Assembly (NCBI GenBank): GCA_964291235.2
Contig: OZ219815.1
Coordinates: 480,001 to 544,000 of the forward strand
Source of the DNA: Vicinamibacteria bacterium
Lineage (GTDB): Bacteria; Acidobacteriota; Vicinamibacteria; Marinacidobacterales; Marinacidobacteraceae
Reading direction: 5' to 3'
DNA: 64,000 nucleotides
How positions within the stretch are numbered: the first letter of the stretch is position 1; each line of letters begins with the position of its first letter. Shown piece by piece: positions 1 to 64,000 of the stretch. The notes below the pieces were generated by a model, which did no database searches, had not been told where the DNA came from, and saw only the letters and a list, made by a program, of their open reading frames with translations. A program made the position numbers and the translations under genes.

Positions 1-1604
1 ATCAGGATCAGGAAGAGACACAGCGCGATCCCGAAGACCACGAGCGGCCAGCGCATGTCGCCGCCGACGATCCCCTGGGACAGGAGCGCCATGAGGCCCG
101 CCTGGGGCGCCGGCAGTTCTTCGCCGCCGACTCCGATGCCGCCGGCGGCGATGTCCCCCTCGTGGAGCAGCATCATCGGCAGCACCAGGAAGAACGACGC
201 GAAGATCACCCCGATGATCTCCGCCCACTCCATGCGGAAGGGCGTGCCGCCGAGGATCTGGCCCACTTTCAGGTCCTGCAGCATGTCCCCGGCGACCGCG
301 CAGGCGCAGCAGACGACCGCGGCGACTCCCAGCACCGCCGCCACGCCTGCGGTCCCGGTGACCCCCAGGAAGGTCATCAGCAGCGCCGCGAGCAGCAGCG
401 TCGAGATGGTGAGGCCGGAAACCGGATTCGAAGAACTCCCGATCGTGCCGACGAGATAGCCGGCCACCGCCGAGAAGAAGAAGCCGGCGACGATCATCAC
501 GATCGCCGAACCGAGCGCGCCGAGCGGCTGCCCGGTGTAGTAGTTGTAGAGGAAGAACGTCGGGATGATCAGCGCCACCACCCCGGCGGCTGTCCAACTG
601 AACGGGATGTCGCGGTCTTTTTCATCCTGGCCCGCCGGATGGCCGTGCTTCAGCTCGCCGATGGACCGCTTGAGTCCCTCGCCGAGGGACTTCCGCATCC
701 GGAGCAGGGTCCAGACCGCACCGGCGATCATCGCCCCCACCGCGATCGGCCGCACGAGTTCGGCCCACACCACACTGCTGACCGCGGTCCAGTCGGCGCC
801 CGCCGCCGCCAGCTTGCCGGCGTCGGCGAACTCCGGATTGAAGAAGAGGACCGCCGGGATCATGAACCACCAGGCGAAGACCCCGCCGGAGAAGGTGAGC
901 GCCGCAAGCCGGAAACCGATGATGTAACCGACCCCGAGGTAGGCGGGCGAGGCGGCCGGAGTGGAAAAAGGCAAGACCCCCGGCTGTGCCGCCGCGCCGA
1001 AGGACTGGCCCCCGACGGTGACCGAGCCCTGGAAGGAGCCGTAGCCGAGAGCGCCGGAAATGCGGTCGGTGAAGAGCTGGATGCCCTTCGAGTTCTTGAG
1101 GACCTCGATGAGCGCGCCCACCCCCATCATCTGAAAGAGCAGCCGGCCACCGCTGGCGCCCTTACCGGCGCGGTGGATCTCGGCGGCGGCAACCGACTCG
1201 GGGAACGGCAGCTCGGGATCGGTGACCATGCTCCGCCGCAGGATGACGACGAACAGGATCCCGAGCAGCCCGCCGACCAGCATCAGCAGGGTGCTCTCGA
1301 GGTAGTTGAACTCCTCCCAGGCGCCCGCCATCAGGAACGCCGGCAGGGTGAAGATCGCCCCCGCGGCCAGCGCCTCTCCCACCGAAGCGGTGGTGCGGGC
1401 GATGTTCTCTTCGAGGAGGCTGCCCTTGAAGAGTCCCCGGATGACGACCATGGAAACGACCGCGGCGGGGAAGGTCGCCGCGACCGTCTGGCCGGCCCGG
1501 ATGCCGAGGTAGGCGTTCGCCGCTCCCAGCACGACGGCCATGAAGAGGCCGAGGAGAAGAGCCCGGAGCGTGAACTCGCGGGTGCTGCCGGATCCGTTCG
1601 CCAT
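1..1604 (-). CDS. OPT family oligopeptide transporter (3' end runs off the window)
   Basis: Manual minus-strand translation from ATG at 1604 (GGAGG RBS upstream): MANGSGSTREFTLRALLLGLFMAVVLGAANAYLGIRAGQTVAATFPAAVVSM...LEENIARTTASVGEALAAGAIFTLPAF...ELPFPESVAAAEI, typical of OPT. Absent from the ORF track because its stop lies outside the window. Confidence 0.9.
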   Translation of the reverse strand, partial: MANGSGSTREFTLRALLLGLFMAVVLGAANAYLGIRAGQTVAATFPAAVVSMVVIRGLFKGSLLEENIARTTASVGEALAAGAIFTLPAFLMAGAWEEFNYLESTLLMLVGGLLGILFVVILRRSMVTDPELPFPESVAAAEIHRAGKGASGGRLLFQMMGVGALIEVLKNSKGIQLFTDRISGALGYGSFQGSVTVGGQSFGAAAQPGVLPFSTPAASPAYLGVGYIIGFRLAALTFSGGVFAWWFMIPAVLFFNPEFADAGKLAAAGADWTAVSSVVWAELVRPIAVGAMIAGAVWTLLRMRKSLGEGLKRSIGELKHGHPAGQDEKDRDIPFSWTAAGVVALIIPTFFLYNYYTGQPLGALGSAIVMIVAGFFFSAVAGYLVGTIGSSSNPVSGLTISTLLLAALLMTFLGVTGTAGVAAVLGVAAVVCCACAVAGDMLQDLKVGQILGGTPFRMEWAEIIGVIFASFFLVLPMMLLHEGDIAAGGIGVGGEELPAPQAGLMALLSQGIVGGDMRWPLVVFGIALCLFLIL

Positions 1605-1704
1605 GGGGCCTCCTAGAGTCGGGGTAGCCGGCCCCGCGTTATATCACCGAGCGCGAATTCCCTGTCGCCCTGCCCGTCCCGAGTCCTTAGACTTCGGCGC
1701 CTTC

Positions 1705-4700
1705 GTGCACCACCGGAACGGCGAACTCTTTTTCGCGCCCACCGACCTCAGCCGGTTCCTCGCCTGCCGGCATCTGACGACTCTCTCCCGTGCCGTCGCG
1801 CTCGGGGAGACTTCCCCGCCGCCGGTCTTCGAGGATCCGCGGCTGGAGGCGCTGATTGAAGCCGGAAGGCGGCACGAGGCCAGAATCCTCGAGCGGTACC
1901 AGACGGAGGGCCGGAGCGTCGAGACGATCGCGGATTCTGGCAGGTACGCCGAACGGCATGAGCGGACCCTCGATGCCATGCGCCGCGGGGTGGAGGTGAT
2001 CTACCAGGGAAGGCTCGGTGCCGGAACCTGGTCGGGCTCTCCCGACTTCCTGATCTGGGTGGGCCGACCCAGCGCCCTCGGAGACTGGTCCTACGAGGTG
2101 GTGGACGCCAAGCTCGCCACCATGCCCAAGGCCGACGCGGTACTTCAGGTCGCCGTCTATTCGAGGCTGCTTGCGAAGGTCCAGGGCACAGCCCCCGCTC
2201 AAATGCACCTGGAACTCGGTCGCGACGAGGGACGCGAGAGCGTCCGGGTCACGGACTTCGCCGCGTTCGAACGCAGCCTCAGGCGGCAGTTCGACGAGCA
2301 CTGCGCCGCGCCACCCGCCACCTATCCGGAGCCGGTCGACCATTGCCCTCGGTGCGAATGGAACGGGGCCTGCCAGGAACGGCGCCGGAGGGACGACCAC
2401 CTGTCGCTGGTCGCGAATTCCACCCGCCACCAGCACCGCAGGCTTGAAACACGTGGGGTCACGACCCTGACCGGTCTCGCCCGGCTTGCTCTCCCGCTGG
2501 ACCCGCCGCTTCGGCGTGTGGCGCCGGCCGTCCTCCAGCGCATCCAGCGGCAGGCCCGGGCGCAGCTCACCGGGCGCGAACGGGGACGGCCATTCCACAA
2601 ACTGATCCTGCCGCCGGAGGAAGGACGCGGGCTGCTGAAACTCCCCGAGCCGTGCGAGGGAGACCTGTTTTTTGACATCGAGAGCTCCCGGCCCGGTGTG
2701 GACGATGCGCTCGAATACCTGTTCGGCTTCGTGGATGGGGATGGCCGCTACGAGGAGCGCTGGGCCTTCCGCCGCGATGACGAACGCCGGATGTTCGAGG
2801 ACTTCATGGATCTGGTAGCGGACCGGCGGGAGAAGTTCCCGGATCTCCACATCTTCCACTACGGCGGCTACGAGACAGGGGCCCTGAAACGGCTGATGAG
2901 CCGTTACGCCACCCGCGAGGACGCGATGGACGGCTTGCTGCGGCGAGGGGTGTTCGTGGACCTGCTGCAGGTGGTCCGGCAGGGCGTCGTGGCGTCGGTG
3001 GAGAGCTACTCGATCAAGGAGATGGAGCCGTTCTACGGCTTTGATCGGGGGCAGGAACTACCCGAAGCCGGCCGGGCGCTCGCCCGCATGGACGCTCTGC
3101 TCGATTCCGGGGACGCTGCCGGAGTGCCGCCGGAGGACCGCGAGATCATCCGCCGCTACAACCGGGAGGATTGTCTTTCCACCCTGGCGCTCCACGGCTG
3201 GCTCGAAGAGCGTCGGCGGGAACTGACGGACCGCATCGGGCCGCGGGACCGGCCCGTCGTGGAAATCAGGCCGGAGGATGAACAGACGCAAACGGAGGCG
3301 GCGGCGCGGGTATCGGAACTCGTCGCGCGGCTCGGAGCAGGTCCCGCCGAAGAGGCGGGGGCGCGGCGGCTGCTGGGCTACCTGCTCGACTACTACCGGC
3401 GGGAGGACAAATCGAAGTGGTGGGAGTACTTCCGGGTGAAGGATCTCGACGCCCAGGAACTCGTCGAAGATTCCGCGCCGCTGGGCGGGATCGAGTTTGA
3501 TCGGGAACTCGGACGGGAACAGCGGTCCGTACTGCACCGTTACCGGTTCCCGCTACAGGAGCACCGCATCAAGGTCGGAGGGAAGCCAGAGGACTTCGCC
3601 ACCGGCAAATCGTCGGGCGAGGTCTTCGAGATCTCGGAAAGAACCCTGACCCTGAAGCGCAGCAGCACGGCCCAGCAGCAACCCCATCCGCGCGCGCTGG
3701 TGCCGGCCGAACGGGTGCGGCCGGCGCCCAAGCCCGGATCGCTGTTCCGCCTCGGCGAGGCGGTCGCGGAGGCCGGGTTCGCCGATGACAGTCCGCGCCG
3801 GGCTGCATTCGACCTCCTTCGCCGGATCCCGCCGCGCGGCCGCATCGCCGGAGAACCCCTGGTCCGCCCGGGCGAGGACATCATCGCCGGCGCTCGGCGC
3901 CTCGCACTCGATCTCGACGGGGGAGTGCTGCCGATCCAGGGACCGCCCGGCAGCGGCAAGACCTACACCGGCGCCCGCGTCATCACCGCGCTGTTGGCGG
4001 CCGGGCGGAGGGTCGGCGTAACGGCGCAGAGCCATCGCGTCATCACAAACCTGCTCGACAGCGTGTGCTCGGCGGCGACGGAGGAAGGAGTCGTCTTCCG
4101 AGGCATCCAGGGGGTGCGGGAGACGGGTTGCGACGATCCCCGGATCAAGGTCCTGGCAGGTTCCTCCAAGCTAACGGCGGACGCCGCGACGGACCCCGGC
4201 GTCCACCTGATCGCGGGCACCGCCTGGGTCTGGGCCCGGGACGACATGACCGATTCCGTGGACGTGCTGGTCGTGGATGAAGCCGGGCAGTTCGCACTGG
4301 CGGACGCGCTTGCCTCCGCCTCGGCGGCGGACAGCCTGATTCTGCTCGGCGACCCGGCCCAACTCGACCAGGTGACCCAGGGCGACCACCCGGAGGGGTC
4401 CGACGTTTCCGCGCTCGACCATCTCCTCGGCGAGCACCAGACGATGCCGCCCGACCGCGGCCTCTTTCTCGAAGCCACATGGCGGATGCACCCGGACATC
4501 TGCGGTTTCACCTCCGAGCAGTTCTACGAGGACCGGTTGGCAGCGCGCCCGGGACTGGAGCGACAGCGGGTCGAGGGCGGGCCGCTACCGGGCGCCGGGC
4601 TTCGGTTCGTCCCCGTCGCACACGAAGGCAACCAGACGGAGTCGCCAGAGGAGGCCGAACGGATCGCCGACCTGGTGGACGGCCTGCTCGAAGGCGCGTC

Positions 4701-5082
4701 CTGGACGGACGACCGGGGCGTCGCGCGTCGGGTTACCTCCAACGACATCCTCGTCGTCGTTCCCTATAACGATCAGCTTGCCTTGCTGGGCCGTCGGCTC
4801 GGGGACCGGGTGCGCGGGGTCGGGACCGTGGACAAGTTCCAGGGCCAGGAGGCCCCCGTCGTGTTCTTCTCGATGGCAACCTCGACCCCGGAGGCGGCCC
4901 CGCGGGGGATGGACTTCCTCTATTCGTCGCACCGGCTGAACGTGGCGACATCGCGCGCCCGCTGCCTCGCGGTCGTGGTCGCGAGCCCGGAACTCTTCTT
5001 TCCCGAGTGCAAGACCCCGCACCAGATGCGGCTCGCCAACGCGTTCTGCCGTTTCCGCGAGCTTGCCGACGTGGTCCAGTAG
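1705..5082 (+). CDS. TM0106-family RecB/Cas4-like nuclease fused to RNase H-like and DNA2/NAM7-like SF1 helicase domains
   Basis: APTDLSRFLACRH N-terminus, PDFL...YEVVDAK nuclease motif, Cys cluster HCPRCEWNGAC, FFDIES, Walker A IQGPPGSGKT, VVDEAGQ, GTVDKFQGQE, RLNVATSRA. Start taken as GTG 1705 within ORF 1540..5082. Confidence 0.9.
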   Translation: MHHRNGELFFAPTDLSRFLACRHLTTLSRAVALGETSPPPVFEDPRLEALIEAGRRHEARILERYQTEGRSVETIADSGRYAERHERTLDAMRRGVEVIYQGRLGAGTWSGSPDFLIWVGRPSALGDWSYEVVDAKLATMPKADAVLQVAVYSRLLAKVQGTAPAQMHLELGRDEGRESVRVTDFAAFERSLRRQFDEHCAAPPATYPEPVDHCPRCEWNGACQERRRRDDHLSLVANSTRHQHRRLETRGVTTLTGLARLALPLDPPLRRVAPAVLQRIQRQARAQLTGRERGRPFHKLILPPEEGRGLLKLPEPCEGDLFFDIESSRPGVDDALEYLFGFVDGDGRYEERWAFRRDDERRMFEDFMDLVADRREKFPDLHIFHYGGYETGALKRLMSRYATREDAMDGLLRRGVFVDLLQVVRQGVVASVESYSIKEMEPFYGFDRGQELPEAGRALARMDALLDSGDAAGVPPEDREIIRRYNREDCLSTLALHGWLEERRRELTDRIGPRDRPVVEIRPEDEQTQTEAAARVSELVARLGAGPAEEAGARRLLGYLLDYYRREDKSKWWEYFRVKDLDAQELVEDSAPLGGIEFDRELGREQRSVLHRYRFPLQEHRIKVGGKPEDFATGKSSGEVFEISERTLTLKRSSTAQQQPHPRALVPAERVRPAPKPGSLFRLGEAVAEAGFADDSPRRAAFDLLRRIPPRGRIAGEPLVRPGEDIIAGARRLALDLDGGVLPIQGPPGSGKTYTGARVITALLAAGRRVGVTAQSHRVITNLLDSVCSAATEEGVVFRGIQGVRETGCDDPRIKVLAGSSKLTADAATDPGVHLIAGTAWVWARDDMTDSVDVLVVDEAGQFALADALASASAADSLILLGDPAQLDQVTQGDHPEGSDVSALDHLLGEHQTMPPDRGLFLEATWRMHPDICGFTSEQFYEDRLAARPGLERQRVEGGPLPGAGLRFVPVAHEGNQTESPEEAERIADLVDGLLEGASWTDDRGVARRVTSNDILVVVPYNDQLALLGRRLGDRVRGVGTVDKFQGQEAPVVFFSMATSTPEAAPRGMDFLYSSHRLNVATSRARCLAVVVASPELFFPECKTPHQMRLANAFCRFRELADVVQ

Positions 5083-5165
5083 CGCCAGGAGGGAAACGGG
5101 TCACTGTCCGGCGGCCTGCCGAGATGGGGACCTCGCGGGCTACGCCGCCGCCCGCCGGCGGGCTG

Positions 5166-5192
5166 TGCCGGCCTGAAGGCCGGCGGTCCCTA
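5166..5192 (-). repeat. Solo REP-like palindrome starting at the RLP stop codon
   Basis: Minus strand reads TAG-GGACC-GCCGGCCT-TC-AGGCCGGC-A, similar to the arms of the elements at 9762 and 56242. It lies between convergent genes. Confidence 0.55.
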
Positions 5193-6758
5193 CTCCGCCC
5201 GCATGGGGCGGTCGCGGTCGTGGTCCACGACGCAGAAGAATCCGAAGGGCTCCTCGGTCTCATTCCGCAACTGGTGGGACTCCAGAGGGCCGACGCAGGC
5301 GACATCGAGGTGCCGGAGCGGCAGGCGCCGATCTCCGAGGAGCAGGACCCCTTCCCCCCGGGCCCCGATGACGACGTGGGTATGGACGTGCTTCTCGAGG
5401 CTGGTGTGACCTCCGGGTTCCACCTCGAAGTAGCGCAGGTCCGAGCGCGTCCGTTCTCCGAACTTCCCCACCAGTTCCACCCGGCGCACTCCCCGGAAGG
5501 CGAGATCCCCGGCGTCCTTGTAGGGAGAACTGTCCCGGCCCTCCCAGTTCCAGTCCCGCCGGAAGGCGAGCCGCCGGGGCTCCGGCAGCGCAGGCTGCCG
5601 CGGGTCCGAGGGCTCGATCGACACCTCCGGGTGAACCTCTCGAATCCTCTCGAGGATCTCGCGGGTTCCCGCCTCGATTCCCTCGGGATGACCGAGCAGA
5701 GCGCCGCCGATCAGCAACACGGTGTCGGGGCCGTAGGTCTGACAGACGCGGCCGACGTCCGCCGGTCCCATTCCGCCGGCGGGGGCCGGCCACGCCGGAC
5801 CGAGCGCGCCGAGCGGCTCGCGGAGACGCTCGGTGATCTCCGCACATGCGGCTCGGGTGTAGGCGAAGCGGCCACCGGCGTCCGGAAACACCGAGATGTC
5901 GGCGCCCGCGAGCCGGAACAGGGTGCCGAGAAGGACCCCGTGGGCCACCCCGTGTTCCGGCGCGTGGGTATAGACCCCGGTCAGGGACGGATGCGCCATG
6001 AAGAGCAGCGGATAACTCTCCGCCAGGGCGCGCATCGTGTCGAGGCCGGTGATCATCGGGCAGATGAGAACTCCGGGAAGTCCGGCCTCGGCAACGAACT
6101 CGACGTAACGTTCGAGTTCGTCCGCCGGGGCGCCGGCGTGCGGGAGGTAGAGGCACCGGCCGCCGCTGGCCTGATTGCCCCGGTCCACCGCTGCCGCGCA
6201 GGCCAGGACGCGGCGCCGAAAAGACTCGAAGTCGTCCGTCAGGTTCTGGTCGTCCTTCACCAGGTCGCCGCCGCCCCGGGCGAACGCCTCCCCGATGGAC
6301 GCCAGCTCCGAAACGCTTGAGCCCTGGGGCTTGAGCGCGGTAGCCAGCAGGGGCCGTCCCAGGACCCCGCACCTCCGCCGCACTCCCTCCACGCCGTGGT
6401 TGGGGCCGGCCAGGCTATCGAGCAACGGTCGCGGCGGTTGCAGGTCCACCAGCCGCACCCGGCCGTACATCGGCGCGTTGCCGATCGCGACCGCCAGCAA
6501 TCCGAATAGATCCGAAGCGAGGTCGGCCGCGTAGCTGATGGTGACGCGGCTCGCACCCGGAACATCCGGATCGGGCGTCACCGCCTCGACCCGGCCGACG
6601 ATTTCGTCCCGGATCTTCCCGGGCGGAATGAGCGCCTCCGGGATTTCCACGGTCTGTTCGATGGCGATGAGGCGGGCCAGGTCCTCCGGCGCGGCGGCGT
6701 CCGGCCGGACCCGGTAGACGGCCGTGGCCCGATCGGAATCCGGCTGCGGGCCGACCAC
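5190..6758 (-). CDS. RuBisCO-like protein (form IV, DeepYkr-like) fused to a C-terminal cupin (putative methylthioxylulose-5-P methylsulfurylase)
   Basis: RLP motifs IAIEQTVE, ATALKPQG, GGDLVKDDQNL, MAHPSLTG, LFRLAGAD, GGRF, PAPAGGM, LLIGG. Cupin tail WEG...PYK...LRYFEVEPGGHTSLEKHVHTH...HQLRN...FGFFCVVDHDRDRP. Confidence 0.88.
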   Translation of the reverse strand: MVGPQPDSDRATAVYRVRPDAAAPEDLARLIAIEQTVEIPEALIPPGKIRDEIVGRVEAVTPDPDVPGASRVTISYAADLASDLFGLLAVAIGNAPMYGRVRLVDLQPPRPLLDSLAGPNHGVEGVRRRCGVLGRPLLATALKPQGSSVSELASIGEAFARGGGDLVKDDQNLTDDFESFRRRVLACAAAVDRGNQASGGRCLYLPHAGAPADELERYVEFVAEAGLPGVLICPMITGLDTMRALAESYPLLFMAHPSLTGVYTHAPEHGVAHGVLLGTLFRLAGADISVFPDAGGRFAYTRAACAEITERLREPLGALGPAWPAPAGGMGPADVGRVCQTYGPDTVLLIGGALLGHPEGIEAGTREILERIREVHPEVSIEPSDPRQPALPEPRRLAFRRDWNWEGRDSSPYKDAGDLAFRGVRRVELVGKFGERTRSDLRYFEVEPGGHTSLEKHVHTHVVIGARGEGVLLLGDRRLPLRHLDVACVGPLESHQLRNETEEPFGFFCVVDHDRDRPMRAE

Positions 6759-6766
6759 TTCGGAAC

Positions 6767-7831
6767 TCAGCGGTGCCGCCGCGACCGGCGCGGACCGCTC
6801 TCGCCGAGTCGAAGCTCGGTGTCGGCGGTGAGATCGGGGCCGGCGATCTCACCGCGGAGGAGCGCCAGGTGGCCGGCGGCGGCGATCATGGCGGCATTGT
6901 CGGTCGAGAGGGCGATGCTCGGGTAGAACACCGGCAATCCCCGCTCCTGGCCGAGCGCCTGGAAGTTGGCGCGCAGGGCCGAGTTGGCGGCGACTCCTCC
7001 CGTCAGCAGCACCGCCTGCGCTTCGAACATGCGCAGCGCACGATCCACCGAACGCCGAAGGGCGCGGACGACCGCCGACTGAAAGCTGGCGGCCAGGTCC
7101 CGCAGGTCTTCCCGGTCGAACGGGTCTTGCTCATCAGCCAGCGGCTCGATGCCCTCCTGCTCGATGAGCCGGAGGACCTGTGTCTTGAGACCCGAGAAAC
7201 TGAAATCGAGTTTCGCCCCGTCCGAAAAGTGTGGGAGAGAAAACAGGTGACGGCGCGCATCGCCCCTTTGCGCCAGGCGGTCGAGGATCGGCCCTCCCGG
7301 ATAACCGAGCCCGAGCCGCTTGGCGAGCTTGTCGTACGCCTCGCCAGCCGCGTCGTCGCGCGTCTTGCCGAGCAGCCGATAGGAACTCTCGGCTTCAAGC
7401 AGGAAGAGGCTCGTGTGCCCTCCGGAGACCACCAGCGCGAGCGCCGGGTGGGGCACGTCCCCGCCCTCCAGATAGCAGGCGCGAATGTGGCCCTCGATGT
7501 GGTCCACGCCGACCAGGGGAATGCCGCGGGCGAAAGCGAACGCCTTGGCGAAGGAGACCCCGGCGAGCAGGGCCCCGATCAGGCCGGGGCCGTTCGTCAC
7601 CGCGACCGCCTCGACATCATCCACCTCGATACCCGCCTTCTGGAGCGCCTGCCGCACCACGGGCGAAAGGTTGAGGAGGTGTTGCCGGGAGGCAATCTCG
7701 GGGACCACCCCGCCGAAAGCGGCGTGCTGGGCGACCTGGGAGGAGACGACGTTCGAGAGGATGCGCCGGCCGTCCTCGACCACGGCGGCCGAGGTCTCGT
7801 CGCAGGAAGTCTCGATCCCGAGGATGAGCAT
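6767..7831 (-). CDS. tsaD: tRNA N6-adenosine threonylcarbamoyltransferase
   Basis: ILGIETSCDETSAA, GGVVPEIASRQH, GPGLIGAL, HIEGH, LVVSGGHT, TRDDAAGEAYDK, FSFSGLKT, GGVAANSALR, TDNAAMIA. Confidence 0.97.
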   Translation of the reverse strand: MLILGIETSCDETSAAVVEDGRRILSNVVSSQVAQHAAFGGVVPEIASRQHLLNLSPVVRQALQKAGIEVDDVEAVAVTNGPGLIGALLAGVSFAKAFAFARGIPLVGVDHIEGHIRACYLEGGDVPHPALALVVSGGHTSLFLLEAESSYRLLGKTRDDAAGEAYDKLAKRLGLGYPGGPILDRLAQRGDARRHLFSLPHFSDGAKLDFSFSGLKTQVLRLIEQEGIEPLADEQDPFDREDLRDLAASFQSAVVRALRRSVDRALRMFEAQAVLLTGGVAANSALRANFQALGQERGLPVFYPSIALSTDNAAMIAAAGHLALLRGEIAGPDLTADTELRLGESGPRRSRRHR

Positions 7832-7917
7832 GGGTTCAGGGGACGATGCCAAACAGCCAGTCGCGAGCGTGCTGCGTCAATGTGCAACCACACTCCGCTG
7901 GCATCGTAGATCCCGCA

Positions 7918-8625
7918 TCAAGAGTAGTGCGCTTCCTGTAACTGGAGTTGATCCGTAGCGTCGATGACATCGGGCTCGTCCCACACCTCGTCCTGCAGAA
8001 GGAACGTGTGACTGTTGGTGTGGCGGGCGTACTTGGAACGGTCGCGAACGACGCCGACCGGGATCAGGGCCGCCCGCACCACACGGTAATTCTCGTCGAA
8101 CAGCACCGCGGCAAGGATGTCGAACCCGTTGAGATCGCGGATTGGCGACAGAAGCCGAGAAGGATGGCGACCAGTGAGTCGGCGTCCCTTGATCTGGTAG
8201 CGCTTGCCATCCCTGTCTCTCGCATCGAGCGCCTTCCCGGGGTCCAATTCCCACCCGTAGGCGGCGCAGAACAGGTACTCCGCGAGATCGCCGGTCGGAT
8301 TGTTCTCCGTTCTCAGCACTCTGCGCGCGCGCAGTTCTTTCAAGGCCCCAACGTGGCAAGCGAGGAGTTCAGCAATCGACTTCTCCTTCGGGGTCGTTCG
8401 GTCTTCGCGCAGCAGCACGACGCTATCCGTCTGCGGAGTGCCTTCGGTGAGGCGGGAAAGCGCATCGGTGCGCTTCCGCAACTCCACCATGCGCTGGATC
8501 CGGTCGAACCGCTCCGTCAACGCGCGCCGAGCCTCGGCTTCCATGGAGCGGTCGTTCGCCTTGGCCTCGGCCTTCAGCGCCTGGATCACATGATCGTCCA
8601 GATTTCGAATCGTAAGGCTGCCCAT
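7918..8625 (-). CDS. FitA-like ribbon-helix-helix protein fused to a putative PD-(D/E)xK-like nuclease (DUF6998-like)
   Basis: N-terminal MGSLTIRNLDDHVIQALKAEAKANDRSMEAEARRAL...TDSVVLLREDR (FitA/Arc-like). C-terminal NNPTGDLAEYLFC...LDARDRDGKRYQIKGRR (E...D...QxK pattern). GGAGG RBS before ATG 8625; locally lower GC. Confidence 0.7.
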   Translation of the reverse strand: MGSLTIRNLDDHVIQALKAEAKANDRSMEAEARRALTERFDRIQRMVELRKRTDALSRLTEGTPQTDSVVLLREDRTTPKEKSIAELLACHVGALKELRARRVLRTENNPTGDLAEYLFCAAYGWELDPGKALDARDRDGKRYQIKGRRLTGRHPSRLLSPIRDLNGFDILAAVLFDENYRVVRAALIPVGVVRDRSKYARHTNSHTFLLQDEVWDEPDVIDATDQLQLQEAHYS

Positions 8626-8673
8626 GCCAACGCCTCCACAGCGTTCTGATTGCGTGATGCTAGCACATTGCAC

Positions 8674-9726
8674 TCATCGCGCGTGCAGAGCGGCAAGACC
8701 TCCCAGCGAAACGGTGAACGGCGGGTGAGCGATGCCTCTCTCGGTGACGATTGCGGTGATGTAGCGAGCCGGGGTGACGTCGAACGCGGGATTCCAGACC
8801 GGGACCCCGTCGGGCGCCACTCGCTGACCGGCGATCGCGATGACTTCGTGCGGACTCCGTTCCTCGATGGGAATATCCGCTCCTCGGGGCGTTTCGAGGT
8901 CCACGCTCGAAAAAGGAGCCGCGACCACGAACGGCACGGCGTGCTCCTTCGCGAGGACGGCTGCCTGATACGTGCCGATCTTGTTCGCGGTATCGCCGTT
9001 CGCGGCAATGCGGTCGGCGCCCACGACCACGGCGTCCACCTCGCCGCCGGCGAGCAGGGAACCGACCATCCCGTCGGTGATCAGGGTCACGGGGATCCGG
9101 TCTGCCATGAGTTCCCACGCGGTGAGACGGGCGCCCTGAAGATACGGGCGGGTTTCGGGAGCGAACACCCGGACCGGACGGCCGGACTCCACTGCCGCCC
9201 GGACGATGCCGAGCGCCGTCCCGTAACCCGACGTCGCGAGGCTCCCCGCGTTGCAGTGGGTGAGGACTCGCGCCGGTCCCTCGCCGGGTAGCAGGCTGGC
9301 GCCGAGCGCGCCGAGGCGCCGGTTCGCCTGCAGATCCTCGGCGGCGATGCAGTCCGCCTCGTCCTCAAGGCCGCTGACGATCGCTTCGGGGGCGGCCAAG
9401 AGGAGCGATTCCAACCGGGATCGCATCCGGTCCAGGGCGTTTCGCAGGTTTACCGCCGTGGGGCGCGTGTCCAGCAGACCCGCCGCCAACCCATCGAAGA
9501 GAGCGGTATCCGGCTTGGTCCCCGAATTGCGACCGAATCCGATCACCACCGCGTAGGCAGCCGCGATCCCGATGGCCGGAGCCCCGCGAATCGCCATTTC
9601 CTCGATGGCGTCTCCCACCTGGTGCGCTTCCGCGCACTCGATCCACACCTCCTCGAACGGGAGCCGGCGCTGGTCCAGCAGGTGGAGAACCCGCCGCTCG
9701 GAATCCCACCGGAACGGACGGACCAT
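8674..9726 (-). CDS. mtnA: S-methyl-5-thioribose-1-phosphate isomerase
   Basis: LLDQRRLP, IRGAPAIG, TRPTAVNL, LTHCNAGSLATSGYGTALG, ETRPYLQGARLTAWEL, GADRIAANGDTANKIGTY, NPAFDVTP. Real start ATG 9726 within ORF 8674..10266. Confidence 0.95.
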   Translation of the reverse strand: MVRPFRWDSERRVLHLLDQRRLPFEEVWIECAEAHQVGDAIEEMAIRGAPAIGIAAAYAVVIGFGRNSGTKPDTALFDGLAAGLLDTRPTAVNLRNALDRMRSRLESLLLAAPEAIVSGLEDEADCIAAEDLQANRRLGALGASLLPGEGPARVLTHCNAGSLATSGYGTALGIVRAAVESGRPVRVFAPETRPYLQGARLTAWELMADRIPVTLITDGMVGSLLAGGEVDAVVVGADRIAANGDTANKIGTYQAAVLAKEHAVPFVVAAPFSSVDLETPRGADIPIEERSPHEVIAIAGQRVAPDGVPVWNPAFDVTPARYITAIVTERGIAHPPFTVSLGGLAALHAR

Positions 9727-9761
9727 GGGCGCACCGTAGCAGCGTACCGGGGTAGGGGCCC

Positions 9762-9987
9762 AGGAGCGCCGGCCTCCGGCCGGCATCGCCGAGCGAAGCG
9801 AGGCGAAACTCCCATCGCCAATCCTCCAGGATGGCGCCGCAGCCCGGCAGGGTGGCGCCGCGCCACAGCCACTCCCGGGTTGTAGGGCGTTACGCCGTCC
9901 CCGTTTGGGTGAGCGCCATCGAGGATGACCAGGTCTGGGAGTTTCGCGGCCTGCGGCCGCGATGCCGGTCTGGAGACCGGCGCTCCT
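9762..9987. mobile_element. REPIN/MITE-like non-autonomous element, copy 1 (~52-nt inverted arms around a ~120-nt core)
   Basis: Left arm AGGAGCGCCGGCCTCCGGCCGGCATCGCC...GCGAAACTCCC; right arm GGGAGTTTCGC...GCGATGCCGGTCTGGAGACCGGCGCTCCT. Homologous to 56242..56463. Confidence 0.8.
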
Positions 9988-9990
9988 AAC

Positions 9991-10043
9991 TGAGTCCGAC
10001 TGGTGCGGAACGGGATTCCCCGTTCCGCACCAGATCGGGCTCA
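9991..10043 (-). terminator. Long hairpin directly after atpE, probable terminator or stabiliser
   Basis: CTGGTGCGGAACGGG-ATTC-CCCGTTCCGCACCAG perfect 15-bp stem, extended by TGAGTCCGA/TCGGGCTCA. No clear U-tract. Confidence 0.6.
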
Positions 10044-10364
10044 GCCGTTCCAGAGAACGAAGAAGATGATGAGCGCGGTAACGAAGGCGTAGATGACCAG
10101 CGACTCGATCAGCACCAGGCCGAGGAGCAGCGAGAAGCGGATCTGCGGGGCGGCGCCCGGGTTCCGGGCGAGGCTCTCGCAGGCGCCGACCACGGCGCGC
10201 CCCTGCGCGGTAGCGCCGAAGGCGGCGGCGATGGCGATCGCGCCACCCGCCGAAATCAGCGCCCACTGACTGACAACCGGATCCCAGCTTCCCTGGGCGA
10301 AAACCGGGGAAGCGGCGAGAACGCCGAAGACGGCCAGCAGGGTCGTCCGAAACTTGTTGGACAC
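10041..10364 (-). CDS. atpE: F0 ATP synthase subunit c with a signal-like N-terminal extension
   Basis: GATAQGRAVVGACESLARNPGA...GLVLIESLVIY; directly downstream of atpB. Confidence 0.93.
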   Translation of the reverse strand: MSNKFRTTLLAVFGVLAASPVFAQGSWDPVVSQWALISAGGAIAIAAAFGATAQGRAVVGACESLARNPGAAPQIRFSLLLGLVLIESLVIYAFVTALIIFFVLWNG

Positions 10365-10381
10365 GATGATTTCTCCTTGGA

Positions 10382-11071
10382 TCAGTGCTCCTCGGCAGCG
10401 ACTGCGCCGCCGAGATAGATGACAGTGAGCATGGTGAAGACGAAGGCCTGGAGCGTGCTGCCGAAGACGCCGAAAGCCATCATCGGGACCGGCACCACAA
10501 ACGGGATCAGGAACGCGAACACCACGACGACCAGCTCTTCACCGAAGATATTTCCGAAGAGCCGGACCGAAAGCGAAAGAATGCGGCTGAGATGGCTGAT
10601 GATTTCGATCGGCAGCATCACAACCGCGAGCCAGGGACTGGGCCCGAGGAAGTGGGCAAAGTACTTCTTCGCCCCGTGAGCCCGGATTCCCTGGAAGTTG
10701 TAATAGAGGAACGCGACGATGGCGCAGCCCACCGGCATGTTGATGCTCACGGTGGGGGATGAGAAGAACGGCACCAGCCCGAACAGGTTGCTGACCAGGA
10801 TGAACAGCGCCAGCGTGCCCACCAGGCCGAGGAACGGGCGCCCCTTGGCGCCGACGTTGTCCCGGAGCAGCGAGAGCAGCCCGCCGACCACCGCTTCGAG
10901 TACCAGTTGGAGCCGTCCCGGGTTCTCCACCGAGATCCGCCGGCGGAAGAAGATCGCGAAGCCGGAGAGAACGACCGCCACGAAGATCGCCATCACCACG
11001 TGGTCCGGGGGATGGACGTGGAACACCGCCTCGATCCAGTGGGTCAGGAATGAGTAGTGGTGGATTTCCAT
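10382..11071 (-). CDS. atpB: F0 ATP synthase subunit a
   Basis: PGRLQLVLE, NLFGLVP, IEIISHLSRILSLSVRLFGNIFG, LQAFVFTMLTVIY. Confidence 0.96.
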   Translation of the reverse strand: MEIHHYSFLTHWIEAVFHVHPPDHVVMAIFVAVVLSGFAIFFRRRISVENPGRLQLVLEAVVGGLLSLLRDNVGAKGRPFLGLVGTLALFILVSNLFGLVPFFSSPTVSINMPVGCAIVAFLYYNFQGIRAHGAKKYFAHFLGPSPWLAVVMLPIEIISHLSRILSLSVRLFGNIFGEELVVVVFAFLIPFVVPVPMMAFGVFGSTLQAFVFTMLTVIYLGGAVAAEEH

Positions 11072-11095
11072 GGGGCGGTATTGGAGGACGAACGG

Positions 11096-11545
11096 TCAGG
11101 CGCCGGGTGTGGGGTTCTCCCTGTCCGCCGCATCATCCGGGGGAGGAGGGGCCTGCGGTGTACGAAGGGCCGTGAAGCCCCCGTTTCGCAGTTCCAGCAG
11201 GACGGCCAGGTTCGGCGCGCCCAACCCGCACACGACGCCGATCACGTCGGCGTTCCAGACGGCAATTATCGCAACCAGGACGCCGCCGAGCAAGAGATAA
11301 CGAACACCGGTGAGTCCGGCGAGTGCAATCGCCGAACGAGCGGACTGGACGGCGCCGAGACCCCCGACGACTCGTCGCAGGACCAGGATGTTGACAACCG
11401 ACACCGCCGCGCCCGCCACTACGGAAAGCCCGATCCGCGGACCGAGACTGAGCCCGAGCAAACCAGCGGCGGCCGCGAGCGCCAGCGCGCGGCGGGTCAG
11501 CCGAACTTCCCGGCTGCCTGCCGCCGGCTGGTCGTTGTTCGTCAT
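11096..11545 (-). CDS. atpI: ATP synthase protein I (4-TM AtpI)
   Basis: Hydrophobic 4-TM protein with GAAVSVVN and RYLL motifs, in the canonical position upstream of atpB. Confidence 0.7.
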   Translation of the reverse strand: MTNNDQPAAGSREVRLTRRALALAAAAGLLGLSLGPRIGLSVVAGAAVSVVNILVLRRVVGGLGAVQSARSAIALAGLTGVRYLLLGGVLVAIIAVWNADVIGVVCGLGAPNLAVLLELRNGGFTALRTPQAPPPPDDAADRENPTPGA

Positions 11546-11799
11546 GCGTCCTCTTCCCCCGAATTGTCAGGCGGCGGGTCGGTCCCCGCCACCGACGAAG
11601 CGGCGCGGACCACGTTGCGGAGGCCGGCCACGATCCCGAAGCCCAGGAACACCAGGAAAAGCCAGGGCGCCGTCCCGAGCCAGCGATCGAACAACCAACC
11701 CGCCCCGGCGCCGATCACGATGGCCAGGGGCACCGAGAAGCCGAGGCTCAGCAGCGTCAGCATCCGGGCGCGCGGCGCAACCGGCGGCTCCGCGGTCAC
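11542..11799 (-). CDS. atpZ: AtpZ/AtpI family small membrane protein
   Basis: LGFSVPLAIVIGAGAGWLFDRWLGTAPWLFLVFLGFGIVAG signature; ATGA overlap with the next gene. Confidence 0.8.
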   Translation of the reverse strand: MTAEPPVAPRARMLTLLSLGFSVPLAIVIGAGAGWLFDRWLGTAPWLFLVFLGFGIVAGLRNVVRAASSVAGTDPPPDNSGEEDA

Positions 11800-11841
11800 C
11801 GGCGGAGTTCTCCCGCCACCAGGAACCGGAAAGGCGCCGTC

Positions 11842-13440
11842 TCAGTCGTCGCTCGGAACGGGGGACGCTTCGTCGAGGCCGCTCTCGCGTTCCAGCACCT
11901 CGGCCGGCAGCAACGGCGCCTCGGCCGTCTGGGCGCTCTCGGGCGAGACGCGCTCCACGATGGCGGCCACCGGAACCGCGAGTTTCTCGAGGAACGGCTT
12001 GGGATAGACGCCGATGAAGATGCAGAGCACGACGATCGGAAGGAGGGTCGCGTTCTCGCGGCTCGTCAAGTCGGCGAGCGAGCGGTTCTCTTCCTTGTCC
12101 AGCTTGCCGAACATGATCCGCTGGTAGAGCCAGAGGAGGTAGGCGGCGCCGAGGACGATGCCGGAGACGGCGAACGCGGCGTACACCCAATCCACCTGGA
12201 AGATGCCCTGGAGGATCAGGAACTCGCCGATGAAGCCGTTGAGCATGGGAAGGCCCATGGAGGCGAGCGCGATGATCAGGAAGAGCGCTGCGTACTTCGG
12301 AACCACCTTCGCGATTCCGCCGTAGGCCGCGATCTCCCGGGTGTGCCGCTGCTCGTACATGATGCCGACCAGCAGGAAGAGTCCCCCGGTGGAGAGCCCG
12401 TGGTTGATCATCTGGAGGATGCCGCCCTCGAGGCCCAGGGTGTTCAGCGCGAACACGCCGAGCATCACGAACCCCAGGTGGCTCACCGAGCTGTAGGCGA
12501 CGAGACTCTTCCAGTCCTTCTGGACCAATGCCACGAGGGCTCCGTAGATGATCCCGATGATGGCGAGCGTCGCCACCCACCAGACTGCTTCGCGGCTGGC
12601 CTCCGGCAGGAGCGGAATCGAGAAACGGACGAACCCGTAGGTCCCCATCTTCAGGAGCACGCCGGCCAGGATGACCGAGCCTGCCGTCGGCGCCTCGACG
12701 TGGGCGTCCGGCAGCCAGGTATGGAAGGGGAACATCGGGACCTTGATGGCGAACCCGACGAAGAAGGCGAGGAACACCCAGAACTGGAGACCCGAGGCGT
12801 AGGAGGTCTCCATCAGCCGGAGCAGGTCGAAGGTGTATTCGCCGGTCACCCCGAAGTGCGCAAAGTAGAGCGCCAGGATGCCGAGCAGCATCAGGACGCT
12901 GCCCACCAGCGTGTAGAGGAAGAACTTGATGGCCGCGTAGAGCTTCCTCGGCCCGCCCCAGACCCCGATCAGGAAGTACATCGGGACCAGCATCACTTCC
13001 CAGAACACGTAGAACAGGAAGAAGTCGAGCGAAACGAAGACGCCGAGCATTCCCGTCTGGAGCAGCAGCAGGAAGATGTAGTACTGCTTGATGCGCTCCG
13101 TGACGCCCTTCCAGGAGGAAAGAATCGCGATGAAGCCGAGCAGCGTGGTCATCAGGACCAGCAGCAGGCTGATCCCGTCGAGTCCGAGGTTGTATTCGAC
13201 CCCGATGCTCGGGATCCACTCGTAGCGTTCCCCGAACTGGAACTGGGGTCCGGCGGCGTCGAAGGCGAACCAGAGCGGTAGCGAGATCAGGAATCCGATG
13301 AACGCCGCGCCGTTGGCGAGCCAGCGGATGCGGTTCTCTTCGGTCTTCTTGACGAAGAAGAGGATGAAGAGCGCCGCAATCGCCGGAAAGAAGACCACCA
13401 GCGAGAGGATCGGGAAGTTGAAGGGGTTGTTCTCGAACAT
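11842..13440 (-). CDS. nuoM: NADH-quinone oxidoreductase subunit M
   Basis: LGLDGISL, FYVFWEVMLVPMYFLIGVWG, AIKVPMFPFHTWLPDAHVEAPTAGSVILAGVLLKMGTYG, AYSSVSHLG. Confidence 0.95.
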   Translation of the reverse strand: MFENNPFNFPILSLVVFFPAIAALFILFFVKKTEENRIRWLANGAAFIGFLISLPLWFAFDAAGPQFQFGERYEWIPSIGVEYNLGLDGISLLLVLMTTLLGFIAILSSWKGVTERIKQYYIFLLLLQTGMLGVFVSLDFFLFYVFWEVMLVPMYFLIGVWGGPRKLYAAIKFFLYTLVGSVLMLLGILALYFAHFGVTGEYTFDLLRLMETSYASGLQFWVFLAFFVGFAIKVPMFPFHTWLPDAHVEAPTAGSVILAGVLLKMGTYGFVRFSIPLLPEASREAVWWVATLAIIGIIYGALVALVQKDWKSLVAYSSVSHLGFVMLGVFALNTLGLEGGILQMINHGLSTGGLFLLVGIMYEQRHTREIAAYGGIAKVVPKYAALFLIIALASMGLPMLNGFIGEFLILQGIFQVDWVYAAFAVSGIVLGAAYLLWLYQRIMFGKLDKEENRSLADLTSRENATLLPIVVLCIFIGVYPKPFLEKLAVPVAAIVERVSPESAQTAEAPLLPAEVLERESGLDEASPVPSDD

Positions 13441-13476
13441 TCGGCTTATCCGGAGCTAGTCGCGCAGTTCGGCTTA

Positions 13477-13655
13477 GCAGCCTGTGGTGAAACCGCGTGA
13501 GCGCCGAGAGCGGCGAGGCGCCCGGCTGACAAGGCGCGCGAGGGAGGAATACCGGGTGTATTTCGACCGAAACGCAACGCAGAACGAAGCGCAGCGGAGT
13601 GGTTCAGGCGGGATGCATCGCCGCTCGAACGCCGCGGGGGTTTTGCCACAGGCTG
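13477..13655. mobile_element. MITE with IS5/IS1182-like terminal inverted repeats, inserted at the nuoL stop codon
   Basis: Ends TTA-GCAGCCTGTGGTGAAAC ... GTTTTGCCACAGGCTG-TTA(A). TTA is repeated on both flanks, and the right TTA is the nuoL TAA. No credible ORF; internal AATAC-N5-GTATT hairpin. Confidence 0.78.
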
Positions 13656-15680
13656 TTAACTCCACAGGGTGAGGGCCCCGGCCAGCAGGACCACGGCGAA
13701 CAGCATGAGAAGGGCGTAGTTCTGGAAGAGCCCCGTCTGGAGCCGCCGGAACCGCGTGGAGGCGGCCGACAGAATCTCGCCGACCAGGTTCACGGCCCGG
13801 TCCACGAGGTTCTGGTCACTCAGATCGGAAAGGTCGCCCGAGAGCCGGGTGAGCGACGCGGAGCCGTTCACGGCGCCGTCCACAACGCGCTGATCGAAGC
13901 GGTAGAGGCCCTCTCCACCACGCAACGTCCCGTTGACCGCGGTCGCGTCGTAGGCCTCGTCCACGTAGTACTTGTTCAGCAGCGTCTGATAGACGCGGCT
14001 GCCGGCGAGCGAAGCGTCGCGGGTCGGTCCCTTCCAGTAGCGCCGGTAGGCGAACCAGATGCCGGCGAGCGCCAGCGCCACCGAAACGCCCATGAGGGCG
14101 TACTCCACGGCGTAGGACGCGTGGTGTATCGGGGCCGGGCCGTGGCCGCCGGCATAGATGGCGGGCTCGAGGAAGTGCTCGATGCGGTTCGCGCCGCCGA
14201 GCGCCGCGGGAACCCCGACGAAGCCGGCGAGGATCGATCCGCCCGCGAGGAGGATCAGCGGAACGGTCATCGAGGGGACCGACTCGTGCAGGTGCTTCTC
14301 CATCGCCGCGCCGCCGCGGAAGTCGCCCCAGAAGGTCATGATGACCTGCCGGCTCATGTAGAAGGCCGTCATCGCCGCGGCCGCCGCCCCAAGCGCCCAG
14401 AGCACGGTGTGGCCGTGGTCAAACGTCTTCCAGAGGATCTCGTCCTTGCTGAAGAACCCGGCGAGGGGCGGGATGCCCGCGATCGCGACGGTGGCGATCA
14501 TGAAGGTCCAGGCGGTCCGGGGCATGACCCGCACGAGGCCGCCCATGTTCCGCATGTCCTGCATCTCGGTGTAGTGGCGATGCCCGCCGGAGGCATGCTC
14601 GGCGTGCTCCATCGAGTGGATCACGCTGCCGGAACCGAGGAAGAGGCACGCCTTGAAGAAGGCGTGGGTCATCAGGTGGAAGATCGCCGCGGCGAACGCT
14701 CCGACGCCGGCGCCCAGGAACATGTAGCCGAGCTGGGAGACGGTGGAGTAGGCAAGAACCTTCTTGATGTCGGTCTGGAAGAGCGCGATGGAGGCCGCAA
14801 AGATTGCCGTCAGCGCTCCCACCGTCGCGACCAGCGCCATCGCCGCCGGAGCGTGCGAGAAGAGGACGCCGCTGCGGGCCACCATGTAGACGCCCGCGGT
14901 CACCATGGTCGCCGCGTGGATGAGGGCGGAGACCGGAGTCGGGCCTTCCATGGCGTCCGGCAGCCAGACGTAGAGCGGGATCTGGGCGGACTTGCCGGCG
15001 GCGCCCACGAAGAGCAGGACCCCGATCGCCGTGAGAACCCCGCCGTGCATCTCGGCGGCCGAGATCTGTCCCATCACGCCGTAGAAATCGAGGGTCCCGA
15101 ACGTCACGAAGGTCAAGAACACCGCCATGATGAATCCGGCATCCCCGATCCGGTTCACGATGAACGCCTTCTTCCCCGCGGCAGCCGCCGCCGGCCGCTC
15201 GAACCAGAAGCCGATCAGCAGGTAGGAGCAGAGCCCGACCCCCTCCCACCCGATGAACAGGAGCAGCATGTTCGCGCCCAGCACCAGGTTCAGCATGAAG
15301 AAGGTGAACAGGTTCAGGTAGGCGAAGAACCGGCTGAATCCCGCGTCGTGGCTCATGTAGCCGAGCGAGTAGATGTGGATCAGCAGGCCGATCCCAGTGA
15401 CCACCAGGGTCATGAGCATCGAGAGCGAATCGAGCCGGTACGCCCAGTCCACCCCCATGCTGGGGATCCAGGAGAAGAGGGATTGCTCGACCCTGGCGGA
15501 CGCCCCGCCCTCGGCGAGGAAGACAGTGAAGAAGAAGCCGAGCGCGATCAGGAAGGAGGCCGCGACCGACCCACAGGCGAGCAGGCCGCTCAGCCGCTTC
15601 CCGAGGCGTTTTCCGAAGAGGCCGTTGATGGCCGCACCCAACCCGGGAATAACCGGGATGAGCCAAAGCAGGGAGTTCAA
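13656..15680 (-). CDS. nuoL: NADH-quinone oxidoreductase subunit L
   Basis: IHIYSLGYM, FIGWEGVGLCSYLLIGFW, KAFIVNRIGD, GKSAQIPLYVWLPDAMEGPTPVSALIHAATMVTAG, DIKKVLAYSTVSQLGYM. Confidence 0.96.
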   Translation of the reverse strand: MNSLLWLIPVIPGLGAAINGLFGKRLGKRLSGLLACGSVAASFLIALGFFFTVFLAEGGASARVEQSLFSWIPSMGVDWAYRLDSLSMLMTLVVTGIGLLIHIYSLGYMSHDAGFSRFFAYLNLFTFFMLNLVLGANMLLLFIGWEGVGLCSYLLIGFWFERPAAAAAGKKAFIVNRIGDAGFIMAVFLTFVTFGTLDFYGVMGQISAAEMHGGVLTAIGVLLFVGAAGKSAQIPLYVWLPDAMEGPTPVSALIHAATMVTAGVYMVARSGVLFSHAPAAMALVATVGALTAIFAASIALFQTDIKKVLAYSTVSQLGYMFLGAGVGAFAAAIFHLMTHAFFKACLFLGSGSVIHSMEHAEHASGGHRHYTEMQDMRNMGGLVRVMPRTAWTFMIATVAIAGIPPLAGFFSKDEILWKTFDHGHTVLWALGAAAAAMTAFYMSRQVIMTFWGDFRGGAAMEKHLHESVPSMTVPLILLAGGSILAGFVGVPAALGGANRIEHFLEPAIYAGGHGPAPIHHASYAVEYALMGVSVALALAGIWFAYRRYWKGPTRDASLAGSRVYQTLLNKYYVDEAYDATAVNGTLRGGEGLYRFDQRVVDGAVNGSASLTRLSGDLSDLSDQNLVDRAVNLVGEILSAASTRFRRLQTGLFQNYALLMLFAVVLLAGALTLWS

Positions 15681-15845
15681 GGCAGCGTACTAAGCACTCC
15701 TGAGGTACGGGAACGGACGGCGCGCGGAAGGTACCGGATCGGCGGCTTTAGGTCAACGTTTCCGAAGGCTCCGCGCAGCCGTCCGGCGAGTGGCACCGGA
15801 GAGGAAGCGCCGGCGTCCAGGGACCTGCCCGCAGCCCCGGCGAAG

Positions 15846-16637
15846 TCAGGTGACGCTCTTGATGTGGCCGCCGTCCACCGCGAGCACGGTTCCCGTGATG
15901 TAGCTGGCGCGCTCGGAGGCGAGGAAGGCGGCGGCAGCCCCGAATTCCTCGGGCTCCCCCACCCTTCCCAGCGGGATGTCCGCGGACCATTCGGCGTACA
16001 CCTCCTTGACCGAGCAGCCGCGGGTCCCCGCAATGTGGTCCGCGAGTTCGACGAGCCGCGCGGTCCGCGTGTATCCGGGGCAGAGCACGTTGGCGAGCAC
16101 CCCGTGGGGCGCCGCCTCGTTTGCCAGCGACTTCATGAACCCGGCGATCCCGGACCTCGCGGTATTCGACAGGATGATGTCCGGCACCGGCTGCTTCACG
16201 GAGACCGAGGCGATGGCGATGATCCGGCCCCAGCGGCGCGAGATCATCCCGGGCAGCGCCGCGCGCACGAGGTTCACGCACGAGAGCAGGTTCTGTTCGA
16301 GCGCTTCCCGCCACTGCTCGGACGTCGTGTCCTTGAGGCGGGTCGGGGGCGGGCCGCCGGCGTTGGTCACCAGGATGTCCAGCTGTCCGAACCGGCTCTC
16401 CGCGGCCCGGATGAACCCGAACGCGGCGTCCGGATCCCCGACGTCAACCTCGTGAGTGAGGACTTCCACGCCGTGCCGGGCGCGGATTTCACCTGCGGTC
16501 CGCTCAAGCGCCTCGCGGCCCCTCGCTCCGATCGCGACGTTCACGCCCTCGGCGGCCAGCGCCTCGGCCACCGCGCGCCCGAGCCCCTGACTGCCCGCGG
16601 CGACGACCGCGGCGCGCCCGGCGATACCGAGGTCCAT
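15846..16637 (-). CDS. SDR family oxidoreductase (3-oxoacyl-ACP reductase-like, atypical subgroup)
   Basis: AAGSQGLG Rossmann motif, LVTNAGGPP, LSNTARSG, PLGRVGEPEEFG, SYITG...VDGG. Confidence 0.88.
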   Translation of the reverse strand: MDLGIAGRAAVVAAGSQGLGRAVAEALAAEGVNVAIGARGREALERTAGEIRARHGVEVLTHEVDVGDPDAAFGFIRAAESRFGQLDILVTNAGGPPPTRLKDTTSEQWREALEQNLLSCVNLVRAALPGMISRRWGRIIAIASVSVKQPVPDIILSNTARSGIAGFMKSLANEAAPHGVLANVLCPGYTRTARLVELADHIAGTRGCSVKEVYAEWSADIPLGRVGEPEEFGAAAAFLASERASYITGTVLAVDGGHIKSVT

Positions 16638-16666
16638 CCGGGAGCCGGCTTGCGATTAGCCGAGCG

Positions 16667-16999
16667 TCAGGAGTACTGCCGTTCCTTGCAGGGAACGCAG
16701 ACGCGCGTCCAGGGTACGGCTTCCAGCCGCAGGCGCGGAATCTCCTCCTCGCAGTCCGAACAGATGCCGAAGTCACCAGCCTCGATCCGGGCGAGCGCCT
16801 TGTCGATCGCGCGAAGCAGCTTCGCGTCGTTCTGCTGAAGCTGGATCACGATCTCATCGTCGTTCGCCACCATGGACCGGTCCCCGTCATCTCCGTGCGG
16901 CGGGGTCCGCGAGAAAGCGCGGGTGTGCACGAGCTTTTCGATTTCCGCCTTCTTGGCGAGAAGATTCGCTTCGTGCAGTTGCAGTTCTTCAGGTGTCAT
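16667..16999 (-). CDS. TraR/DksA C4-type zinc finger protein
   Basis: IDKALARIEAGDFGICSDCEEEIPRLRLEAVPWTRVCVPCK. Confidence 0.9.
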   Translation of the reverse strand: MTPEELQLHEANLLAKKAEIEKLVHTRAFSRTPPHGDDGDRSMVANDDEIVIQLQQNDAKLLRAIDKALARIEAGDFGICSDCEEEIPRLRLEAVPWTRVCVPCKERQYS

Positions 17000-17059
17000 T
17001 TTCGGAGTCCGCCCACTGTTTTCATGCCGCCTGCGACGCGGTGGAATTGATCAAGCATA

Positions 17060-17608
17060 TCAATTGTCACGTTTCCCGGGAGGGCGATGGACCGTGTCTC
17101 CGGAGAGCAACTGGAGGGCGTGGGGGATGGTGGGGGCCAGCGTCCGGAGCCCGCTCTCGACGGCGCGTGGACTCCCCGGCAGCACGATCACCAGGGTGGC
17201 GCCGATGCTTCCGGCAAGGCTCCGGGAGAGCACCGCCATGGGCGTGTCGCGAAGCCCCTCGGAGCGCAGGAGTTCACCGTAGCCCGGCAGTTCGCGATCG
17301 AGCAGGGGCGCGACCGCCTCGGGCGTGCGGTCCCGGGGGCCGAGGCCGGTTCCGCCCGTGGTCAGCACCAGCCGGATGCCGGCGTCCGCCCAGGCCCGGA
17401 CCCGTTCCCGGATGGCTTCCACCTCATCGGGAACGATCGCCGCATCGGCAATCCGAAACCCGCGACTCTCCAGGAAGTCGCGGGCAAGGGTTCCGGACCG
17501 GTCCGGCACCACCCCGGCGGCGCATCCGTCGCTCGCGGTGAGGACCGCGGCGGTCAGGGTTGGCGAGGCGGCGTCCGCGGCCGCCCGGGATGGAGTGGAC
17601 ACCGCCAC
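17060..17608 (-). CDS. mog: MogA/MoaB family molybdopterin adenylyltransferase
   Basis: VLTASD...DRSG, IVPDE, LTTGGTGLGPRDRTPEA, LPGYGE, LSRS, LPGSP. Start approximate. Confidence 0.88.
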   Translation of the reverse strand: MAVSTPSRAAADAASPTLTAAVLTASDGCAAGVVPDRSGTLARDFLESRGFRIADAAIVPDEVEAIRERVRAWADAGIRLVLTTGGTGLGPRDRTPEAVAPLLDRELPGYGELLRSEGLRDTPMAVLSRSLAGSIGATLVIVLPGSPRAVESGLRTLAPTIPHALQLLSGDTVHRPPGKRDN

Positions 17609-17696
17609 GTCACCGACGGGGTTCCGGGAGGCGGGGCAAAGCGGGAGCGGACACGGAGAGCGGCGCGGGAATTGCGTCAGAATAGCGATTCGCCCC

Positions 17697-18641
17697 ATGG
17701 AAACCCGCGCTCGACGCTTCCTTCGGGGGTGGCGGGGAGCCGTCGCCGCCGGAACCCTCGCCCTGGGCCTGTGCGGGCTGGCCGCCGCCGCGGGCCCCGT
17801 TTTGCAGCAGAACTACCAGTTCCGGGTGACGGTGGACCTGATCTCGCTCAACGTCACGGTCACGGACGCTCGGGAGCGGTTCATCACCGATCTCATCGAA
17901 GAGGACTTTTCGGTTTACGAGGACGGCATCCTGCAGGAGATCGAGGCTTTTTCCCGAGAGGACCTGCCCATCCGCATGGTGCTGCTGCTCGACACCTCCG
18001 CCAGCATGGTGGACAAGATGAATTTCGCTCAGGAGGCGGCGGTCCGATTCACCAAGACCCTGCGGATCGAGGACGTGGCGCAGGTGGTCGAGTTCGGCAG
18101 CAACGCCAACATCCTGCAGAAGTTCACGAGCGACCACGGCGAACTCGAAGGGGCCATCCGGATGACCCAGGCGGGCGGAACCACGAAGCTCCACAACGCC
18201 ATGTACATCTCGCTGCGCTCGCTCGAGCGCCAGCGCATGGAGGCCCGCCGACAGGCCATCATCCTCCTCTCGGACGGCCGGGACACCAGCTCGCTCGTCA
18301 CCTTCGAGCAGGTCCTCGACCTGACCAAGGACACCGATGTCGTCATCTACTCCATCTCGCTCCAGAACACCGCGCGCCGCCGCGGGCGGCGCTTCTCGGA
18401 GGCGGAACACGTCCTCAAGAACCTCGCGGAGGAGACCGGTGGCCAATGGTTTTTTCCCAGTGAGCTGGCGGAACTGGAATCGGTGTACGACCGGATCGCC
18501 GAGGAGTTGAAAAGTCAGTACAACGTTGGCTATATCTCCAACAATCCGCGGCAGGACGGCGCCTGGCGGCGTATCGTGGTGCAGACCGCCCGGCCCGACC
18601 TCCGGGTCCGGACCAAACTCGGCTACTACGCGCCGGGTTAG
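17697..18641 (+). CDS. Exported VWA-domain protein (acidobacterial VWFA-related type)
   Basis: Signal peptide, FRVTVDLISLNVTVTD, MIDAS motif LLLDTSASM, ILLSDGRD, LAEETGG, ELKSQYNVGY...RTKLGYYAP. Confidence 0.88.
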   Translation: METRARRFLRGWRGAVAAGTLALGLCGLAAAAGPVLQQNYQFRVTVDLISLNVTVTDARERFITDLIEEDFSVYEDGILQEIEAFSREDLPIRMVLLLDTSASMVDKMNFAQEAAVRFTKTLRIEDVAQVVEFGSNANILQKFTSDHGELEGAIRMTQAGGTTKLHNAMYISLRSLERQRMEARRQAIILLSDGRDTSSLVTFEQVLDLTKDTDVVIYSISLQNTARRRGRRFSEAEHVLKNLAEETGGQWFFPSELAELESVYDRIAEELKSQYNVGYISNNPRQDGAWRRIVVQTARPDLRVRTKLGYYAPG

Positions 18642-18735
18642 CAGCCGGTGGCAAGACCCACGCGGCCCAGGTCTCCCGGTGAGGGCCTCGGCGCCCACGT
18701 GAGTTTCACGACAGGCGGTTAGCGCCGGTGCTCAC

Positions 18736-19854
18736 GTGGAGGTAGAGCCGGGCCTGCGTCCTGCCGCCTGCCGGAGCGCCCACACGGCGGGACGGCGCTG
18801 GCCGGAAGCGTCCGAGTCGTTTCGGACCGCCTATCAACGCGACCGGGACCGGGTCATCCATTCGAGCGCCTTCCGCCGGCTTCAGTACAAAACGCAGGTC
18901 TTCATCAACCACGAGGGCGACCACTACCGGACGCGGCTCACGCACACGCTCGAGGTCGCGCAGATCGCGCGGACCATCGCCCGGGTGCTGCGCCTCAACG
19001 AGGATCTCACCGAGGCGGTAGCGCTCGCCCACGACCTCGGGCATACCCCCTTCGGTCATGCCGGAGAGGAGGTTCTGGACGAACTCATGCGGGACCACGG
19101 GGGGTTCGAGCACAACATCCAGTCCTTCCGCATCGTGGACGCACTCGAGCGCGCCTACCCGGACTTTCCGGGCCTCAACCTGACCCTCGAATCGCGGCAC
19201 GGAATCTTCGCCCACTCGAGCCGGACCGGATGGGTGCCGGAACCGCTTCGGAACCTGGGTCGGCCGCCCCTCGAGGCACAGGTTGCCGACATCGCCGACG
19301 AGATCGCCTACAGCGCCCACGACATGGAGGACGGCCTCTCCTCCGGGCTCATCGGAGTTTCCGACCTGGAGGACGCGGCGCTTGTCCGCAGACATTGGCC
19401 GGGGTCTTTCGAAACCGGGCAGCACTACGGGCGAGTGAACGTGCGGACCCTGCTTCGGGGAGTCATCGCCGACCTTGTGGTGGCGCTCGTGGACGAAACC
19501 GAGCGGCGGATTCGGGAATCCGGAATTGAAGAACCGGGTGGGACGGGCCGGGAGGGTTCCAGCCCGGGATCACCGCTCGTCGCCCTCTCCGCGCCCCGGG
19601 ACGCCGAACTCCGCCAACTCAAGACCGTCCTCCACGAGCGTCTCTACCGCCATCCGCGGGTCGCGGCCACGACGAAGGCGGAGACACGGCGGCTACCGGA
19701 CCTTTTTCGCTACTACCTGGAGACGCCGGAGGACCTGCCGGCCCACTTCCAGGTGCGGATCGGCCCCGCTTCCCGGGAGCGGGTGGTCTGCGACTATATC
19801 GCCGGCATGACCGACCGCTTCGCCAGCCGGGACCACCAGCGGCGCTACGGCTGA
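18736..19854 (+). CDS. dgt: Deoxyguanosinetriphosphate triphosphohydrolase
   Basis: RTAYQRDRDRVIHSSAFRRLQYKTQV, RTRLTHTLEV, AHDLGHTPFGHAGE, ADEIAYSAHDMEDG, CDYIAGMTD. Confidence 0.93.
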   Translation: MEVEPGLRPAACRSAHTAGRRWPEASESFRTAYQRDRDRVIHSSAFRRLQYKTQVFINHEGDHYRTRLTHTLEVAQIARTIARVLRLNEDLTEAVALAHDLGHTPFGHAGEEVLDELMRDHGGFEHNIQSFRIVDALERAYPDFPGLNLTLESRHGIFAHSSRTGWVPEPLRNLGRPPLEAQVADIADEIAYSAHDMEDGLSSGLIGVSDLEDAALVRRHWPGSFETGQHYGRVNVRTLLRGVIADLVVALVDETERRIRESGIEEPGGTGREGSSPGSPLVALSAPRDAELRQLKTVLHERLYRHPRVAATTKAETRRLPDLFRYYLETPEDLPAHFQVRIGPASRERVVCDYIAGMTDRFASRDHQRRYG

Positions 19855-19890
19855 GTCGCGCCCCTGGCGGCGCGGATCAGGCGGGATGGT

Positions 19891-20538
19891 TCAGGGCTGG
19901 CGCTCGGAAGGAGTTTCCGGCTCCGGTTCTTCCCCGTCCTCGGTCTCCGGCCCCGGCGCAACCCCGTAGATCGGTTCGTCCTCGATGGGTTCGAGGTATT
20001 TCTCGACACCCGGCGGCCCGAGGCGCCGAAGCGCGACGGTCGAGCCTTGAGAAACCCACGAGGACGCGCCCACCCGGACGAACATCTCGACCTCGACGTC
20101 TTCCCAAAGTTCGTTCTCGAACATGCGGTCGGGAGAGCCCTGGGAGAGGTAGTTGGAGTCCGCGCGCAGCGTGTGCTCGTCGGTTGCTTCCCCCGGGCCT
20201 AGCGGTCCTTCGGAGACCGAGTGCAGATATCCCGTTCCCCACGCCTCTTCCGGCGCCGACTCCCGGCGGAAAACCGACATCACCTGGACGTACTCCACCG
20301 GCTCGGGCGTCGTGTTCTGGACCCGGAAACGCACGGCGGGCCGGATGTAGTTGTTGCCCTCGGAGTCACGGCCGCGAACGGCCCAATAGGCAACCAGCTC
20401 AGGCAGTTCCATCGCCGACGCGGTCGCGTTGTCCTCCGCGTTAACGCAACCGGAAGCCCCGATCGAGGCCGCGAGTACCGCGGACGCGGCAAAGACAAGC
20501 CCAACACGGGACGGGAGGAACAAACGGCGAAAACGCAT
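19891..20538 (-). CDS. Hypothetical lipoprotein
   Basis: MRFRRLF + hydrophobic stretch + ASGC lipobox, beta-rich body and acidic tail. It is the 3' part of ORF 19891..21546. Confidence 0.65.
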   Translation of the reverse strand: MRFRRLFLPSRVGLVFAASAVLAASIGASGCVNAEDNATASAMELPELVAYWAVRGRDSEGNNYIRPAVRFRVQNTTPEPVEYVQVMSVFRRESAPEEAWGTGYLHSVSEGPLGPGEATDEHTLRADSNYLSQGSPDRMFENELWEDVEVEMFVRVGASSWVSQGSTVALRRLGPPGVEKYLEPIEDEPIYGVAPGPETEDGEEPEPETPSERQP

Positions 20539-20670
20539 GGGAAGGCCGGGACCGGGAGCGCCGACCGCCAGTATAGACTGCCGGACCGGCCGCGCCCTGC
20601 CGACCCGGCGGCCGGAGTCCCGCGAGCACGGAGCGCCATCGAGATCCCCTCCCTCCAGACAGCCGTGGCA

Positions 20671-21732
20671 GTGGAACCCCTGGTCCTGGTGGACCGCGTC
20701 TCCAAGCGCTACGGAAGGACGCTGGCGGTAGCAGATCTCAGCTTCGGCGTCGCGAAAGGTGAGGTCCTCGGTTTCCTGGGGCCGAACGGCGCCGGGAAAA
20801 CGACGACCATGCGGGTCATTACCGGTTTCATGCCGCCCACCGAGGGACGGGTGCTGGTCGGCGGACTGGACATCGCGGAGGCTCCTCTCGACGTCCGGCG
20901 GCGGATCGGGTACCTGCCCGAGAACCCGCCGCTCTACCCCGAAATGGAGGTCACCGCCTTCCTGAAGTTCGTGGCCCGGCTCCGCGGAGTGCCGGGCCCC
21001 GGGATCGCGAAAGCGGTGGACCGGGCCATCGAACGCTGCGCGCTCGGAGAGGCTCGGGAACGCATCATCGGGAAGCTGAGCCGCGGATTCCGCCAACGGG
21101 TGGGCCTTGCTCAGGCGCTCGTTCACGAACCCGAACTGCTGGTCCTCGACGAACCGACGGCCGGCCTCGACCCCAAGCAGATCCACGAGACCCGCGATCT
21201 CATCCGCGCGCTCGCGGGTGAGCGCACCGTCGTGCTCTCGACGCACATCCTCCCCGAGGTCGCCGTCACCTGCGACCGGGTCGTCATCATCGCCGGGGGA
21301 CGGCTTCGCGCCGAAGACACTCCTGACCGGCTGGTCGCACGGCTGGGCGCCGCGCGGCGCGGCCGCGGAACCTGGGAAATCGAGACGGCGGCGCCGGCGG
21401 ACGCGGCTGCCGCGGCCCTCGGATCCGTTCCGGGCGTCGCCCGGGTGGAAGCCGGGCCCGAGACCGCGGAGCGGACATCGCTGCTGCAGGTCGAAGCGGC
21501 CGGCGGCCGGGAGGTCCCCAGCGAGTTGGCGCGGGCTCTCCTCCAAGCGGGTTGCCCGCTCTACGGTCTGCGCCGGGGCGGCGCGAGCCTTGAAGAGGTC
21601 TTCCTGGCGCTCACCACCGAGGAGGCGGAGCCGGGAGGCCTCGGAGCGCCGGACTCCAGGCCGGCATCGCGGCCGCAGGCCGCGAAACTCCCAGACAGAA
21701 CCCCCGTCCCGATTCCCTCGGAAGACTCATGA
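20671..21732 (+). CDS. ABC transporter ATP-binding protein (GldA-like)
   Basis: GPNGAGKTT, LSRGFRQRVGLAQAL, VLDEPTAGLDP, LSTHIL. Confidence 0.92.
   Translation: MEPLVLVDRVSKRYGRTLAVADLSFGVAKGEVLGFLGPNGAGKTTTMRVITGFMPPTEGRVLVGGLDIAEAPLDVRRRIGYLPENPPLYPEMEVTAFLKFVARLRGVPGPGIAKAVDRAIERCALGEARERIIGKLSRGFRQRVGLAQALVHEPELLVLDEPTAGLDPKQIHETRDLIRALAGERTVVLSTHILPEVAVTCDRVVIIAGGRLRAEDTPDRLVARLGAARRGRGTWEIETAAPADAAAAALGSVPGVARVEAGPETAERTSLLQVEAAGGREVPSELARALLQAGCPLYGLRRGGASLEEVFLALTTEEAEPGGLGAPDSRPASRPQAAKLPDRTPVPIPSEDS
21643..21696 (+). repeat. REP-arm copy embedded in frame in the 3' end of the ABC ATPase gene
   Basis: GGAGCGCCGGACTCCAGGCCGGCATCGCGGCCGCAGGCCGCGAAACTCCCAGAC is nearly identical to the reverse complement of the right arm of the 9762..9987 element. 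Confidence 0.8.
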
Positions 21733-22499
21733 GGAACGTTCTGACGATCGCCCGGCGCGAAGTAGGCGCCGCGCTGGCCTCGCCGGTGGCCTACGTCCTG
21801 TTCGGAGCGTTTGCGTTCCTCTACGGCTACTTCTTCGCCGATTACCTGCAAAGCTTCGTCGAAGCCGGTCTGCGGATGAGCCAGATGGGCGGCTTCAGCG
21901 GCGGCAACCTGAACGTGAACACCGACCTGATCCGCTGGCTCATGGCGAGCACCGCGATTCTGGTGCTGTTCCTGATGCCCCTGCTCTCCATGCGCACGGT
22001 GTCCGAGGAAATCCGGTCGGGAACGATGGAGTTGCTGCTCACCGCGCCGATCACCGACGGCCAGATCGTCGTCGGAAAGTTCCTGGCGGCGCTCGCCCTC
22101 TACGGCGGGATGCTCGCGCTCACCGGACTCCACCTGGGCGTCCTCTTCTGGTTTTCCCAGCCGGAAATCACGCCGGTGCTCGCCGCGTATCTCGGCCTCC
22201 TGCTTCTCGGCGCCGGGCTCCTGGCGCTCGGGCTTTTCTTTTCGAGCCTGACCCGGAACCAGATCGTGGCCGGACTCCTGACCTTCGGCACCCTTCTGGT
22301 CCTCTGGCTCGTGGAGTTCGCGGGAGCGCGCGGGGGCGAGTTGGGACGGGTCCTCGCCTACCTGTCGGTGACGGGACACATGGAGGGGTTCGCCCGCGGG
22401 GTGATCACCACGCGCGATCTCGTCTATTACCTGTCCTTCGCGGGGTTTTGGCTCTATCTCGCCCGGGAGTCGATCCGCTCCCGGAGGTGGCGCGGATGA
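21729..22499 (+). CDS. ABC transporter permease (GldF-like)
   Basis: 6-TM protein with SEEIRSGTMELLLTAPI...GKFLA, SSLTRNQIVA, GVITTRDLVYY; ATGA overlap. Confidence 0.9.
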   Translation: MRNVLTIARREVGAALASPVAYVLFGAFAFLYGYFFADYLQSFVEAGLRMSQMGGFSGGNLNVNTDLIRWLMASTAILVLFLMPLLSMRTVSEEIRSGTMELLLTAPITDGQIVVGKFLAALALYGGMLALTGLHLGVLFWFSQPEITPVLAAYLGLLLLGAGLLALGLFFSSLTRNQIVAGLLTFGTLLVLWLVEFAGARGGELGRVLAYLSVTGHMEGFARGVITTRDLVYYLSFAGFWLYLARESIRSRRWRG

Positions 22500-24043
22500 G
22501 CGGCCGATTCGACCGATTGCGCTCAGTGCTGGGGCGCCGGGGCGCCCGGGAAGGAGCCAACCTCGGGATCACGGCGCTGCTTCTGCTCGCCGTCCTGGTG
22601 GGCGTCAACTACGTCGCAAACCGCCGCAACGTCTCCTGGGACACCTCCGCCGGAGGCCAGTTCAGCCTCTCGCCCCAGACTGTCCGCATCCTCCAGGAAC
22701 TGGATCGCGACGTGCGCTTCGTGGTTCTCGACCAACCGCGGGCCGCCGGGCGAACCATCGAACTGTTCGAGCGCTACGCCGACCGCAGTGACCGGATCGA
22801 GTGGGAGGTCATCGATCAGGAGGCGCAACCCGCTCGGGCCCGGGCCTACCAGGCGACCGCGGAGGCGGGAATTCCGTTCGGCACCATCGTCGTCGAGAGC
22901 GGCGACCGGCAGGAACGGGTGACCGCGCCCCGGGAGCAGGACGTCACGAACGCCATCGTGAAGATCCTCAAGGGCGAGACCAAGACGATCTACTTCACGA
23001 CGGGACACCAGGAGCGCTCTCTCGAAGAGACCGGCGCCGGTGGCCTTTCCGCCATCCGTTCCCGGCTGGAGGAGTCGAACTACGCGGTCGCCGGATTGGC
23101 GCTGCTCGAGCGGGTCGAGGAGGGTGAGGTCCGGATCCCCGGGGATGCCGCGGCGGTGGTGATCGCCGGGCCCCGGCTCGACCTGCTGGAGGCCGAAGCT
23201 CGAGCCCTCGCCGCCCACGTCCGCGGAGGCGGCAAGGCGATGCTGCTCCTCGACCCTCCGGATCCTCCGGGGACCCCCGATCAAAGGCTCGAACTCACGG
23301 GACTGGCCGGAGAATTCGGAGCCGCACCCGCTGGAGACGTGGTCATCGACGCGAGCGGAGTGGGCCAGCTCTTCGGCTTCGGGGTGGAGGTTCCGCTGGC
23401 CGCCTCCTACGGGCTCCATCCGATCACCCGCGGCTTCGCGAATGCGGCCACCGTCTTCCCGCTGGCGCAGAGCCTGATCGCGACTCCGCCGGCTGAGCTT
23501 CCCGCCGGGATGCGGCTTTCGGAACTCGTCCTCAGCGCCGACGTCAGTTGGGGCGAGCGTGACGCCGAGGAACTCGAGACCGGCGAGGTGAACGCCGGGG
23601 ACGACGACCGGACCGGACCGCTGCGGCTCGCCTACGCGGTCCACGTGGAACCCCAGGCCGCGGACGAAGCGGCCGGGGAACCCGACCAGGAGGAACCCGA
23701 ACCGCCGGAAGCGGCCGCGGATCCGGCTGGCGGCGAGGGGGAAGAAGAGGGCGGCCCGGAATCCACCCCAAGGCCCGAAGGCCGTCTGGTGATCGTCGGG
23801 GATTCCGACTTCATCGGGAACAACCTGGCGCTCGCGCCCCTCGGAAACGCCGACCTCTTCCTCAACATGGTGAACTGGCTCACCGAGGACGAGGATCTGA
23901 TCGCGATCCGTCCGCGCTCCGCCGAGGACCGGCGCATCACGATGACCACGGCGCAGATGAGAAACGTCGTTCTGCTGAGCCTGGTGTTCCTGCCCGGGTT
24001 CTTCCTCATCTGGGGCGTCGCGGTCTGGTGGTCCCGCCGGTGA
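22496..24043 (+). CDS. GldG-family ABC auxiliary component
   Basis: WDTSAGGQFSLSPQT, IYFTTGHQE, VIAGP, LVIVGDSDF...NADLFLNMVNWL, C-terminal TM; ATG at 22496. Confidence 0.88.
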   Translation: MSGRFDRLRSVLGRRGAREGANLGITALLLLAVLVGVNYVANRRNVSWDTSAGGQFSLSPQTVRILQELDRDVRFVVLDQPRAAGRTIELFERYADRSDRIEWEVIDQEAQPARARAYQATAEAGIPFGTIVVESGDRQERVTAPREQDVTNAIVKILKGETKTIYFTTGHQERSLEETGAGGLSAIRSRLEESNYAVAGLALLERVEEGEVRIPGDAAAVVIAGPRLDLLEAEARALAAHVRGGGKAMLLLDPPDPPGTPDQRLELTGLAGEFGAAPAGDVVIDASGVGQLFGFGVEVPLAASYGLHPITRGFANAATVFPLAQSLIATPPAELPAGMRLSELVLSADVSWGERDAEELETGEVNAGDDDRTGPLRLAYAVHVEPQAADEAAGEPDQEEPEPPEAAADPAGGEGEEEGGPESTPRPEGRLVIVGDSDFIGNNLALAPLGNADLFLNMVNWLTEDEDLIAIRPRSAEDRRITMTTAQMRNVVLLSLVFLPGFFLIWGVAVWWSRR

Positions 24044-24049
24044 GGTGAC

Positions 24050-25444
24050 GTGCGCCGGACGACGCTCCTCGCATTGCTGGCGGCCGCTGCGGTCGCGGGG
24101 TGGATCGCCCTGTTCGAGCGCGAAGACGGCGCTGAAGACGAGGGGCGACCGGTCTTCGGCCTGAACGAAACCGAAATCCTCGCCGTCGAGATCGGGCGGC
24201 CCGGCGAACCCACGGTCCATCTCACCCGGGACGGCAAGGGTTTCGTCGTAGCCGAGGGGGACGGGCCGGGATCGCCCGCCGCCGACCCAGAGGTGGATCT
24301 CCTGCTGCAGAACATCGGCTCGCTGCGCTTCGGCCGGGAGATCGAGGCCGTCGCCGACGGCGCCTGGGCCGAGTTCGGATTGGCGCCGCCCGAACTCTCG
24401 ATCCGGGTCATCCCGGAGACCGAACCGGCCGCACCGCTCACTGCCGGGTTCGGGGACGAAACCCCGGCAGCGGGCAACCGCTACCTCCGCGTCGGCGACC
24501 GGCTTCTGGTGGTCTCGGCCTTCGCGCGGGACAACTTCGACCTGAGCGCCTGGGATCTCCGCGACAAGCGGGTGTTTCGGCTGGATGCACCGGCGGCGCG
24601 CCGCCTCCGCCTGGCAACCGACGATGGGACGACGGTGGAGATTGCCCGGCAACAGGGCGCCTGGAACATTCTCCGCCCGTACCGTTTCGCCGCGGATCCC
24701 TACGAGACATCGCAGTTCGCGGCGCGCCTGCTGGACGCCGAGATGGCCGGTCTGGCGCCGGATCCCGATGAGGCGGAGGACGACCCCTTCGGGTTGGGCT
24801 CGCCGCGGCTGCGCGCCGATCTGGACCTGGTCGTCGGACCCCAGGAAGAGGCGCTCTCCTCGACGATCCACTTCGGCGGCGAGAGCCGCACCCCGCCGGG
24901 CGTCTTCGCCCGGCTGGAGCCGGACCCGCTGGTGTTCGTGGTCGGGAAGCCGTTCTTCGAGTCCCTCCGGGAGGCGGCGGCGACCGAAATGGCCGGCCTG
25001 CGCTCGCTGGATCTGTTTCGGTTCGCAGGCTTCCAGGCCGTGACCCTGCGGGTCCAGGGCCCGGAGGGCGAGACCCTCTTTCGGCGCCGGGACGGCGAAG
25101 AAGGCCGCGAGTGGACCCTGGAGGCCGGCGGCGCCCCGCCAGTCGTGGTGGATACGGTGGCCGTCGAGGATCTGGTCTACCGGCTGAACTCCACCGAAGC
25201 GGAGGACCTGGCCGACGAGACCCTGCCGGACACGGGCGCCGCCTGGAGCATCGCGGTGACCGAAACGAGCGATGACGGGGCGCCCCCGATCGAACCGGAA
25301 ACGGTGCGCTTCAGCGTCTCCGCCACCGGCCGGGTGCGCGCGCTGCGGGCGGGCGACGAGCGAACGCTCACGCTCGCGGTGGGTGCCTGGGAGGAGCTTG
25401 CCGCGCTCTATGCCGCCGCACAGCAACCCGCGGAGGCGTCGTGA
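24050..25444 (+). CDS. DUF4340 domain protein
   Basis: N-terminal anchor, repeated FGL..P and LRDKRVF/LRSLDLF motifs; last gene of the gldAFG-like cassette. Confidence 0.75.
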   Translation: MRRTTLLALLAAAAVAGWIALFEREDGAEDEGRPVFGLNETEILAVEIGRPGEPTVHLTRDGKGFVVAEGDGPGSPAADPEVDLLLQNIGSLRFGREIEAVADGAWAEFGLAPPELSIRVIPETEPAAPLTAGFGDETPAAGNRYLRVGDRLLVVSAFARDNFDLSAWDLRDKRVFRLDAPAARRLRLATDDGTTVEIARQQGAWNILRPYRFAADPYETSQFAARLLDAEMAGLAPDPDEAEDDPFGLGSPRLRADLDLVVGPQEEALSSTIHFGGESRTPPGVFARLEPDPLVFVVGKPFFESLREAAATEMAGLRSLDLFRFAGFQAVTLRVQGPEGETLFRRRDGEEGREWTLEAGGAPPVVVDTVAVEDLVYRLNSTEAEDLADETLPDTGAAWSIAVTETSDDGAPPIEPETVRFSVSATGRVRALRAGDERTLTLAVGAWEELAALYAAAQQPAEAS

Positions 25445-26985
25445 GCCTCGCCGCCGGGCGGCGTAATTTGCGAGAGTAGGTCCCGCAGGGCCTGGTCGCC
25501 GGGAGCGTGCTCCAGGGCGGAACGCAACACCTCGGCCGCCGCCTCGCGGCGGCCGGCCCGGAGAAGAAGCTCGGCGAGCCCCACCGAAGCCGAAGTGTGG
25601 GCGGGGTCGGCCGCCAGCGCTTCGCGGTAACGGGATTCGGCCTCCGGCGGCCGGCCCAGCATCTCCAGCACCAAGGCGCTATCGGCGAGCGGTCCGGCAC
25701 GCGCCGGACCGGCGGTGCGGTCGAGCACCTGGCCAAACAGCGTGAGCGCCCGGGCCGGATCGCCGCTCATCGCGAAGGCGGTGGCGGCGGCGGCGCGAAT
25801 CCCGGGCGAGATCCCCCCGCCGCCGGCCTCGAGAACGCGGTCGAACAGCACCGCGGCAGCAGCCGGATCGCCTTCCCGCAGCCTCACGTCGGCCAGCCAG
25901 CGAGCGGCGCTCAGCGAGGCGCCCCCGAGCGGTTCGCCGACCGCGGGAACCAGGGGCGCGAGGACCTCGGCGGCGGCCGCAAGATTGCCCGATTGAAGCT
26001 GCGCCCGCGCCATCCCGATGTCGAAGGCCGGATCCCCGGGGTAGCGCGCCGCGGCCGCCCGCAGCACCCGGATCGCCTCTCCCAGCTCCCCGCCGTCGAG
26101 CAGCAACCCGAGCAGTTCCACCCAATCGTTCCGACCTTCACCCCCCGCCGGACCTGGCGCGCCAGCCGCCGAGGACCCGGAAACGATCGGATGGTCGCGG
26201 ACCGCCGCGAGCAGCAGGGCGCGGCGGCGCTCCCGCTGGCGGCTTTCCTCATACCCGGACAGCAGCCGCTCCCCCTGGGCGACGAGGTCCGGATCCGGAT
26301 CCTGGGCGAGTAACTGGCCGAGCCGGAAGCGCGCCGCCGGATCGTCCGGCGCCGCCGCTACGGCTCGCCGGAGCCAGACGACCGCCTCGGCGCGACGTCC
26401 AAGCTGGGCGAGACAGCGTCCGAACTCGTAGGCGGCGCCCGGTGGTGGGGTCGGGGCCGCTGCCGCAGCCTCCAGGAGCGGCAGGGCTCCCGCATGGTCG
26501 TCTTCGGCGAGCCGCAACCTCCCGTGCTCCAGCGCCAGGGTCGCCGAATCGCCCGGGGCCGGGGAACCGAGCACCCGCCTGGCCTCGGGCAGGAGACCGG
26601 ATTCACGGAGTCCGGCTCCGAGTTCCAGCCGGAGTTCATCGGAGAGCGGGACTTGCCGGGACAGCAACCCGCCGAGCAGCGCACGCGCTTCGTCGTCGCG
26701 GTTGAGCGTCGCGAGCAGCCGAACGCGCAGCGCCAGGTTTTCGGGCTCGCGCGGAGCGCCTTCGAGCGCGGCGACCGCCGCCGAATAGTCGAGCAGCCCA
26801 ACGTATGCCTCCGCCCGGAAGCGAAGCAACTCCGGGTGGGCGCCCTCGGGGCCGGCGCGGTCCAGGACTTCCAGCGCGGAGGCGAAGTCCTCTTGTCCAA
26901 GCAACTGGCGAACCTGAACCAGCAACGCCGTATCCGGCTGGGAGATTCCCAACCCGGCCCAGATCGCGAGGGCGAGCGCCGTCAT
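25408..26985 (-). CDS. Exported tetratricopeptide-repeat protein
   Basis: Signal-like N-terminus and repeated TPR helices (AAYEFGRCLAQLGRRAEA, ARFRLGQLL, YREALAADP). Confidence 0.75.
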   Translation of the reverse strand: MTALALAIWAGLGISQPDTALLVQVRQLLGQEDFASALEVLDRAGPEGAHPELLRFRAEAYVGLLDYSAAVAALEGAPREPENLALRVRLLATLNRDDEARALLGGLLSRQVPLSDELRLELGAGLRESGLLPEARRVLGSPAPGDSATLALEHGRLRLAEDDHAGALPLLEAAAAAPTPPPGAAYEFGRCLAQLGRRAEAVVWLRRAVAAAPDDPAARFRLGQLLAQDPDPDLVAQGERLLSGYEESRQRERRRALLLAAVRDHPIVSGSSAAGAPGPAGGEGRNDWVELLGLLLDGGELGEAIRVLRAAAARYPGDPAFDIGMARAQLQSGNLAAAAEVLAPLVPAVGEPLGGASLSAARWLADVRLREGDPAAAAVLFDRVLEAGGGGISPGIRAAAATAFAMSGDPARALTLFGQVLDRTAGPARAGPLADSALVLEMLGRPPEAESRYREALAADPAHTSASVGLAELLLRAGRREAAAEVLRSALEHAPGDQALRDLLSQITPPGGEAHDASAGCCAAA

Positions 26986-27022
26986 GGTCGCCAGGCCACG
27001 CCCCCTCGGAAGCCTTTTGCGG

Positions 27023-27787
27023 TTACGGCGTCACGGTGAGCGAGACGGCTTCGTCCTCGCCGAGGAACTCGTCGTTCGAGTGGAAGAACCAGCTTCGCTT
27101 CGCCGGGAGCCGGAGCCCCCCGCTGCCGATCTCACCTTCCAGGTGGATGTACTCGCCGTCGTTCGCCGATTCGTCGTGGTAGAAGCGGTAGCCGACCAGC
27201 CGGGCGGTGTCCGGGTGGAAATAGAAGTACCAGGTATCCCCGCCCACCTCGGGGTCGTAGGTCACCCGGACCTTGAGCGCCTCCTGCCCGTCAAAGGAGT
27301 CCGCCACCGGCTCCGGGTCCACGATGGTCCCCGGATCGCGGAGCTTCATCGGCAACCCCCACACGAACAGGTAGTAGTTCCGGAGCCACATCACCCGCTC
27401 GGCATCGAGACCGTGCTCGGCAAAGGCTTCCTCGTCGAGGTCCTCGCTCCCGTCCACCGCGCGGCTCAGGATCTGTTCCCCGGCAACCGCAAAGGTCAGC
27501 GTTGCCGAGTCCGTCTCCCGGCTGACCTCCATCGCGCCGCTTCCCGGCGCCATCCCCACTTCGACGGCGCGGGTGACGCCGTTCGGCCGCGACTCCATGA
27601 TCCGGAGCGCGACCTCGCCGGTGTCCCAGCGGCCGTCCGGGTCGTGGTAGGCGATGGACTTCGCGATGAGCGCCTCGGCGGCGGAAACCGCCGGCGCTGC
27701 CGGCTCCGGCGCGGGAGGTTCGCCTCCGCAGCCCACGAAGATCCCGGCCAGCAGGACCGGCATCAGATTGGCTTTCGTTCGCATCAT
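27023..27787 (-). CDS. DUF6503-like lipoprotein
   Basis: Lipobox FVGC, KSIAYHDPDGRW, RNYYLFVWGLPMKLRDPGT, VTYDPEVGGDTWYFYF; ATGA overlap with the ALDH gene. Confidence 0.75.
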   Translation of the reverse strand: MMRTKANLMPVLLAGIFVGCGGEPPAPEPAAPAVSAAEALIAKSIAYHDPDGRWDTGEVALRIMESRPNGVTRAVEVGMAPGSGAMEVSRETDSATLTFAVAGEQILSRAVDGSEDLDEEAFAEHGLDAERVMWLRNYYLFVWGLPMKLRDPGTIVDPEPVADSFDGQEALKVRVTYDPEVGGDTWYFYFHPDTARLVGYRFYHDESANDGEYIHLEGEIGSGGLRLPAKRSWFFHSNDEFLGEDEAVSLTVTP

Positions 27788-29334
27788 GTTGTTCCTTCGC
27801 CGGGTGTTCCTTCGCCTGCGGACCCGAACTCGATGCCCTGGGCAAGCGGCAGGTCCTTCGACCAGTTGATGGTGTTCGTCTGACGGCGCATGTAGGCCTT
27901 CCAGGCGTCGGAGCCGGACTCCCGGCCGCCGCCGGTGTCCTTCTCGCCGCCGAACGCGCCCCCAATTTCGGCGCCCGAGGTTCCGATGTTCACGTTGGCG
28001 ATGCCGCAGTCGGAGCCCCGCGCCGAGAGAAACGTCTCCGCTTCCCGGAGGCTGTCCGTGAAGATCGCCGAAGAGAGTCCCTGCGGTACGTCGTTGTGTA
28101 GCGAGAGCGCTTCTTCCAGGGAGTCGGTCTCCAGCACGTAGAGGATGGGAGCGAACGTCTCCTCGGCCACCAGCGACGTCTGCGCCGACATCCGGACGAT
28201 GGCCGGTTCCACGTGGTTGGGGCCGATGTCCGGCCGCCGCCCCCCGCCACAGACGACGGCGCCGCCTTCGGCGGCCACCCGTTCCAGCGCTCCCTGCATC
28301 GCTTCGACGGCGTCGGCCGAAATCAGCGGACCCATCAGGGTGGCGGGATCGAGAGGGTCCCCGATCGGGACCTGCCGGTAGGCGTCGGCAAGCCGCTCGG
28401 TGAGCGGCCCGGCGATCTCCCGGTCGGCAATTACCCGGCGGGTGGTGGTGCAGCGCTGGCCGGTGGTGCCCACCGAACCGAAAACGATGGCCCGCACCGC
28501 GAGGTCGAGATCGGCGTTCCGGCTCACCACCACCGCGTTGTTGCCGCCGAGCTCCAGCAGGCAGCGGCCCAGGCGGCCGGCGACCTCGGTGGCGACCTTC
28601 CGCCCCACCCGGGTGGAACCGGTGAACGAGATCAGCGGCAGCCGGCGGTCGGCGGCCAGGTTCGCGCCGAGTGCACCCCCGCCGACGAGCAGGTTGAAGA
28701 CTCCCGGCACGCCGTGGTCGTCCATGACGCGGTTGGCGATGTTCTGGACGGCAACCGCACAGAGCGGCGTGTGCTCCGAGGGTTTCCAGATCACCGGATC
28801 CCCGCAAACCGCGGCGATGGCGGCATTCCAGGACCAGACCGCCATCGGGAAATTGAAGGCGGTGATCACTCCGACGGGCCCGAGTGGGTGCCACTGCTCG
28901 AACATCCGGTGGCCGGGCCGCTCGGATGCCATCGTCAACCCGTAGAGCTGGCGGGAAAGTCCCACCGCGAAGTCGCAGATGTCGATCATCTCCTGGACTT
29001 CGCCGTGTCCTTCGGCCCGGATCTTTCCGGCTTCGAGCGCGATCAGGTCGCCGAGCGGTTCCTTATCCTCGCGGAGCGCGCTCCCCAGATCGCGCACCAG
29101 GTCCCCGCGCTTGGGGGCCGGGAGTTCGCGGAGCGCACGAAACGCCTGCGCCGCTTCGGCCACCACCTGCTCCGCCGCCGGAACGTCGGCGGGGATGACG
29201 GCGGCGATGGACTCCCCGGTGGAAGGGTTCCGGGAGACGAGCGGCGCCTCTCCCGTGAGAATCCAGCCCTCCGGGCCGGTGCAGGCGCCGGGTGCGCCCT
29301 CCCCGAGTCCCAATCGATCCAAGACGGTATGCAT
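27784..29334 (-). CDS. Aldehyde dehydrogenase family 7 (antiquitin / piperideine-6-carboxylate dehydrogenase-like)
   Basis: GEVQEMIDICDFAVGLSRQL, ITAFNFPMAVWSWN, LELGGNN, GQRCTT, DCGIANVNIGTSGAEIGGAFGGEKDTGGGRESGSDAWK. Confidence 0.93.
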   Translation of the reverse strand: MHTVLDRLGLGEGAPGACTGPEGWILTGEAPLVSRNPSTGESIAAVIPADVPAAEQVVAEAAQAFRALRELPAPKRGDLVRDLGSALREDKEPLGDLIALEAGKIRAEGHGEVQEMIDICDFAVGLSRQLYGLTMASERPGHRMFEQWHPLGPVGVITAFNFPMAVWSWNAAIAAVCGDPVIWKPSEHTPLCAVAVQNIANRVMDDHGVPGVFNLLVGGGALGANLAADRRLPLISFTGSTRVGRKVATEVAGRLGRCLLELGGNNAVVVSRNADLDLAVRAIVFGSVGTTGQRCTTTRRVIADREIAGPLTERLADAYRQVPIGDPLDPATLMGPLISADAVEAMQGALERVAAEGGAVVCGGGRRPDIGPNHVEPAIVRMSAQTSLVAEETFAPILYVLETDSLEEALSLHNDVPQGLSSAIFTDSLREAETFLSARGSDCGIANVNIGTSGAEIGGAFGGEKDTGGGRESGSDAWKAYMRRQTNTINWSKDLPLAQGIEFGSAGEGTPGEGTT

Positions 29335-29370
29335 GTCGCCCGTATCGTAAGGCGCGTCCTGACTGGCGGC

Positions 29371-31521
29371 TTACTCGAGGACCTGGTAGCCGGGTTCGTC
29401 CTCCACCACCAGGATCCGCTGGTTGGCGGGAACGTTCCGGAGCACCCGGTGACCGCCGCCCGGCCAGCGAATGGTGACCTCGGCAACGGTCTGATGCTGC
29501 CCCAGGCCGAACTCCAGGATCGGACTGGGCGTCACGCCGAAGCCCCCGCCGATCGCGACTTCCTGCAACTGGACCGGTGCATCCGGCGCATCGGTGACCC
29601 GCAGCGTCACCCGGGCGCCCACCGCGTCGGGGTGGAGGCGCGAGGCGCGCAGCAGAATGTGGAGCCAGCCGTTCGGATGCGGCAACTGCGCGGCCGGATT
29701 GCGGTAGAAGCGACTCCGCTGCCGGTCGCCCGGAAAGGCCCCGCCGATCGGGACGAAGAGATCGAGATCGCCGTCGTGGTCGGGATCCGCGAAGGTGGCG
29801 CCGTGCCCCTTCCCGAGATCGTCCACCCCGGCCGAGGCGCTGACGTCGGCAAACGTCCCGTCACCGAGGTTGCGGAACAGCCGATTCGGTTCGAACCGCT
29901 CCATGGGCGGCGCCCCGGCGCCGATGAAGATGTCCAGCCAGCCGTCGTTGTCGTAGTCCCCGAAGGTTGCCGCCATCGCGCCGAGGTTCCAGGAGAGCCC
30001 GGCTTCCGCGGTGACGTCGGTGAAGCCGCCGTCCTGGTCGTTGCGGTAGAGCGCCAGCCGGCTGCCATCGCGGACCGCCCTTCCCTCCTGCTGGCTCTGC
30101 AGCGCCGTCTCCATGTCGGAGGTGAAGCCGACGACCAGAATGTCGAGCCAGCCGTCGCCATCGTAGTCAAAGAAGAACCCGACGAATCCCTCCTGCGGGG
30201 CGCGGAGCCCCGCCACGGCGGTGACATCCTCGAACCCCGCGCCCTCCAGGTTGCGGTAGAGCACCGGGCGGTCGAAGAAGTTCACGACCAGCAGGTCCGG
30301 CCAGCCGTCGCCGTCGTAGTCCCCGAAGGCCGAGCCGACGGAACGGCCGTGGTCCGCCACCCCCATCGCCGCGGCTCGCTCGACGAAGCGGCCCTCGGGG
30401 GCGCCCAGGAAGAGTTCGTTGGGGGCGCCGCCCCGGGTGGCCACCCCGTTCGCCACGTAGAGGTCGAGAAGGCCGTCGCGGTTCACGTCGGCGACCGAGG
30501 CGGTAAACGCGTCCGCCGGGCTCGCGACGCCCGCCGCCGCGGACACATCCACGAAGCGGCCCCCGTCGTTGCGGTACAAGCTGTTCTCGTCGTCGCCGTC
30601 CCAGCCGTCGCGGGTGATGTACAGATCGGGATCACCGTCCCGGTCGTAGTCGAAGAAAAGGCCCGACCAACCGCCGCGCGGGTCGAAGAGCGCCGCGTCG
30701 AGAGCGGCCGGCGCAAAGGTCGCCTCGCCATCCTCGCGAAGACGATTTCGGTAGAGCGCGTGCGGATCCCGGATGCCGAGGGCCAGCAGGTCCAGGTCCC
30801 CGTCTCCGTCAACGTCCGCCCAGCCGCTGGCCCGCGCCCGCGACCAGCGCTCGATCCCGACCGCCGCCGACACCTCCTCGAACGCGAACGGAGAGTCCGC
30901 CCCGCGACTCGGGATCTCGAGCCGATAGCGGTCCGGAAGCGATGCCGGATCGTCGCCCGCTTCCCCGGCGGCGACCATCAGGTTCCAGCGCGGCTCGAGC
31001 ATCTCGGGCTCGAGGTCCACCGCCTGGCGTAGCGCGGCCGCCGCGGGCCCGGGAGCGCCCATCCGGAGCAGGGTGGCTCCGAGCGCCCGGAGGGTGGTGG
31101 GGCTGTCGGGCGTCTCCCGGAGCACCACCTCGAAGTCGGCGGTGGCCGCCGCGTAGTTGCCGAGTCGTAACTGGGCAATGCCGCGCCAATGGAACTGGCG
31201 CGGATTCGAGCCGTCGAGCGCTATGGCGCGGGAGAGGTGGTAGTCGGCGAGGCGCAGGCTGGTGTAGCCGCGCTGGATGTAGGCGAGACCCACGTAGAAA
31301 TGTGCCCCCACATGATCCGGGTCCAGCGCGACGGCGTACTGGAAGAGTTCGATCGCGCGGTCGTTGTTCCGGAGCCCCACCATCCGGAGGCCGTGCTGGA
31401 AGTGCTCCTCGGCCGCCGCCTCGCGGATGTCCGGGGCACCATCCTGACCCGCTCCGGGAACCACCGGCAGCGCCGCGAACAGGAGCGCGAGCGCCAGCCG
31501 CTTCGGGAGCGGGGCTTTCAC
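29371..31521 (-). CDS. TPR + FG-GAP repeat / ASPIC-UnbV (CRTAC1-like) exported protein
   Basis: N-terminal TPRs, multiple DxDxDGxxDL repeats, C-terminal AVGARV...LEFGLG...IRWPGG ASPIC domain. Confidence 0.9.
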   Translation of the reverse strand: MKAPLPKRLALALLFAALPVVPGAGQDGAPDIREAAAEEHFQHGLRMVGLRNNDRAIELFQYAVALDPDHVGAHFYVGLAYIQRGYTSLRLADYHLSRAIALDGSNPRQFHWRGIAQLRLGNYAAATADFEVVLRETPDSPTTLRALGATLLRMGAPGPAAAALRQAVDLEPEMLEPRWNLMVAAGEAGDDPASLPDRYRLEIPSRGADSPFAFEEVSAAVGIERWSRARASGWADVDGDGDLDLLALGIRDPHALYRNRLREDGEATFAPAALDAALFDPRGGWSGLFFDYDRDGDPDLYITRDGWDGDDENSLYRNDGGRFVDVSAAAGVASPADAFTASVADVNRDGLLDLYVANGVATRGGAPNELFLGAPEGRFVERAAAMGVADHGRSVGSAFGDYDGDGWPDLLVVNFFDRPVLYRNLEGAGFEDVTAVAGLRAPQEGFVGFFFDYDGDGWLDILVVGFTSDMETALQSQQEGRAVRDGSRLALYRNDQDGGFTDVTAEAGLSWNLGAMAATFGDYDNDGWLDIFIGAGAPPMERFEPNRLFRNLGDGTFADVSASAGVDDLGKGHGATFADPDHDGDLDLFVPIGGAFPGDRQRSRFYRNPAAQLPHPNGWLHILLRASRLHPDAVGARVTLRVTDAPDAPVQLQEVAIGGGFGVTPSPILEFGLGQHQTVAEVTIRWPGGGHRVLRNVPANQRILVVEDEPGYQVLE

Positions 31522-31541
31522 GCCGGGGACGATACGCGAAA

Positions 31542-31569
31542 GGGGCGGGGGCCTTCCGGCCCCCGCCCC
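31542..31569 (-). terminator. GC-rich hairpin after the TonB-dependent receptor gene
   Basis: GGGGCGGGGGCC-GGAA-GGCCCCCGCCCC followed by TTTC on the minus strand. Confidence 0.7.
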
Positions 31570-31590
31570 GAAGTGCTCTCGCGCGACAGG

Positions 31591-34422
31591 TCAGTAGGTG
31601 ATCTTGACGCCGATCATGAGCCGGCGGGGATCCACGAAGCGCTCGCCGATCCCGAACACGCTTGAACCAAAGGTTTGGGACGCTACGTCTTCGGGGGATG
31701 TCGCATTCATCAGGTTGAGCGCGTCCACGAACACCTCGAACCGGGTCGTTTCCGCGAGGAATGTGGTCCTCGAGATCCGGAAGTCCAGGAGGTTCTGGTC
31801 GTCGAGCCGCTGCGACCCAGGGCTCTCGAGAAAGATGTTCTGTCCGCCCTGCGGCAGTACGTCTCTCTCCACCCGGCCGCGCGCCGCCCACGGCTTGCCG
31901 TTGAAGTAGGCGTAGTTCCAGCCGAACAGGATGTCGTAGGGCAGGAGCAGCGTCCCGGTGACCCGGAAGGTGTGGGTCCGGTCGTTCAGCAGGTTCCCCT
32001 CCGCGTTGATGAACTGGTTCGGATCCCGGGCCAGCGAACTGTTGTACACCCGGGTGGTCTGGCTGGATGCCGCCCCGAAGCCGCTGGAAGGCAGGAGCCC
32101 GTAGGCCTTCGAATATACGTAGGAGATCTGCGCCTGCCAGTTGTCGGACATCCGCTTGTCGAGGCCGAATACGAATCCGTTGTAGTCCATGTACATCGGA
32201 TCGCAGCGGTAGGAAACTCCCTGGCAGTCCACGTTGCTCAGCCGGTAGTAGCGGACGTTGGGGTCCGAGGTGATCGGATAGACGTCAATGGTCTGGCCGT
32301 TTTCGAAAGTGTGCGACGCCGTCGTGTAGGTGGCGTTGTCCACGTTCCAACCGAGCAGGTCGTTCTGGTCCTTCCGGACGTAGGTGAAGTTGAAGGCGAG
32401 GCTGGTGCCGAGCTCCCGGTCGAAGCCAATGGACAGCTGGTCGGTGACCGGAGACCGCGAGTTGGCGTCGTACCCGACGTCGGTGCTCGGCTCGTACTTC
32501 GGCCCTTCGATGTCGTACATCCCGGTGTCCTCATTCCAGTAGAACTCCTGCTGGCTTCCCTGCCCGGGATGGAGACTGTGTAACTCGCCGGTGATGGCGG
32601 TCCGGTAGAAACGCCCCCAGTTACCGCGCAGAACGGTCTTCCCATCGTCGTCGAGCCGGACGTTGAAGCCGAGCCGCGGCCCAATGTTTGTCCAACTGAA
32701 CTGCTCCCCGGCGCCGGCAACGGTTCCGCGCTCGTCGAAAGTGAGCGCCACGAGATCGTTCACGATCAAGTCGTCCACGTCCTGGCTGAGGCCACGCACC
32801 GTCTCGAAGCGCACCCCGGCGGACACGGTGGCGCGGCTCCCGACGTTGATGACGTCTTCCACGTACGCCGCTGTTTCCTTGAACTGCCCCCCGATGTTGT
32901 AGGTGGTGCCGGTGATGATCCCGTAGGGACTGCCGTCGCCGTTGACGTAGTAGCGGACGCCGCCCGGATAGTTGGGGCCGGGGACGTAGCCGCCGTGGAT
33001 GCTGTGAGAGCCGTCCACGTAGTTGACACCGAACTTGAAGTCATGGTCCGCGCCCAGCCAGTCGCTCGCGAAATGGCTGACCTTGGCCTTCACGTCGGTG
33101 CGCGCCTGCTTGAAGATGTCGTACCACGGCGTCCCGCCGTAGTGGAAGCCGTTGTCGATGTCGAGGGTATTGGGAACTCCCGGGTTGTTCGACTCGCTCA
33201 GATCCCGCGGCGAGTAGAAACCCGAAACCCCCACCTCATAGAAGGTCTCGGAGGTCAGGACGTGGGTGATGCGACCGAAGGTCACCGAAGGGTTCTTCCC
33301 GCTGAAGGTCGCGGCCGCCGAGAAGGGGCGGGTCACCGACGGCGTCTGGGGAATCACCCAGATGTCGTCGTGGTAGGTGTGCATGAACTTGACGTTCGGG
33401 GTGATATCCGCCGTCAGCTTCCAGAACATGCGGTGGGCGCCGAACTTCCGGGGGAACTGCGGATCCGCCCCGGGCTGGGTGTCCCAGTCCTGCTGGTACT
33501 GGTAATTGGCGTAGAGCCACGCCCGGTCCCGGATGATCGGCCCACCGCCGTGGATCGTGTAGTCGTCGTAGCGATCCCGGTTGTACCCCCAACCGTTCGG
33601 ATCCTCGTCGCCGTCGGCGTTGAGCTTGATGGGTTGTGTGGTCAGCGAGCTGTGCTGCTTGTAGGCCGCGCCGGTGAAGGTGAAATCGTTCGTCCCCTGC
33701 TTGGTCACCACGTTGAAGACGGCGCCCGCCGCGCTGCCGTGCTCGGCCGAAGCGCCGAGGGAAACGATCTCCATTTCCTCGATCAGGTCGGTGGCGGGCC
33801 ACGGCCACGCGGCACCCGACACCGGAGCCGTGAAGTCCACCCCGTCCATGAGGTACTTGTTCTCGTCCACTCCGGAGCCGAACGCCGAGACGCGGCTGCT
33901 GGTGCCGCTCGTCGGGTTCGTGGCCGACATACCGGGGGCCGACTTCGTGAAGTCGAAGAAGCTGAACCGGCGGAGCGGGGTGTTCTCCATGTACTCGCTC
34001 GAATAGTTTGTGGATACCCCGGACTTCCGGGTGTCTACCACCGGGGTCTCACCGGTGACCGTCACGGTTTCGGCGACGGTGGCGAGGTTGAGGGAGACAT
34101 TCCTTTCCACGGTGCCACCGACCAGCACCTGCATCCCTTCTTCGATATAGGTGCCGAAACCGGTGAGTTCCACCCGGAGGGTGTAGTCGCCGGGAGGCAG
34201 GTTGGGGAAACGGTACTGGCCCGAAGCGTTGGTCACCGCCGAGCGGGGACCCCCGGGAAGCTGTTCCGAGGAGACGCTCACCGTCGTCCCCGGAAGCACG
34301 AGTCCCTGGTCGTCGGAGACGCTCCCCAGAATCGTGCCGGTGATCTGGCCAAACGCGGAGGTGGCGCCAAGGACGAGTCCGAGCGCCAGCAGGCCTCCGA
34401 TTAGCTTACGAGTGTTGATCAT
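31591..34422 (-). CDS. TonB-dependent receptor (Oar-like, with carboxypeptidase-regulatory N-terminal domain)
   Basis: Signal peptide, GTILGSVSD..G.VLPG, ETVTVTG, FNVVTKQGTNDF, PRLGF, and a C-terminal PRRLMIGVKITY barrel signature. Confidence 0.9.
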   Translation of the reverse strand: MINTRKLIGGLLALGLVLGATSAFGQITGTILGSVSDDQGLVLPGTTVSVSSEQLPGGPRSAVTNASGQYRFPNLPPGDYTLRVELTGFGTYIEEGMQVLVGGTVERNVSLNLATVAETVTVTGETPVVDTRKSGVSTNYSSEYMENTPLRRFSFFDFTKSAPGMSATNPTSGTSSRVSAFGSGVDENKYLMDGVDFTAPVSGAAWPWPATDLIEEMEIVSLGASAEHGSAAGAVFNVVTKQGTNDFTFTGAAYKQHSSLTTQPIKLNADGDEDPNGWGYNRDRYDDYTIHGGGPIIRDRAWLYANYQYQQDWDTQPGADPQFPRKFGAHRMFWKLTADITPNVKFMHTYHDDIWVIPQTPSVTRPFSAAATFSGKNPSVTFGRITHVLTSETFYEVGVSGFYSPRDLSESNNPGVPNTLDIDNGFHYGGTPWYDIFKQARTDVKAKVSHFASDWLGADHDFKFGVNYVDGSHSIHGGYVPGPNYPGGVRYYVNGDGSPYGIITGTTYNIGGQFKETAAYVEDVINVGSRATVSAGVRFETVRGLSQDVDDLIVNDLVALTFDERGTVAGAGEQFSWTNIGPRLGFNVRLDDDGKTVLRGNWGRFYRTAITGELHSLHPGQGSQQEFYWNEDTGMYDIEGPKYEPSTDVGYDANSRSPVTDQLSIGFDRELGTSLAFNFTYVRKDQNDLLGWNVDNATYTTASHTFENGQTIDVYPITSDPNVRYYRLSNVDCQGVSYRCDPMYMDYNGFVFGLDKRMSDNWQAQISYVYSKAYGLLPSSGFGAASSQTTRVYNSSLARDPNQFINAEGNLLNDRTHTFRVTGTLLLPYDILFGWNYAYFNGKPWAARGRVERDVLPQGGQNIFLESPGSQRLDDQNLLDFRISRTTFLAETTRFEVFVDALNLMNATSPEDVASQTFGSSVFGIGERFVDPRRLMIGVKITY

Positions 34423-34491
34423 CAACGAACCCCCCAAGGAAGGCTGAGTGAAGTCGTGAATCCGTCCCGACCGGACGGAAGCCAATCCCGA

Positions 34492-34520
34492 ACGGTATGA
34501 ACTCGTGGTCGAGGTGTCAA
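34492..34520 (-). promoter_or_regulatory. Sigma70-like promoter for the TonB receptor
   Basis: Minus strand TTGACA-N17-TACCGT. Confidence 0.6.
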
Positions 34521-34602
34521 ACGGGCGGTGCCGGGAATCGTGGGTCCTCGTTGCAGCATCCGGCCGCGTGTTGCGCCGCAGGGGTGCGGTACGCCGGATC
34601 CG

Positions 34603-34795
34603 CTAGACAGCACTCTCCGGCACGAGCCGCAGCCGTTCGCAGTGCGCGGGCCGGACGACGCCGAAGTGCCGGCGGTCCAGGGTTGCCACCTTCGTCTCGC
34701 CCAGAGCCTCGCAGACCGCGATCACCGCGGCATCCACGAAACCCAGATCGAGATCGCCGTACCGGTGCGCCAGATCGACGGCGCGCAGCCGCTCC
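34603..34795 (-). pseudogene. C-terminal remnant of a PIN/VapC toxin
   Basis: RAVDLAHRYGDLDLGFVDAAVIAVCEALGETKVATLDRRHFGVVRP is a PIN C-terminal half. The N-terminal DT motif and start are missing. Confidence 0.75.
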
Positions 34796-34838
34796 CCGTG
34801 CCCCGAGTTCGGCGACTTCCCCGCGGTTGGGACGCGCC

Positions 34839-35198
34839 TCAGAACGCGAACGGCTCCTCTCGCACCATCGTCGCCTCGCAGCCGAGCGCGGTGTTGAGCG
34901 CCTGGCAGACGTCGAACATCCGACCCGGCCCAAGATGGCCGATCCATTGGTGCAGATCGGTGCGCCGCACGGTGTGAACATGGTCGAGATTCACCACGCT
35001 GTCCTGTTTCAGACCTTCGAAGGTTCCCACGCGTACCTCGCTTCGGATACCCCGAATCGTGGTCATGACGGGCGCCACCACCACGGTGTGCATCCGGTTC
35101 ACGACGTCGTCGCGCGTCAATACGAGCACCGGCCGCCGGCGGTCGGGAGCGCCGAACCGATGGAGCCAGAGGTCTCCGCGCCTCAGGGTTCGGGCCAC
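34839..35198 (-). CDS. mazF: PemK/MazF family endoribonuclease toxin
   Basis: RRGDLW...RRRPVLVLTRD...VVVAPVMTTIRG...SVVNLDHVHTV; GTG start overlaps the antitoxin 3' end. Confidence 0.9.
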   Translation of the reverse strand: MARTLRRGDLWLHRFGAPDRRRPVLVLTRDDVVNRMHTVVVAPVMTTIRGIRSEVRVGTFEGLKQDSVVNLDHVHTVRRTDLHQWIGHLGPGRMFDVCQALNTALGCEATMVREEPFAF

Positions 35199-35422
35199 GG
35201 GGCCCCCGCCTCCACCCAGCCTTCGAGTTCCTCCTCGATCGGTGGGAAATCGGGTCCATAGCCGCGGGCGTATTCCTCGGCGATCGTTTTTTCCTCGCGG
35301 CGACGAAGGTAGCCCTCCGCGATCCGCCGAACGACCTCGGAACGGCCCAGCTCGCGCACGAGCTCGTCCGCATCGAAACGTGCAAGCAGGTCCTCGGAGA
35401 AGTTGATCTGCACAGCCTTCAT
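35183..35422 (-). CDS. Ribbon-helix-helix (CopG-like) antitoxin
   Basis: MKAVQINFSEDLLARFD...GRSEVVRR...EEYARGY; directly upstream of mazF. Confidence 0.85.
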   Translation of the reverse strand: MKAVQINFSEDLLARFDADELVRELGRSEVVRRIAEGYLRRREEKTIAEEYARGYGPDFPPIEEELEGWVEAGAPWPEP

Positions 35423-35468
35423 GTGGATAAATTACCACAGAGACATGTGGATGATATACAACATCCAC
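35421..35468 (-). promoter_or_regulatory. Operator repeats and probable leaderless promoter of the RHH-MazF operon
   Basis: Inverted repeat GTGGATG-N8-CATCCAC plus further ATCCACA copies; extended -10 TGG-TAATTT 6 nt before the ATG. Confidence 0.6.
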
Positions 35469-35526
35469 GCCCGCGCCAATCACCGGCGCGGCGAGGCTCG
35501 GGCGATACTCGGGCGATAATCGCCGC

Positions 35527-37830
35527 GTGACCGAGTCCCGCCCCCGCAGGTGGCTTTCCGCGGCTGGAGCGGCCGCCGTCGCGCTGCTCGCGGCCTGTTC
35601 CGGTCTTCCCGGCGGAGCCGACGCCATCCGCCCGCTGAACGTGGTGGTCGTCACCCTCGACACCCTGTCCGGGCGGCACCTGAGCCAGTACGGCAACCAG
35701 CGCATCGCAACCCCCGCGTTCGGCCGGGTCGCCGCCGAGGGAGTCCTCTTCGAGCAGGCGACGGCGACGGTCCCGCTCACCCTGCCCTCGCACACCTCCA
35801 TGTTCACCGGGACCTATCCCATGTTCCACGGGGTGCGCGACAACGGCGGGTACTACGTCCGCGAGGAGTCCGAGACCCTGGCCGAGGTGCTGGGCGGAGC
35901 CGGATACCGGACGGGAGCGTTCGTTGCAGCCTTCGTGGTGGACTCCCGCTGGGGTCTGGACCAGGGATTCGACCGCTATTTCGACGACTTCAACTTCCGC
36001 GAGTTCGAGCGCATCAGCCTCGACAGCGTGCAGCGCCCCGGAGACGAAGTCCTCGACGCGGCGCTCGCGTGGATGGCGGACGTGAAGGACGAACGGTTCT
36101 TTTCCTGGATCCACCTCTACGACCCGCACTGGCCCTACGAGGCCCCCGAGCCCTGGGCGTCCCGGGTGAGCGGCTACCCGGACGCCGCCTACGACGCGGA
36201 AGTCCTGTTCACGGACTCCCTGGTCGGCCGGCTCCTCGATTGGCTCGACGCAAACGCCCTCGCCGAGGACACCCTGCTGGTCCTGATCGGTGACCACGGC
36301 GAGAGCCTCGGCCGTCATCGCGAGGGCGCCCACGGGTTCTTCATCTACGACGCCGCGATGCAGGTGCCCTTCCTGCTGCGCGCCCCGTACCGGCAGATCG
36401 GGCGCGGGCTGCGCGTCCCGGCGCAAGTCCGGGGAATCGACCTGATGCCGACGGTGCTGGATCTGGTCGGCGTCCCCATTCCGGGTGTCGTTCAGGGCGC
36501 GAGCCTCACCCCCCTGGCGGACGGATCGCAGGCCGACCTGGGACTGTGGGCGTACTCGGAAAGCCTCTATCCCCGGAACCACTACGGCTGGTCCCCGTTG
36601 CACTCCCTCAGGAACGGCCTGCTTCACTTCATCTCGGCGCCGCGGCCGGAACTCTTCGAGGTACTCGACGATCCCGGCGAGACGACGAATCTCGCTCCCG
36701 ACCGGCCCGGGCAGGTGCGGCAACTCCAGGCGCGGCTCGACCGGATGGTCGTGGAACTGGGGAGAGAGGGCGCGGACGAGCAGGCGCCCGAAGAGCTGGA
36801 CGAGGAGACCCGGGCGCAACTGGCGGCCCTCGGGTATCTGGGCGGATCTTCCCGCGTCCGGGTGGACGAGGGCGCCCCGCTCGCCGATCCCAAGGACAAG
36901 ATCGTTCTCTACAACCTGCTGAAGGCGGCGGGCACCGACTCCACCGAGGACCGCATCGAGGACGCGATGGCCAAGGTGCGGCGCGTCCTGGACGAGGACC
37001 CCTGGATCCTCGAGGCTCACCTGATCCTCGGCAACCTTTTCGTAAAACGGGAGGATTGGGACGGGGCGATCGGGTCGTATCGCGAAGCGCTGGCGCTGGA
37101 CCCCGAATACAAGTCCGCGATCCTGGGGCTCGCCGACGCCTACCGGCTGGCGGCCCGCTACGACGAAGCCGCCGCCGGTTACCGGCGCCTGCTGGAACTG
37201 GACCCGAACGACAACAAGGCCTTCTACCACCTCGCCGAGATCCACGCCGCCAAGGAGGAGTACGGCGAGGCCCTGGAGGTGCTCGCCGGACTCGAGGCGA
37301 CCGGCGAGGAGCGGGCGCCGGCCCGCAACCTCAAGGGCCAGTGCCTGCTGAGCCTGGGTCGCCTCGACGAGGCCGAAGCCGAGCTGCGCCTCGCCCTGGA
37401 AATGGACGACCAGCTCTCCGACGCCTGGTACAACCTGGCGCTCCTGTTCGAGGAACGCGGCGACGGCTCGCGCGCCATCGAGGCGTACGAAACGCGTCTC
37501 GAGATGGCGCCGCGGGACTTCCGTTCCCACTTCAACGTGGCGAAGCTCTACGGAGCGATGGGAGACCCGGGACGGATGGAGGCATCGTTCCGGTCCGCCC
37601 TGGAACACAACTCCGAGTTCGCGGTCGGATATCTCTACCTGTCCAAGGTACTCCTGGACCGGGGTGAGCTGGAGGAGGCCGAGGAGGTCGCGCTTCGCGG
37701 CCTCGCCCTCGAGCCGGAGCCGGAGATGGCCCCGCTCGGGCACTTCGTGCTCGCCGATGTCTATAACCGCCAGGGCCGAGCCGCCGAAGCCGAACGCGAG
37801 ATACGGCGGGCGCAGTCCTACCGGCGGTAG
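35527..37830 (+). CDS. Sulfatase/alkaline-phosphatase-superfamily lipoprotein with C-terminal TPRs
   Basis: Lipobox LAAC, VTLDT, PLTLPSHTSMFTG, WIHLYDPH, GDHGESLG, L.ALGY, then multiple TPRs. Confidence 0.9.
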   Translation: MTESRPRRWLSAAGAAAVALLAACSGLPGGADAIRPLNVVVVTLDTLSGRHLSQYGNQRIATPAFGRVAAEGVLFEQATATVPLTLPSHTSMFTGTYPMFHGVRDNGGYYVREESETLAEVLGGAGYRTGAFVAAFVVDSRWGLDQGFDRYFDDFNFREFERISLDSVQRPGDEVLDAALAWMADVKDERFFSWIHLYDPHWPYEAPEPWASRVSGYPDAAYDAEVLFTDSLVGRLLDWLDANALAEDTLLVLIGDHGESLGRHREGAHGFFIYDAAMQVPFLLRAPYRQIGRGLRVPAQVRGIDLMPTVLDLVGVPIPGVVQGASLTPLADGSQADLGLWAYSESLYPRNHYGWSPLHSLRNGLLHFISAPRPELFEVLDDPGETTNLAPDRPGQVRQLQARLDRMVVELGREGADEQAPEELDEETRAQLAALGYLGGSSRVRVDEGAPLADPKDKIVLYNLLKAAGTDSTEDRIEDAMAKVRRVLDEDPWILEAHLILGNLFVKREDWDGAIGSYREALALDPEYKSAILGLADAYRLAARYDEAAAGYRRLLELDPNDNKAFYHLAEIHAAKEEYGEALEVLAGLEATGEERAPARNLKGQCLLSLGRLDEAEAELRLALEMDDQLSDAWYNLALLFEERGDGSRAIEAYETRLEMAPRDFRSHFNVAKLYGAMGDPGRMEASFRSALEHNSEFAVGYLYLSKVLLDRGELEEAEEVALRGLALEPEPEMAPLGHFVLADVYNRQGRAAEAEREIRRAQSYRR

Positions 37831-37864
37831 CCGTCAACCACGGGTTCACCCGAAGAGGATCACG

Positions 37865-38677
37865 GTGCGGTTCGACCTGGTTTCGGATGTCCATCAGGAC
37901 ATCGGCTGGCGCGACCTGCCGGTCCGTACCGGCGACTCCGAGACGCTGGTGATCGCCGGCGACGTGGGCAACCGGGTCGAGGTGACGGCGAACGCGGTAG
38001 CCGCCTTGGCCCGGGTCTATCGGGACGTCGTGTTCGTTGACGGCAACCACGAGTTCTATTCGTCGGGAGGCGAAATCGACGGGACGCGGAACCAGCTCCA
38101 GGAAGCGTTTCCCGCCAACGTCCACTATCTCGACCGCAAAGGGCCGTTTCGTCTGGGCAACACGGCTTTTGTTGGCGCAAACGGGTGGTACCAGTTCCAC
38201 GAGCCATCCTCCGGTTCGTTCCGGGTGCAGTCGGAGTGGTGGCGCTGGCGCTCCAACGACGCGCGGCTCGTCTTCCCGGGAGGCGACCCGCAGCAGGCGC
38301 TGGAACGGTGGAAGGAATCGAGGCGCACCCTGTTCCAGCAGTTCGAATGCGCCCGCGACGACGCGGCCGTCGAGCATGTCGTGGTCGTGACGCACTCGGT
38401 TCCCCACTCCGGCGGCCTTCGGGATGGCTACGAACCGGCGTCGAACGGCTCGTACTACAACGGGCTGTTCGAGGAGGCGAAGGAAACCGGCGGCGGACTC
38501 CTCGGCAAGACCCGGGTCTGGTGTTACGGGCATACCCACCATCCGGCGTTCTTCCGCGACCGGACATCCGGCGCGGATGTCTGGTTCGTCGCCAACCCGC
38601 GCGGCTACGGCCACGAGCGCCACAACCCGAGGCGCAACCGGACGGTTGAGGTGGACGTGGAGAACCCCGGCTACTGA
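37865..38677 (+). CDS. Calcineurin-like metallophosphoesterase
   Basis: SDVH, AGDVG, DGNHEFY, VTHSVP, YGHTH, NPRGY; GTG start at 37865. Confidence 0.85.
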   Translation: MRFDLVSDVHQDIGWRDLPVRTGDSETLVIAGDVGNRVEVTANAVAALARVYRDVVFVDGNHEFYSSGGEIDGTRNQLQEAFPANVHYLDRKGPFRLGNTAFVGANGWYQFHEPSSGSFRVQSEWWRWRSNDARLVFPGGDPQQALERWKESRRTLFQQFECARDDAAVEHVVVVTHSVPHSGGLRDGYEPASNGSYYNGLFEEAKETGGGLLGKTRVWCYGHTHHPAFFRDRTSGADVWFVANPRGYGHERHNPRRNRTVEVDVENPGY

Positions 38678-38706
38678 CTCCCGGGGACCCGTAACGCCGC
38701 TGTCGA

Positions 38707-38748
38707 TGCTCTCATTCCATGCAACGCAGGCATTGAGAGCGTTACAAT
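38707..38748 (+). promoter_or_regulatory. Probable FitA operator and -10 element
   Basis: TGCTCTCA-N19-TGAGAGCG inverted repeat, resembling the FitA-type TGCTATCA/TGATAGCA half-sites, followed by TACAAT. Confidence 0.55.
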
Positions 38749-38770
38749 CCGGCCGCGAAGGAGGACTCCG

Positions 38771-39031
38771 GTGGCCAGCCTTTCCATCCGCAACCTCGAC
38801 GAAACAACCAAGCAGCGGCTGCGCATCCGCGCCGCCGAGAAGGGGCGATCCATGGAGGCCGAGGCCCGCACGATCCTGACGGCCGCCGTGGATGCCACCC
38901 CGGACCCGGAAGAAAACCTCTACGGCGCGATCCGGCGGATCGTGGAGCCCCTCGGCGGAGTGGAACTCGAGCTCCCACCCCGTGAACCGATGCGGGATCC
39001 ACCGGACTTCAGCTCCGATGACGTCTCGTGA
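38771..39031 (+). CDS. FitA-like ribbon-helix-helix antitoxin
   Basis: MASLSIRNLDETTKQRLRIRAAEKGRSMEAEARTIL...GGVELELPPR; GAGGAGG RBS. Confidence 0.9.
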   Translation: MASLSIRNLDETTKQRLRIRAAEKGRSMEAEARTILTAAVDATPDPEENLYGAIRRIVEPLGGVELELPPREPMRDPPDFSSDDVS

Positions 39032-39449
39032 TCGTTGTCGATACCAACGTGATTTCCGAGTTGCTGCGTCCTCAGCCGGATTCGCGGGTGGCGGCGTGGA
39101 CCCAACTCCAACCGCGCGGCGGGCTCTACACAACTACGGTAAGTGAGGGCGAACTCCGGTACGGGATCGCCGCCTGCCGACTGGAAAACGACGTAACGAA
39201 CTGGTCGCGATGGCGGACGAATTCTTCAGCGCGGCGTTCATGGGACGCATTCTGACTTTCGATCGGGCTGCTGCCGTCGAGTTCGCCGAGATCGGCGCCC
39301 GACGCCGGAAAGCCGGGAATCCAATCACTCCTCTCGATTGCCAGATCGCTGCAATAGCGCGATCCAACGGCGCGACGATCGCCACCCGCAACACCACCGA
39401 CTTTCGGGATTGCGGGGTACGCATCATCAACCCCTGGGATGCCGCATGA
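39028..39449 (+). pseudogene. FitB/VapC PIN toxin with a 1-nt frameshift near 39170 (possibly a sequencing error)
   Basis: MIVVDTNVISELLRP...ELRYGIA continues in another frame as RLPTGKRRNEL...ILTFD...DCQIAAIA...ATRNTTDF...INPW. Adding one C (GCC CGC) restores the frame. Confidence 0.85.
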
Positions 39450-39539
39450 GGGCATCTGCCTGGGGGGAGCAAAAACATCGGGAAGGCCTGCCGCTACCGC
39501 GATTCGGTGGATGGCATCCGAACCACAGGAGCAAGAACA

Positions 39540-41663
39540 ATGACCAAACGGACTCTGCCAGCCGCCGGAGCGGCCTTGGTCCTCGCCGCCGGGTGCGGTG
39601 GGGCGCCTGAACCGGAAATGAGCGAGAACCCCTTCTTCAACGAGAGCACCCTGCCCTACGGGCTACCCCACTTCGACCTCATCGACGACAGCCACTACCG
39701 AGCCGCCTTCGAGCGCGGCATGGCCGAGCAGATCGAAGAGGTGGAGGCGATCGCCGCCTCCCCGGAGTCGGCCACCCTCGAGAACACCCTGGTCGCCATA
39801 GAGCGGTCGGGACGCCTTCTCGACCGCGTGGCGCGGGTCTTCTTCAGCTTGTCGTCCGCCGACACCAACGACGAGATCAACGCCATCCGCGCCGAGATGG
39901 CGCCCAAGCTGGCGGCGCACTCGGACCAGATCCTGCTGAACGCCGATCTGTTCGCCCGCGTGGAGTCGCTCTACGCGGCCCGCAACGAATCGGGCCTCTC
40001 ACCCGAGGAAGTGCGTCTCGTGGAGCAGTACCGGCGCGACTTCGCCCGCGCCGGCGCACTGCTTTCCGAACCCGAGAAGCAGCGGATGCGGGAGATCAAC
40101 GCCGAACTCGCTTCCCTCTCGGCGGCCTTCAGCGAGAACACCCTCGACGAGGTGAATGCCTCGGCGGTGGTTGTGGATTCCGCCGAGGAGCTTGCCGGGC
40201 TGTCCGAGGGAGAGATCGCCGCGGCGGCCGAGGCGGCGAAGGCGCGCGATCTCGAAGGCAAGTACGTGATTGCCCTCCTGAACACGAGTGGCCAACCGGC
40301 GCTGTCCTCGCTCGAGGACCGGGGGCTTCGCGAGCGGATTGCGAAGACGTCGCTCGCGCGGGGCAGCCGCGGCGGGGAACACGACAACCGGGAAGTGGTC
40401 GTGCAGATCGCTGCCCTCCGCGCCGAGCGCGCCGCGCTCCTCGGATACCCCCACCACGCGGCCTTCGTGCTGGAGGAGCAGACGGCGCAGACCATCGACG
40501 CGGTGAACGGCCGCCTGTCCGGGCTCACCCCGAGGGCGGTGGCGAACGCGCGGCGCGAAGCCGACGATCTGGCGGAACTCGCCCGCTCCGAGGGCGACGA
40601 CATCGAGGTCGCCGCCTGGGACTGGTCCTACTACACCGAGAAACTGCGAGCCGAGCGGTTTTCGTTCGATGCCTCGCAACTCAAGCCCTACTTCGAGATG
40701 GACGGGGTGTTGGTGAACGGGGTCTTCTTCGCCGCGAACCAGCTCTTCGGCCTGCGCTTCGAAGAGCGGCCCGAGCTACCGGTCTATCACCCCGACGTGC
40801 GGATCTGGGAGGTCTTCGAGGAGGACGGGTCACCCCTCGGCCTCTTCATCGGCGACTTCTACGCGCGGCCTTCCAAGCGGGGCGGCGCCTGGATGAACGC
40901 CTACGTCTCGCAGTCCGGCCTTCTCGGAACGCAGCCGGTGGTCGCCAACCACCTGAACGTCCCCAAGCCTCCGGAAGGCGAACCCACCCTGCTGACCTTC
41001 GATGAGGTCATCACCATGTTCCACGAGTTCGGGCACGCGCTGCACGGCCTCTTCTCGAACGTGCGCTACCCCTACTTCTCCGGCACCTCGGTGCCCCGCG
41101 ATTTCGTGGAGTACCCCTCACAGGTGAACGAGATGTGGGCCACCTGGCCGGAGGTGCTCAGGAACTACGCGGTCCACTACGAGACCGGAGAGCCGATCCC
41201 GGGGGACCTGCTCGACCGGGTGCTCTCGGCGCGCACCTTCAACCAGGGATTCGCCACCACCGAGTATCTGGCCGCGACGTTGCTCGACCTGGCCTGGCAT
41301 CAACTCGGGGTGGGCGAGACCCCCGCTGCCGATGGCGTCCTCGCCTTCGAGGAGGCGGCGCTCGAAGCGGCGGGCGTGGCCTTCGCTCCGGTGCCGCCCC
41401 GCTACCGGACCACCTACTTCTCCCACATCTGGAGCAGCGGCTACTCGGCCGGCTACTACTCCTACATCTGGAGCGAGGTGCTGGACGCCGATTCAGTGGA
41501 GTGGTTCCGGGAGAACGACGGACTGAAGCGCGAAAACGGCGACCACTTCCGCGCGACCCTGCTCTCGAAAGGGGGCAGCATCGAGGCGATGGACCTCTTC
41601 CGGACCTTCCGCGGCCGGGACGCCGAGGTGGAGCCCCTGCTCCGGCGGCGCGGGCTGAACTGA
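39540..41663 (+). CDS. dcp: M3 family peptidyl-dipeptidase (lipoprotein)
   Basis: NPFFNESTLPYGLP, RPSKRGGAWM, TMFHEFGHALH, PRDFVEYPSQVNE, GYSAGYYSYIWSEVLDAD; lipobox AAGC. Confidence 0.92.
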   Translation: MTKRTLPAAGAALVLAAGCGGAPEPEMSENPFFNESTLPYGLPHFDLIDDSHYRAAFERGMAEQIEEVEAIAASPESATLENTLVAIERSGRLLDRVARVFFSLSSADTNDEINAIRAEMAPKLAAHSDQILLNADLFARVESLYAARNESGLSPEEVRLVEQYRRDFARAGALLSEPEKQRMREINAELASLSAAFSENTLDEVNASAVVVDSAEELAGLSEGEIAAAAEAAKARDLEGKYVIALLNTSGQPALSSLEDRGLRERIAKTSLARGSRGGEHDNREVVVQIAALRAERAALLGYPHHAAFVLEEQTAQTIDAVNGRLSGLTPRAVANARREADDLAELARSEGDDIEVAAWDWSYYTEKLRAERFSFDASQLKPYFEMDGVLVNGVFFAANQLFGLRFEERPELPVYHPDVRIWEVFEEDGSPLGLFIGDFYARPSKRGGAWMNAYVSQSGLLGTQPVVANHLNVPKPPEGEPTLLTFDEVITMFHEFGHALHGLFSNVRYPYFSGTSVPRDFVEYPSQVNEMWATWPEVLRNYAVHYETGEPIPGDLLDRVLSARTFNQGFATTEYLAATLLDLAWHQLGVGETPAADGVLAFEEAALEAAGVAFAPVPPRYRTTYFSHIWSSGYSAGYYSYIWSEVLDADSVEWFRENDGLKRENGDHFRATLLSKGGSIEAMDLFRTFRGRDAEVEPLLRRRGLN

Positions 41664-41738
41664 GCCGGGGAGCGACGGGAACGCCGGTCGAACTCTCCGA
41701 CCGCATTGCCGAAAGGTTGGCTGGACTCTCCGCGGCGT

Positions 41739-42728
41739 TCACCGGGGCGACTTCGCGCCCGGCACGGTGACGACCACTTTTCCTCTCACGCGACCCGCCT
41801 CCCAGTGCTGGATCGCCTGCGGGAGTCGGCTCAGGGGATAGGTGCTGTCTATGACGGGCCTTAGCTTGCCGGATTCCATCAGCTCCCCGAGAAGCGACAG
41901 GTCCTCGCTGTTGACGCGCGCCACGAAGAAGCGAAGGCGGTGCCGCACCACCGGTTTCGACGCGATCACCTTCAGGGTCGGGATCAGCGGTCCGAGCAGG
42001 CGGCCCCCGCGTGGCGCGCCGACCAGTACGTAGGCGCCCGCCGGCTTGAGCAGTCGCCGGCACGCGGAAAGGGGCCAGGTCGCGCGAATATCGACCATAA
42101 GGTCGAAACCCCGCTCGCCGGGGGCGAAGTCGTCCCGCGTGTAGTCGACCACTTGATCGGCCCCGACCGATCGGACGAGGTCGGCCGACGCGGCACTGCA
42201 GACGCCCGTGACCTCCGCGCCGAACGACTTGGCGAGCTGGACGGCGAACGAGCCAACGCCACCGGCGGCGCCCGTAATCAGTACTCGGTGCCCAGCTTGC
42301 AGACGCCCCTGATCGCGGAGTGCCTGGAGAGCGCTCAGACCCGCGACCGGAACGGCCGCCGCCTCCTCGAAGGTGACGCTCGCCGGCTTTGCCGAGAGGC
42401 TCTTTTCGTCGGCGCACGCGTACTCCGCGAAGGCCCCCCGGCACGCACCGAAGACGGAATCCCCGGGCCGGAACCGCGTGACCTTCGTGCCGACCGACTC
42501 GACTTCTCCGGCCACGTCGTTGCCCGGCACTTTCTCCCGCGGCGCCCGAATTCCGAAGCCAATCCGCAGCAGGTACGGGAGACCCGTCATCATGTACCAG
42601 TCCCCCGCATTGAAGGACGCGGCGCGCACGCGGAGACGGACCTGCGATTCGCCGAACGCCGGCTTTTGGATGTCTCGCAGTTCGAGGACGCGCGCCGGTC
42701 CGTAGGAGTCCTGAACGATCGCCCGCAT
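41739..42728 (-). CDS. NAD(P)-dependent alcohol dehydrogenase / quinone-reductase-like MDR protein
   Basis: MRAIVQDSYG, VPGNDVAGEV, GAFAEY, GAAGGVGSFAVQLAK, PVIDSTYPL, GKVVV. Confidence 0.88.
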   Translation of the reverse strand: MRAIVQDSYGPARVLELRDIQKPAFGESQVRLRVRAASFNAGDWYMMTGLPYLLRIGFGIRAPREKVPGNDVAGEVESVGTKVTRFRPGDSVFGACRGAFAEYACADEKSLSAKPASVTFEEAAAVPVAGLSALQALRDQGRLQAGHRVLITGAAGGVGSFAVQLAKSFGAEVTGVCSAASADLVRSVGADQVVDYTRDDFAPGERGFDLMVDIRATWPLSACRRLLKPAGAYVLVGAPRGGRLLGPLIPTLKVIASKPVVRHRLRFFVARVNSEDLSLLGELMESGKLRPVIDSTYPLSRLPQAIQHWEAGRVRGKVVVTVPGAKSPR

Positions 42729-42788
42729 CAGATCCGCAGTCCCGGACGGCACTCCCGGCGGCGATCCGGTGGAGCGGGGCAGGCTGCC

Positions 42789-43985
42789 CTACTGTTCGCG
42801 GAGGGCCCCAATCACGCTGCGGCGGGCGGCGCCCACCGCCGGCAGGAAGCCCCCGATGGCCCCGATGATCAGGGCCAGGACGATCCCCTGCACCAGGAGT
42901 TGCGGGGTCACCTCGAAGGCAAAGGCCACCTGGCTGAAGGAAGCCCAGTTGATCGTCGCCGCCCGGAACCCGTCGAAGAGGAGCCAGGAGGCCGCCCCGC
43001 CGGCCGCCGCACCGATCAGCCCGAAGACGAGCGACTCGATCATCACCGAGAGCACGATCGGCAACCGGGAGAATCCAAGGGCGCGCAGGGTCGCGATCTC
43101 ACGCGAGCGGGAGGACACCGCCGCGTACATGGTGTTGAGCGCCGCGAACACGGCGCCGGCCGACATCATGACGACGATGATCCAGCCGACCACCGAGATG
43201 AACGTCTCGATCGGAGCGGACTGGGCGGCCATGTAGGTGGTCTGACGCTGGGCGCCCAGGCTCACCCGCGGATCATCGGCCAGCGCCTGTTCGAACTCGT
43301 CGAACATCCCGGCGTCCGTCAGGCGGACGAGGGCGACGTTCCAGGAGTTGCCGCGCTGGTACATCTGCTGGAGGATGCGGTTGTCGGTCCAGATCTCCGA
43401 CTCGGCGACGCCGCCGCCGGCCGTGAACCTGCCAACGACCTCCCAGGAGGCCCGGCCCACGTCGATCCGGTCCCCGACGAGCAAGCCCTCGAAGGCGCCG
43501 GCCGCCCCGTCGCCCACGATGACCTCGTTCCGTCCCGGCTCGAAGTTCCGGCCCTCCACGATTTCGAACTGGTCGCGCAGCGTGAAGGCCGCGGCTTCCA
43601 CACCCCGGAGCGGGACGTTCGCGTCGGTTCCCGCGCCCATCTTCTTCCGGTCGATGATCACGAACAGTTCCGGAGAGACGAGGGCGCCGTCGGGCCCCCG
43701 CGCCACCCCGGGGGCCTCCCAAAGGAGCTGGATGTCCTGGTGGTTCAGGATGCTGGCGGACTCGCCGGTGGAGCCCGAACGGAGCACTACCGCCACGTCG
43801 TCGCGCGCCTGCCCGGTCACCACCGACCTGAATCCGGCCGCCATCGAGAGCACGGCGACCAGGACCCCTACGACTCCGGCGATACCGAAGATCGCGACCG
43901 CCGAGACGGCGCGCCGCTCCCAGATGGTTTCCAGGTTGTAGCGGGTGACGGCCTGGCACTGCCGCAGGAGGGATCCTACGCCCAT
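42789..43985 (-). CDS. MacB/FtsX-like ABC permease
   Basis: GIAGVVGVLV..LSM..GF, EGRNFEPGRNEVIVG, ALNTMYAAV..R.REIATLRALGF. Confidence 0.9.
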   Translation of the reverse strand: MGVGSLLRQCQAVTRYNLETIWERRAVSAVAIFGIAGVVGVLVAVLSMAAGFRSVVTGQARDDVAVVLRSGSTGESASILNHQDIQLLWEAPGVARGPDGALVSPELFVIIDRKKMGAGTDANVPLRGVEAAAFTLRDQFEIVEGRNFEPGRNEVIVGDGAAGAFEGLLVGDRIDVGRASWEVVGRFTAGGGVAESEIWTDNRILQQMYQRGNSWNVALVRLTDAGMFDEFEQALADDPRVSLGAQRQTTYMAAQSAPIETFISVVGWIIVVMMSAGAVFAALNTMYAAVSSRSREIATLRALGFSRLPIVLSVMIESLVFGLIGAAAGGAASWLLFDGFRAATINWASFSQVAFAFEVTPQLLVQGIVLALIIGAIGGFLPAVGAARRSVIGALREQ

Positions 43986-43997
43986 GTTCCCTACTCC

Positions 43998-45160
43998 CTA
44001 CAAGCGCCGCAGCGCGAGCGCCGTCTCGAGACGCATCGCCCGCCGCGCGGGAAAGATCCCGACGATCAGGCCGGTGACCACCGCCAGACCCAGCCCGAGG
44101 AGAAGGTCCTGAGGCCGCAGGAAGAGACCGGGGAAATAGGCGGCGAGCGCCGGGCGGAGAACCCTCTCGAGCCCCACGGCAAGCACCATGCCCAGGAACC
44201 CGGCGGTGGTGACCAGGGTCACCGATTCCATGAGAACGAGCCGCTGCACGCGGGTGGCGGTGAACCCGAGCGCCTTCAGCAACCCGATCTCGCCGATCCG
44301 TTCGCGCACGGACTGGGCCATCGTGTTCCCCGCCACCAGCAGGATGGTGAAAAAGACCGCGCCCAGGATCGAGGTCACAATCAGCCCCAGGTTGCCGACC
44401 TGGTTGGCGAATCCGGCGGCGAAGGCGCCTTCGGACTCGCTCTTGGTCTCGGCCGCCGAGTTCCGGAACGTGTCGTCGATCGCGGCGGCGATCTTCGGGC
44501 GGCCCGGTCGGGATCGGCAATTCGGACCGCGAACCAGCCGATCTGTCCCGCGGCCGAACGAGCGCGCCTCGTCGAAGAAGTCGTAGCGGAACAGGAATTG
44601 GGTCTCGTCGAAGCCTTCGACGTCGCTCTCGTAGATGCCGACCAGCTCGAACTCCCAGGCCTCGTCGCCCCGCCCCTGCTGCTGCCAGATGGTGGGCTGG
44701 AGCGGAATCCGGTCGCCAACCTCCAGCCGAACCGCTCAGCCAGCGCCCGGCCGACGATGGCGCCGTTTCGGGTCTCGATCCAGCGAAGCTTCGCCTCCTC
44801 CGGCACCAGGACCTCCGGATACATGTCGAGGTACTCCGCGGGCTCCACCGGAGACTGCATGAAGAAGTTGGCGGGATCCTGGTACACGCCGCCGAACCAG
44901 GTGAAGTGCACGGCGTCCACGACGCCCGGCACCTCCTCCATGTCCGCCTCGTAAGACTGGGGAAGGAGCTGGAACAGGGACACCTTGTGGCGGACCACCA
45001 GCCGGTCCTCGTTGGCGATATCCACCCCCATCGAGAAGGCGGTCTGCAGCATCGACAGGACCCCGAAGATGAGAAACGCGAAGACCACCGAGGAAAAGGT
45101 CAGGAACGTGCGCGTCTTCTTGCGGCGGAGCGCCGCGCTGATCAGGGTGAAGGAACTCAT
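43998..45160 (-). pseudogene. MacB/FtsX-like ABC permease broken by several small indels (~44490-44725), probably assembly errors
   Basis: N-terminus LRRKKTRTFLT...HFTWFGGVYQDP and C-terminus AGNTMAQSVRERIGEIGLLKALGF lie in different frames. Conserved segments (FDEARSFG, QIGWFAVRIADP, IAAAIDDTFRNS) switch frame repeatedly. Confidence 0.8.
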
Positions 45161-45942
45161 ACGGCCGCCCCCGCCGGCTCGTGGGCGGGCAGCACGATCG
45201 TGCCGTCGTGTCCACAGTCGGCCAGCTGGCCGTCCACCAGATGGAGAATCCGGGACGCGCGCTCGGCCGCCTCCGGGTCGTGGGTCACCATCAGGATCGT
45301 CTTCCCCTGGTCGCGGTTCAGCGCCACCAGAAGATCCAGAATCTCGCCGCTCGTCGCCCGGTCGAGATCCCCGGTCGGCTCGTCGCAGACGAGGAGCACG
45401 GGATCGTTCACCAGGGCGCGGGCGATGCCGACCCGCTGCTGTTCGCCGCCCGAAAGCTCCCGGGGACGATGCTTGCCCCGCTCGGAAAGGCCGACGATCT
45501 CGAGGGCGATCTCGACGCGGCGGCGGCGCTCGCGCGCCGAGAACGAGGTCAGCAGCAGCGGTACCGCGACGTTCCGTTCGGCGTTCAGCGCCCCGAGGAG
45601 GTTCGAGAATTGGAAGACGAAGCCGATGTTGCGGGCCCGCCAGCCGGCGAGCTTCCGCTCGGAAAGGCGGTGGATCGGCGAACCGCCGACGATCACTTCA
45701 CCGCCCGTCGGCCGGTCAAGCCCGGCGATCAGGTTCAGCAGGGTGGACTTTCCGGAACCCGACGGCCCCATGAGGGCCAGGAAATCGCCCTGCTCCATGC
45801 GGAGGCTGAGTCCCCGCAGCACCGGAACCGGCGTCCGCCCCCGGCGGAAGGTCCGGGTGGCGTTCCGCACGTCCACCATGGCTTCGGCCGGCGCCTCGGC
45901 GCCGTGGCCACCCTGCGGTTCAGAAAGTTCTCTTTCGCTCAT
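45157..45942 (-). CDS. ABC transporter ATP-binding protein (LolD/MacB-like)
   Basis: GPSGSGKST, LSGGEQQRV, CDEPTGDLD, MVTHD. Confidence 0.93.
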   Translation of the reverse strand: MSERELSEPQGGHGAEAPAEAMVDVRNATRTFRRGRTPVPVLRGLSLRMEQGDFLALMGPSGSGKSTLLNLIAGLDRPTGGEVIVGGSPIHRLSERKLAGWRARNIGFVFQFSNLLGALNAERNVAVPLLLTSFSARERRRRVEIALEIVGLSERGKHRPRELSGGEQQRVGIARALVNDPVLLVCDEPTGDLDRATSGEILDLLVALNRDQGKTILMVTHDPEAAERASRILHLVDGQLADCGHDGTIVLPAHEPAGAAV

Positions 45943-45963
45943 CGGATTGCCTCCCTCCCCGAC

Positions 45964-47199
45964 TTACGGGGCGGCTGCCGCTTCTATTACTTCCGCCCCG
46001 TCCTCGAGGTTTTCGAGGCCCTCCACGACCACGCGGTCACCCTCCACCAGTCCGGAGAGCACGAACACGTCCGTCCCGCGCCGGTCGCCGAGCCGTACCG
46101 CGCGACGCTGGACCCGTCCGTCGCGCACCAGATAGACGAGGTCCCGGCCGGTGTCCTGGAACAACGCGGCAGCCGCGACCAGCAGGCCCTCCGGGGCCTC
46201 TTCCGGCTCCGCTTCCGCGGACCGGAAACTCACCTTGACTCCCATGTCCGGCAGGATCCGGGGGTCCAGCTTTTCGAAACCGATCCGCACCCGGACCGTG
46301 GCCCGGTCGCGGTCCGCCGTCGGAATGATCGCGATCACGCGCGCCGGAATCGTCCAATCGTCGTAGGAGTCGAGCACGGCGTCCACCGGCTGCTCCGGCG
46401 ACACCCGGTTGATGTAGGCCTCGTTGACGTCCACCTCGATCTCGAGGGAGGTCATGTCCACGATCGTGCCGATGCCGGTGCGGGTGAACCCGGCACCCCC
46501 GGCGATCGGGGACATCATCTCGCCGGGCTGCGCGTTCTTGGCGGTGATCACGCCGTCGAAGGGCGCCCGGATCACCATGTCCTCGATCTGCTGGCGGATG
46601 ACTTCCACCTGCCGCTCCGAGACCCGGATGTCCCCGCGCTGGCGCTCGATGCGCGCTTCGAGGGTGGCGACCTCGCCGTTGACCTGATCGAGGTCCGCCT
46701 GCCCGGCAACCTCCTGTTCCACCAGGCGCCGGGTGCGGTCCTGGCGGAGGCGCGCCTCGGCGAGCTGGGCCTCCACCTCGAAGACCGCCTTGCCGGCCGC
46801 CGCCGTCTGCGCTTCCGCCAGCCGGAGATTTCGCTCCAGGTTCGAGGAGTCGAGCCGGGCGAGCACCTGGCCGGCGGCGACCTCCATGCCTTCCTCGATG
46901 GCGATCTCGGTGATCTGCCCCGCGGTCTTGGAAGAGACGGTTGCCTGACGCCGCGCGGTCACGTAGCCGCTCGCGTTGAGGACCGTGGTGCCGGCATCCA
47001 CCGACACGGACCGCACCCGCGCGGTGCGGACCGCGAGCACCTCCGGTTCTGATCCCAGCAGGAAGACCGCCGAGACACCGCCCCCGAGCACCAGGATCCC
47101 GCCGATGATCGCCGTCATCAGCGCGAAAGGGCGCGACCCGCGCTGCTCCTCGCCGATCTTGAGTTCGGCGAGCCGGTCAGCGGGTGTTGAAGGATTCAT
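45964..47199 (-). CDS. Efflux periplasmic adaptor (MacA-like MFP)
   Basis: N-terminal TM, LNASGYVTARRQATVSSK, coiled coil, IRAPFDG, EVDVNEAYI, ILPDMGVKV. Confidence 0.9.
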   Translation of the reverse strand: MNPSTPADRLAELKIGEEQRGSRPFALMTAIIGGILVLGGGVSAVFLLGSEPEVLAVRTARVRSVSVDAGTTVLNASGYVTARRQATVSSKTAGQITEIAIEEGMEVAAGQVLARLDSSNLERNLRLAEAQTAAAGKAVFEVEAQLAEARLRQDRTRRLVEQEVAGQADLDQVNGEVATLEARIERQRGDIRVSERQVEVIRQQIEDMVIRAPFDGVITAKNAQPGEMMSPIAGGAGFTRTGIGTIVDMTSLEIEVDVNEAYINRVSPEQPVDAVLDSYDDWTIPARVIAIIPTADRDRATVRVRIGFEKLDPRILPDMGVKVSFRSAEAEPEEAPEGLLVAAAALFQDTGRDLVYLVRDGRVQRRAVRLGDRRGTDVFVLSGLVEGDRVVVEGLENLEDGAEVIEAAAAP

Positions 47200-47343
47200 T
47201 TTCCTGGATCAAGAGCCTACGCGGCATGAGAGGCAAAGGTTCCGGGCACTCGGTGCGGGAGCTGCTCCGGATTGAAGGCCGGAGAAGGGTCCGTCTCCGG
47301 TACGTTCGGGGCTCGCCAATCTTACAGACGGCGCGGCGCAACA

Positions 47344-47622
47344 TCATCGCTCTGCGGCGATCAGCGCCTGGAGTCGCTCGACGTGTCGCAACAGCGCGAC
47401 GCGGCCGACTTCGGTCAGGCGATAGCGGGTCTGCGGGCGGCGGCGCACGAAGCGCTTGCGCTCGATCACGTAACCGCCCTCGATCAATTTCCCGAGGTGG
47501 GCGCTCAGGTTGCCGTTCGTGGCCTTCACGGACTTTTGCAGGTCGGTGAAGGTGGCCCAGTCTACCGCCACCAATTCCGCGATGACCGCCAGGCGCACCC
47601 GGGACAGCAGGAGCTCATCCAT
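47344..47622 (-). CDS. Winged-helix (MarR/ArsR-like, HTH_34 type) transcriptional regulator
   Basis: RVRLAVIAEL...FTDLQ...ATNGNLSAHLGKL...GYV...RRPQTRYRLTEVGR. Confidence 0.88.
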   Translation of the reverse strand: MDELLLSRVRLAVIAELVAVDWATFTDLQKSVKATNGNLSAHLGKLIEGGYVIERKRFVRRRPQTRYRLTEVGRVALLRHVERLQALIAAER

Positions 47623-48181
47623 GAACGCGTCGAGTCCAGAGCACAATGGCGGGAACCGCCATACCCGCGATCCACCCGAGCGCGAGCGTCCCGTGGAACC
47701 AGGCGGGAGTGAACCCGGCTAAGGCGGAGGCGGCGAGCAGCGCGACCCCGCCCATGAGGAGCGGCCGACTCGCCTGGAGACCCACGATCAGGAGCGCGAT
47801 GCTGAGGCCGCCGCTCCAGAAGAGGGACATCGCCCTCGCGGGGATCACCGAGTGCTGGGCGGTGAGGTTCAAGAGCAAGATCACACCGAAGGCCGCCGCG
47901 AACGTGACGCCCGCCTGGCTGTCCGCCGCGGTTTCGCGCCCATCGGCCTGCCGGCTGGCGGCCCAGACGCTGATTCCGATCGCCGCCAGCATCAGGGGCA
48001 GATGGAAGGAGCTGTCGGGCGGCACGCGCAGTCCGGCTTCGCGAGCCTGCTGCACCCCGTTGATGACCCCGCCGTACAGACCCCAGGCCAGGAGGATGAG
48101 CGGCGGGATGTGCAGCGAGCGGTCCGCGGCGAGGATCCGGTCAACCAGCGCCAAGTCGCCGTGTGCGGTGGATTTGTCCAT
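47615..48181 (-). CDS. Hypothetical integral membrane protein co-transcribed with the HTH regulator
   Basis: About 6 hydrophobic segments, AGGAGG RBS, stop overlaps the regulator start. Confidence 0.7.
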   Translation of the reverse strand: MDKSTAHGDLALVDRILAADRSLHIPPLILLAWGLYGGVINGVQQAREAGLRVPPDSSFHLPLMLAAIGISVWAASRQADGRETAADSQAGVTFAAAFGVILLLNLTAQHSVIPARAMSLFWSGGLSIALLIVGLQASRPLLMGGVALLAASALAGFTPAWFHGTLALGWIAGMAVPAIVLWTRRVHG

Positions 48182-48203
48182 GAGGGGTTTCCCTCCTTCA
48201 GAG

Positions 48204-48245
48204 TAGTCTGTTTTATAGATTATTCTGACTGCTTCCGACCGTCAA
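48204..48245 (-). promoter_or_regulatory. Sigma70 promoter with an overlapping imperfect palindrome
   Basis: TTGACG-N17-TAATCT on the minus strand; TAGTCTGT-N3-ATAGATTA dyad overlapping the -10/+1. Confidence 0.55.
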
Positions 48246-48281
48246 CAAGCAGTGGCGGTCTGAAGCGCGCCGGAAGAACCG

Positions 48282-48938
48282 TTAAGAGCCGGAAACCTGC
48301 TGATCCGCGGGGAGGGTCAGCAGGACGCCGTAGCCGCCACAGCGCGGATCCTGAACGTAGTCCGGAATCAGACCTCCCGGACGGAAACCGATCCGCAGCT
48401 GCGCGGAGACGGTGGGGTCTTCGAGAGCCCCCGCGATCAGACGCCCGTAGTACTCGTGGGCGCTCATGCGGTCCGCAACCGCCCCGTAACCGTTCAGCAT
48501 GCCGACGGTGAGCTGGCCGCGCAGTCCGAGGCGCAGCGCGGTGGCTTGACGGGCGGTGTAGAGCGCCCGGGCGATGCCGCGGCGGCGCCAATCCGGGTGG
48601 ACGCCGACATCGGCCCCGTAGAGCCACTCTCCGTCCGGGTCGTGGGCGGCGAGCGACAGCCCGCCCAGGAACTCGGGAAAACGATGCCGCGGGTTCTTCA
48701 GGTCGAGGTCGAGCCGCAGGGTGGAAGTCGAGGCGATGGGGGCATGCGGCGGTTCGTCCGGGAGGGCGACGAACTGGCCCTCCGGAAAGAGCTCGACGTG
48801 GCGGCGGTAGTGCTCGGCTGCAAAACGTTCCGACGGGTCCAGCGTCGGAAACACGATCCGCTGGAGTGCGGCCAGCGCTTCCGCGTGGGCGAGCGCGGTC
48901 GGCGCAACTCTCCAGCCGGCCCCCGCGGACAGGGCCAA
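48282..48938 (-). CDS. GNAT family N-acetyltransferase (YkwB-like)
   Basis: HVELFPEGQFVA, HDPDGEWLYGADVGVHPDWRRRGIARALY, DPTVSAQLRIGF. Confidence 0.82.
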   Translation of the reverse strand: MALSAGAGWRVAPTALAHAEALAALQRIVFPTLDPSERFAAEHYRRHVELFPEGQFVALPDEPPHAPIASTSTLRLDLDLKNPRHRFPEFLGGLSLAAHDPDGEWLYGADVGVHPDWRRRGIARALYTARQATALRLGLRGQLTVGMLNGYGAVADRMSAHEYYGRLIAGALEDPTVSAQLRIGFRPGGLIPDYVQDPRCGGYGVLLTLPADQQVSGS

Positions 48939-48945
48939 GGTGCGC

Positions 48946-50448
48946 CTACCCCGCCGCCGGCGGACGAAGGGCGAGGGTGCCGAGCCGACCCTTGGCCTCG
49001 ATGGGCTGGCCGGAGGCGTCGGTGAGAACCCGCGGCGGGTGGCTCTTCTGGGTCAGCAGCGACACCCCGACCGTCACGAGCAGGGAGACCGGGGTGGCGA
49101 TGAGCGCGTTCGGAAGCTCCGTCGCGGTCCCCGGCGCGACCGCCTCCGAGACGAGCTCCACTCCGACGAGCCCCAGCCAGACAGCCAGGCCGGCGACGAT
49201 CCCCGACACCGCTCCCGGAGCGTTGGTCCGCTTCCAGTACATGCCCAGGGTGAGCGGGCCGAAGAGGCCCACCATCATCACCGTCCACGATTCGACCATG
49301 AGCGAATAGACGCTCTGGAACCAGAGGGCTACCGCCAGCGCCAGACCGCAGAAGATCACCACCCCCACGCGAACCGCGACCAAGACCTCCTTCGGCTTCA
49401 GGTCGGGGGCCAGGTTCCTCATGATGTTCTGGCCGAAGACGCTTGCCGGAGCGAGCAGACCGCTGTCCGCCGAACTCATGAGCGCCGAGAAGAGCGCCCC
49501 GAGGAACAGGGCGAGGCCCGCGGGAGGCAGGTACTCCATCGCGAGGCGCGGAACGATTTCCTCGGGGTTCTGGAGTCCCGGCATCAGGACCGAGCCGATC
49601 AGGCCGAGGGCCACCGGAATGAGGCCGACCACCAGGTAGAGCGAGCCCCCGAAGTAGGCGGCCCACTGCGCCACCCGTTCGCTCCGGGAACTGAGTGCCC
49701 GCTGCATGAGGTCCTGGCCCGGTAGGTTTCCGAGCCCGATCACCAGCCACGCCTGCAGGAAGAAGAGCCATTCCAGCAGGCCGCCGGTCGGCAGGAAGCG
49801 GGTGCGTCCCTCCGGCAGGCGCTCGAGCACGCCAGAAACTCCGCCGGCTTCCCCAAGGACGATCGGCAGCAGCAGCGAGATCGCGGCAATCAGGACCAGC
49901 GCCTGGAAGAAGTCGGTAAGCGTCACTCCCCACATCCCGCCGAGCACCGTGTAGACGAGCACGATGGCGGCGGCGATCAGGATGCTGGCGACGAAGGGGA
50001 GGCCGGCCATCGCCGAAAGCACGGTGCCGACCGCCAGGAGCTGCGAACCCACCCAGCCGATGTAGGCCGGAAGGATGGAGAGCGCCGAGAGGATCTCCGC
50101 CCCCCGGCCGAAGCGCTGGCGGAAGAAGTCGGGAACCGTGAGGAGCCGCATGCGCCGCAGCAGCCGCACGTAAAACGCCCCGGCAAGCAGCAGGCAGAGC
50201 GCCGCGCCAAAGGGGTCGGCCACCACCGCGTTGAGGCCGCCGGCGTAGGAAGCTCCCGCCGCTCCGATGAGCGTTCCGCCGCCGAACCAGGTCGCGAAGA
50301 GGGTGAAGGTGCAGAGCCCGAGTCCGAGCCGGCGGCCGGCGACGACGAAATCGGTGGCGTTCCGGATCCGGGTGGAGGCGACCACCCCCAGGAACATCAG
50401 CCCCGCCAGATAGACGCAGACGGCGACGATGACGAAGGTCTGGCTCAT
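48946..50448 (-). CDS. Sodium:solute symporter family protein
   Basis: DFVVAGRRLG, ATWFGG, YTVLGGMWGVTLTDFFQ, QDLMQR, SALMSSADSGLLA. Confidence 0.9.
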   Translation of the reverse strand: MSQTFVIVAVCVYLAGLMFLGVVASTRIRNATDFVVAGRRLGLGLCTFTLFATWFGGGTLIGAAGASYAGGLNAVVADPFGAALCLLLAGAFYVRLLRRMRLLTVPDFFRQRFGRGAEILSALSILPAYIGWVGSQLLAVGTVLSAMAGLPFVASILIAAAIVLVYTVLGGMWGVTLTDFFQALVLIAAISLLLPIVLGEAGGVSGVLERLPEGRTRFLPTGGLLEWLFFLQAWLVIGLGNLPGQDLMQRALSSRSERVAQWAAYFGGSLYLVVGLIPVALGLIGSVLMPGLQNPEEIVPRLAMEYLPPAGLALFLGALFSALMSSADSGLLAPASVFGQNIMRNLAPDLKPKEVLVAVRVGVVIFCGLALAVALWFQSVYSLMVESWTVMMVGLFGPLTLGMYWKRTNAPGAVSGIVAGLAVWLGLVGVELVSEAVAPGTATELPNALIATPVSLLVTVGVSLLTQKSHPPRVLTDASGQPIEAKGRLGTLALRPPAAG

Positions 50449-50519
50449 CGCGGCCCTGCAGCCGAAGCACCGCCGCCGGATTCCGGGCGCGGTGCCTCAG
50501 CCGGCTGCACGAAGTGTTG

Positions 50520-51542
50520 CTAGCGCGCGACGCGCTGCCGGTACGCCTCGGTCTCGTAAACCTCGGGGTTCACACAGTTCGGAGCCCGCTCCCGGTTCAG
50601 GTGCGCGACCGCGTTCTCGGCGCACATGGTGGCCATGCGGTCCCGGGTCGCCACGCTGCCGCTCGCGACGTGCGGCAGCATCACGACGTTGTCGCACTCC
50701 GCGAGTCCCGGCTCGAACGCGGGCTCGCGCTCGAATACGTCGAGACCGGCACCGCCGATCTCGCCCGACTTGAGCGCTTCCACGAGCGCGGCCTCGTGCA
50801 CCACCGGACCTCGTGCGGTGTTGATGAGGATGGCGCTGTTCTTCATTTTCCGGAAGGCGGACGCATCGAAGAGGTGATGGGTGGAGGGATTGAGATCGGT
50901 GTGGATGGTGACGAAGTCGCTGCGAGCGAGAAGCTCGTCGAACTCGGCGTACTCCACGTCGTCGCGGGCCTCGATGATCGCCTTCATGGGCGGGTCGAAA
51001 GCCAGCACGTCCATATCGAATCCCTGGGCGCGCTTGTGCATCGCCCGGCCGATGCGGCCGAAGCCGACCACTCCCAGCACCTTCCGGCGCCCGTCGCCGC
51101 CCGGGCTCACGTCGGCGCCCAGCATCAGCGAAGGCCCCCAGATCCGGTACTTGCCCTGTCGCATGTAGGCGTCGGCCGGAACCACCCGGCGGGCCGCCGA
51201 CATCAGCAGCGCCCACGCCAGGTCCGCCGTGGTGTCGGTCAGGACCCCGGGCGTGTTGGTGACGGGCAGACCAAGTTCGGTCGCGGTGTCCACGTCCACG
51301 TTGTTGAAGCCGACCGCGTAGTTGGCGACCCCGAGCAGTTGCGGAGCCGACTCCATGAGTTCCCGGTCCACCGCTTCCGTCAGGAGCGAGACGTGCACGT
51401 CGGCGCTCCGGGCGCCGGCCAGGACCTGCTCCCGGGGGGTCGAATCGCCATCGGCGGTGGGCGCCACCTCCACGTCAGCCGCGGCGCGCAGGATGGCGAG
51501 GCCGGCTTCCGGAATGGGACGGGTAACGAAGATGCGACTCAT
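50520..51542 (-). CDS. D-glycerate dehydrogenase / glyoxylate reductase (2-hydroxyacid dehydrogenase)
   Basis: AVGFNNVD, TNTPGVLTDTTAD, GFGRIG, INTARG, GLDVFERE, PHVAS. Confidence 0.92.
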   Translation of the reverse strand: MSRIFVTRPIPEAGLAILRAAADVEVAPTADGDSTPREQVLAGARSADVHVSLLTEAVDRELMESAPQLLGVANYAVGFNNVDVDTATELGLPVTNTPGVLTDTTADLAWALLMSAARRVVPADAYMRQGKYRIWGPSLMLGADVSPGGDGRRKVLGVVGFGRIGRAMHKRAQGFDMDVLAFDPPMKAIIEARDDVEYAEFDELLARSDFVTIHTDLNPSTHHLFDASAFRKMKNSAILINTARGPVVHEAALVEALKSGEIGGAGLDVFEREPAFEPGLAECDNVVMLPHVASGSVATRDRMATMCAENAVAHLNRERAPNCVNPEVYETEAYRQRVAR

Positions 51543-52846
51543 GCGGCGATTCCCAGTGCAATTTCATCGGCGAGGAAACGGGCGAACCCGTCGTGGTCGG
51601 CCACGCCGGCGGCGATCCGGCGGATTCCCTCGCGAAGCGAATCCATGTCCGCCGCGTAGGAGAGCCGCAGGAAGTCCTGTCCCTCGCTACCGATCACGCC
51701 GAAGCTGCGGCGATCCACCAGCGCCACCCCGTGGTAGTAGAGGAGGAAACGGGAAATCAGGGTTGCCGGACTGGTCCCCGCCTTCAGGGAATCCGGCAGC
51801 GACTCGAAGTGCGCGGTGGCGCCGAGCGATTCACAGACGCCGGAGATGTTCGGAAACACGTAGAAGGCGCCGAGCGGATTCCGGCAGCGGATTCCGGGAA
51901 TCGCGTTGAGGGCCGGCACCACGAAGTCGCGGCGCCGCTGGAACTCTCCCACCATCGAGGCGACCACCTCGGCGGTCTTCGGGTTCTCGAGGGCCTCGCG
52001 GGCGGCCTGCTGAATGAAGGGCGGCACGCAACTCACGGTGTTGATGTTGATCTGCTTGAACCGGAGCGCTTCTTCGGCGGTGGGAAGCACGCACCAGCCG
52101 AGCCGCCAACCGGTCATCGCGTAGCCCTTCGAGTGCCCGCTCGCGATGATCGTGTGGCGCTCCATCCCCGGCAACGACGCCATCGACGTCTGCTCGAAAC
52201 CGTCGAAGGTGATGTGCTCGTAGATCTCGTCCGAGTAGACCCGGATGTCCGGCCGGCCCCGCTCGCGCAGGAGTGCGGCAACCTCCTCGAGGAGGGCCTT
52301 CGGAAGGACGCCGCCCGTGGGGTTGGAGGGCGAACAGAGCATCAGGACCTTCGTCTTCGGGGTCAGCAGCCGATCGAGATCCTCCGCCGTAAATGAGAAC
52401 CCGCGTTCCTCGCGCAACACCAGCGGTTTGGGCACGCCGCCCAGATAGGTGACCCAGGACTCGTAGATCGGGAAACCCGGACTCGGATAGATGACCTCGT
52501 CACCGGGGTCCACGTAGGCCATCATCGTGTAGCCGATCGCCGGCTTGGCCCCCGGAAGGACGATGACCCGGTCCGCGGCCACCTCGATGCCGCGGGTCCG
52601 CGATACGTAACTGGCCAGCGCTTCCCGCAGCGGCGCGATGCCGGCCGGGTCGGTGTAGTGGGTGTCCCCGGCGCGAATGGCGGCGATTCCGGCCTCGTTG
52701 ATATGCGGGGCGCTGTCGAAGTCGGGTTCACCGATGGTGAAGGGAATGACGTCCACGCCGCGGGCGCGGGCCCGGGCCATGTCTTCCCCGATCTTGAATG
52801 CGTTCTCGGTCCCCATATGACTGAAACGCTGGGCGAATAGAGGCAT
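51539..52846 (-). CDS. PLP-dependent class I/II aminotransferase (AspC-like)
   Basis: IGEPDF, THYTDPAGI..LR, SPSNPTG, SDEIY, GHSKGYAMTGWRLG, GAFYVFP, FLRLSYA; ATG at 52846. Confidence 0.92.
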   Translation of the reverse strand: MPLFAQRFSHMGTENAFKIGEDMARARARGVDVIPFTIGEPDFDSAPHINEAGIAAIRAGDTHYTDPAGIAPLREALASYVSRTRGIEVAADRVIVLPGAKPAIGYTMMAYVDPGDEVIYPSPGFPIYESWVTYLGGVPKPLVLREERGFSFTAEDLDRLLTPKTKVLMLCSPSNPTGGVLPKALLEEVAALLRERGRPDIRVYSDEIYEHITFDGFEQTSMASLPGMERHTIIASGHSKGYAMTGWRLGWCVLPTAEEALRFKQININTVSCVPPFIQQAAREALENPKTAEVVASMVGEFQRRRDFVVPALNAIPGIRCRNPLGAFYVFPNISGVCESLGATAHFESLPDSLKAGTSPATLISRFLLYYHGVALVDRRSFGVIGSEGQDFLRLSYAADMDSLREGIRRIAAGVADHDGFARFLADEIALGIAA

Positions 52847-52945
52847 GTTTATCTTGCGAAGCTTCGTGGAAACGGGCCCCCGCGGCGGGGGGCCGAGGCG
52901 CGGGGGCGGATGATATATTGGCTGGTCGGCTTCGGTTTTCCCTTG

Positions 52946-54394
52946 ATGACGGTGCGATTCGCGGTACTCGCCGTGTTGGCGGGCGCCTCGGCGGCGCCAG
53001 CGCATGTGCCCAGCCAGGCGCCCACGCAACCGCCCGAGCCGCCGCGCGCGGAAGAAAACGCCGAGGGGGCGAAAGCCGCCGAGTATCCCTTCGAGATCGT
53101 CGAGGACGTCACGATGGGAACCGAGCCGGCCAGCGCGGATGTCACGGGCCAGCTCGGGGTTGCCGACGAGGACTACATCCCGGAGGTCTTCCAGTACCGC
53201 CGGCGCGGCGCGCAGCGGGCGCAGCGCGAGTTGAGCGGGGACCACCGTTCGACCGCCCTCACCGAGTTCAAGGTCATCGACCTCGAGGTGGACCCCGGGG
53301 ACACGGTGCGGGCGATCGCCAGGGTGGAGCCCGCCTTCGAGAAGGGACGGCGTTTCGTCGCCGAGTTCTGGAGTCAGGAATACGGCCGGGCGTCGGTGAT
53401 CTACGTGAATTTCAAGCCGCACGAGAAGGACAAGAAGCTCTATCTCGGACGCGGCAAGGTGGACCGCCATCATCCCGGCGGCCGCTACAACGTCGGCTCG
53501 ACCATGATCACCGACGAGCACGGACACAAGAAGGCGTATTCCACCGAGTTCAACCCGGTCCTGCGCGCCGCTGACGGCAGCCCGGCCTACTTCGTGGTCT
53601 CCGAGAACCCGGAGGCCGACGTGACGCCGCCTACGCTCCGGTCCGTCGCAGTGCTGACCCCGGCGGTGGGCCCCGGAGAGACGATCCGGGTCGAGGCCTT
53701 CGCGGAGGACAACCTCGCCGGCCCCACGCAGGCGCGGGCCGTCTTCGTGAGCCCCTCCAAGAGGCGGGCGGTCCGGGCGGACCTGATCGGCGACGCCCGG
53801 CGGCCGGGCCGTTTTCTCGGAGCCTTCTCGATTCCCGAGTGGTACGAAGGCGGTCTCTGGAAGATCCAGAAGGTCGAGCTCTACGACGCGGCGCGAAACA
53901 GCGCGCTGCTCTTCGCCGCCACCGCCCCGGGGCTCCGAGACGCGACCGTCCTCGTCGAGGAGAATCCGGAGAAGAGGGATGACGAGCCCCCGGCGCTGCT
54001 CGCCATCGAACTCCCGCAGCGCGAGGCGCTGGCCGGCGAGTCGATTCCCGTCGCGGCGCTCGTCGAGGACAACCTCAGCGGCGTGGACAAGGTCTACATC
54101 TCGTTTCAGAGTCCGAGCGGCGCCGACCTGGTGCGGGTTTCGCTGGAGAGCAAGAACCCGCCGCTGAACCGGCCCTCGCTGGTGCCGCAACCGAACGTCT
54201 TTCGCGGGGCCCTGAAGATCGAGCCCTGGCAGGAACGCGGCGCCTACGCCGTGTCCCGGGTGAACCTGTCCGACCGGGCTCAGAACTACCTCAACCTCAA
54301 CCCGGTGCGCGACGAAGAGGTTCGCGGCCTGGAGGTCGTTTTCTCGCCGGAGGCGGGGAAGGCAGAGGCCGAAACGGAGCGACGACAACGATGA
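52946..54394 (+). CDS. Exported hypothetical protein with tandem Ig-like/beta-sandwich repeats
   Basis: Signal peptide and Pro-rich linker, then repeated units (PP.L...GE.I.V.A..EDNL.G......F.SPS...F.GA..I..W.E.G.....V.L.D.A.N). Confidence 0.7.
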   Translation: MTVRFAVLAVLAGASAAPAHVPSQAPTQPPEPPRAEENAEGAKAAEYPFEIVEDVTMGTEPASADVTGQLGVADEDYIPEVFQYRRRGAQRAQRELSGDHRSTALTEFKVIDLEVDPGDTVRAIARVEPAFEKGRRFVAEFWSQEYGRASVIYVNFKPHEKDKKLYLGRGKVDRHHPGGRYNVGSTMITDEHGHKKAYSTEFNPVLRAADGSPAYFVVSENPEADVTPPTLRSVAVLTPAVGPGETIRVEAFAEDNLAGPTQARAVFVSPSKRRAVRADLIGDARRPGRFLGAFSIPEWYEGGLWKIQKVELYDAARNSALLFAATAPGLRDATVLVEENPEKRDDEPPALLAIELPQREALAGESIPVAALVEDNLSGVDKVYISFQSPSGADLVRVSLESKNPPLNRPSLVPQPNVFRGALKIEPWQERGAYAVSRVNLSDRAQNYLNLNPVRDEEVRGLEVVFSPEAGKAEAETERRQR

Positions 54395-55615
54395 GCATGA
54401 ATCGCCGTCGCTTTCTCGGCGCCGCCGGCGCCGCGGCCCTCGGCCTCGGCGGCGCTCCGGGCCGGCTGCTGGCCGGCGCCGCGGAGCGCGCCTCGGTGGT
54501 CCCGGACCGGAGCCTGAAGACCAAGCACCTCGTGGTGATCCTCTACGGCAACGGCTGCCGGAAGAAGGACACCGTCGAGGATCGGGCCCACGCCCCGCAC
54601 ATGGCGCGGATGATGGACGCGGGCAGCGTCTTCACCGAGGACTTCGGCGAGACCGCGAACCTCCACGGATACATGTACACCGAGATGCTGACCGGACGGG
54701 AAACCGTTTCCGAGCACCCGCTCTTTCCCACCTGGACCGAGACCGTCCGCAAGGAACTCGGCGGCTCGGTGAACGACTACTGGATGCTCCAGGGAGTCAG
54801 CTACTACCGCTCCTGGGTCTTCGACCGGAAGCACTGGAGCGCGCATCCCGACGGGGGGCTCTCAGTTCGGCGCCAATTCGCTGACCATGAACAAGCTGTT
54901 CCACGAAGACGAGCAGCGGTCGGCGGCGGAACTGGTGAAGGCCAGCATCGAGCCGGGACTCGGACACACGCGGCAAACGCACAAGGATCTCGAGGACTGG
55001 CTGGCCGATGCGGTCGCCCGGCGAACCGACCTGCCGGCGTCCACCAAGACCTCGCTCGTGGACCGGGAGGTCCCGCTCGGGGACGGGCAATGTTTCGAGA
55101 TCGCCAAGCACCTGCTCCGCGATTTCCGGCCCAAACTCATCACGATCCAGATGCTGGCGCTCGACGACGCCCACGCCGACGCCGGTTTTTGGGACTACGA
55201 CACCGACTACGAGCAGTACCGGCGGCACATCGCCGCCACCGACGAGCTCATCGGCAATCTCTACGCTTTCATCCAGAACGACCCGTACCTGCGTGACACC
55301 ACCTCGATCCTGCTTCGACCCGAATGCGGGCGCGACGATGAGGTCAACGTCTACGGGCAGCTCCATCACTCGCAGGGGAACTACTACGCCCATAACGTCT
55401 GGACGCTCGGGGTCGGCCCCGACTTCCGGCAGGGTGCGGTCTTCCCCGAACAGGTGATGCGGCGCGACCTTTGTCCCACTGTCGTCTATCTGCTCACCGG
55501 GAGAGACATAGCGCGCCATGTCACGGGTTCCGTCCGTACCCAGATGTTCCACGAGGAGTACCGGTTGCCGCCGTACGTCCTCCGCGACCGCTTCGGCAAT
55601 CCGGTCGAAGCCTGA
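54391..55615 (+). pseudogene. Tat-exported alkaline-phosphatase-superfamily-like protein with a frameshift at a G6 run (~54853)
   Basis: MNRRRFL Tat signal, HLVVILYGNGCR, YTEMLTG, DDAH, TDELIGNL..FIQNDP..RDTT, RPECGRD, LGVGPDF, DLCPTV. ORFs 54391..55296 and 54887..55615 join if one base is removed near GACGGGGGGCT. Confidence 0.65.
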
Positions 55616-56243
55616 ACTGGCGGCGGCCCTCGCCGCCGGGCTGCTGATCGCGGCGGCGGCGAGCGCCGCCCAGCCGCCGGCGCGGGAAACCCAAACGCCG
55701 GCGCGGGAAACCCGGTCGCCGGCCGCGAAAACCCAGCCGCCGGCACGGGAAGCCCCTCTTTCGCTGGTCGAAGCGGCGCGGCGCAACCGGGCCCGCATCG
55801 AGGCGCTCCGCGAACGCGACGGGGCCGCCCCCGTCTTCACCGACAGCGAGCTCCGCCCCGGGGGGCGGGCGGCGACGGCCCCGCCACCGGATGCGCCGGA
55901 CCGGAATCCGGAGGGCTACGACCTCCCCATCCGGGAACCGGCGCCGGATCCCGACCGCGTGATCGATCCCACCGAGGGCGAGGGGGATGCCGATCCCGAG
56001 GCGGTTCGCGCGCGGGCGGCCGACCGGCTGCGGGAGATCGCCGCGCGGGAAACCGAGATCCGGGAACGCCTGCTGGACATCGAGGCGTCGCTCGCCGCGA
56101 TCGGGGCCAGCGGACTGCCGGCCGCGCCGCGCAACCCGACCAGCTTCCAGAGCCCCCTCGACGCCAGCCGTCTCCGCTCCGAACAGGAAGACCTCCGGCA
56201 GGAACTCGACGCCCTCGCCGTCGAACGCCGCATCCTGCGATAG
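55518..56243 (+). CDS. Hypothetical exported coiled-coil protein (true start uncertain, probably near 55600)
   Basis: Hydrophobic signal-like LAAALAAGLLIAAAASAAQ, SLVEAARR...PVFTDSEL motif, C-terminal coiled coil. Confidence 0.55.
   Translation: MSRVPSVPRCSTRSTGCRRTSSATASAIRSKPELAAALAAGLLIAAAASAAQPPARETQTPARETRSPAAKTQPPAREAPLSLVEAARRNRARIEALRERDGAAPVFTDSELRPGGRAATAPPPDAPDRNPEGYDLPIREPAPDPDRVIDPTEGEGDADPEAVRARAADRLREIAARETEIRERLLDIEASLAAIGASGLPAAPRNPTSFQSPLDASRLRSEQEDLRQELDALAVERRILR
55671..55754 (+). repeat. Four imperfect 21-bp tandem repeats encoding QPPARET-like heptapeptides
   Basis: Translation QPPARET-QTPARET-RSPAAKT-QPPAREA; DNA unit approximately CAGCCGCCGGCGCGGGAAACC. Confidence 0.75.
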
Positions 56244-56463
56244 GAGCGCCAGCCTCCGGCTGGCATCGCCGAGCACAGCGAGGCGAAACTCCCAGACTCA
56301 AACAGCCTCGACCGCGCCAACCCAAGCGGGGACGGCGCATCCCCGTACAAGCCCGGGACTGGCGCAGCGCCACACTGCTGGGCTGCCGCACCATCCAGGA
56401 AGGTTGACGACGGGAGTTTCGCTCCACTCCGCGGAGCGATGCCGGCCAGAGGCCGGCGCTCCT
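56242..56463. mobile_element. REPIN/MITE-like element, copy 2
   Basis: Arms AGGAGCGCCAGCCTCCGGCTGGCATCGCC...GCGAAACTCCC and GGGAGTTTCGC...GCGATGCCGGCCAGAGGCCGGCGCTCCT. The core is homologous to the reverse complement of the copy-1 core. Begins at the upstream gene's TAG. Confidence 0.8.
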
Positions 56464-56537
56464 GGCGCCAACCCAAGCGGGGGGCGGGCGGGGGCTATCG
56501 CGGCCGCCGGGAAACCGGCTGGACGCCCGGACTCGGT

Positions 56538-58502
56538 CTACTGGGGTCTCGCGAACGCGACGAGCGCCGCCTCCGACCCGGAACCCGTCGCGATGACGAC
56601 GAACTGCCGTCCGGACCGGGCGCGGTAGGTCATGGGGTTCGCGTTCGTCGGAAACGGCGTTGCCCCGCGCCAGATCTCAACGCCCGTCGCGCTGTCGAAC
56701 GCATACAGATACGGGGCGCCGCCCCCGAGGAACACGAGGCCTCCCTTCGTCGCCAGCGGGCCGGAGTTTCCGCGCGTGCCCAGCCGCTCCGGGAGATCGA
56801 CTCCGCGCAGCAACGGGTGTTCGCGCAGGGCGCGGCTCCCCTCGCCGAAGGGCGCCCGCCACGCGATCTCGCCAACATTCAAATCGATCGCCACCAGTTG
56901 CGCGTAGGGAGGCTTGATGAGCGGTATCGGGCCGAGCTTGCGCTCCGGGGTCTGCGCGGCTCCCGGTCTCTCGGCGGCGCCCCGATACATGATCAGCGTG
57001 GCGCCGAAGGGACAGTTGTTGCTGTACTCGACGTCGACCTCGGCATCGTCGCCGGCATTCACGCACACCTGGTTCGTGTCGGCTTCCTCTGTGGTCCGCA
57101 CGTAGAGGAGTCCGGTCTCGGGGTCAAAAGCCGCCCCTCCCCAGTTCGCGCCGCCGCTCGAGCCGGGGCTCTGAAGCGTTCCCCGCAGGCTCGGTGGCGT
57201 GAAGAGCGGACCCAGGCGGAACTGCTGCATTTCCTCCACCGCCAACGCGTGGATCTCCGGGGTCAGGTCGTTGGCATCCCCAAGCGACACCCCCTGCCTG
57301 CCGATGGGCGGAGGTTTGGTCGGGAAGGGCTGCGTCGGATACAGGACCTCCCCGGGCACATCCGTCGTCGTGTCCACGGCACGTTCCTCGATCGGCCACA
57401 CCGGCTCTCCCGTCACCCGGTCGAACACGAACGTGAAACCGTGCTTCGACACCTGGGCCACCGCGTCGATCTCCCGCCCATCCACCGTGATCGTCACCAG
57501 GTTCGGCGCCGCGGCCAGGTCGTAGTCCCACACGCCGTGGTGCACCGCCTGGAAGTGCCACTGCCGCTCGCCCGTGCGGGCGTCGAGGCACACCAGCGAC
57601 TCGGCGAAGAGGTTCGCTCCCAACCGGCGTCCGCCCCAATAGTCGCTGCTCGGGGTGCTCGTCGGCGCGTACAACAGTCCGCGCTCGGCATCGAGCGACA
57701 TCAACCCCCACACGTTGGCGTGGCCCGTATAGCGCCACGACTCGTCCTCCCAGGTGTCCGCACCGACCGCGTCGTTCGATTGCGGGATCGTGAAGAAGAC
57801 CCAGCGCCGCTCGCCCGTGCGTGCATCGAACGCCTGCACGGTCCCGGGGGTATCGAACTTTCGCTGCAGCTTGTCGGGTACGCGACTCCCCACGATCACC
57901 AGGTCCTCGAACACCACCGGCGGTGAGGTCTGGTCGAACTCGTAGCGGGTCACCGGCCGGCCGTGGCCCTCGGTCAGCAAGACGCTCCCGCTCTCGCCGA
58001 AGCGCGTGTCCAGCCAGCCGTTCGTGGCGTCGATCGAATAGAGCCGGTCGCGGCTGTTCAGGAAGATGCGGGAACCGCTCCCGTCACTCCAGTAGGCGAC
58101 ACCGCGGTGCTTGAAGCCCCGCGGCCCCACACCCCTGGGCCCACCCTCGTAGGCCTTGGGATCGAAGACCCAGAGCTCCGCGCCCGTTTCCGCATCGAGC
58201 GCCGCCACGCGCGTGTACATGGTGGAGAGGTAGAGGACGTTGCCGATCATGAGGGGCGTTGCCTGGAACGGGCCGGGCCGGGTTCCGTACTCCTCCAGGG
58301 GCTCCTCGTTCGGCTCCCATTGCCAAACGAGCTCGAGTTCGCCGACGTTCGCGGCCGTGATCTCCTCAGCCGCGGAGTACTTGGTGTGCGCCTGCCCGGA
58401 ACCGACGTAAGGCCATTCGATGAGGCTGCCCGGTTCCTGGCACCCCGGAGCGGCGATGCACAAAAGGGCAGCGGCCGCAACGGGTCGGCTCAGCGAAGAC
58501 AT
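56538..58502 (-). CDS. PQQ-dependent dehydrogenase (glucose/quinate/shikimate-like, soluble or lipoprotein form)
   Basis: FQATPL, HRGVAYW, TSPP, GHANVW, NLFAESLVCLDARTG..WHFQAVHHGVWDYD, GGANWGG, ANPMTY. Confidence 0.92.
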   Translation of the reverse strand: MSSLSRPVAAAALLCIAAPGCQEPGSLIEWPYVGSGQAHTKYSAAEEITAANVGELELVWQWEPNEEPLEEYGTRPGPFQATPLMIGNVLYLSTMYTRVAALDAETGAELWVFDPKAYEGGPRGVGPRGFKHRGVAYWSDGSGSRIFLNSRDRLYSIDATNGWLDTRFGESGSVLLTEGHGRPVTRYEFDQTSPPVVFEDLVIVGSRVPDKLQRKFDTPGTVQAFDARTGERRWVFFTIPQSNDAVGADTWEDESWRYTGHANVWGLMSLDAERGLLYAPTSTPSSDYWGGRRLGANLFAESLVCLDARTGERQWHFQAVHHGVWDYDLAAAPNLVTITVDGREIDAVAQVSKHGFTFVFDRVTGEPVWPIEERAVDTTTDVPGEVLYPTQPFPTKPPPIGRQGVSLGDANDLTPEIHALAVEEMQQFRLGPLFTPPSLRGTLQSPGSSGGANWGGAAFDPETGLLYVRTTEEADTNQVCVNAGDDAEVDVEYSNNCPFGATLIMYRGAAERPGAAQTPERKLGPIPLIKPPYAQLVAIDLNVGEIAWRAPFGEGSRALREHPLLRGVDLPERLGTRGNSGPLATKGGLVFLGGGAPYLYAFDSATGVEIWRGATPFPTNANPMTYRARSGRQFVVIATGSGSEAALVAFARPQ

Positions 58503-58522
58503 CAACAGAGTGGGCCGAGCCC

Positions 58523-59014
58523 CTACGCCCCCACCTCGAACTCCACGCCGAACCGCTCGCCGTAGTCCACGAACTGGGTCGGGTTCGGGTCCACGTTCAG
58601 GATCACGAAGCTCGCACCGGGCGGCTCCAGGAGGTAGCGGTCGAGGGAGTGCCAGGTTCCGGTCTTGTAGGCGTATCCCTTCCCCGGATCGATCAGGAAG
58701 GCCCGCACCTCCTCGGGTTGCGGAATCGCGTCGGCATCGTCGAGGTCGGTGGGCGGCGCCACCGCGACCACTGCCGGCGAACCTCCCAGCGGAATGAACG
58801 CCTGGGTCACCGCGAAGTGGCGTTCGAGGAGACGGAACCGCTTCTCCCCGAGCGGCTGCCAGATGACGTCCACCGTCGTGCGGCCATCGACCCGGAAATC
58901 CACCGGGAAGAACTGCCGGGCGTCCGCCGGCCGCTCGCGCGCCTCGATCACCTCGCCGAACGGGGCGAAGGACTCGGCGGTCATGGGTTCAACGGGAAGT
59001 CGGACGATTCTCAT
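58523..59014 (-). CDS. Ureidoglycolate lyase (AllA)-like cupin
   Basis: EPMTAESFAPFGEVI, LERHFAVTQAFIPL, VRAFLI..GKG..Y..GTWHS. Confidence 0.8.
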   Translation of the reverse strand: MRIVRLPVEPMTAESFAPFGEVIEARERPADARQFFPVDFRVDGRTTVDVIWQPLGEKRFRLLERHFAVTQAFIPLGGSPAVVAVAPPTDLDDADAIPQPEEVRAFLIDPGKGYAYKTGTWHSLDRYLLEPPGASFVILNVDPNPTQFVDYGERFGVEFEVGA

Positions 59015-59021
59015 GGTGACC

Positions 59022-60428
59022 TCAGAACGGGCCAAGCTGTATGTGCTGGGCGATGACGAGGCCGCCGATCGCCACCAGGAGAATGATCCCGAACAGCGGC
59101 AGGTAGTAGCGGATCCACCGCACGAGGCCGACGCGCGCCATGACGAGCGTCGCCATGAAGTAGCCCGACGTTGGAAAGATCACGTTCGTGATTCCGTCGC
59201 CCCACTGGGTGGCGAGCACCACGACCTGCCGGGTGACTCCGGCGAGGTCCGCGACCGGCACCAGGATCGGCAGGGTGATGAGCGCCTGCCCGCTCCCCGA
59301 CGGGACGAGGAAGTTGAAAGCCGTCTGGCCGACGAGAACCCCGACGGCGGTGAGCGCCGGCGGCAGCGAGGAAACGAGCAGGGCGGCTCCGTAAACCACC
59401 GTATCCATGACCATCCCCTCGGTCATCACCACCGAAACGCCCCGGGCAACCCCGCACACCAGGGCGCCGACCAGTATCTCCCGGAACGAGTCGTTGAAAT
59501 CGGCACAGATCTGGTTCGGCCCCCGCCCCGCCAGCAACGAGACGACCACCGCCATGGCGACGAAGGCGCCCCCGATCTCCTCGAACCCGAGGCGAAAAAC
59601 GAGCACCGCAACGACGAACACCGCGAAGAGGCCGAGCGCCACGATGCCGGCCACTTTCTGGCGCCCGCTGAAGGAGCCCGGCCCGCTCTCCCTGGCGACC
59701 GCGGGAGCGGTCTCCCCGGGTTCACCGGTCCCGTTTCGCCGGGCGATCTCCCGCCGCGCCCGCCGCACCACGAAGATCGCCGCCGCCGTCTGGATGATCA
59801 GGAAGAAGACGAACCGGTACCCGGCCCCCGAAAACATCGGCAGGCCCGCGAGCATGTGCCCGATTCCCACCGTCGCCGGCACGGTGACCCCGAAGGCCGC
59901 GCCGAGGGTCGTCGGCAGGAGCGCCACCGCGGTTCCGGTAACTGGCCCGCATCCCATGCGCACGAGTAGCGGCTGCACGATCGGCAGGTAGGCGATGGAG
60001 AGCTCCGGCATCCCCACCACCCCGGAAACCGCGGAAAAGGCGAACATGAGCGCCGGGATCAGGAGTTCGACGCGCCGCCCGGTGGCGGCGGTCAACCGGT
60101 TCACACCGAGGTCCAGGATCCCGGCCCGCCGCATCACCCCCACGGAGCCCGCGACCAGAAACACGAGAAAGACCACGCTGGCCGCGTCGGCGAGCCCGTC
60201 GGGGATTGCGGTGACGACGTCCATGAACCCCGCCGGCGACCGTTCGACCACCTGATAGGACCCCGGCACCACCGCCTCCCGCCCGTCGGGGAGCACCGTC
60301 CGCTCGTAGCGGCCCGCCGGGATGATCCAGGTGAGGAGCGCCGCGACCGCGATCAGCGCGGACAGGACGATGTAGATATCGAGCCCGCGGTGCCCCTCAG
60401 GCTGACGACCGGACTCCGGGAGTCCCAT
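59022..60428 (-). CDS. YfcC family / C4-dicarboxylate anaerobic carrier-like transporter
   Basis: LTWIIPAGRYER, PMFSGAGYR, VPSGSGQA..T.PIL.P.ADL, QWGDGITN...PTSG. Confidence 0.88.
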   Translation of the reverse strand: MGLPESGRQPEGHRGLDIYIVLSALIAVAALLTWIIPAGRYERTVLPDGREAVVPGSYQVVERSPAGFMDVVTAIPDGLADAASVVFLVFLVAGSVGVMRRAGILDLGVNRLTAATGRRVELLIPALMFAFSAVSGVVGMPELSIAYLPIVQPLLVRMGCGPVTGTAVALLPTTLGAAFGVTVPATVGIGHMLAGLPMFSGAGYRFVFFLIIQTAAAIFVVRRARREIARRNGTGEPGETAPAVARESGPGSFSGRQKVAGIVALGLFAVFVVAVLVFRLGFEEIGGAFVAMAVVVSLLAGRGPNQICADFNDSFREILVGALVCGVARGVSVVMTEGMVMDTVVYGAALLVSSLPPALTAVGVLVGQTAFNFLVPSGSGQALITLPILVPVADLAGVTRQVVVLATQWGDGITNVIFPTSGYFMATLVMARVGLVRWIRYYLPLFGIILLVAIGGLVIAQHIQLGPF

Positions 60429-60478
60429 GCCGCAAGGGTACGGCCTGCCGCATTGGCGGAATCAGCGGCGCGACAGGA

Positions 60479-60507
60479 TGGAAACGCCGAACTTCAATTC
60501 GGCATCC
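60479..60507. repeat. Solo REP-like palindrome of a second type
   Basis: GGAAACGCCGAACTTCAATTCGGCATCC: GCCGAA...TTCGGC stem in intergenic DNA. Confidence 0.35.
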
Positions 60508-60565
60508 GGCATGGAGGACCGCAGCGACGCGCGGAAAGGAACGCCGGGACCGAGGGGGTCGCTGA

Positions 60566-61042
60566 CTACTCCTGCAACGGCCCCGTCATCCAGTCCAGAA
60601 AAGCGCGGATCTGCGAATCGAAATCATCGAGGGCTTCCGGCAGCCGCTCCTCCAACCGCGCTACGCGCTCGACGTCGAGTTCGTCGCCGTAGATGTTCCG
60701 AAACAAGTGTCGGAAGCCGAGAAACTCACGTAACTCGGTCTCCAGCTCGGGAGTGATGACCCGGGGGCGCACTCCGTCTATCCGAAGGGTCATGGAACGG
60801 ATGAGCTGCTGATGCCAGGTATCGCCACGTGGCGGGCCACCGTCGAGTTCGTCGGCGATCCGGCCGAAAATCCGTTCCACGCCGTTGTACAGGTCGTGCA
60901 GAATGGAACCGCGAGCCCGGACAGCGTACGGGTCGTCGCTGCGGGGCGCTCCGGCGGCGTCCCGGCGCAGCCGGGCAAGCCGCCCCAACTCGTGCTCGAT
61001 TTCTGCGCGGAGGCGCCTCACCACGGCTTCTTCGGGGCTCAC
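60566..61042 (-). CDS. hepT: HepT-like (HEPN/DUF86-type) ribonuclease toxin
   Basis: LHDLYNGVERIF.RIA..LDG..P.G..WH..L, EFLGFRHLFRNIYG.ELD. Confidence 0.85.
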   Translation of the reverse strand: MSPEEAVVRRLRAEIEHELGRLARLRRDAAGAPRSDDPYAVRARGSILHDLYNGVERIFGRIADELDGGPPRGDTWHQQLIRSMTLRIDGVRPRVITPELETELREFLGFRHLFRNIYGDELDVERVARLEERLPEALDDFDSQIRAFLDWMTGPLQE

Positions 61043-61374
61043 AGGGGCACCCCTTCCTTCCGTACGGATTCGCGCATGTAGTCCAGCGCCGTCTCCAGGG
61101 AGAGGAGGTCGAGCGGGAAGGGAGTCATCTCCCTGGCTCGCGCCAGCGCGCCGAAGTAGCGGCCGGGCGGGAGTCCTTCCACGGCTACGTCCAGATCCGA
61201 ACCCGGGGTGAACCGCCGGTCCGGCGCGAACGCGGAGCCGAAGCCGATGACCCGCCGCGCGCCTTCGGTGCGCAGGAAGGCTGCGATCCGGCGGGCGTCG
61301 GACTGCGCGCGCTCCCGTCCCGCCGGCGAGAAACGCGTGCGGCGGAGGTGTTCCAGCATGACCTCACGATCCAT
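61039..61374 (-). CDS. mntA: MntA-like minimal nucleotidyltransferase antitoxin
   Basis: FGSAFAPDRRFTPGSDLDVAVEGL (GS-x-DxD motif); GTGA overlap with hepT. Confidence 0.87.
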   Translation of the reverse strand: MDREVMLEHLRRTRFSPAGRERAQSDARRIAAFLRTEGARRVIGFGSAFAPDRRFTPGSDLDVAVEGLPPGRYFGALARAREMTPFPLDLLSLETALDYMRESVRKEGVPL

Positions 61375-61485
61375 GCCCGCAGTCTATCGGGGGAAGACGG
61401 CCGCTCGGATCACCGTAGCCAGCCGCGCGGTGCAGGCATGGACGGCGCCCTCCCGGCGCTCTTGCAGCCCCTCGCCGGCGCGGCG

Positions 61486-63417
61486 TCAGGGGCCAACCGA
61501 AGGGACGATCCGCAACAACAGAGCGCCGGCGGGGACCGCTTTCCCGGCTTGTCCGCCGACATCGCCGAGGGTGCCGCCGACCGGCGCCCGGATCTCCCAG
61601 TGCATTTTCATCGACTCGATCACGGCGACCACCTCGCCTTCTTCGACGCCGGTGCCGGCGTCCAGGATCCGGATCAACTGGCCGGCGAGCGGGGCGCGAA
61701 CCTCGCCGGAATCGCCGCGCACCGCGGCCTTTTCACCCCCTCCGGCGAGCGGCAGGATCAGCGTCTCGCCGCCCACGGTGAGCGCCAACTCGCGCGCGCC
61801 GGCAAGCGGCGTCGCGGTAATCGCCAGCTCTTCGCCGGCTCCGGTAGCCCGCACCGGGGGACCGCACAACACCACTTCGCCGGGGCGGCTTCCGGGCTCC
61901 ACCCGCGGGAAGTCCGCCGCGTCGCCGAGCGACGAAAAGACCTGCGCGCCCTCCGTCGCTCGCCGGCCAAGGGCGGCCGCCGCGAGTGCCTCGGCAATCC
62001 GGTCGCGCCTCAGGAACTCCTCGAGCGGGGCGGGCAGCCGGGACGCCACCAGCTCTTCGACCCGCTCCTCGACCCATCCGGTGTGGGCATTTCCCCGGAG
62101 GAACTCCGGATGCCGGAGAATCGAGATCAACAAGGAGACGTTCGTCTCCACCCCGTGCAGGACCGTGTCTTCGAGCGCCGCGGCCAACCGGGAGGCGGCA
62201 CCGGGCACATCCTTCCCCCGGGCGATGACCTTGGCCACCAGGGAATCGAATCCCGGAGGAACGGCAGCGCCCTCGACCACCCCCGAGTCCACGCGGATGC
62301 TCTCGCCCTCCGGCTCGCGGTAGCGGCGGAGTCGTCCGGGGCTCGGAGCGAACCCGTTTCCGGGTGATTCGGCGAGGACCCGAACCTCCATGGCCGCCCC
62401 CCGGGGCGTGAGGGGCTGAAACGCCTCCGGCCGGGACACCGGCCGCGGCAGCGAATCGGGCCAACCACCGCTCGCGAGCGACAACTGCGCGTCCACCAGG
62501 TCCACGCCGTACACCTCCTCGGTCACCGGGTGCTCGACCTGCAGGCGGGTGTTCACTTCGAGGAAGAAGAAGGCGCCGTCCCGGTCCAACAGGAATTCCA
62601 CCGTCCCCGCGCCCCGGTAGCGGCTAAGGGTCACCAGCCGGAGGGCCGCCTCCCCCATCCGGGCCCGCAAGTCCGCCGAGATTCCGAAACCGGGAGCCCA
62701 CTCCACCAGCTTCTGGCGGCGGCGCTGCACCGAACACTCGCGCTCGCCGAGATGGATTCCGCCGCCCCTGCCGTCGCCGAAGACCTGAATCTCGACGTGC
62801 CGGGGCTGGTCCAGCCACCGTTCCACGAACACCCGGCCGTCGCCGAAGGCCGCCTCGGCTTCGGCTGACGCCACCGCCAGCGCCCCGGCGAGGTCCTCCG
62901 GGCGGCGCACGACGCGGATGCCGATGCCTCCGCCGCCCGCGGCGGCCTTGACGGCCGAGGGGAATTCGAGCCCGGCCCGCACCGCCGCGCGCCCCGGGTC
63001 CCCGGCGGCGCCCAGTTCCTCCGAGGCCATCGAGGGGAGCACCGGAACTCCGACCGCGACCGCGGTCTGCCGCGCGGACTCCTTGTCGCCGAGCCGGCGC
63101 ATCGCCGCGGCGGTCGGTCCGACGAAACCGATGCCCGCACCTTCCACGGCGGCCGCGAAGGAGGGGCTCTCCGACAAGAAGCCGTATCCCGGATGCAGCA
63201 GGTCCGCCCGGAAGCGCTCCGCCGCTCCGATGACGGCCGGCCCATCCAGAAAGTCCGCAACTTCGATCACCTCATCGGCCTCCGCCCGCACCGGGGCTCC
63301 CCGATCGGTAACGGTCGAGACCACGGCCGTCCGGTAGCCGCGGGCGCGGGCGGAACGGAGAATCCGCCGGGCGATCTCGCCCCGGTTCGCGATCAGCAGC
63401 CGCGGAGCGGTGGACAC
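61486..63417 (-). CDS. Acyl-CoA carboxylase alpha subunit (biotin carboxylase + BCCP; methylcrotonyl-CoA carboxylase-like)
   Basis: LLIANRGEIA, HPGYGFLSE, KAAAGGGGIG, RHVEIQV, ERECSVQRRRQK, FLEVNTRLQVEHPVTE, biotinylation site ESMKM. Confidence 0.92.
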   Translation of the reverse strand: MSTAPRLLIANRGEIARRILRSARARGYRTAVVSTVTDRGAPVRAEADEVIEVADFLDGPAVIGAAERFRADLLHPGYGFLSESPSFAAAVEGAGIGFVGPTAAAMRRLGDKESARQTAVAVGVPVLPSMASEELGAAGDPGRAAVRAGLEFPSAVKAAAGGGGIGIRVVRRPEDLAGALAVASAEAEAAFGDGRVFVERWLDQPRHVEIQVFGDGRGGGIHLGERECSVQRRRQKLVEWAPGFGISADLRARMGEAALRLVTLSRYRGAGTVEFLLDRDGAFFFLEVNTRLQVEHPVTEEVYGVDLVDAQLSLASGGWPDSLPRPVSRPEAFQPLTPRGAAMEVRVLAESPGNGFAPSPGRLRRYREPEGESIRVDSGVVEGAAVPPGFDSLVAKVIARGKDVPGAASRLAAALEDTVLHGVETNVSLLISILRHPEFLRGNAHTGWVEERVEELVASRLPAPLEEFLRRDRIAEALAAAALGRRATEGAQVFSSLGDAADFPRVEPGSRPGEVVLCGPPVRATGAGEELAITATPLAGARELALTVGGETLILPLAGGGEKAAVRGDSGEVRAPLAGQLIRILDAGTGVEEGEVVAVIESMKMHWEIRAPVGGTLGDVGGQAGKAVPAGALLLRIVPSVGP

Positions 63418-63427
63418 GGCTCTCTTG

Positions 63428-64000
63428 TTACGGCGCCCAGGGAGGCGGCGTCTTGGCGAAGAACGCCGCCGTGCCCGCCTGCCCTTCGTCGGAGGCCCGC
63501 GCCGCCGCAATGGTGCGGATGGTCAGGTCCTCGATTTCGGGCGACGGCAGCGGCGCTTCCCGGAGCATCAGCGACTTGGCCTCGCGCACCGCCCGCGGCG
63601 CGCTCTCCAGATAACGCCGGAGGGTCTGTTCCAACACGTCTTCCAGCCCCCCCACCGGACTCAGCTCGTGGACGATTCCGGCGCCGAGGGCCACGAGGCC
63701 CCTTGCCACCGCGCCGCCCAGCAGGAAAGGCCCGGCGCGGCCCGGCCCCAGCCGGCGGACGACGTAGGGGGAGATGACCGCCGGGACGAGTCCCAGCCGC
63801 GCTTCCGGGGTTCCGAAACGGGCCGCTTCCTCCGCGACGACGTGATCGGCACACACCGCGAGTCCGAAACCGCCGCCGAGTGCCGCCCCCTGCACCGCCG
63901 CGATCACCGGAGCCGGAAAGGCGGCCACCGAGCGGAAGAGGGTCGCAAAGCGGCGGGCGTCCCGCCGGTTGTCGTCCTCGCTCGCCTGTCCCGACGCACG
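63428..64000 (-). CDS. Enoyl-CoA hydratase (methylglutaconyl-CoA hydratase-like), 5' end outside the window
   Basis: PVIAAVQGAALGGGFGLAVCAD, FGTPEARLGLVPAVISPYVV, EGQAG..AFF.K.PPPW; adjacent to the carboxylase. Confidence 0.88.
   Translation of the reverse strand, partial: RASGQASEDDNRRDARRFATLFRSVAAFPAPVIAAVQGAALGGGFGLAVCADHVVAEEAARFGTPEARLGLVPAVISPYVVRRLGPGRAGPFLLGGAVARGLVALGAGIVHELSPVGGLEDVLEQTLRRYLESAPRAVREAKSLMLREAPLPSPEIEDLTIRTIAAARASDEGQAGTAAFFAKTPPPWAP

Follow-up and report, generated by a model that had tools for sequence, protein, structure and literature searches.

The closest described systems come from Rhodospirillum rubrum and Rhodopseudomonas palustris. In R. rubrum, the RuBisCO-like protein (RLP) Rru_A1998, a DeepYkr RLP, is the MTRu-1-P 1,3-isomerase of the MTA-isoprenoid shunt (excerpts of PMC4958253 and PMC5893883), the cupin Rru_A2000 is named the MTXu-5P sulfurylase (excerpt of PMC4958253), and the reaction is described as glutathione-mediated (excerpt of PMC5893883). 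For R. palustris, genetics show that RPA2169 (RLP1) and RPA2170 both act in methanethiol release from MTA (excerpt of PMC5893883). RPA2169 and the cupin RPA2170 are separate adjacent genes, unlike the fusion that we report here from the window, meaning the whole stretch of 64,000 nucleotides that was analyzed. The entry steps in R. palustris are MtnP and MtnA. The host of the window, which the sequence-only reading had taken for a probable acidobacterium, is indeed a marine member of the Acidobacteriota (class Vicinamibacteria), and its fusion matches the R. rubrum pair both in the two protein families and in their order, with the RLP preceding the cupin. However, Rru_A1998 and Rru_A2000 are separate proteins, while the source organism has one polypeptide with a Pro-rich linker. 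A precedent for consecutive enzymes in one polypeptide is MtnBD of Tetrahymena, which joins two steps of methionine salvage, although these are other enzymes of another pathway branch in a eukaryote (excerpt of PMC3698126). We propose that the fusion is probably a bifunctional shunt enzyme, an RLP isomerase joined to a cupin methylsulfurylase, that yields DXP and methanethiol.

The fusion is encoded on the minus strand by one continuous ORF (5190..6758; 522 aa, GTG start). Its form IV RuBisCO-like domain (residues 1–375, minus strand, 5634..6758) is defined by PF00016, the match to 3qfw and Foldseek, and the RuBisCO_large profile (PF00016) itself covers residues 124–366 with 73.5 bits against a Pfam cut-off of 30.1. 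The linker (residues 376–396, minus strand, 5571..5633), the stretch separating the RLP and cupin profile matches, reads SIEPSDPRQPALPEPRRLAFR and has Pro at 6 of its 21 residues. The Rru_A2000-type cupin domain (residues 397–522 plus stop codon, minus strand, 5190..5570) is defined by PDB phmmer; the Pfam model Cupin_2 matches residues 443–511 with 26.2 bits, slightly below its cut-off of 27.2. The three cupin motifs named in the sequence-only reading are all found in the translation (WNWEGRDSSPYK, LRYFEVEPGGHTSLEKHVHTHV and FFCVVDHDRDRP), as are the single frame and the two domains that it had described. The single fused frame is genuine and not an assembly artefact. Specifically, 25 of the 28 family genomes, the source genome among them, carry a full-length fused match free of internal stops, and positions 5189–6973 are covered by contigs of three sequencing runs (X1, X2 and X4), which are not independent of one another since they belong to one study and possibly to the source sample. 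These contigs show neither differences nor indels in the ORF and, in the linker, where a stop in the reads would have counted against the earlier claim, neither a stop nor an indel. The AF2 model of the fusion has a pLDDT of 83.5, with values of 57–74 across residues 381–440, and a complex prediction of the RLP half with the cupin half from both alignments gave a score of 0.00, which speaks neither for nor against the substrate channelling that the sequence-only reading had considered possible.

The best PDB phmmer match of the RLP half is 3qfw (E 2.3e-63, 217.8 bits), followed by 4nas (163.3 bits) and the enolase 2oek (144.6 bits), with 2qyg (R. palustris rlp2; 89.6 bits) and 1tel (87.4 bits) the lowest of those cited. 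Foldseek likewise places 3qfw first (TMt 0.93, rmsd 1.9 Å), with an identity of about 36% over the aligned columns. The title of 3qfw is "Rubisco-like protein from Rhodopseudomonas palustris" and that of 2qyg specifies rlp2; in R. palustris, RLP1 is the one RLP of the DeepYkr clade and RLP2 the one Photo RLP (excerpt of PMC5893883). From its title, and because 2qyg already accounts for rlp2, we identify 3qfw as RLP1 (RPA2169), which makes RLP1 the best match of the RLP half in both sequence and fold. The RuBisCO_large fold of this half is seen in Pfam, in the AF2 model and by Foldseek, and no other RuBisCO_large match occurs in the source genome. Judged by these comparisons, the RLP half groups with DeepYkr representatives and not with YkrW or Photo RLPs, the two assignments that would have spoken against the sequence-only reading.

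The MtnW/YkrW enolases of Bacillus and Geobacillus (2zvi, 2oek) have the same fold and also act after MtnA, in methionine salvage, and the top-scoring NCBIfam model on the fusion is in fact the MtnW enolase PRK09549. Acireductone dioxygenase is a cupin too. The fusion could on these grounds be read as part of classical methionine salvage, combining an MtnW-type enolase with a cupin that resembles acireductone dioxygenase, but we consider this extremely improbable. PRK09549 reaches only 190.8 bits against a cut-off of 409 and the second MtnW model, TIGR03332, 148.2 against 513.6, far below these equivalog cut-offs, and the enolase structures themselves match with only 137.5–144.6 bits. Directly following the conserved Gly (G93-N94), the fusion and 3qfw both have Asn, but the MtnW-titled 4nas has Lys, a residue that we take to be the base of the MtnW enolase. 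Where MtnW/YkrW goes with MtnX, the RLP half has a cupin as its partner, and this cupin is most similar to 3ibm, 3jzv and 3kgz (E-values of 7.2e-31, 6.6e-21 and 3.1e-18, respectively), with no methionine-salvage dioxygenase among its 34 PDB phmmer matches. Finally, the source genome contains no MtnB.

Of the structures matched by the cupin half, 3jzv is that of the R. rubrum methylsulfurylase Rru_A2000, and the match spans residues 12–133 of the 136-residue cupin half. The motifs E-x-H-x-H-x-H, H-Q and F-x-C-x-V-x(3)-R-D-x-P align identically with 3jzv, 3ibm and 3kgz, and 17 fused homologues share, without exception, residues E455, H457, H459, H461, H495, Q496, C509, R515 and D516. By its sequence the cupin half is thus a relative of the Rru_A2000-type MTXu-5-P methylsulfurylase, as first suggested. 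In the RLP half, K143, K168-D169-D170-Q171, H256, G328-G329 and G351-G352 are invariant in the same 17 homologues. The residue after K168-D169-D170, at what we take to be the third metal-ligand position of RuBisCO, presumably Glu there, is Gln in the source fusion and in 31 of 53 fused rows, and His in 3qfw and in all 27 motif-bearing unfused adjacent rows. It should be noted that this Gln-for-His change adjoins the carbamylated Lys and separates most of the fused clade from the characterized type.

The sequence-only reading had left open how rare the architecture is, and it proves to be common: both domains occur in 119 of the best 120 protein clusters, and 43 of the best 79 species-level loci, from at least seven phyla, are fused. 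In a tree of the RLP domain (96 rows, no named YkrW or Photo sequences among them), a single clade (SH-aLRT 95) unites 49 fused with 10 RLP-only rows, and its sister consists of 21 unfused adjacent RLP and cupin pairs (SH-aLRT 99), including those of Rhodovulum, Rhodoplanes, Rhodospirillales and Meiothermus. The fused proteins are therefore a sister clade of the characterized type, that is, of unfused pairs such as that of R. rubrum, and not a branch nested within it. Within the order, the family that carries the fusion lacks it in three of 28 genomes, two of which consist of a single contig, and the other two families lack it in all 27. Most likely, the family acquired the gene by lateral transfer in an already fused form. 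A search of the main texts of openly accessible papers found no published description of the fusion and no assay of any fused-clade member. Because the fusion, though genuine, is common among uncultured bacteria, we regard it as a variant of a known pathway. It is a natural "Rosetta stone", an independent link that ties a DeepYkr-type RLP to an Rru_A2000-type cupin in one functional unit, and with it the oxygen-independent MTA-isoprenoid shunt, which is known from a few purple bacteria, would reach into at least seven phyla through their uncultured members.

In the mechanism that we put forward, the MtnA product 5-methylthioribulose-1-phosphate would be converted by the RLP domain to 1-methylthioxylulose-5-phosphate, from which the cupin domain, aided by a thiol, would then strip the methylthio group. 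The products would be 1-deoxyxylulose-5-phosphate (DXP), which would enter the MEP pathway, and methanethiol, which would be returned to methionine via O-acetylhomoserine sulfhydrylase. This scheme is the MTA-isoprenoid shunt of R. rubrum and R. palustris, which starts from MTA, a by-product formed when S-adenosylmethionine is consumed, except that a linker of 20–40 residues connects the two signature enzymes; the substrates and products of the fusion are inferred. For pathway engineering, a single polypeptide capable of making DXP out of a methylthio-sugar phosphate would be useful. The source genome, which is 90.3% complete so that single absences from it are not proof, agrees in part with the shunt as known enzyme families would run it. 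MtnA is present, together with the O-acetylhomoserine sulfhydrylase MetY (TIGR01326, 574.4 bits vs a cut-off of 495.1), Dxr (445.5 vs 315.7) and IspH (224.7 vs 187.85), and no MtnB or class II aldolase candidate occurs that might divert MTRu-1-P. However, MtnN and MtnK have no match in it, and MtnP is above cut-off in none of the 28 genomes of the family, while MtnP matches at E ≤ 1e-40 occur in 7/8 and 18/19 genomes of the sister families. SpeE has only a sub-cut-off match (87 bits vs 249.55) and glutathione synthetase GshB (TIGR01380) has none; if the absence of GshB is real, the thiol would be one other than glutathione. Also counting against a shunt enzyme are KDDQ in place of the KDDH of the characterized type and an identity of only about 36–40% between the fused clade and the alphaproteobacterial pairs.

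With MtnP, MtnN and MtnK all missing from the matches, this genome has no known enzyme for the supply of MTR-1-P, and another route to it has to be considered, possibly a TRZ/ATZ-type deaminase followed by purine nucleoside phosphorylase (PNP). The PNP of the source genome scores 264.8 bits (cut-off 218), and a TRZ/ATZ amidohydrolase scores 331.4 bits with the 5'-deoxyadenosine deaminase model (under its cut-off of 522) and 261.5 bits with the MTA/SAH deaminase model (under 779). As family-specific replacements of MtnP these two give no differential signal, the deaminase being found in 55/55 and PNP in 53/55 genomes of the order, and they remain candidates. The same enzymes raise the question of whether the fusion acts mainly on another product of the MtnA type, for example 5-deoxyribulose-1-phosphate, which would arise from 5'-deoxyadenosine, a radical-SAM by-product, and would give DXP directly by an RLP-type 1,3-isomerization, the cupin serving another leaving group or a side activity. 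The family lacks MtnP yet retains PNP and an amidohydrolase with 5'-deoxyadenosine deaminase among its best models, and the Gln beside the carbamylated Lys in most of the fused clade would also suit another substrate. We nevertheless think this unlikely, as neither the deaminase nor PNP tracks the fusion in the order, and the cupin is still fused and retains every motif shared with Rru_A2000, an argument that the reaction still has to include the loss of a methylthio (or similar) group.

If the fusion is a bifunctional shunt enzyme, as we favor, the weight of its DXP in the MEP pathway has to be considered, particularly as Dxs is above cut-off in none of the 55 genomes of the order and Dxr is found in 54 of them. 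In the source genome the best match to the Dxs model TIGR00204 has 69.7 bits (cut-off 466), the three weak matches being PDH E1 beta, a fused E1 alpha/beta and transketolase. By tblastn, an acidobacterial Dxs query yields nothing beyond matches of 68.6 and 57.4 bits, and the usual xseB-ispA-dxs site reads xseA-xseB-ispA-nadK with no dxs. Among possible replacements, the ispA neighborhood offers nothing new, and the fused PDH-E1 alpha/beta (767 aa, ~730 bp from ispH) was rejected as a Dxs substitute, its orthologue being found in 152 of 251 genomes of the phylum, Dxs-positive and Dxs-negative alike. AceE, proposed as a Dxs substitute in six cultured acidobacteria (PMC5462960), was also set aside: neither the source genome nor six further genomes listed for the class have a match to it, and it is present in many Dxs-positive genomes.

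It could thus be argued that most or all of the DXP in this organism comes from the fusion in place of the missing Dxs, with the shunt as the trunk route into the MEP pathway. Dxs itself is missing, AceE is not found, Dxr and IspH are present, HMG-CoA reductase is absent from the source genome, and the same idea has been raised for five Dxs-less species with both shunt enzymes (excerpt of PMC10663253). Dxs is, however, missing order-wide, whereas the fusion is confined to one of the three families of the order, and hence it does not explain the loss of Dxs; the fusion-free, Dxs-less relatives require that another source of DXP exists in the clade. In addition, one MTA per C5 unit would be a heavy SAM cost, and no bulk MTA-forming enzyme was identified. 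A trunk role is, in our estimation, very improbable. We also regard as distinctly improbable the broader proposal that, in a family where Dxs, AceE, MtnP and GshB were not found, the laterally acquired fusion is an important, perhaps the principal, DXP source, fed through MtnA by non-canonical MTR-1-P or by 5-deoxyribose-1-P (deaminase plus PNP) and using a non-glutathione thiol.

The bifunctional shunt enzyme that we propose would depend on MtnA, and the sequence-only reading had described the fusion as clustered with mtnA. The gene for this S-methyl-5-thioribose-1-phosphate isomerase (minus strand, 8674..9726; TIGR00512, 427.1 bits vs 279; PF01008, 258.4 bits) is the 3' part of an ORF at 8674..10266 and most likely starts at M181 (coordinate 9726), the 180 open codons upstream having no match. 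It is indeed co-oriented with the fusion, its stop lying 1.9 kb upstream of the fusion start, but two genes lie between them. One is tsaD (minus strand, 6767..7852; TIGR03723, 403.4 bits, cut-off 296.1), a housekeeping gene for a tRNA t6A transferase subunit, the stop of which is 8 nt from the fusion start. The other (minus strand, 7918..8673) encodes a FitA-like RHH domain (PF22513, 56.1 bits) with an unassigned C-terminal part and has no NCBIfam match. The order mtnA-tsaD-fusion is retained in three genus relatives (L039, L048 and L050), where mtnA directly abuts tsaD and the RHH gene is missing; among acidobacterial loci, the RHH gene is found in L015, L019 and L040, and it resembles an insertion that separates mtnA from tsaD. 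The clustering is limited to the source genus and one sister genus, with tsaD inside. Outside the family, mtnA lies beside the fusion in only one of 33 non-acidobacterial fused loci (L056), and apart from this mtnA no conserved neighbor was found among 62 ORFs flanking 12 fused loci in other phyla. Co-occurrence with MtnA was rejected as a signal tied to the fusion, MtnA being present in 53 of the 55 genomes of the order regardless of the fusion. In three genus relatives (G021, G031 and G032), the fusion has a weak MtnB-like gene (59–68 bits, below the cut-off) as its immediate neighbor.

The RLP-cupin gene in the window is genuine and conserved. It occupies 5190..6758 on the minus strand as a 522-codon ORF, in the product of which Pfam RuBisCO_large covers residues 124-366 (73.5 bits) and Cupin_2 covers residues 443-511 at 26.2 bits, slightly below its 27.2 cut-off. 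The linker between the RuBisCO-like protein (RLP) and cupin profiles is SIEPSDPRQPALPEPRRLAFR, in which Pro makes up six of 21 residues. The sequence-only reading had described a single continuous frame with named motifs in each half, and every one of those motifs was found in the translation. It had also held that a stop in the linker would undo the fusion, and there is none: of the 28 genomes in the window's family, 25 have a full-length, stop-free match, whereas the two sister families, with 27 genomes, have none. This conservation across independent assemblies is the main argument for a genuine single frame. Contigs from three runs also span 5189-6973 and agree with the ORF throughout, without any indel, and since these runs belong to one study, possibly on the source sample itself, we give them little weight.

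The RLP half is best matched in the PDB by 3qfw (217.8 bits), followed by 4nas (163.3 bits), the Geobacillus enolase 2oek (144.6) and R. palustris rlp2, 2qyg (89.6), and 3qfw is also the top structural match (TMt 0.93, rmsd 1.9 Å) of the AlphaFold2 model of the fusion (pLDDT 83.5, pTM 0.77, with pLDDT 57-74 at residues 381-440). The title of 3qfw is ‘Rubisco-like protein from Rhodopseudomonas palustris’, and since that organism is described as having two RLPs, RLP1 (DeepYkr) and RLP2 (Photo) (PMC5893883), and 2qyg is titled rlp2, 3qfw is by exclusion RLP1. Membership of the YkrW or Photo groups, which would have spoken against the proposed function, is therefore not what these scores indicate, and an MtnW enolase was rejected on the NCBIfam models, which score far below their cut-offs (190.8 versus 409 and 148.2 versus 513.6). 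At G93-N94 the fusion has Asn, as does 3qfw, and the MtnW-titled 4nas has Lys at the equivalent position, which we take to be the base of the enolase.

The cupin half matches 3ibm (7.2e-31), 3jzv, labeled ‘Rru_A2000’ (6.6e-21), and 3kgz (3.1e-18), and has the His/Glu, HQ and Cys-RD-P motifs in common with all three, so that the kinship with the R. rubrum methylsulfurylase suspected from sequence holds. In R. rubrum, Rru_A2000 is described as an MTXu-5P sulfurylase of the cupin type and Rru_A1998 as a DeepYkr RLP (PMC4958253), the same two protein types as the halves of the fusion. When 17 fused homologues are aligned, neither half shows any variation at its key residues. We propose that the fusion is bifunctional and, as the most likely activity, that it would perform both signature steps of the MTA-isoprenoid shunt, conversion of MTRu-1-P to MTXu-5-P and release of methanethiol to give DXP.

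The RLP-cupin fusion is common in metagenomes. Among the 120 top-ranked protein clusters (53-100% identity), 119 contain both Pfam domains, and the fused clusters carry as source names only ‘RuBisCO large subunit C-terminal-like domain-containing protein’ or ‘ribulose-bisphosphate carboxylase large chain’; no published account of an RLP-cupin fusion was found in our literature search. In the species-level genome collection a relative is encoded by 584 of 600 pattern matches among the matches listed, and the best 79 of these at least 584 relatives, classed by running our own profiles for the RLP and the cupin over stop-to-stop frames, comprise 43 fused loci, 25 whose cupin is a separate gene immediately downstream and 11 that have just the RLP. 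These 43 fused loci lie in Pseudomonadota (14), Acidobacteriota (10), Planctomycetota (9), Fibrobacterota (3) and Thermodesulfobacteriota, Bacteroidota and Hydrogenedentota (one each), with four unplaced. Every one is from a MAG, and the two isolates among the best 79 loci, Meiothermus hypogaeus and Rhodovulum sp. PH10, both have separate genes.

A quick IQ-TREE analysis of the RLP domain (96 rows, with the partial rows L053, L078, L084 and L107 excluded and two row pairs being identical duplicates of the same genomes) places 49 fused and 10 RLP-only rows in a single clade (SH-aLRT 95). Its sister (SH-aLRT 99) consists of one RLP-only row and 21 unfused adjacent pairs, the latter from Alpha- and Betaproteobacteria, Meiothermus and two acidobacteria, and one more fused row, L109, lies on a long branch outside the main fused clade. 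The simplest reading of this topology would be that the two genes fused once, long ago, and that the product then spread laterally. The fused rows from acidobacteria, 20 in number, group together (SH-aLRT 100) within a 45-row clade (SH-aLRT 99) of mostly Gammaproteobacteria, and the remaining RLPs of acidobacteria, which lack the fusion and are 37-45% identical, fall elsewhere in the tree. Constraining all 31 acidobacterial rows, a group defined by taxonomy, to one clade costs 192 log-likelihood units (p-AU 8.45e-05) in a test chosen post hoc with the tree already seen. Most simply, then, the gene would have been transferred laterally, already fused, into the window's acidobacterial family.

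According to profile searches, the source genome (3.45 Mb, two contigs, 90.3% complete) encodes MtnA, the fusion as its sole RuBisCO_large match, MetY, Dxr and IspH, and at this completeness has no match for MtnB, MtnN, MtnK, GshB or HMG-CoA reductase. MtnP is above cut-off in none of the 28 genomes of the family and is found at E<=1e-40 in 7/8 and 18/19 genomes of the sister families (25/27). Of the pathway genes expected alongside the fusion, those for MtnA, MetY and the MEP enzymes Dxr and IspH are present, and those for the usual suppliers of MTR-1-P were not found. We suggest as candidate suppliers a purine nucleoside phosphorylase and a TRZ/ATZ amidohydrolase, the latter with sub-cut-off matches in the source genome to 5'-deoxyadenosine and MTA deaminase models; an entry route by deaminase and phosphorylase is known in other systems. 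In the source genome the phosphorylase is encoded at C2:841404-842258 and the amidohydrolase at C1:361572-362990. Since both candidates are order-wide, we only infer this entry.

Dxs is above cut-off in 0/55 genomes of the order, and Dxr is present in 54/55. In a sample of the phylum, Dxs is found in 146 of 251 genomes and in none of the 22 from the window's class. The order counts include one unpublished genome (G003) and the phylum counts three (G077, G102 and G200), and no claim depends on one alone. In the source genome the absence was confirmed by tblastn with an acidobacterial Dxs query, and the usual place of dxs reads xseA-xseB-ispA-nadK with no dxs gene. Loss of Dxs in acidobacteria is already known in part, dxs having been noted as missing in six cultured members (PMC5462960). 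Judged by sequence, the fusion is the only recognisable putative DXP-forming enzyme of the source genome. It cannot account for the loss, however, because it is confined to one family and Dxs is missing order-wide. Two other candidates for replacing Dxs, AceE and a fused pyruvate/2-oxoacid dehydrogenase E1 alpha/beta protein, were rejected, as the presence of neither complements Dxs loss. The fused E1 gene (C2:830618-834708 of the source genome, 767 aa) is divergent and about 730 bp from ispH, an adjacency that is probably without meaning because orthologues of the fused E1 gene occur widely across the phylum.

The sequence-only reading had placed the fusion in a cluster with mtnA. The latter (8674..9726, minus strand; TIGR00512 427.1 bits versus a 279 cut-off) does lie upstream on the same strand, but the two are not direct neighbours, being separated by two unrelated genes, tsaD (6767..7852, minus), with its stop 8 nt from the fusion start, and a gene (7918..8673, minus) with an N-terminal FitA-like RHH domain and 190 C-terminal residues that have no assignment. 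The order mtnA-tsaD-fusion is kept within the window's genus, whole in L039, L048 and L050 and partial in L014, L018 and L021, and the RHH gene is an insertion in only some members. Some contigs, from four runs, jump 7842-8398, and given their short flanks and the 90% likeness setting they may come from relatives. Elsewhere the mtnA-fusion distance is 2.4 kb in one sister genus (G014) and 5 kb to >200 kb in other genera; outside the family mtnA adjoins the fusion in one locus only (L056), and no neighbour is shared among the 62 ORFs that flank 12 fused loci. MtnA itself is found in 53/55 genomes of the order and kept in all three families, and is therefore older there than the fusion. Convergent with the fusion is a helicase-nuclease gene (1540..5082, plus; 1180 aa) with PD-(D/E)XK nuclease, RNase_H_2-like and SF1 helicase (AAA_11/AAA_12) regions, and in three genus relatives its place, directly beside the fusion, is taken by a weakly MtnB-like gene of the class II aldolase family.

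Two minor features concern the junction of the domains. In the unfused adjacent pairs of the species-level set (L088-L116) the cupin is in the reading frame of the RLP in 25/25 cases, an excess that probably reflects a bias in how tblastn ranks its hits, and the same arrangement is seen in 0/3 adjacent pairs from a separate genome search. One stop codon alone lies between the two genes in 19 of these 25, which shows that a single point mutation could create or undo the fusion. The linker of 21 of the 43 fused loci (among L054-L117) carries a Cys motif, mostly S-[AS]-C-E-[LW]-P, which is found in none of the ten acidobacterial fused loci and in neither the tails nor the heads of the unfused pairs. 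Its hosts are Planctomycetota, Fibrobacterota, Desulfuromonas, Hydrogenedentota and some Gammaproteobacteria, in which this Cys might serve as an intramolecular thiol.
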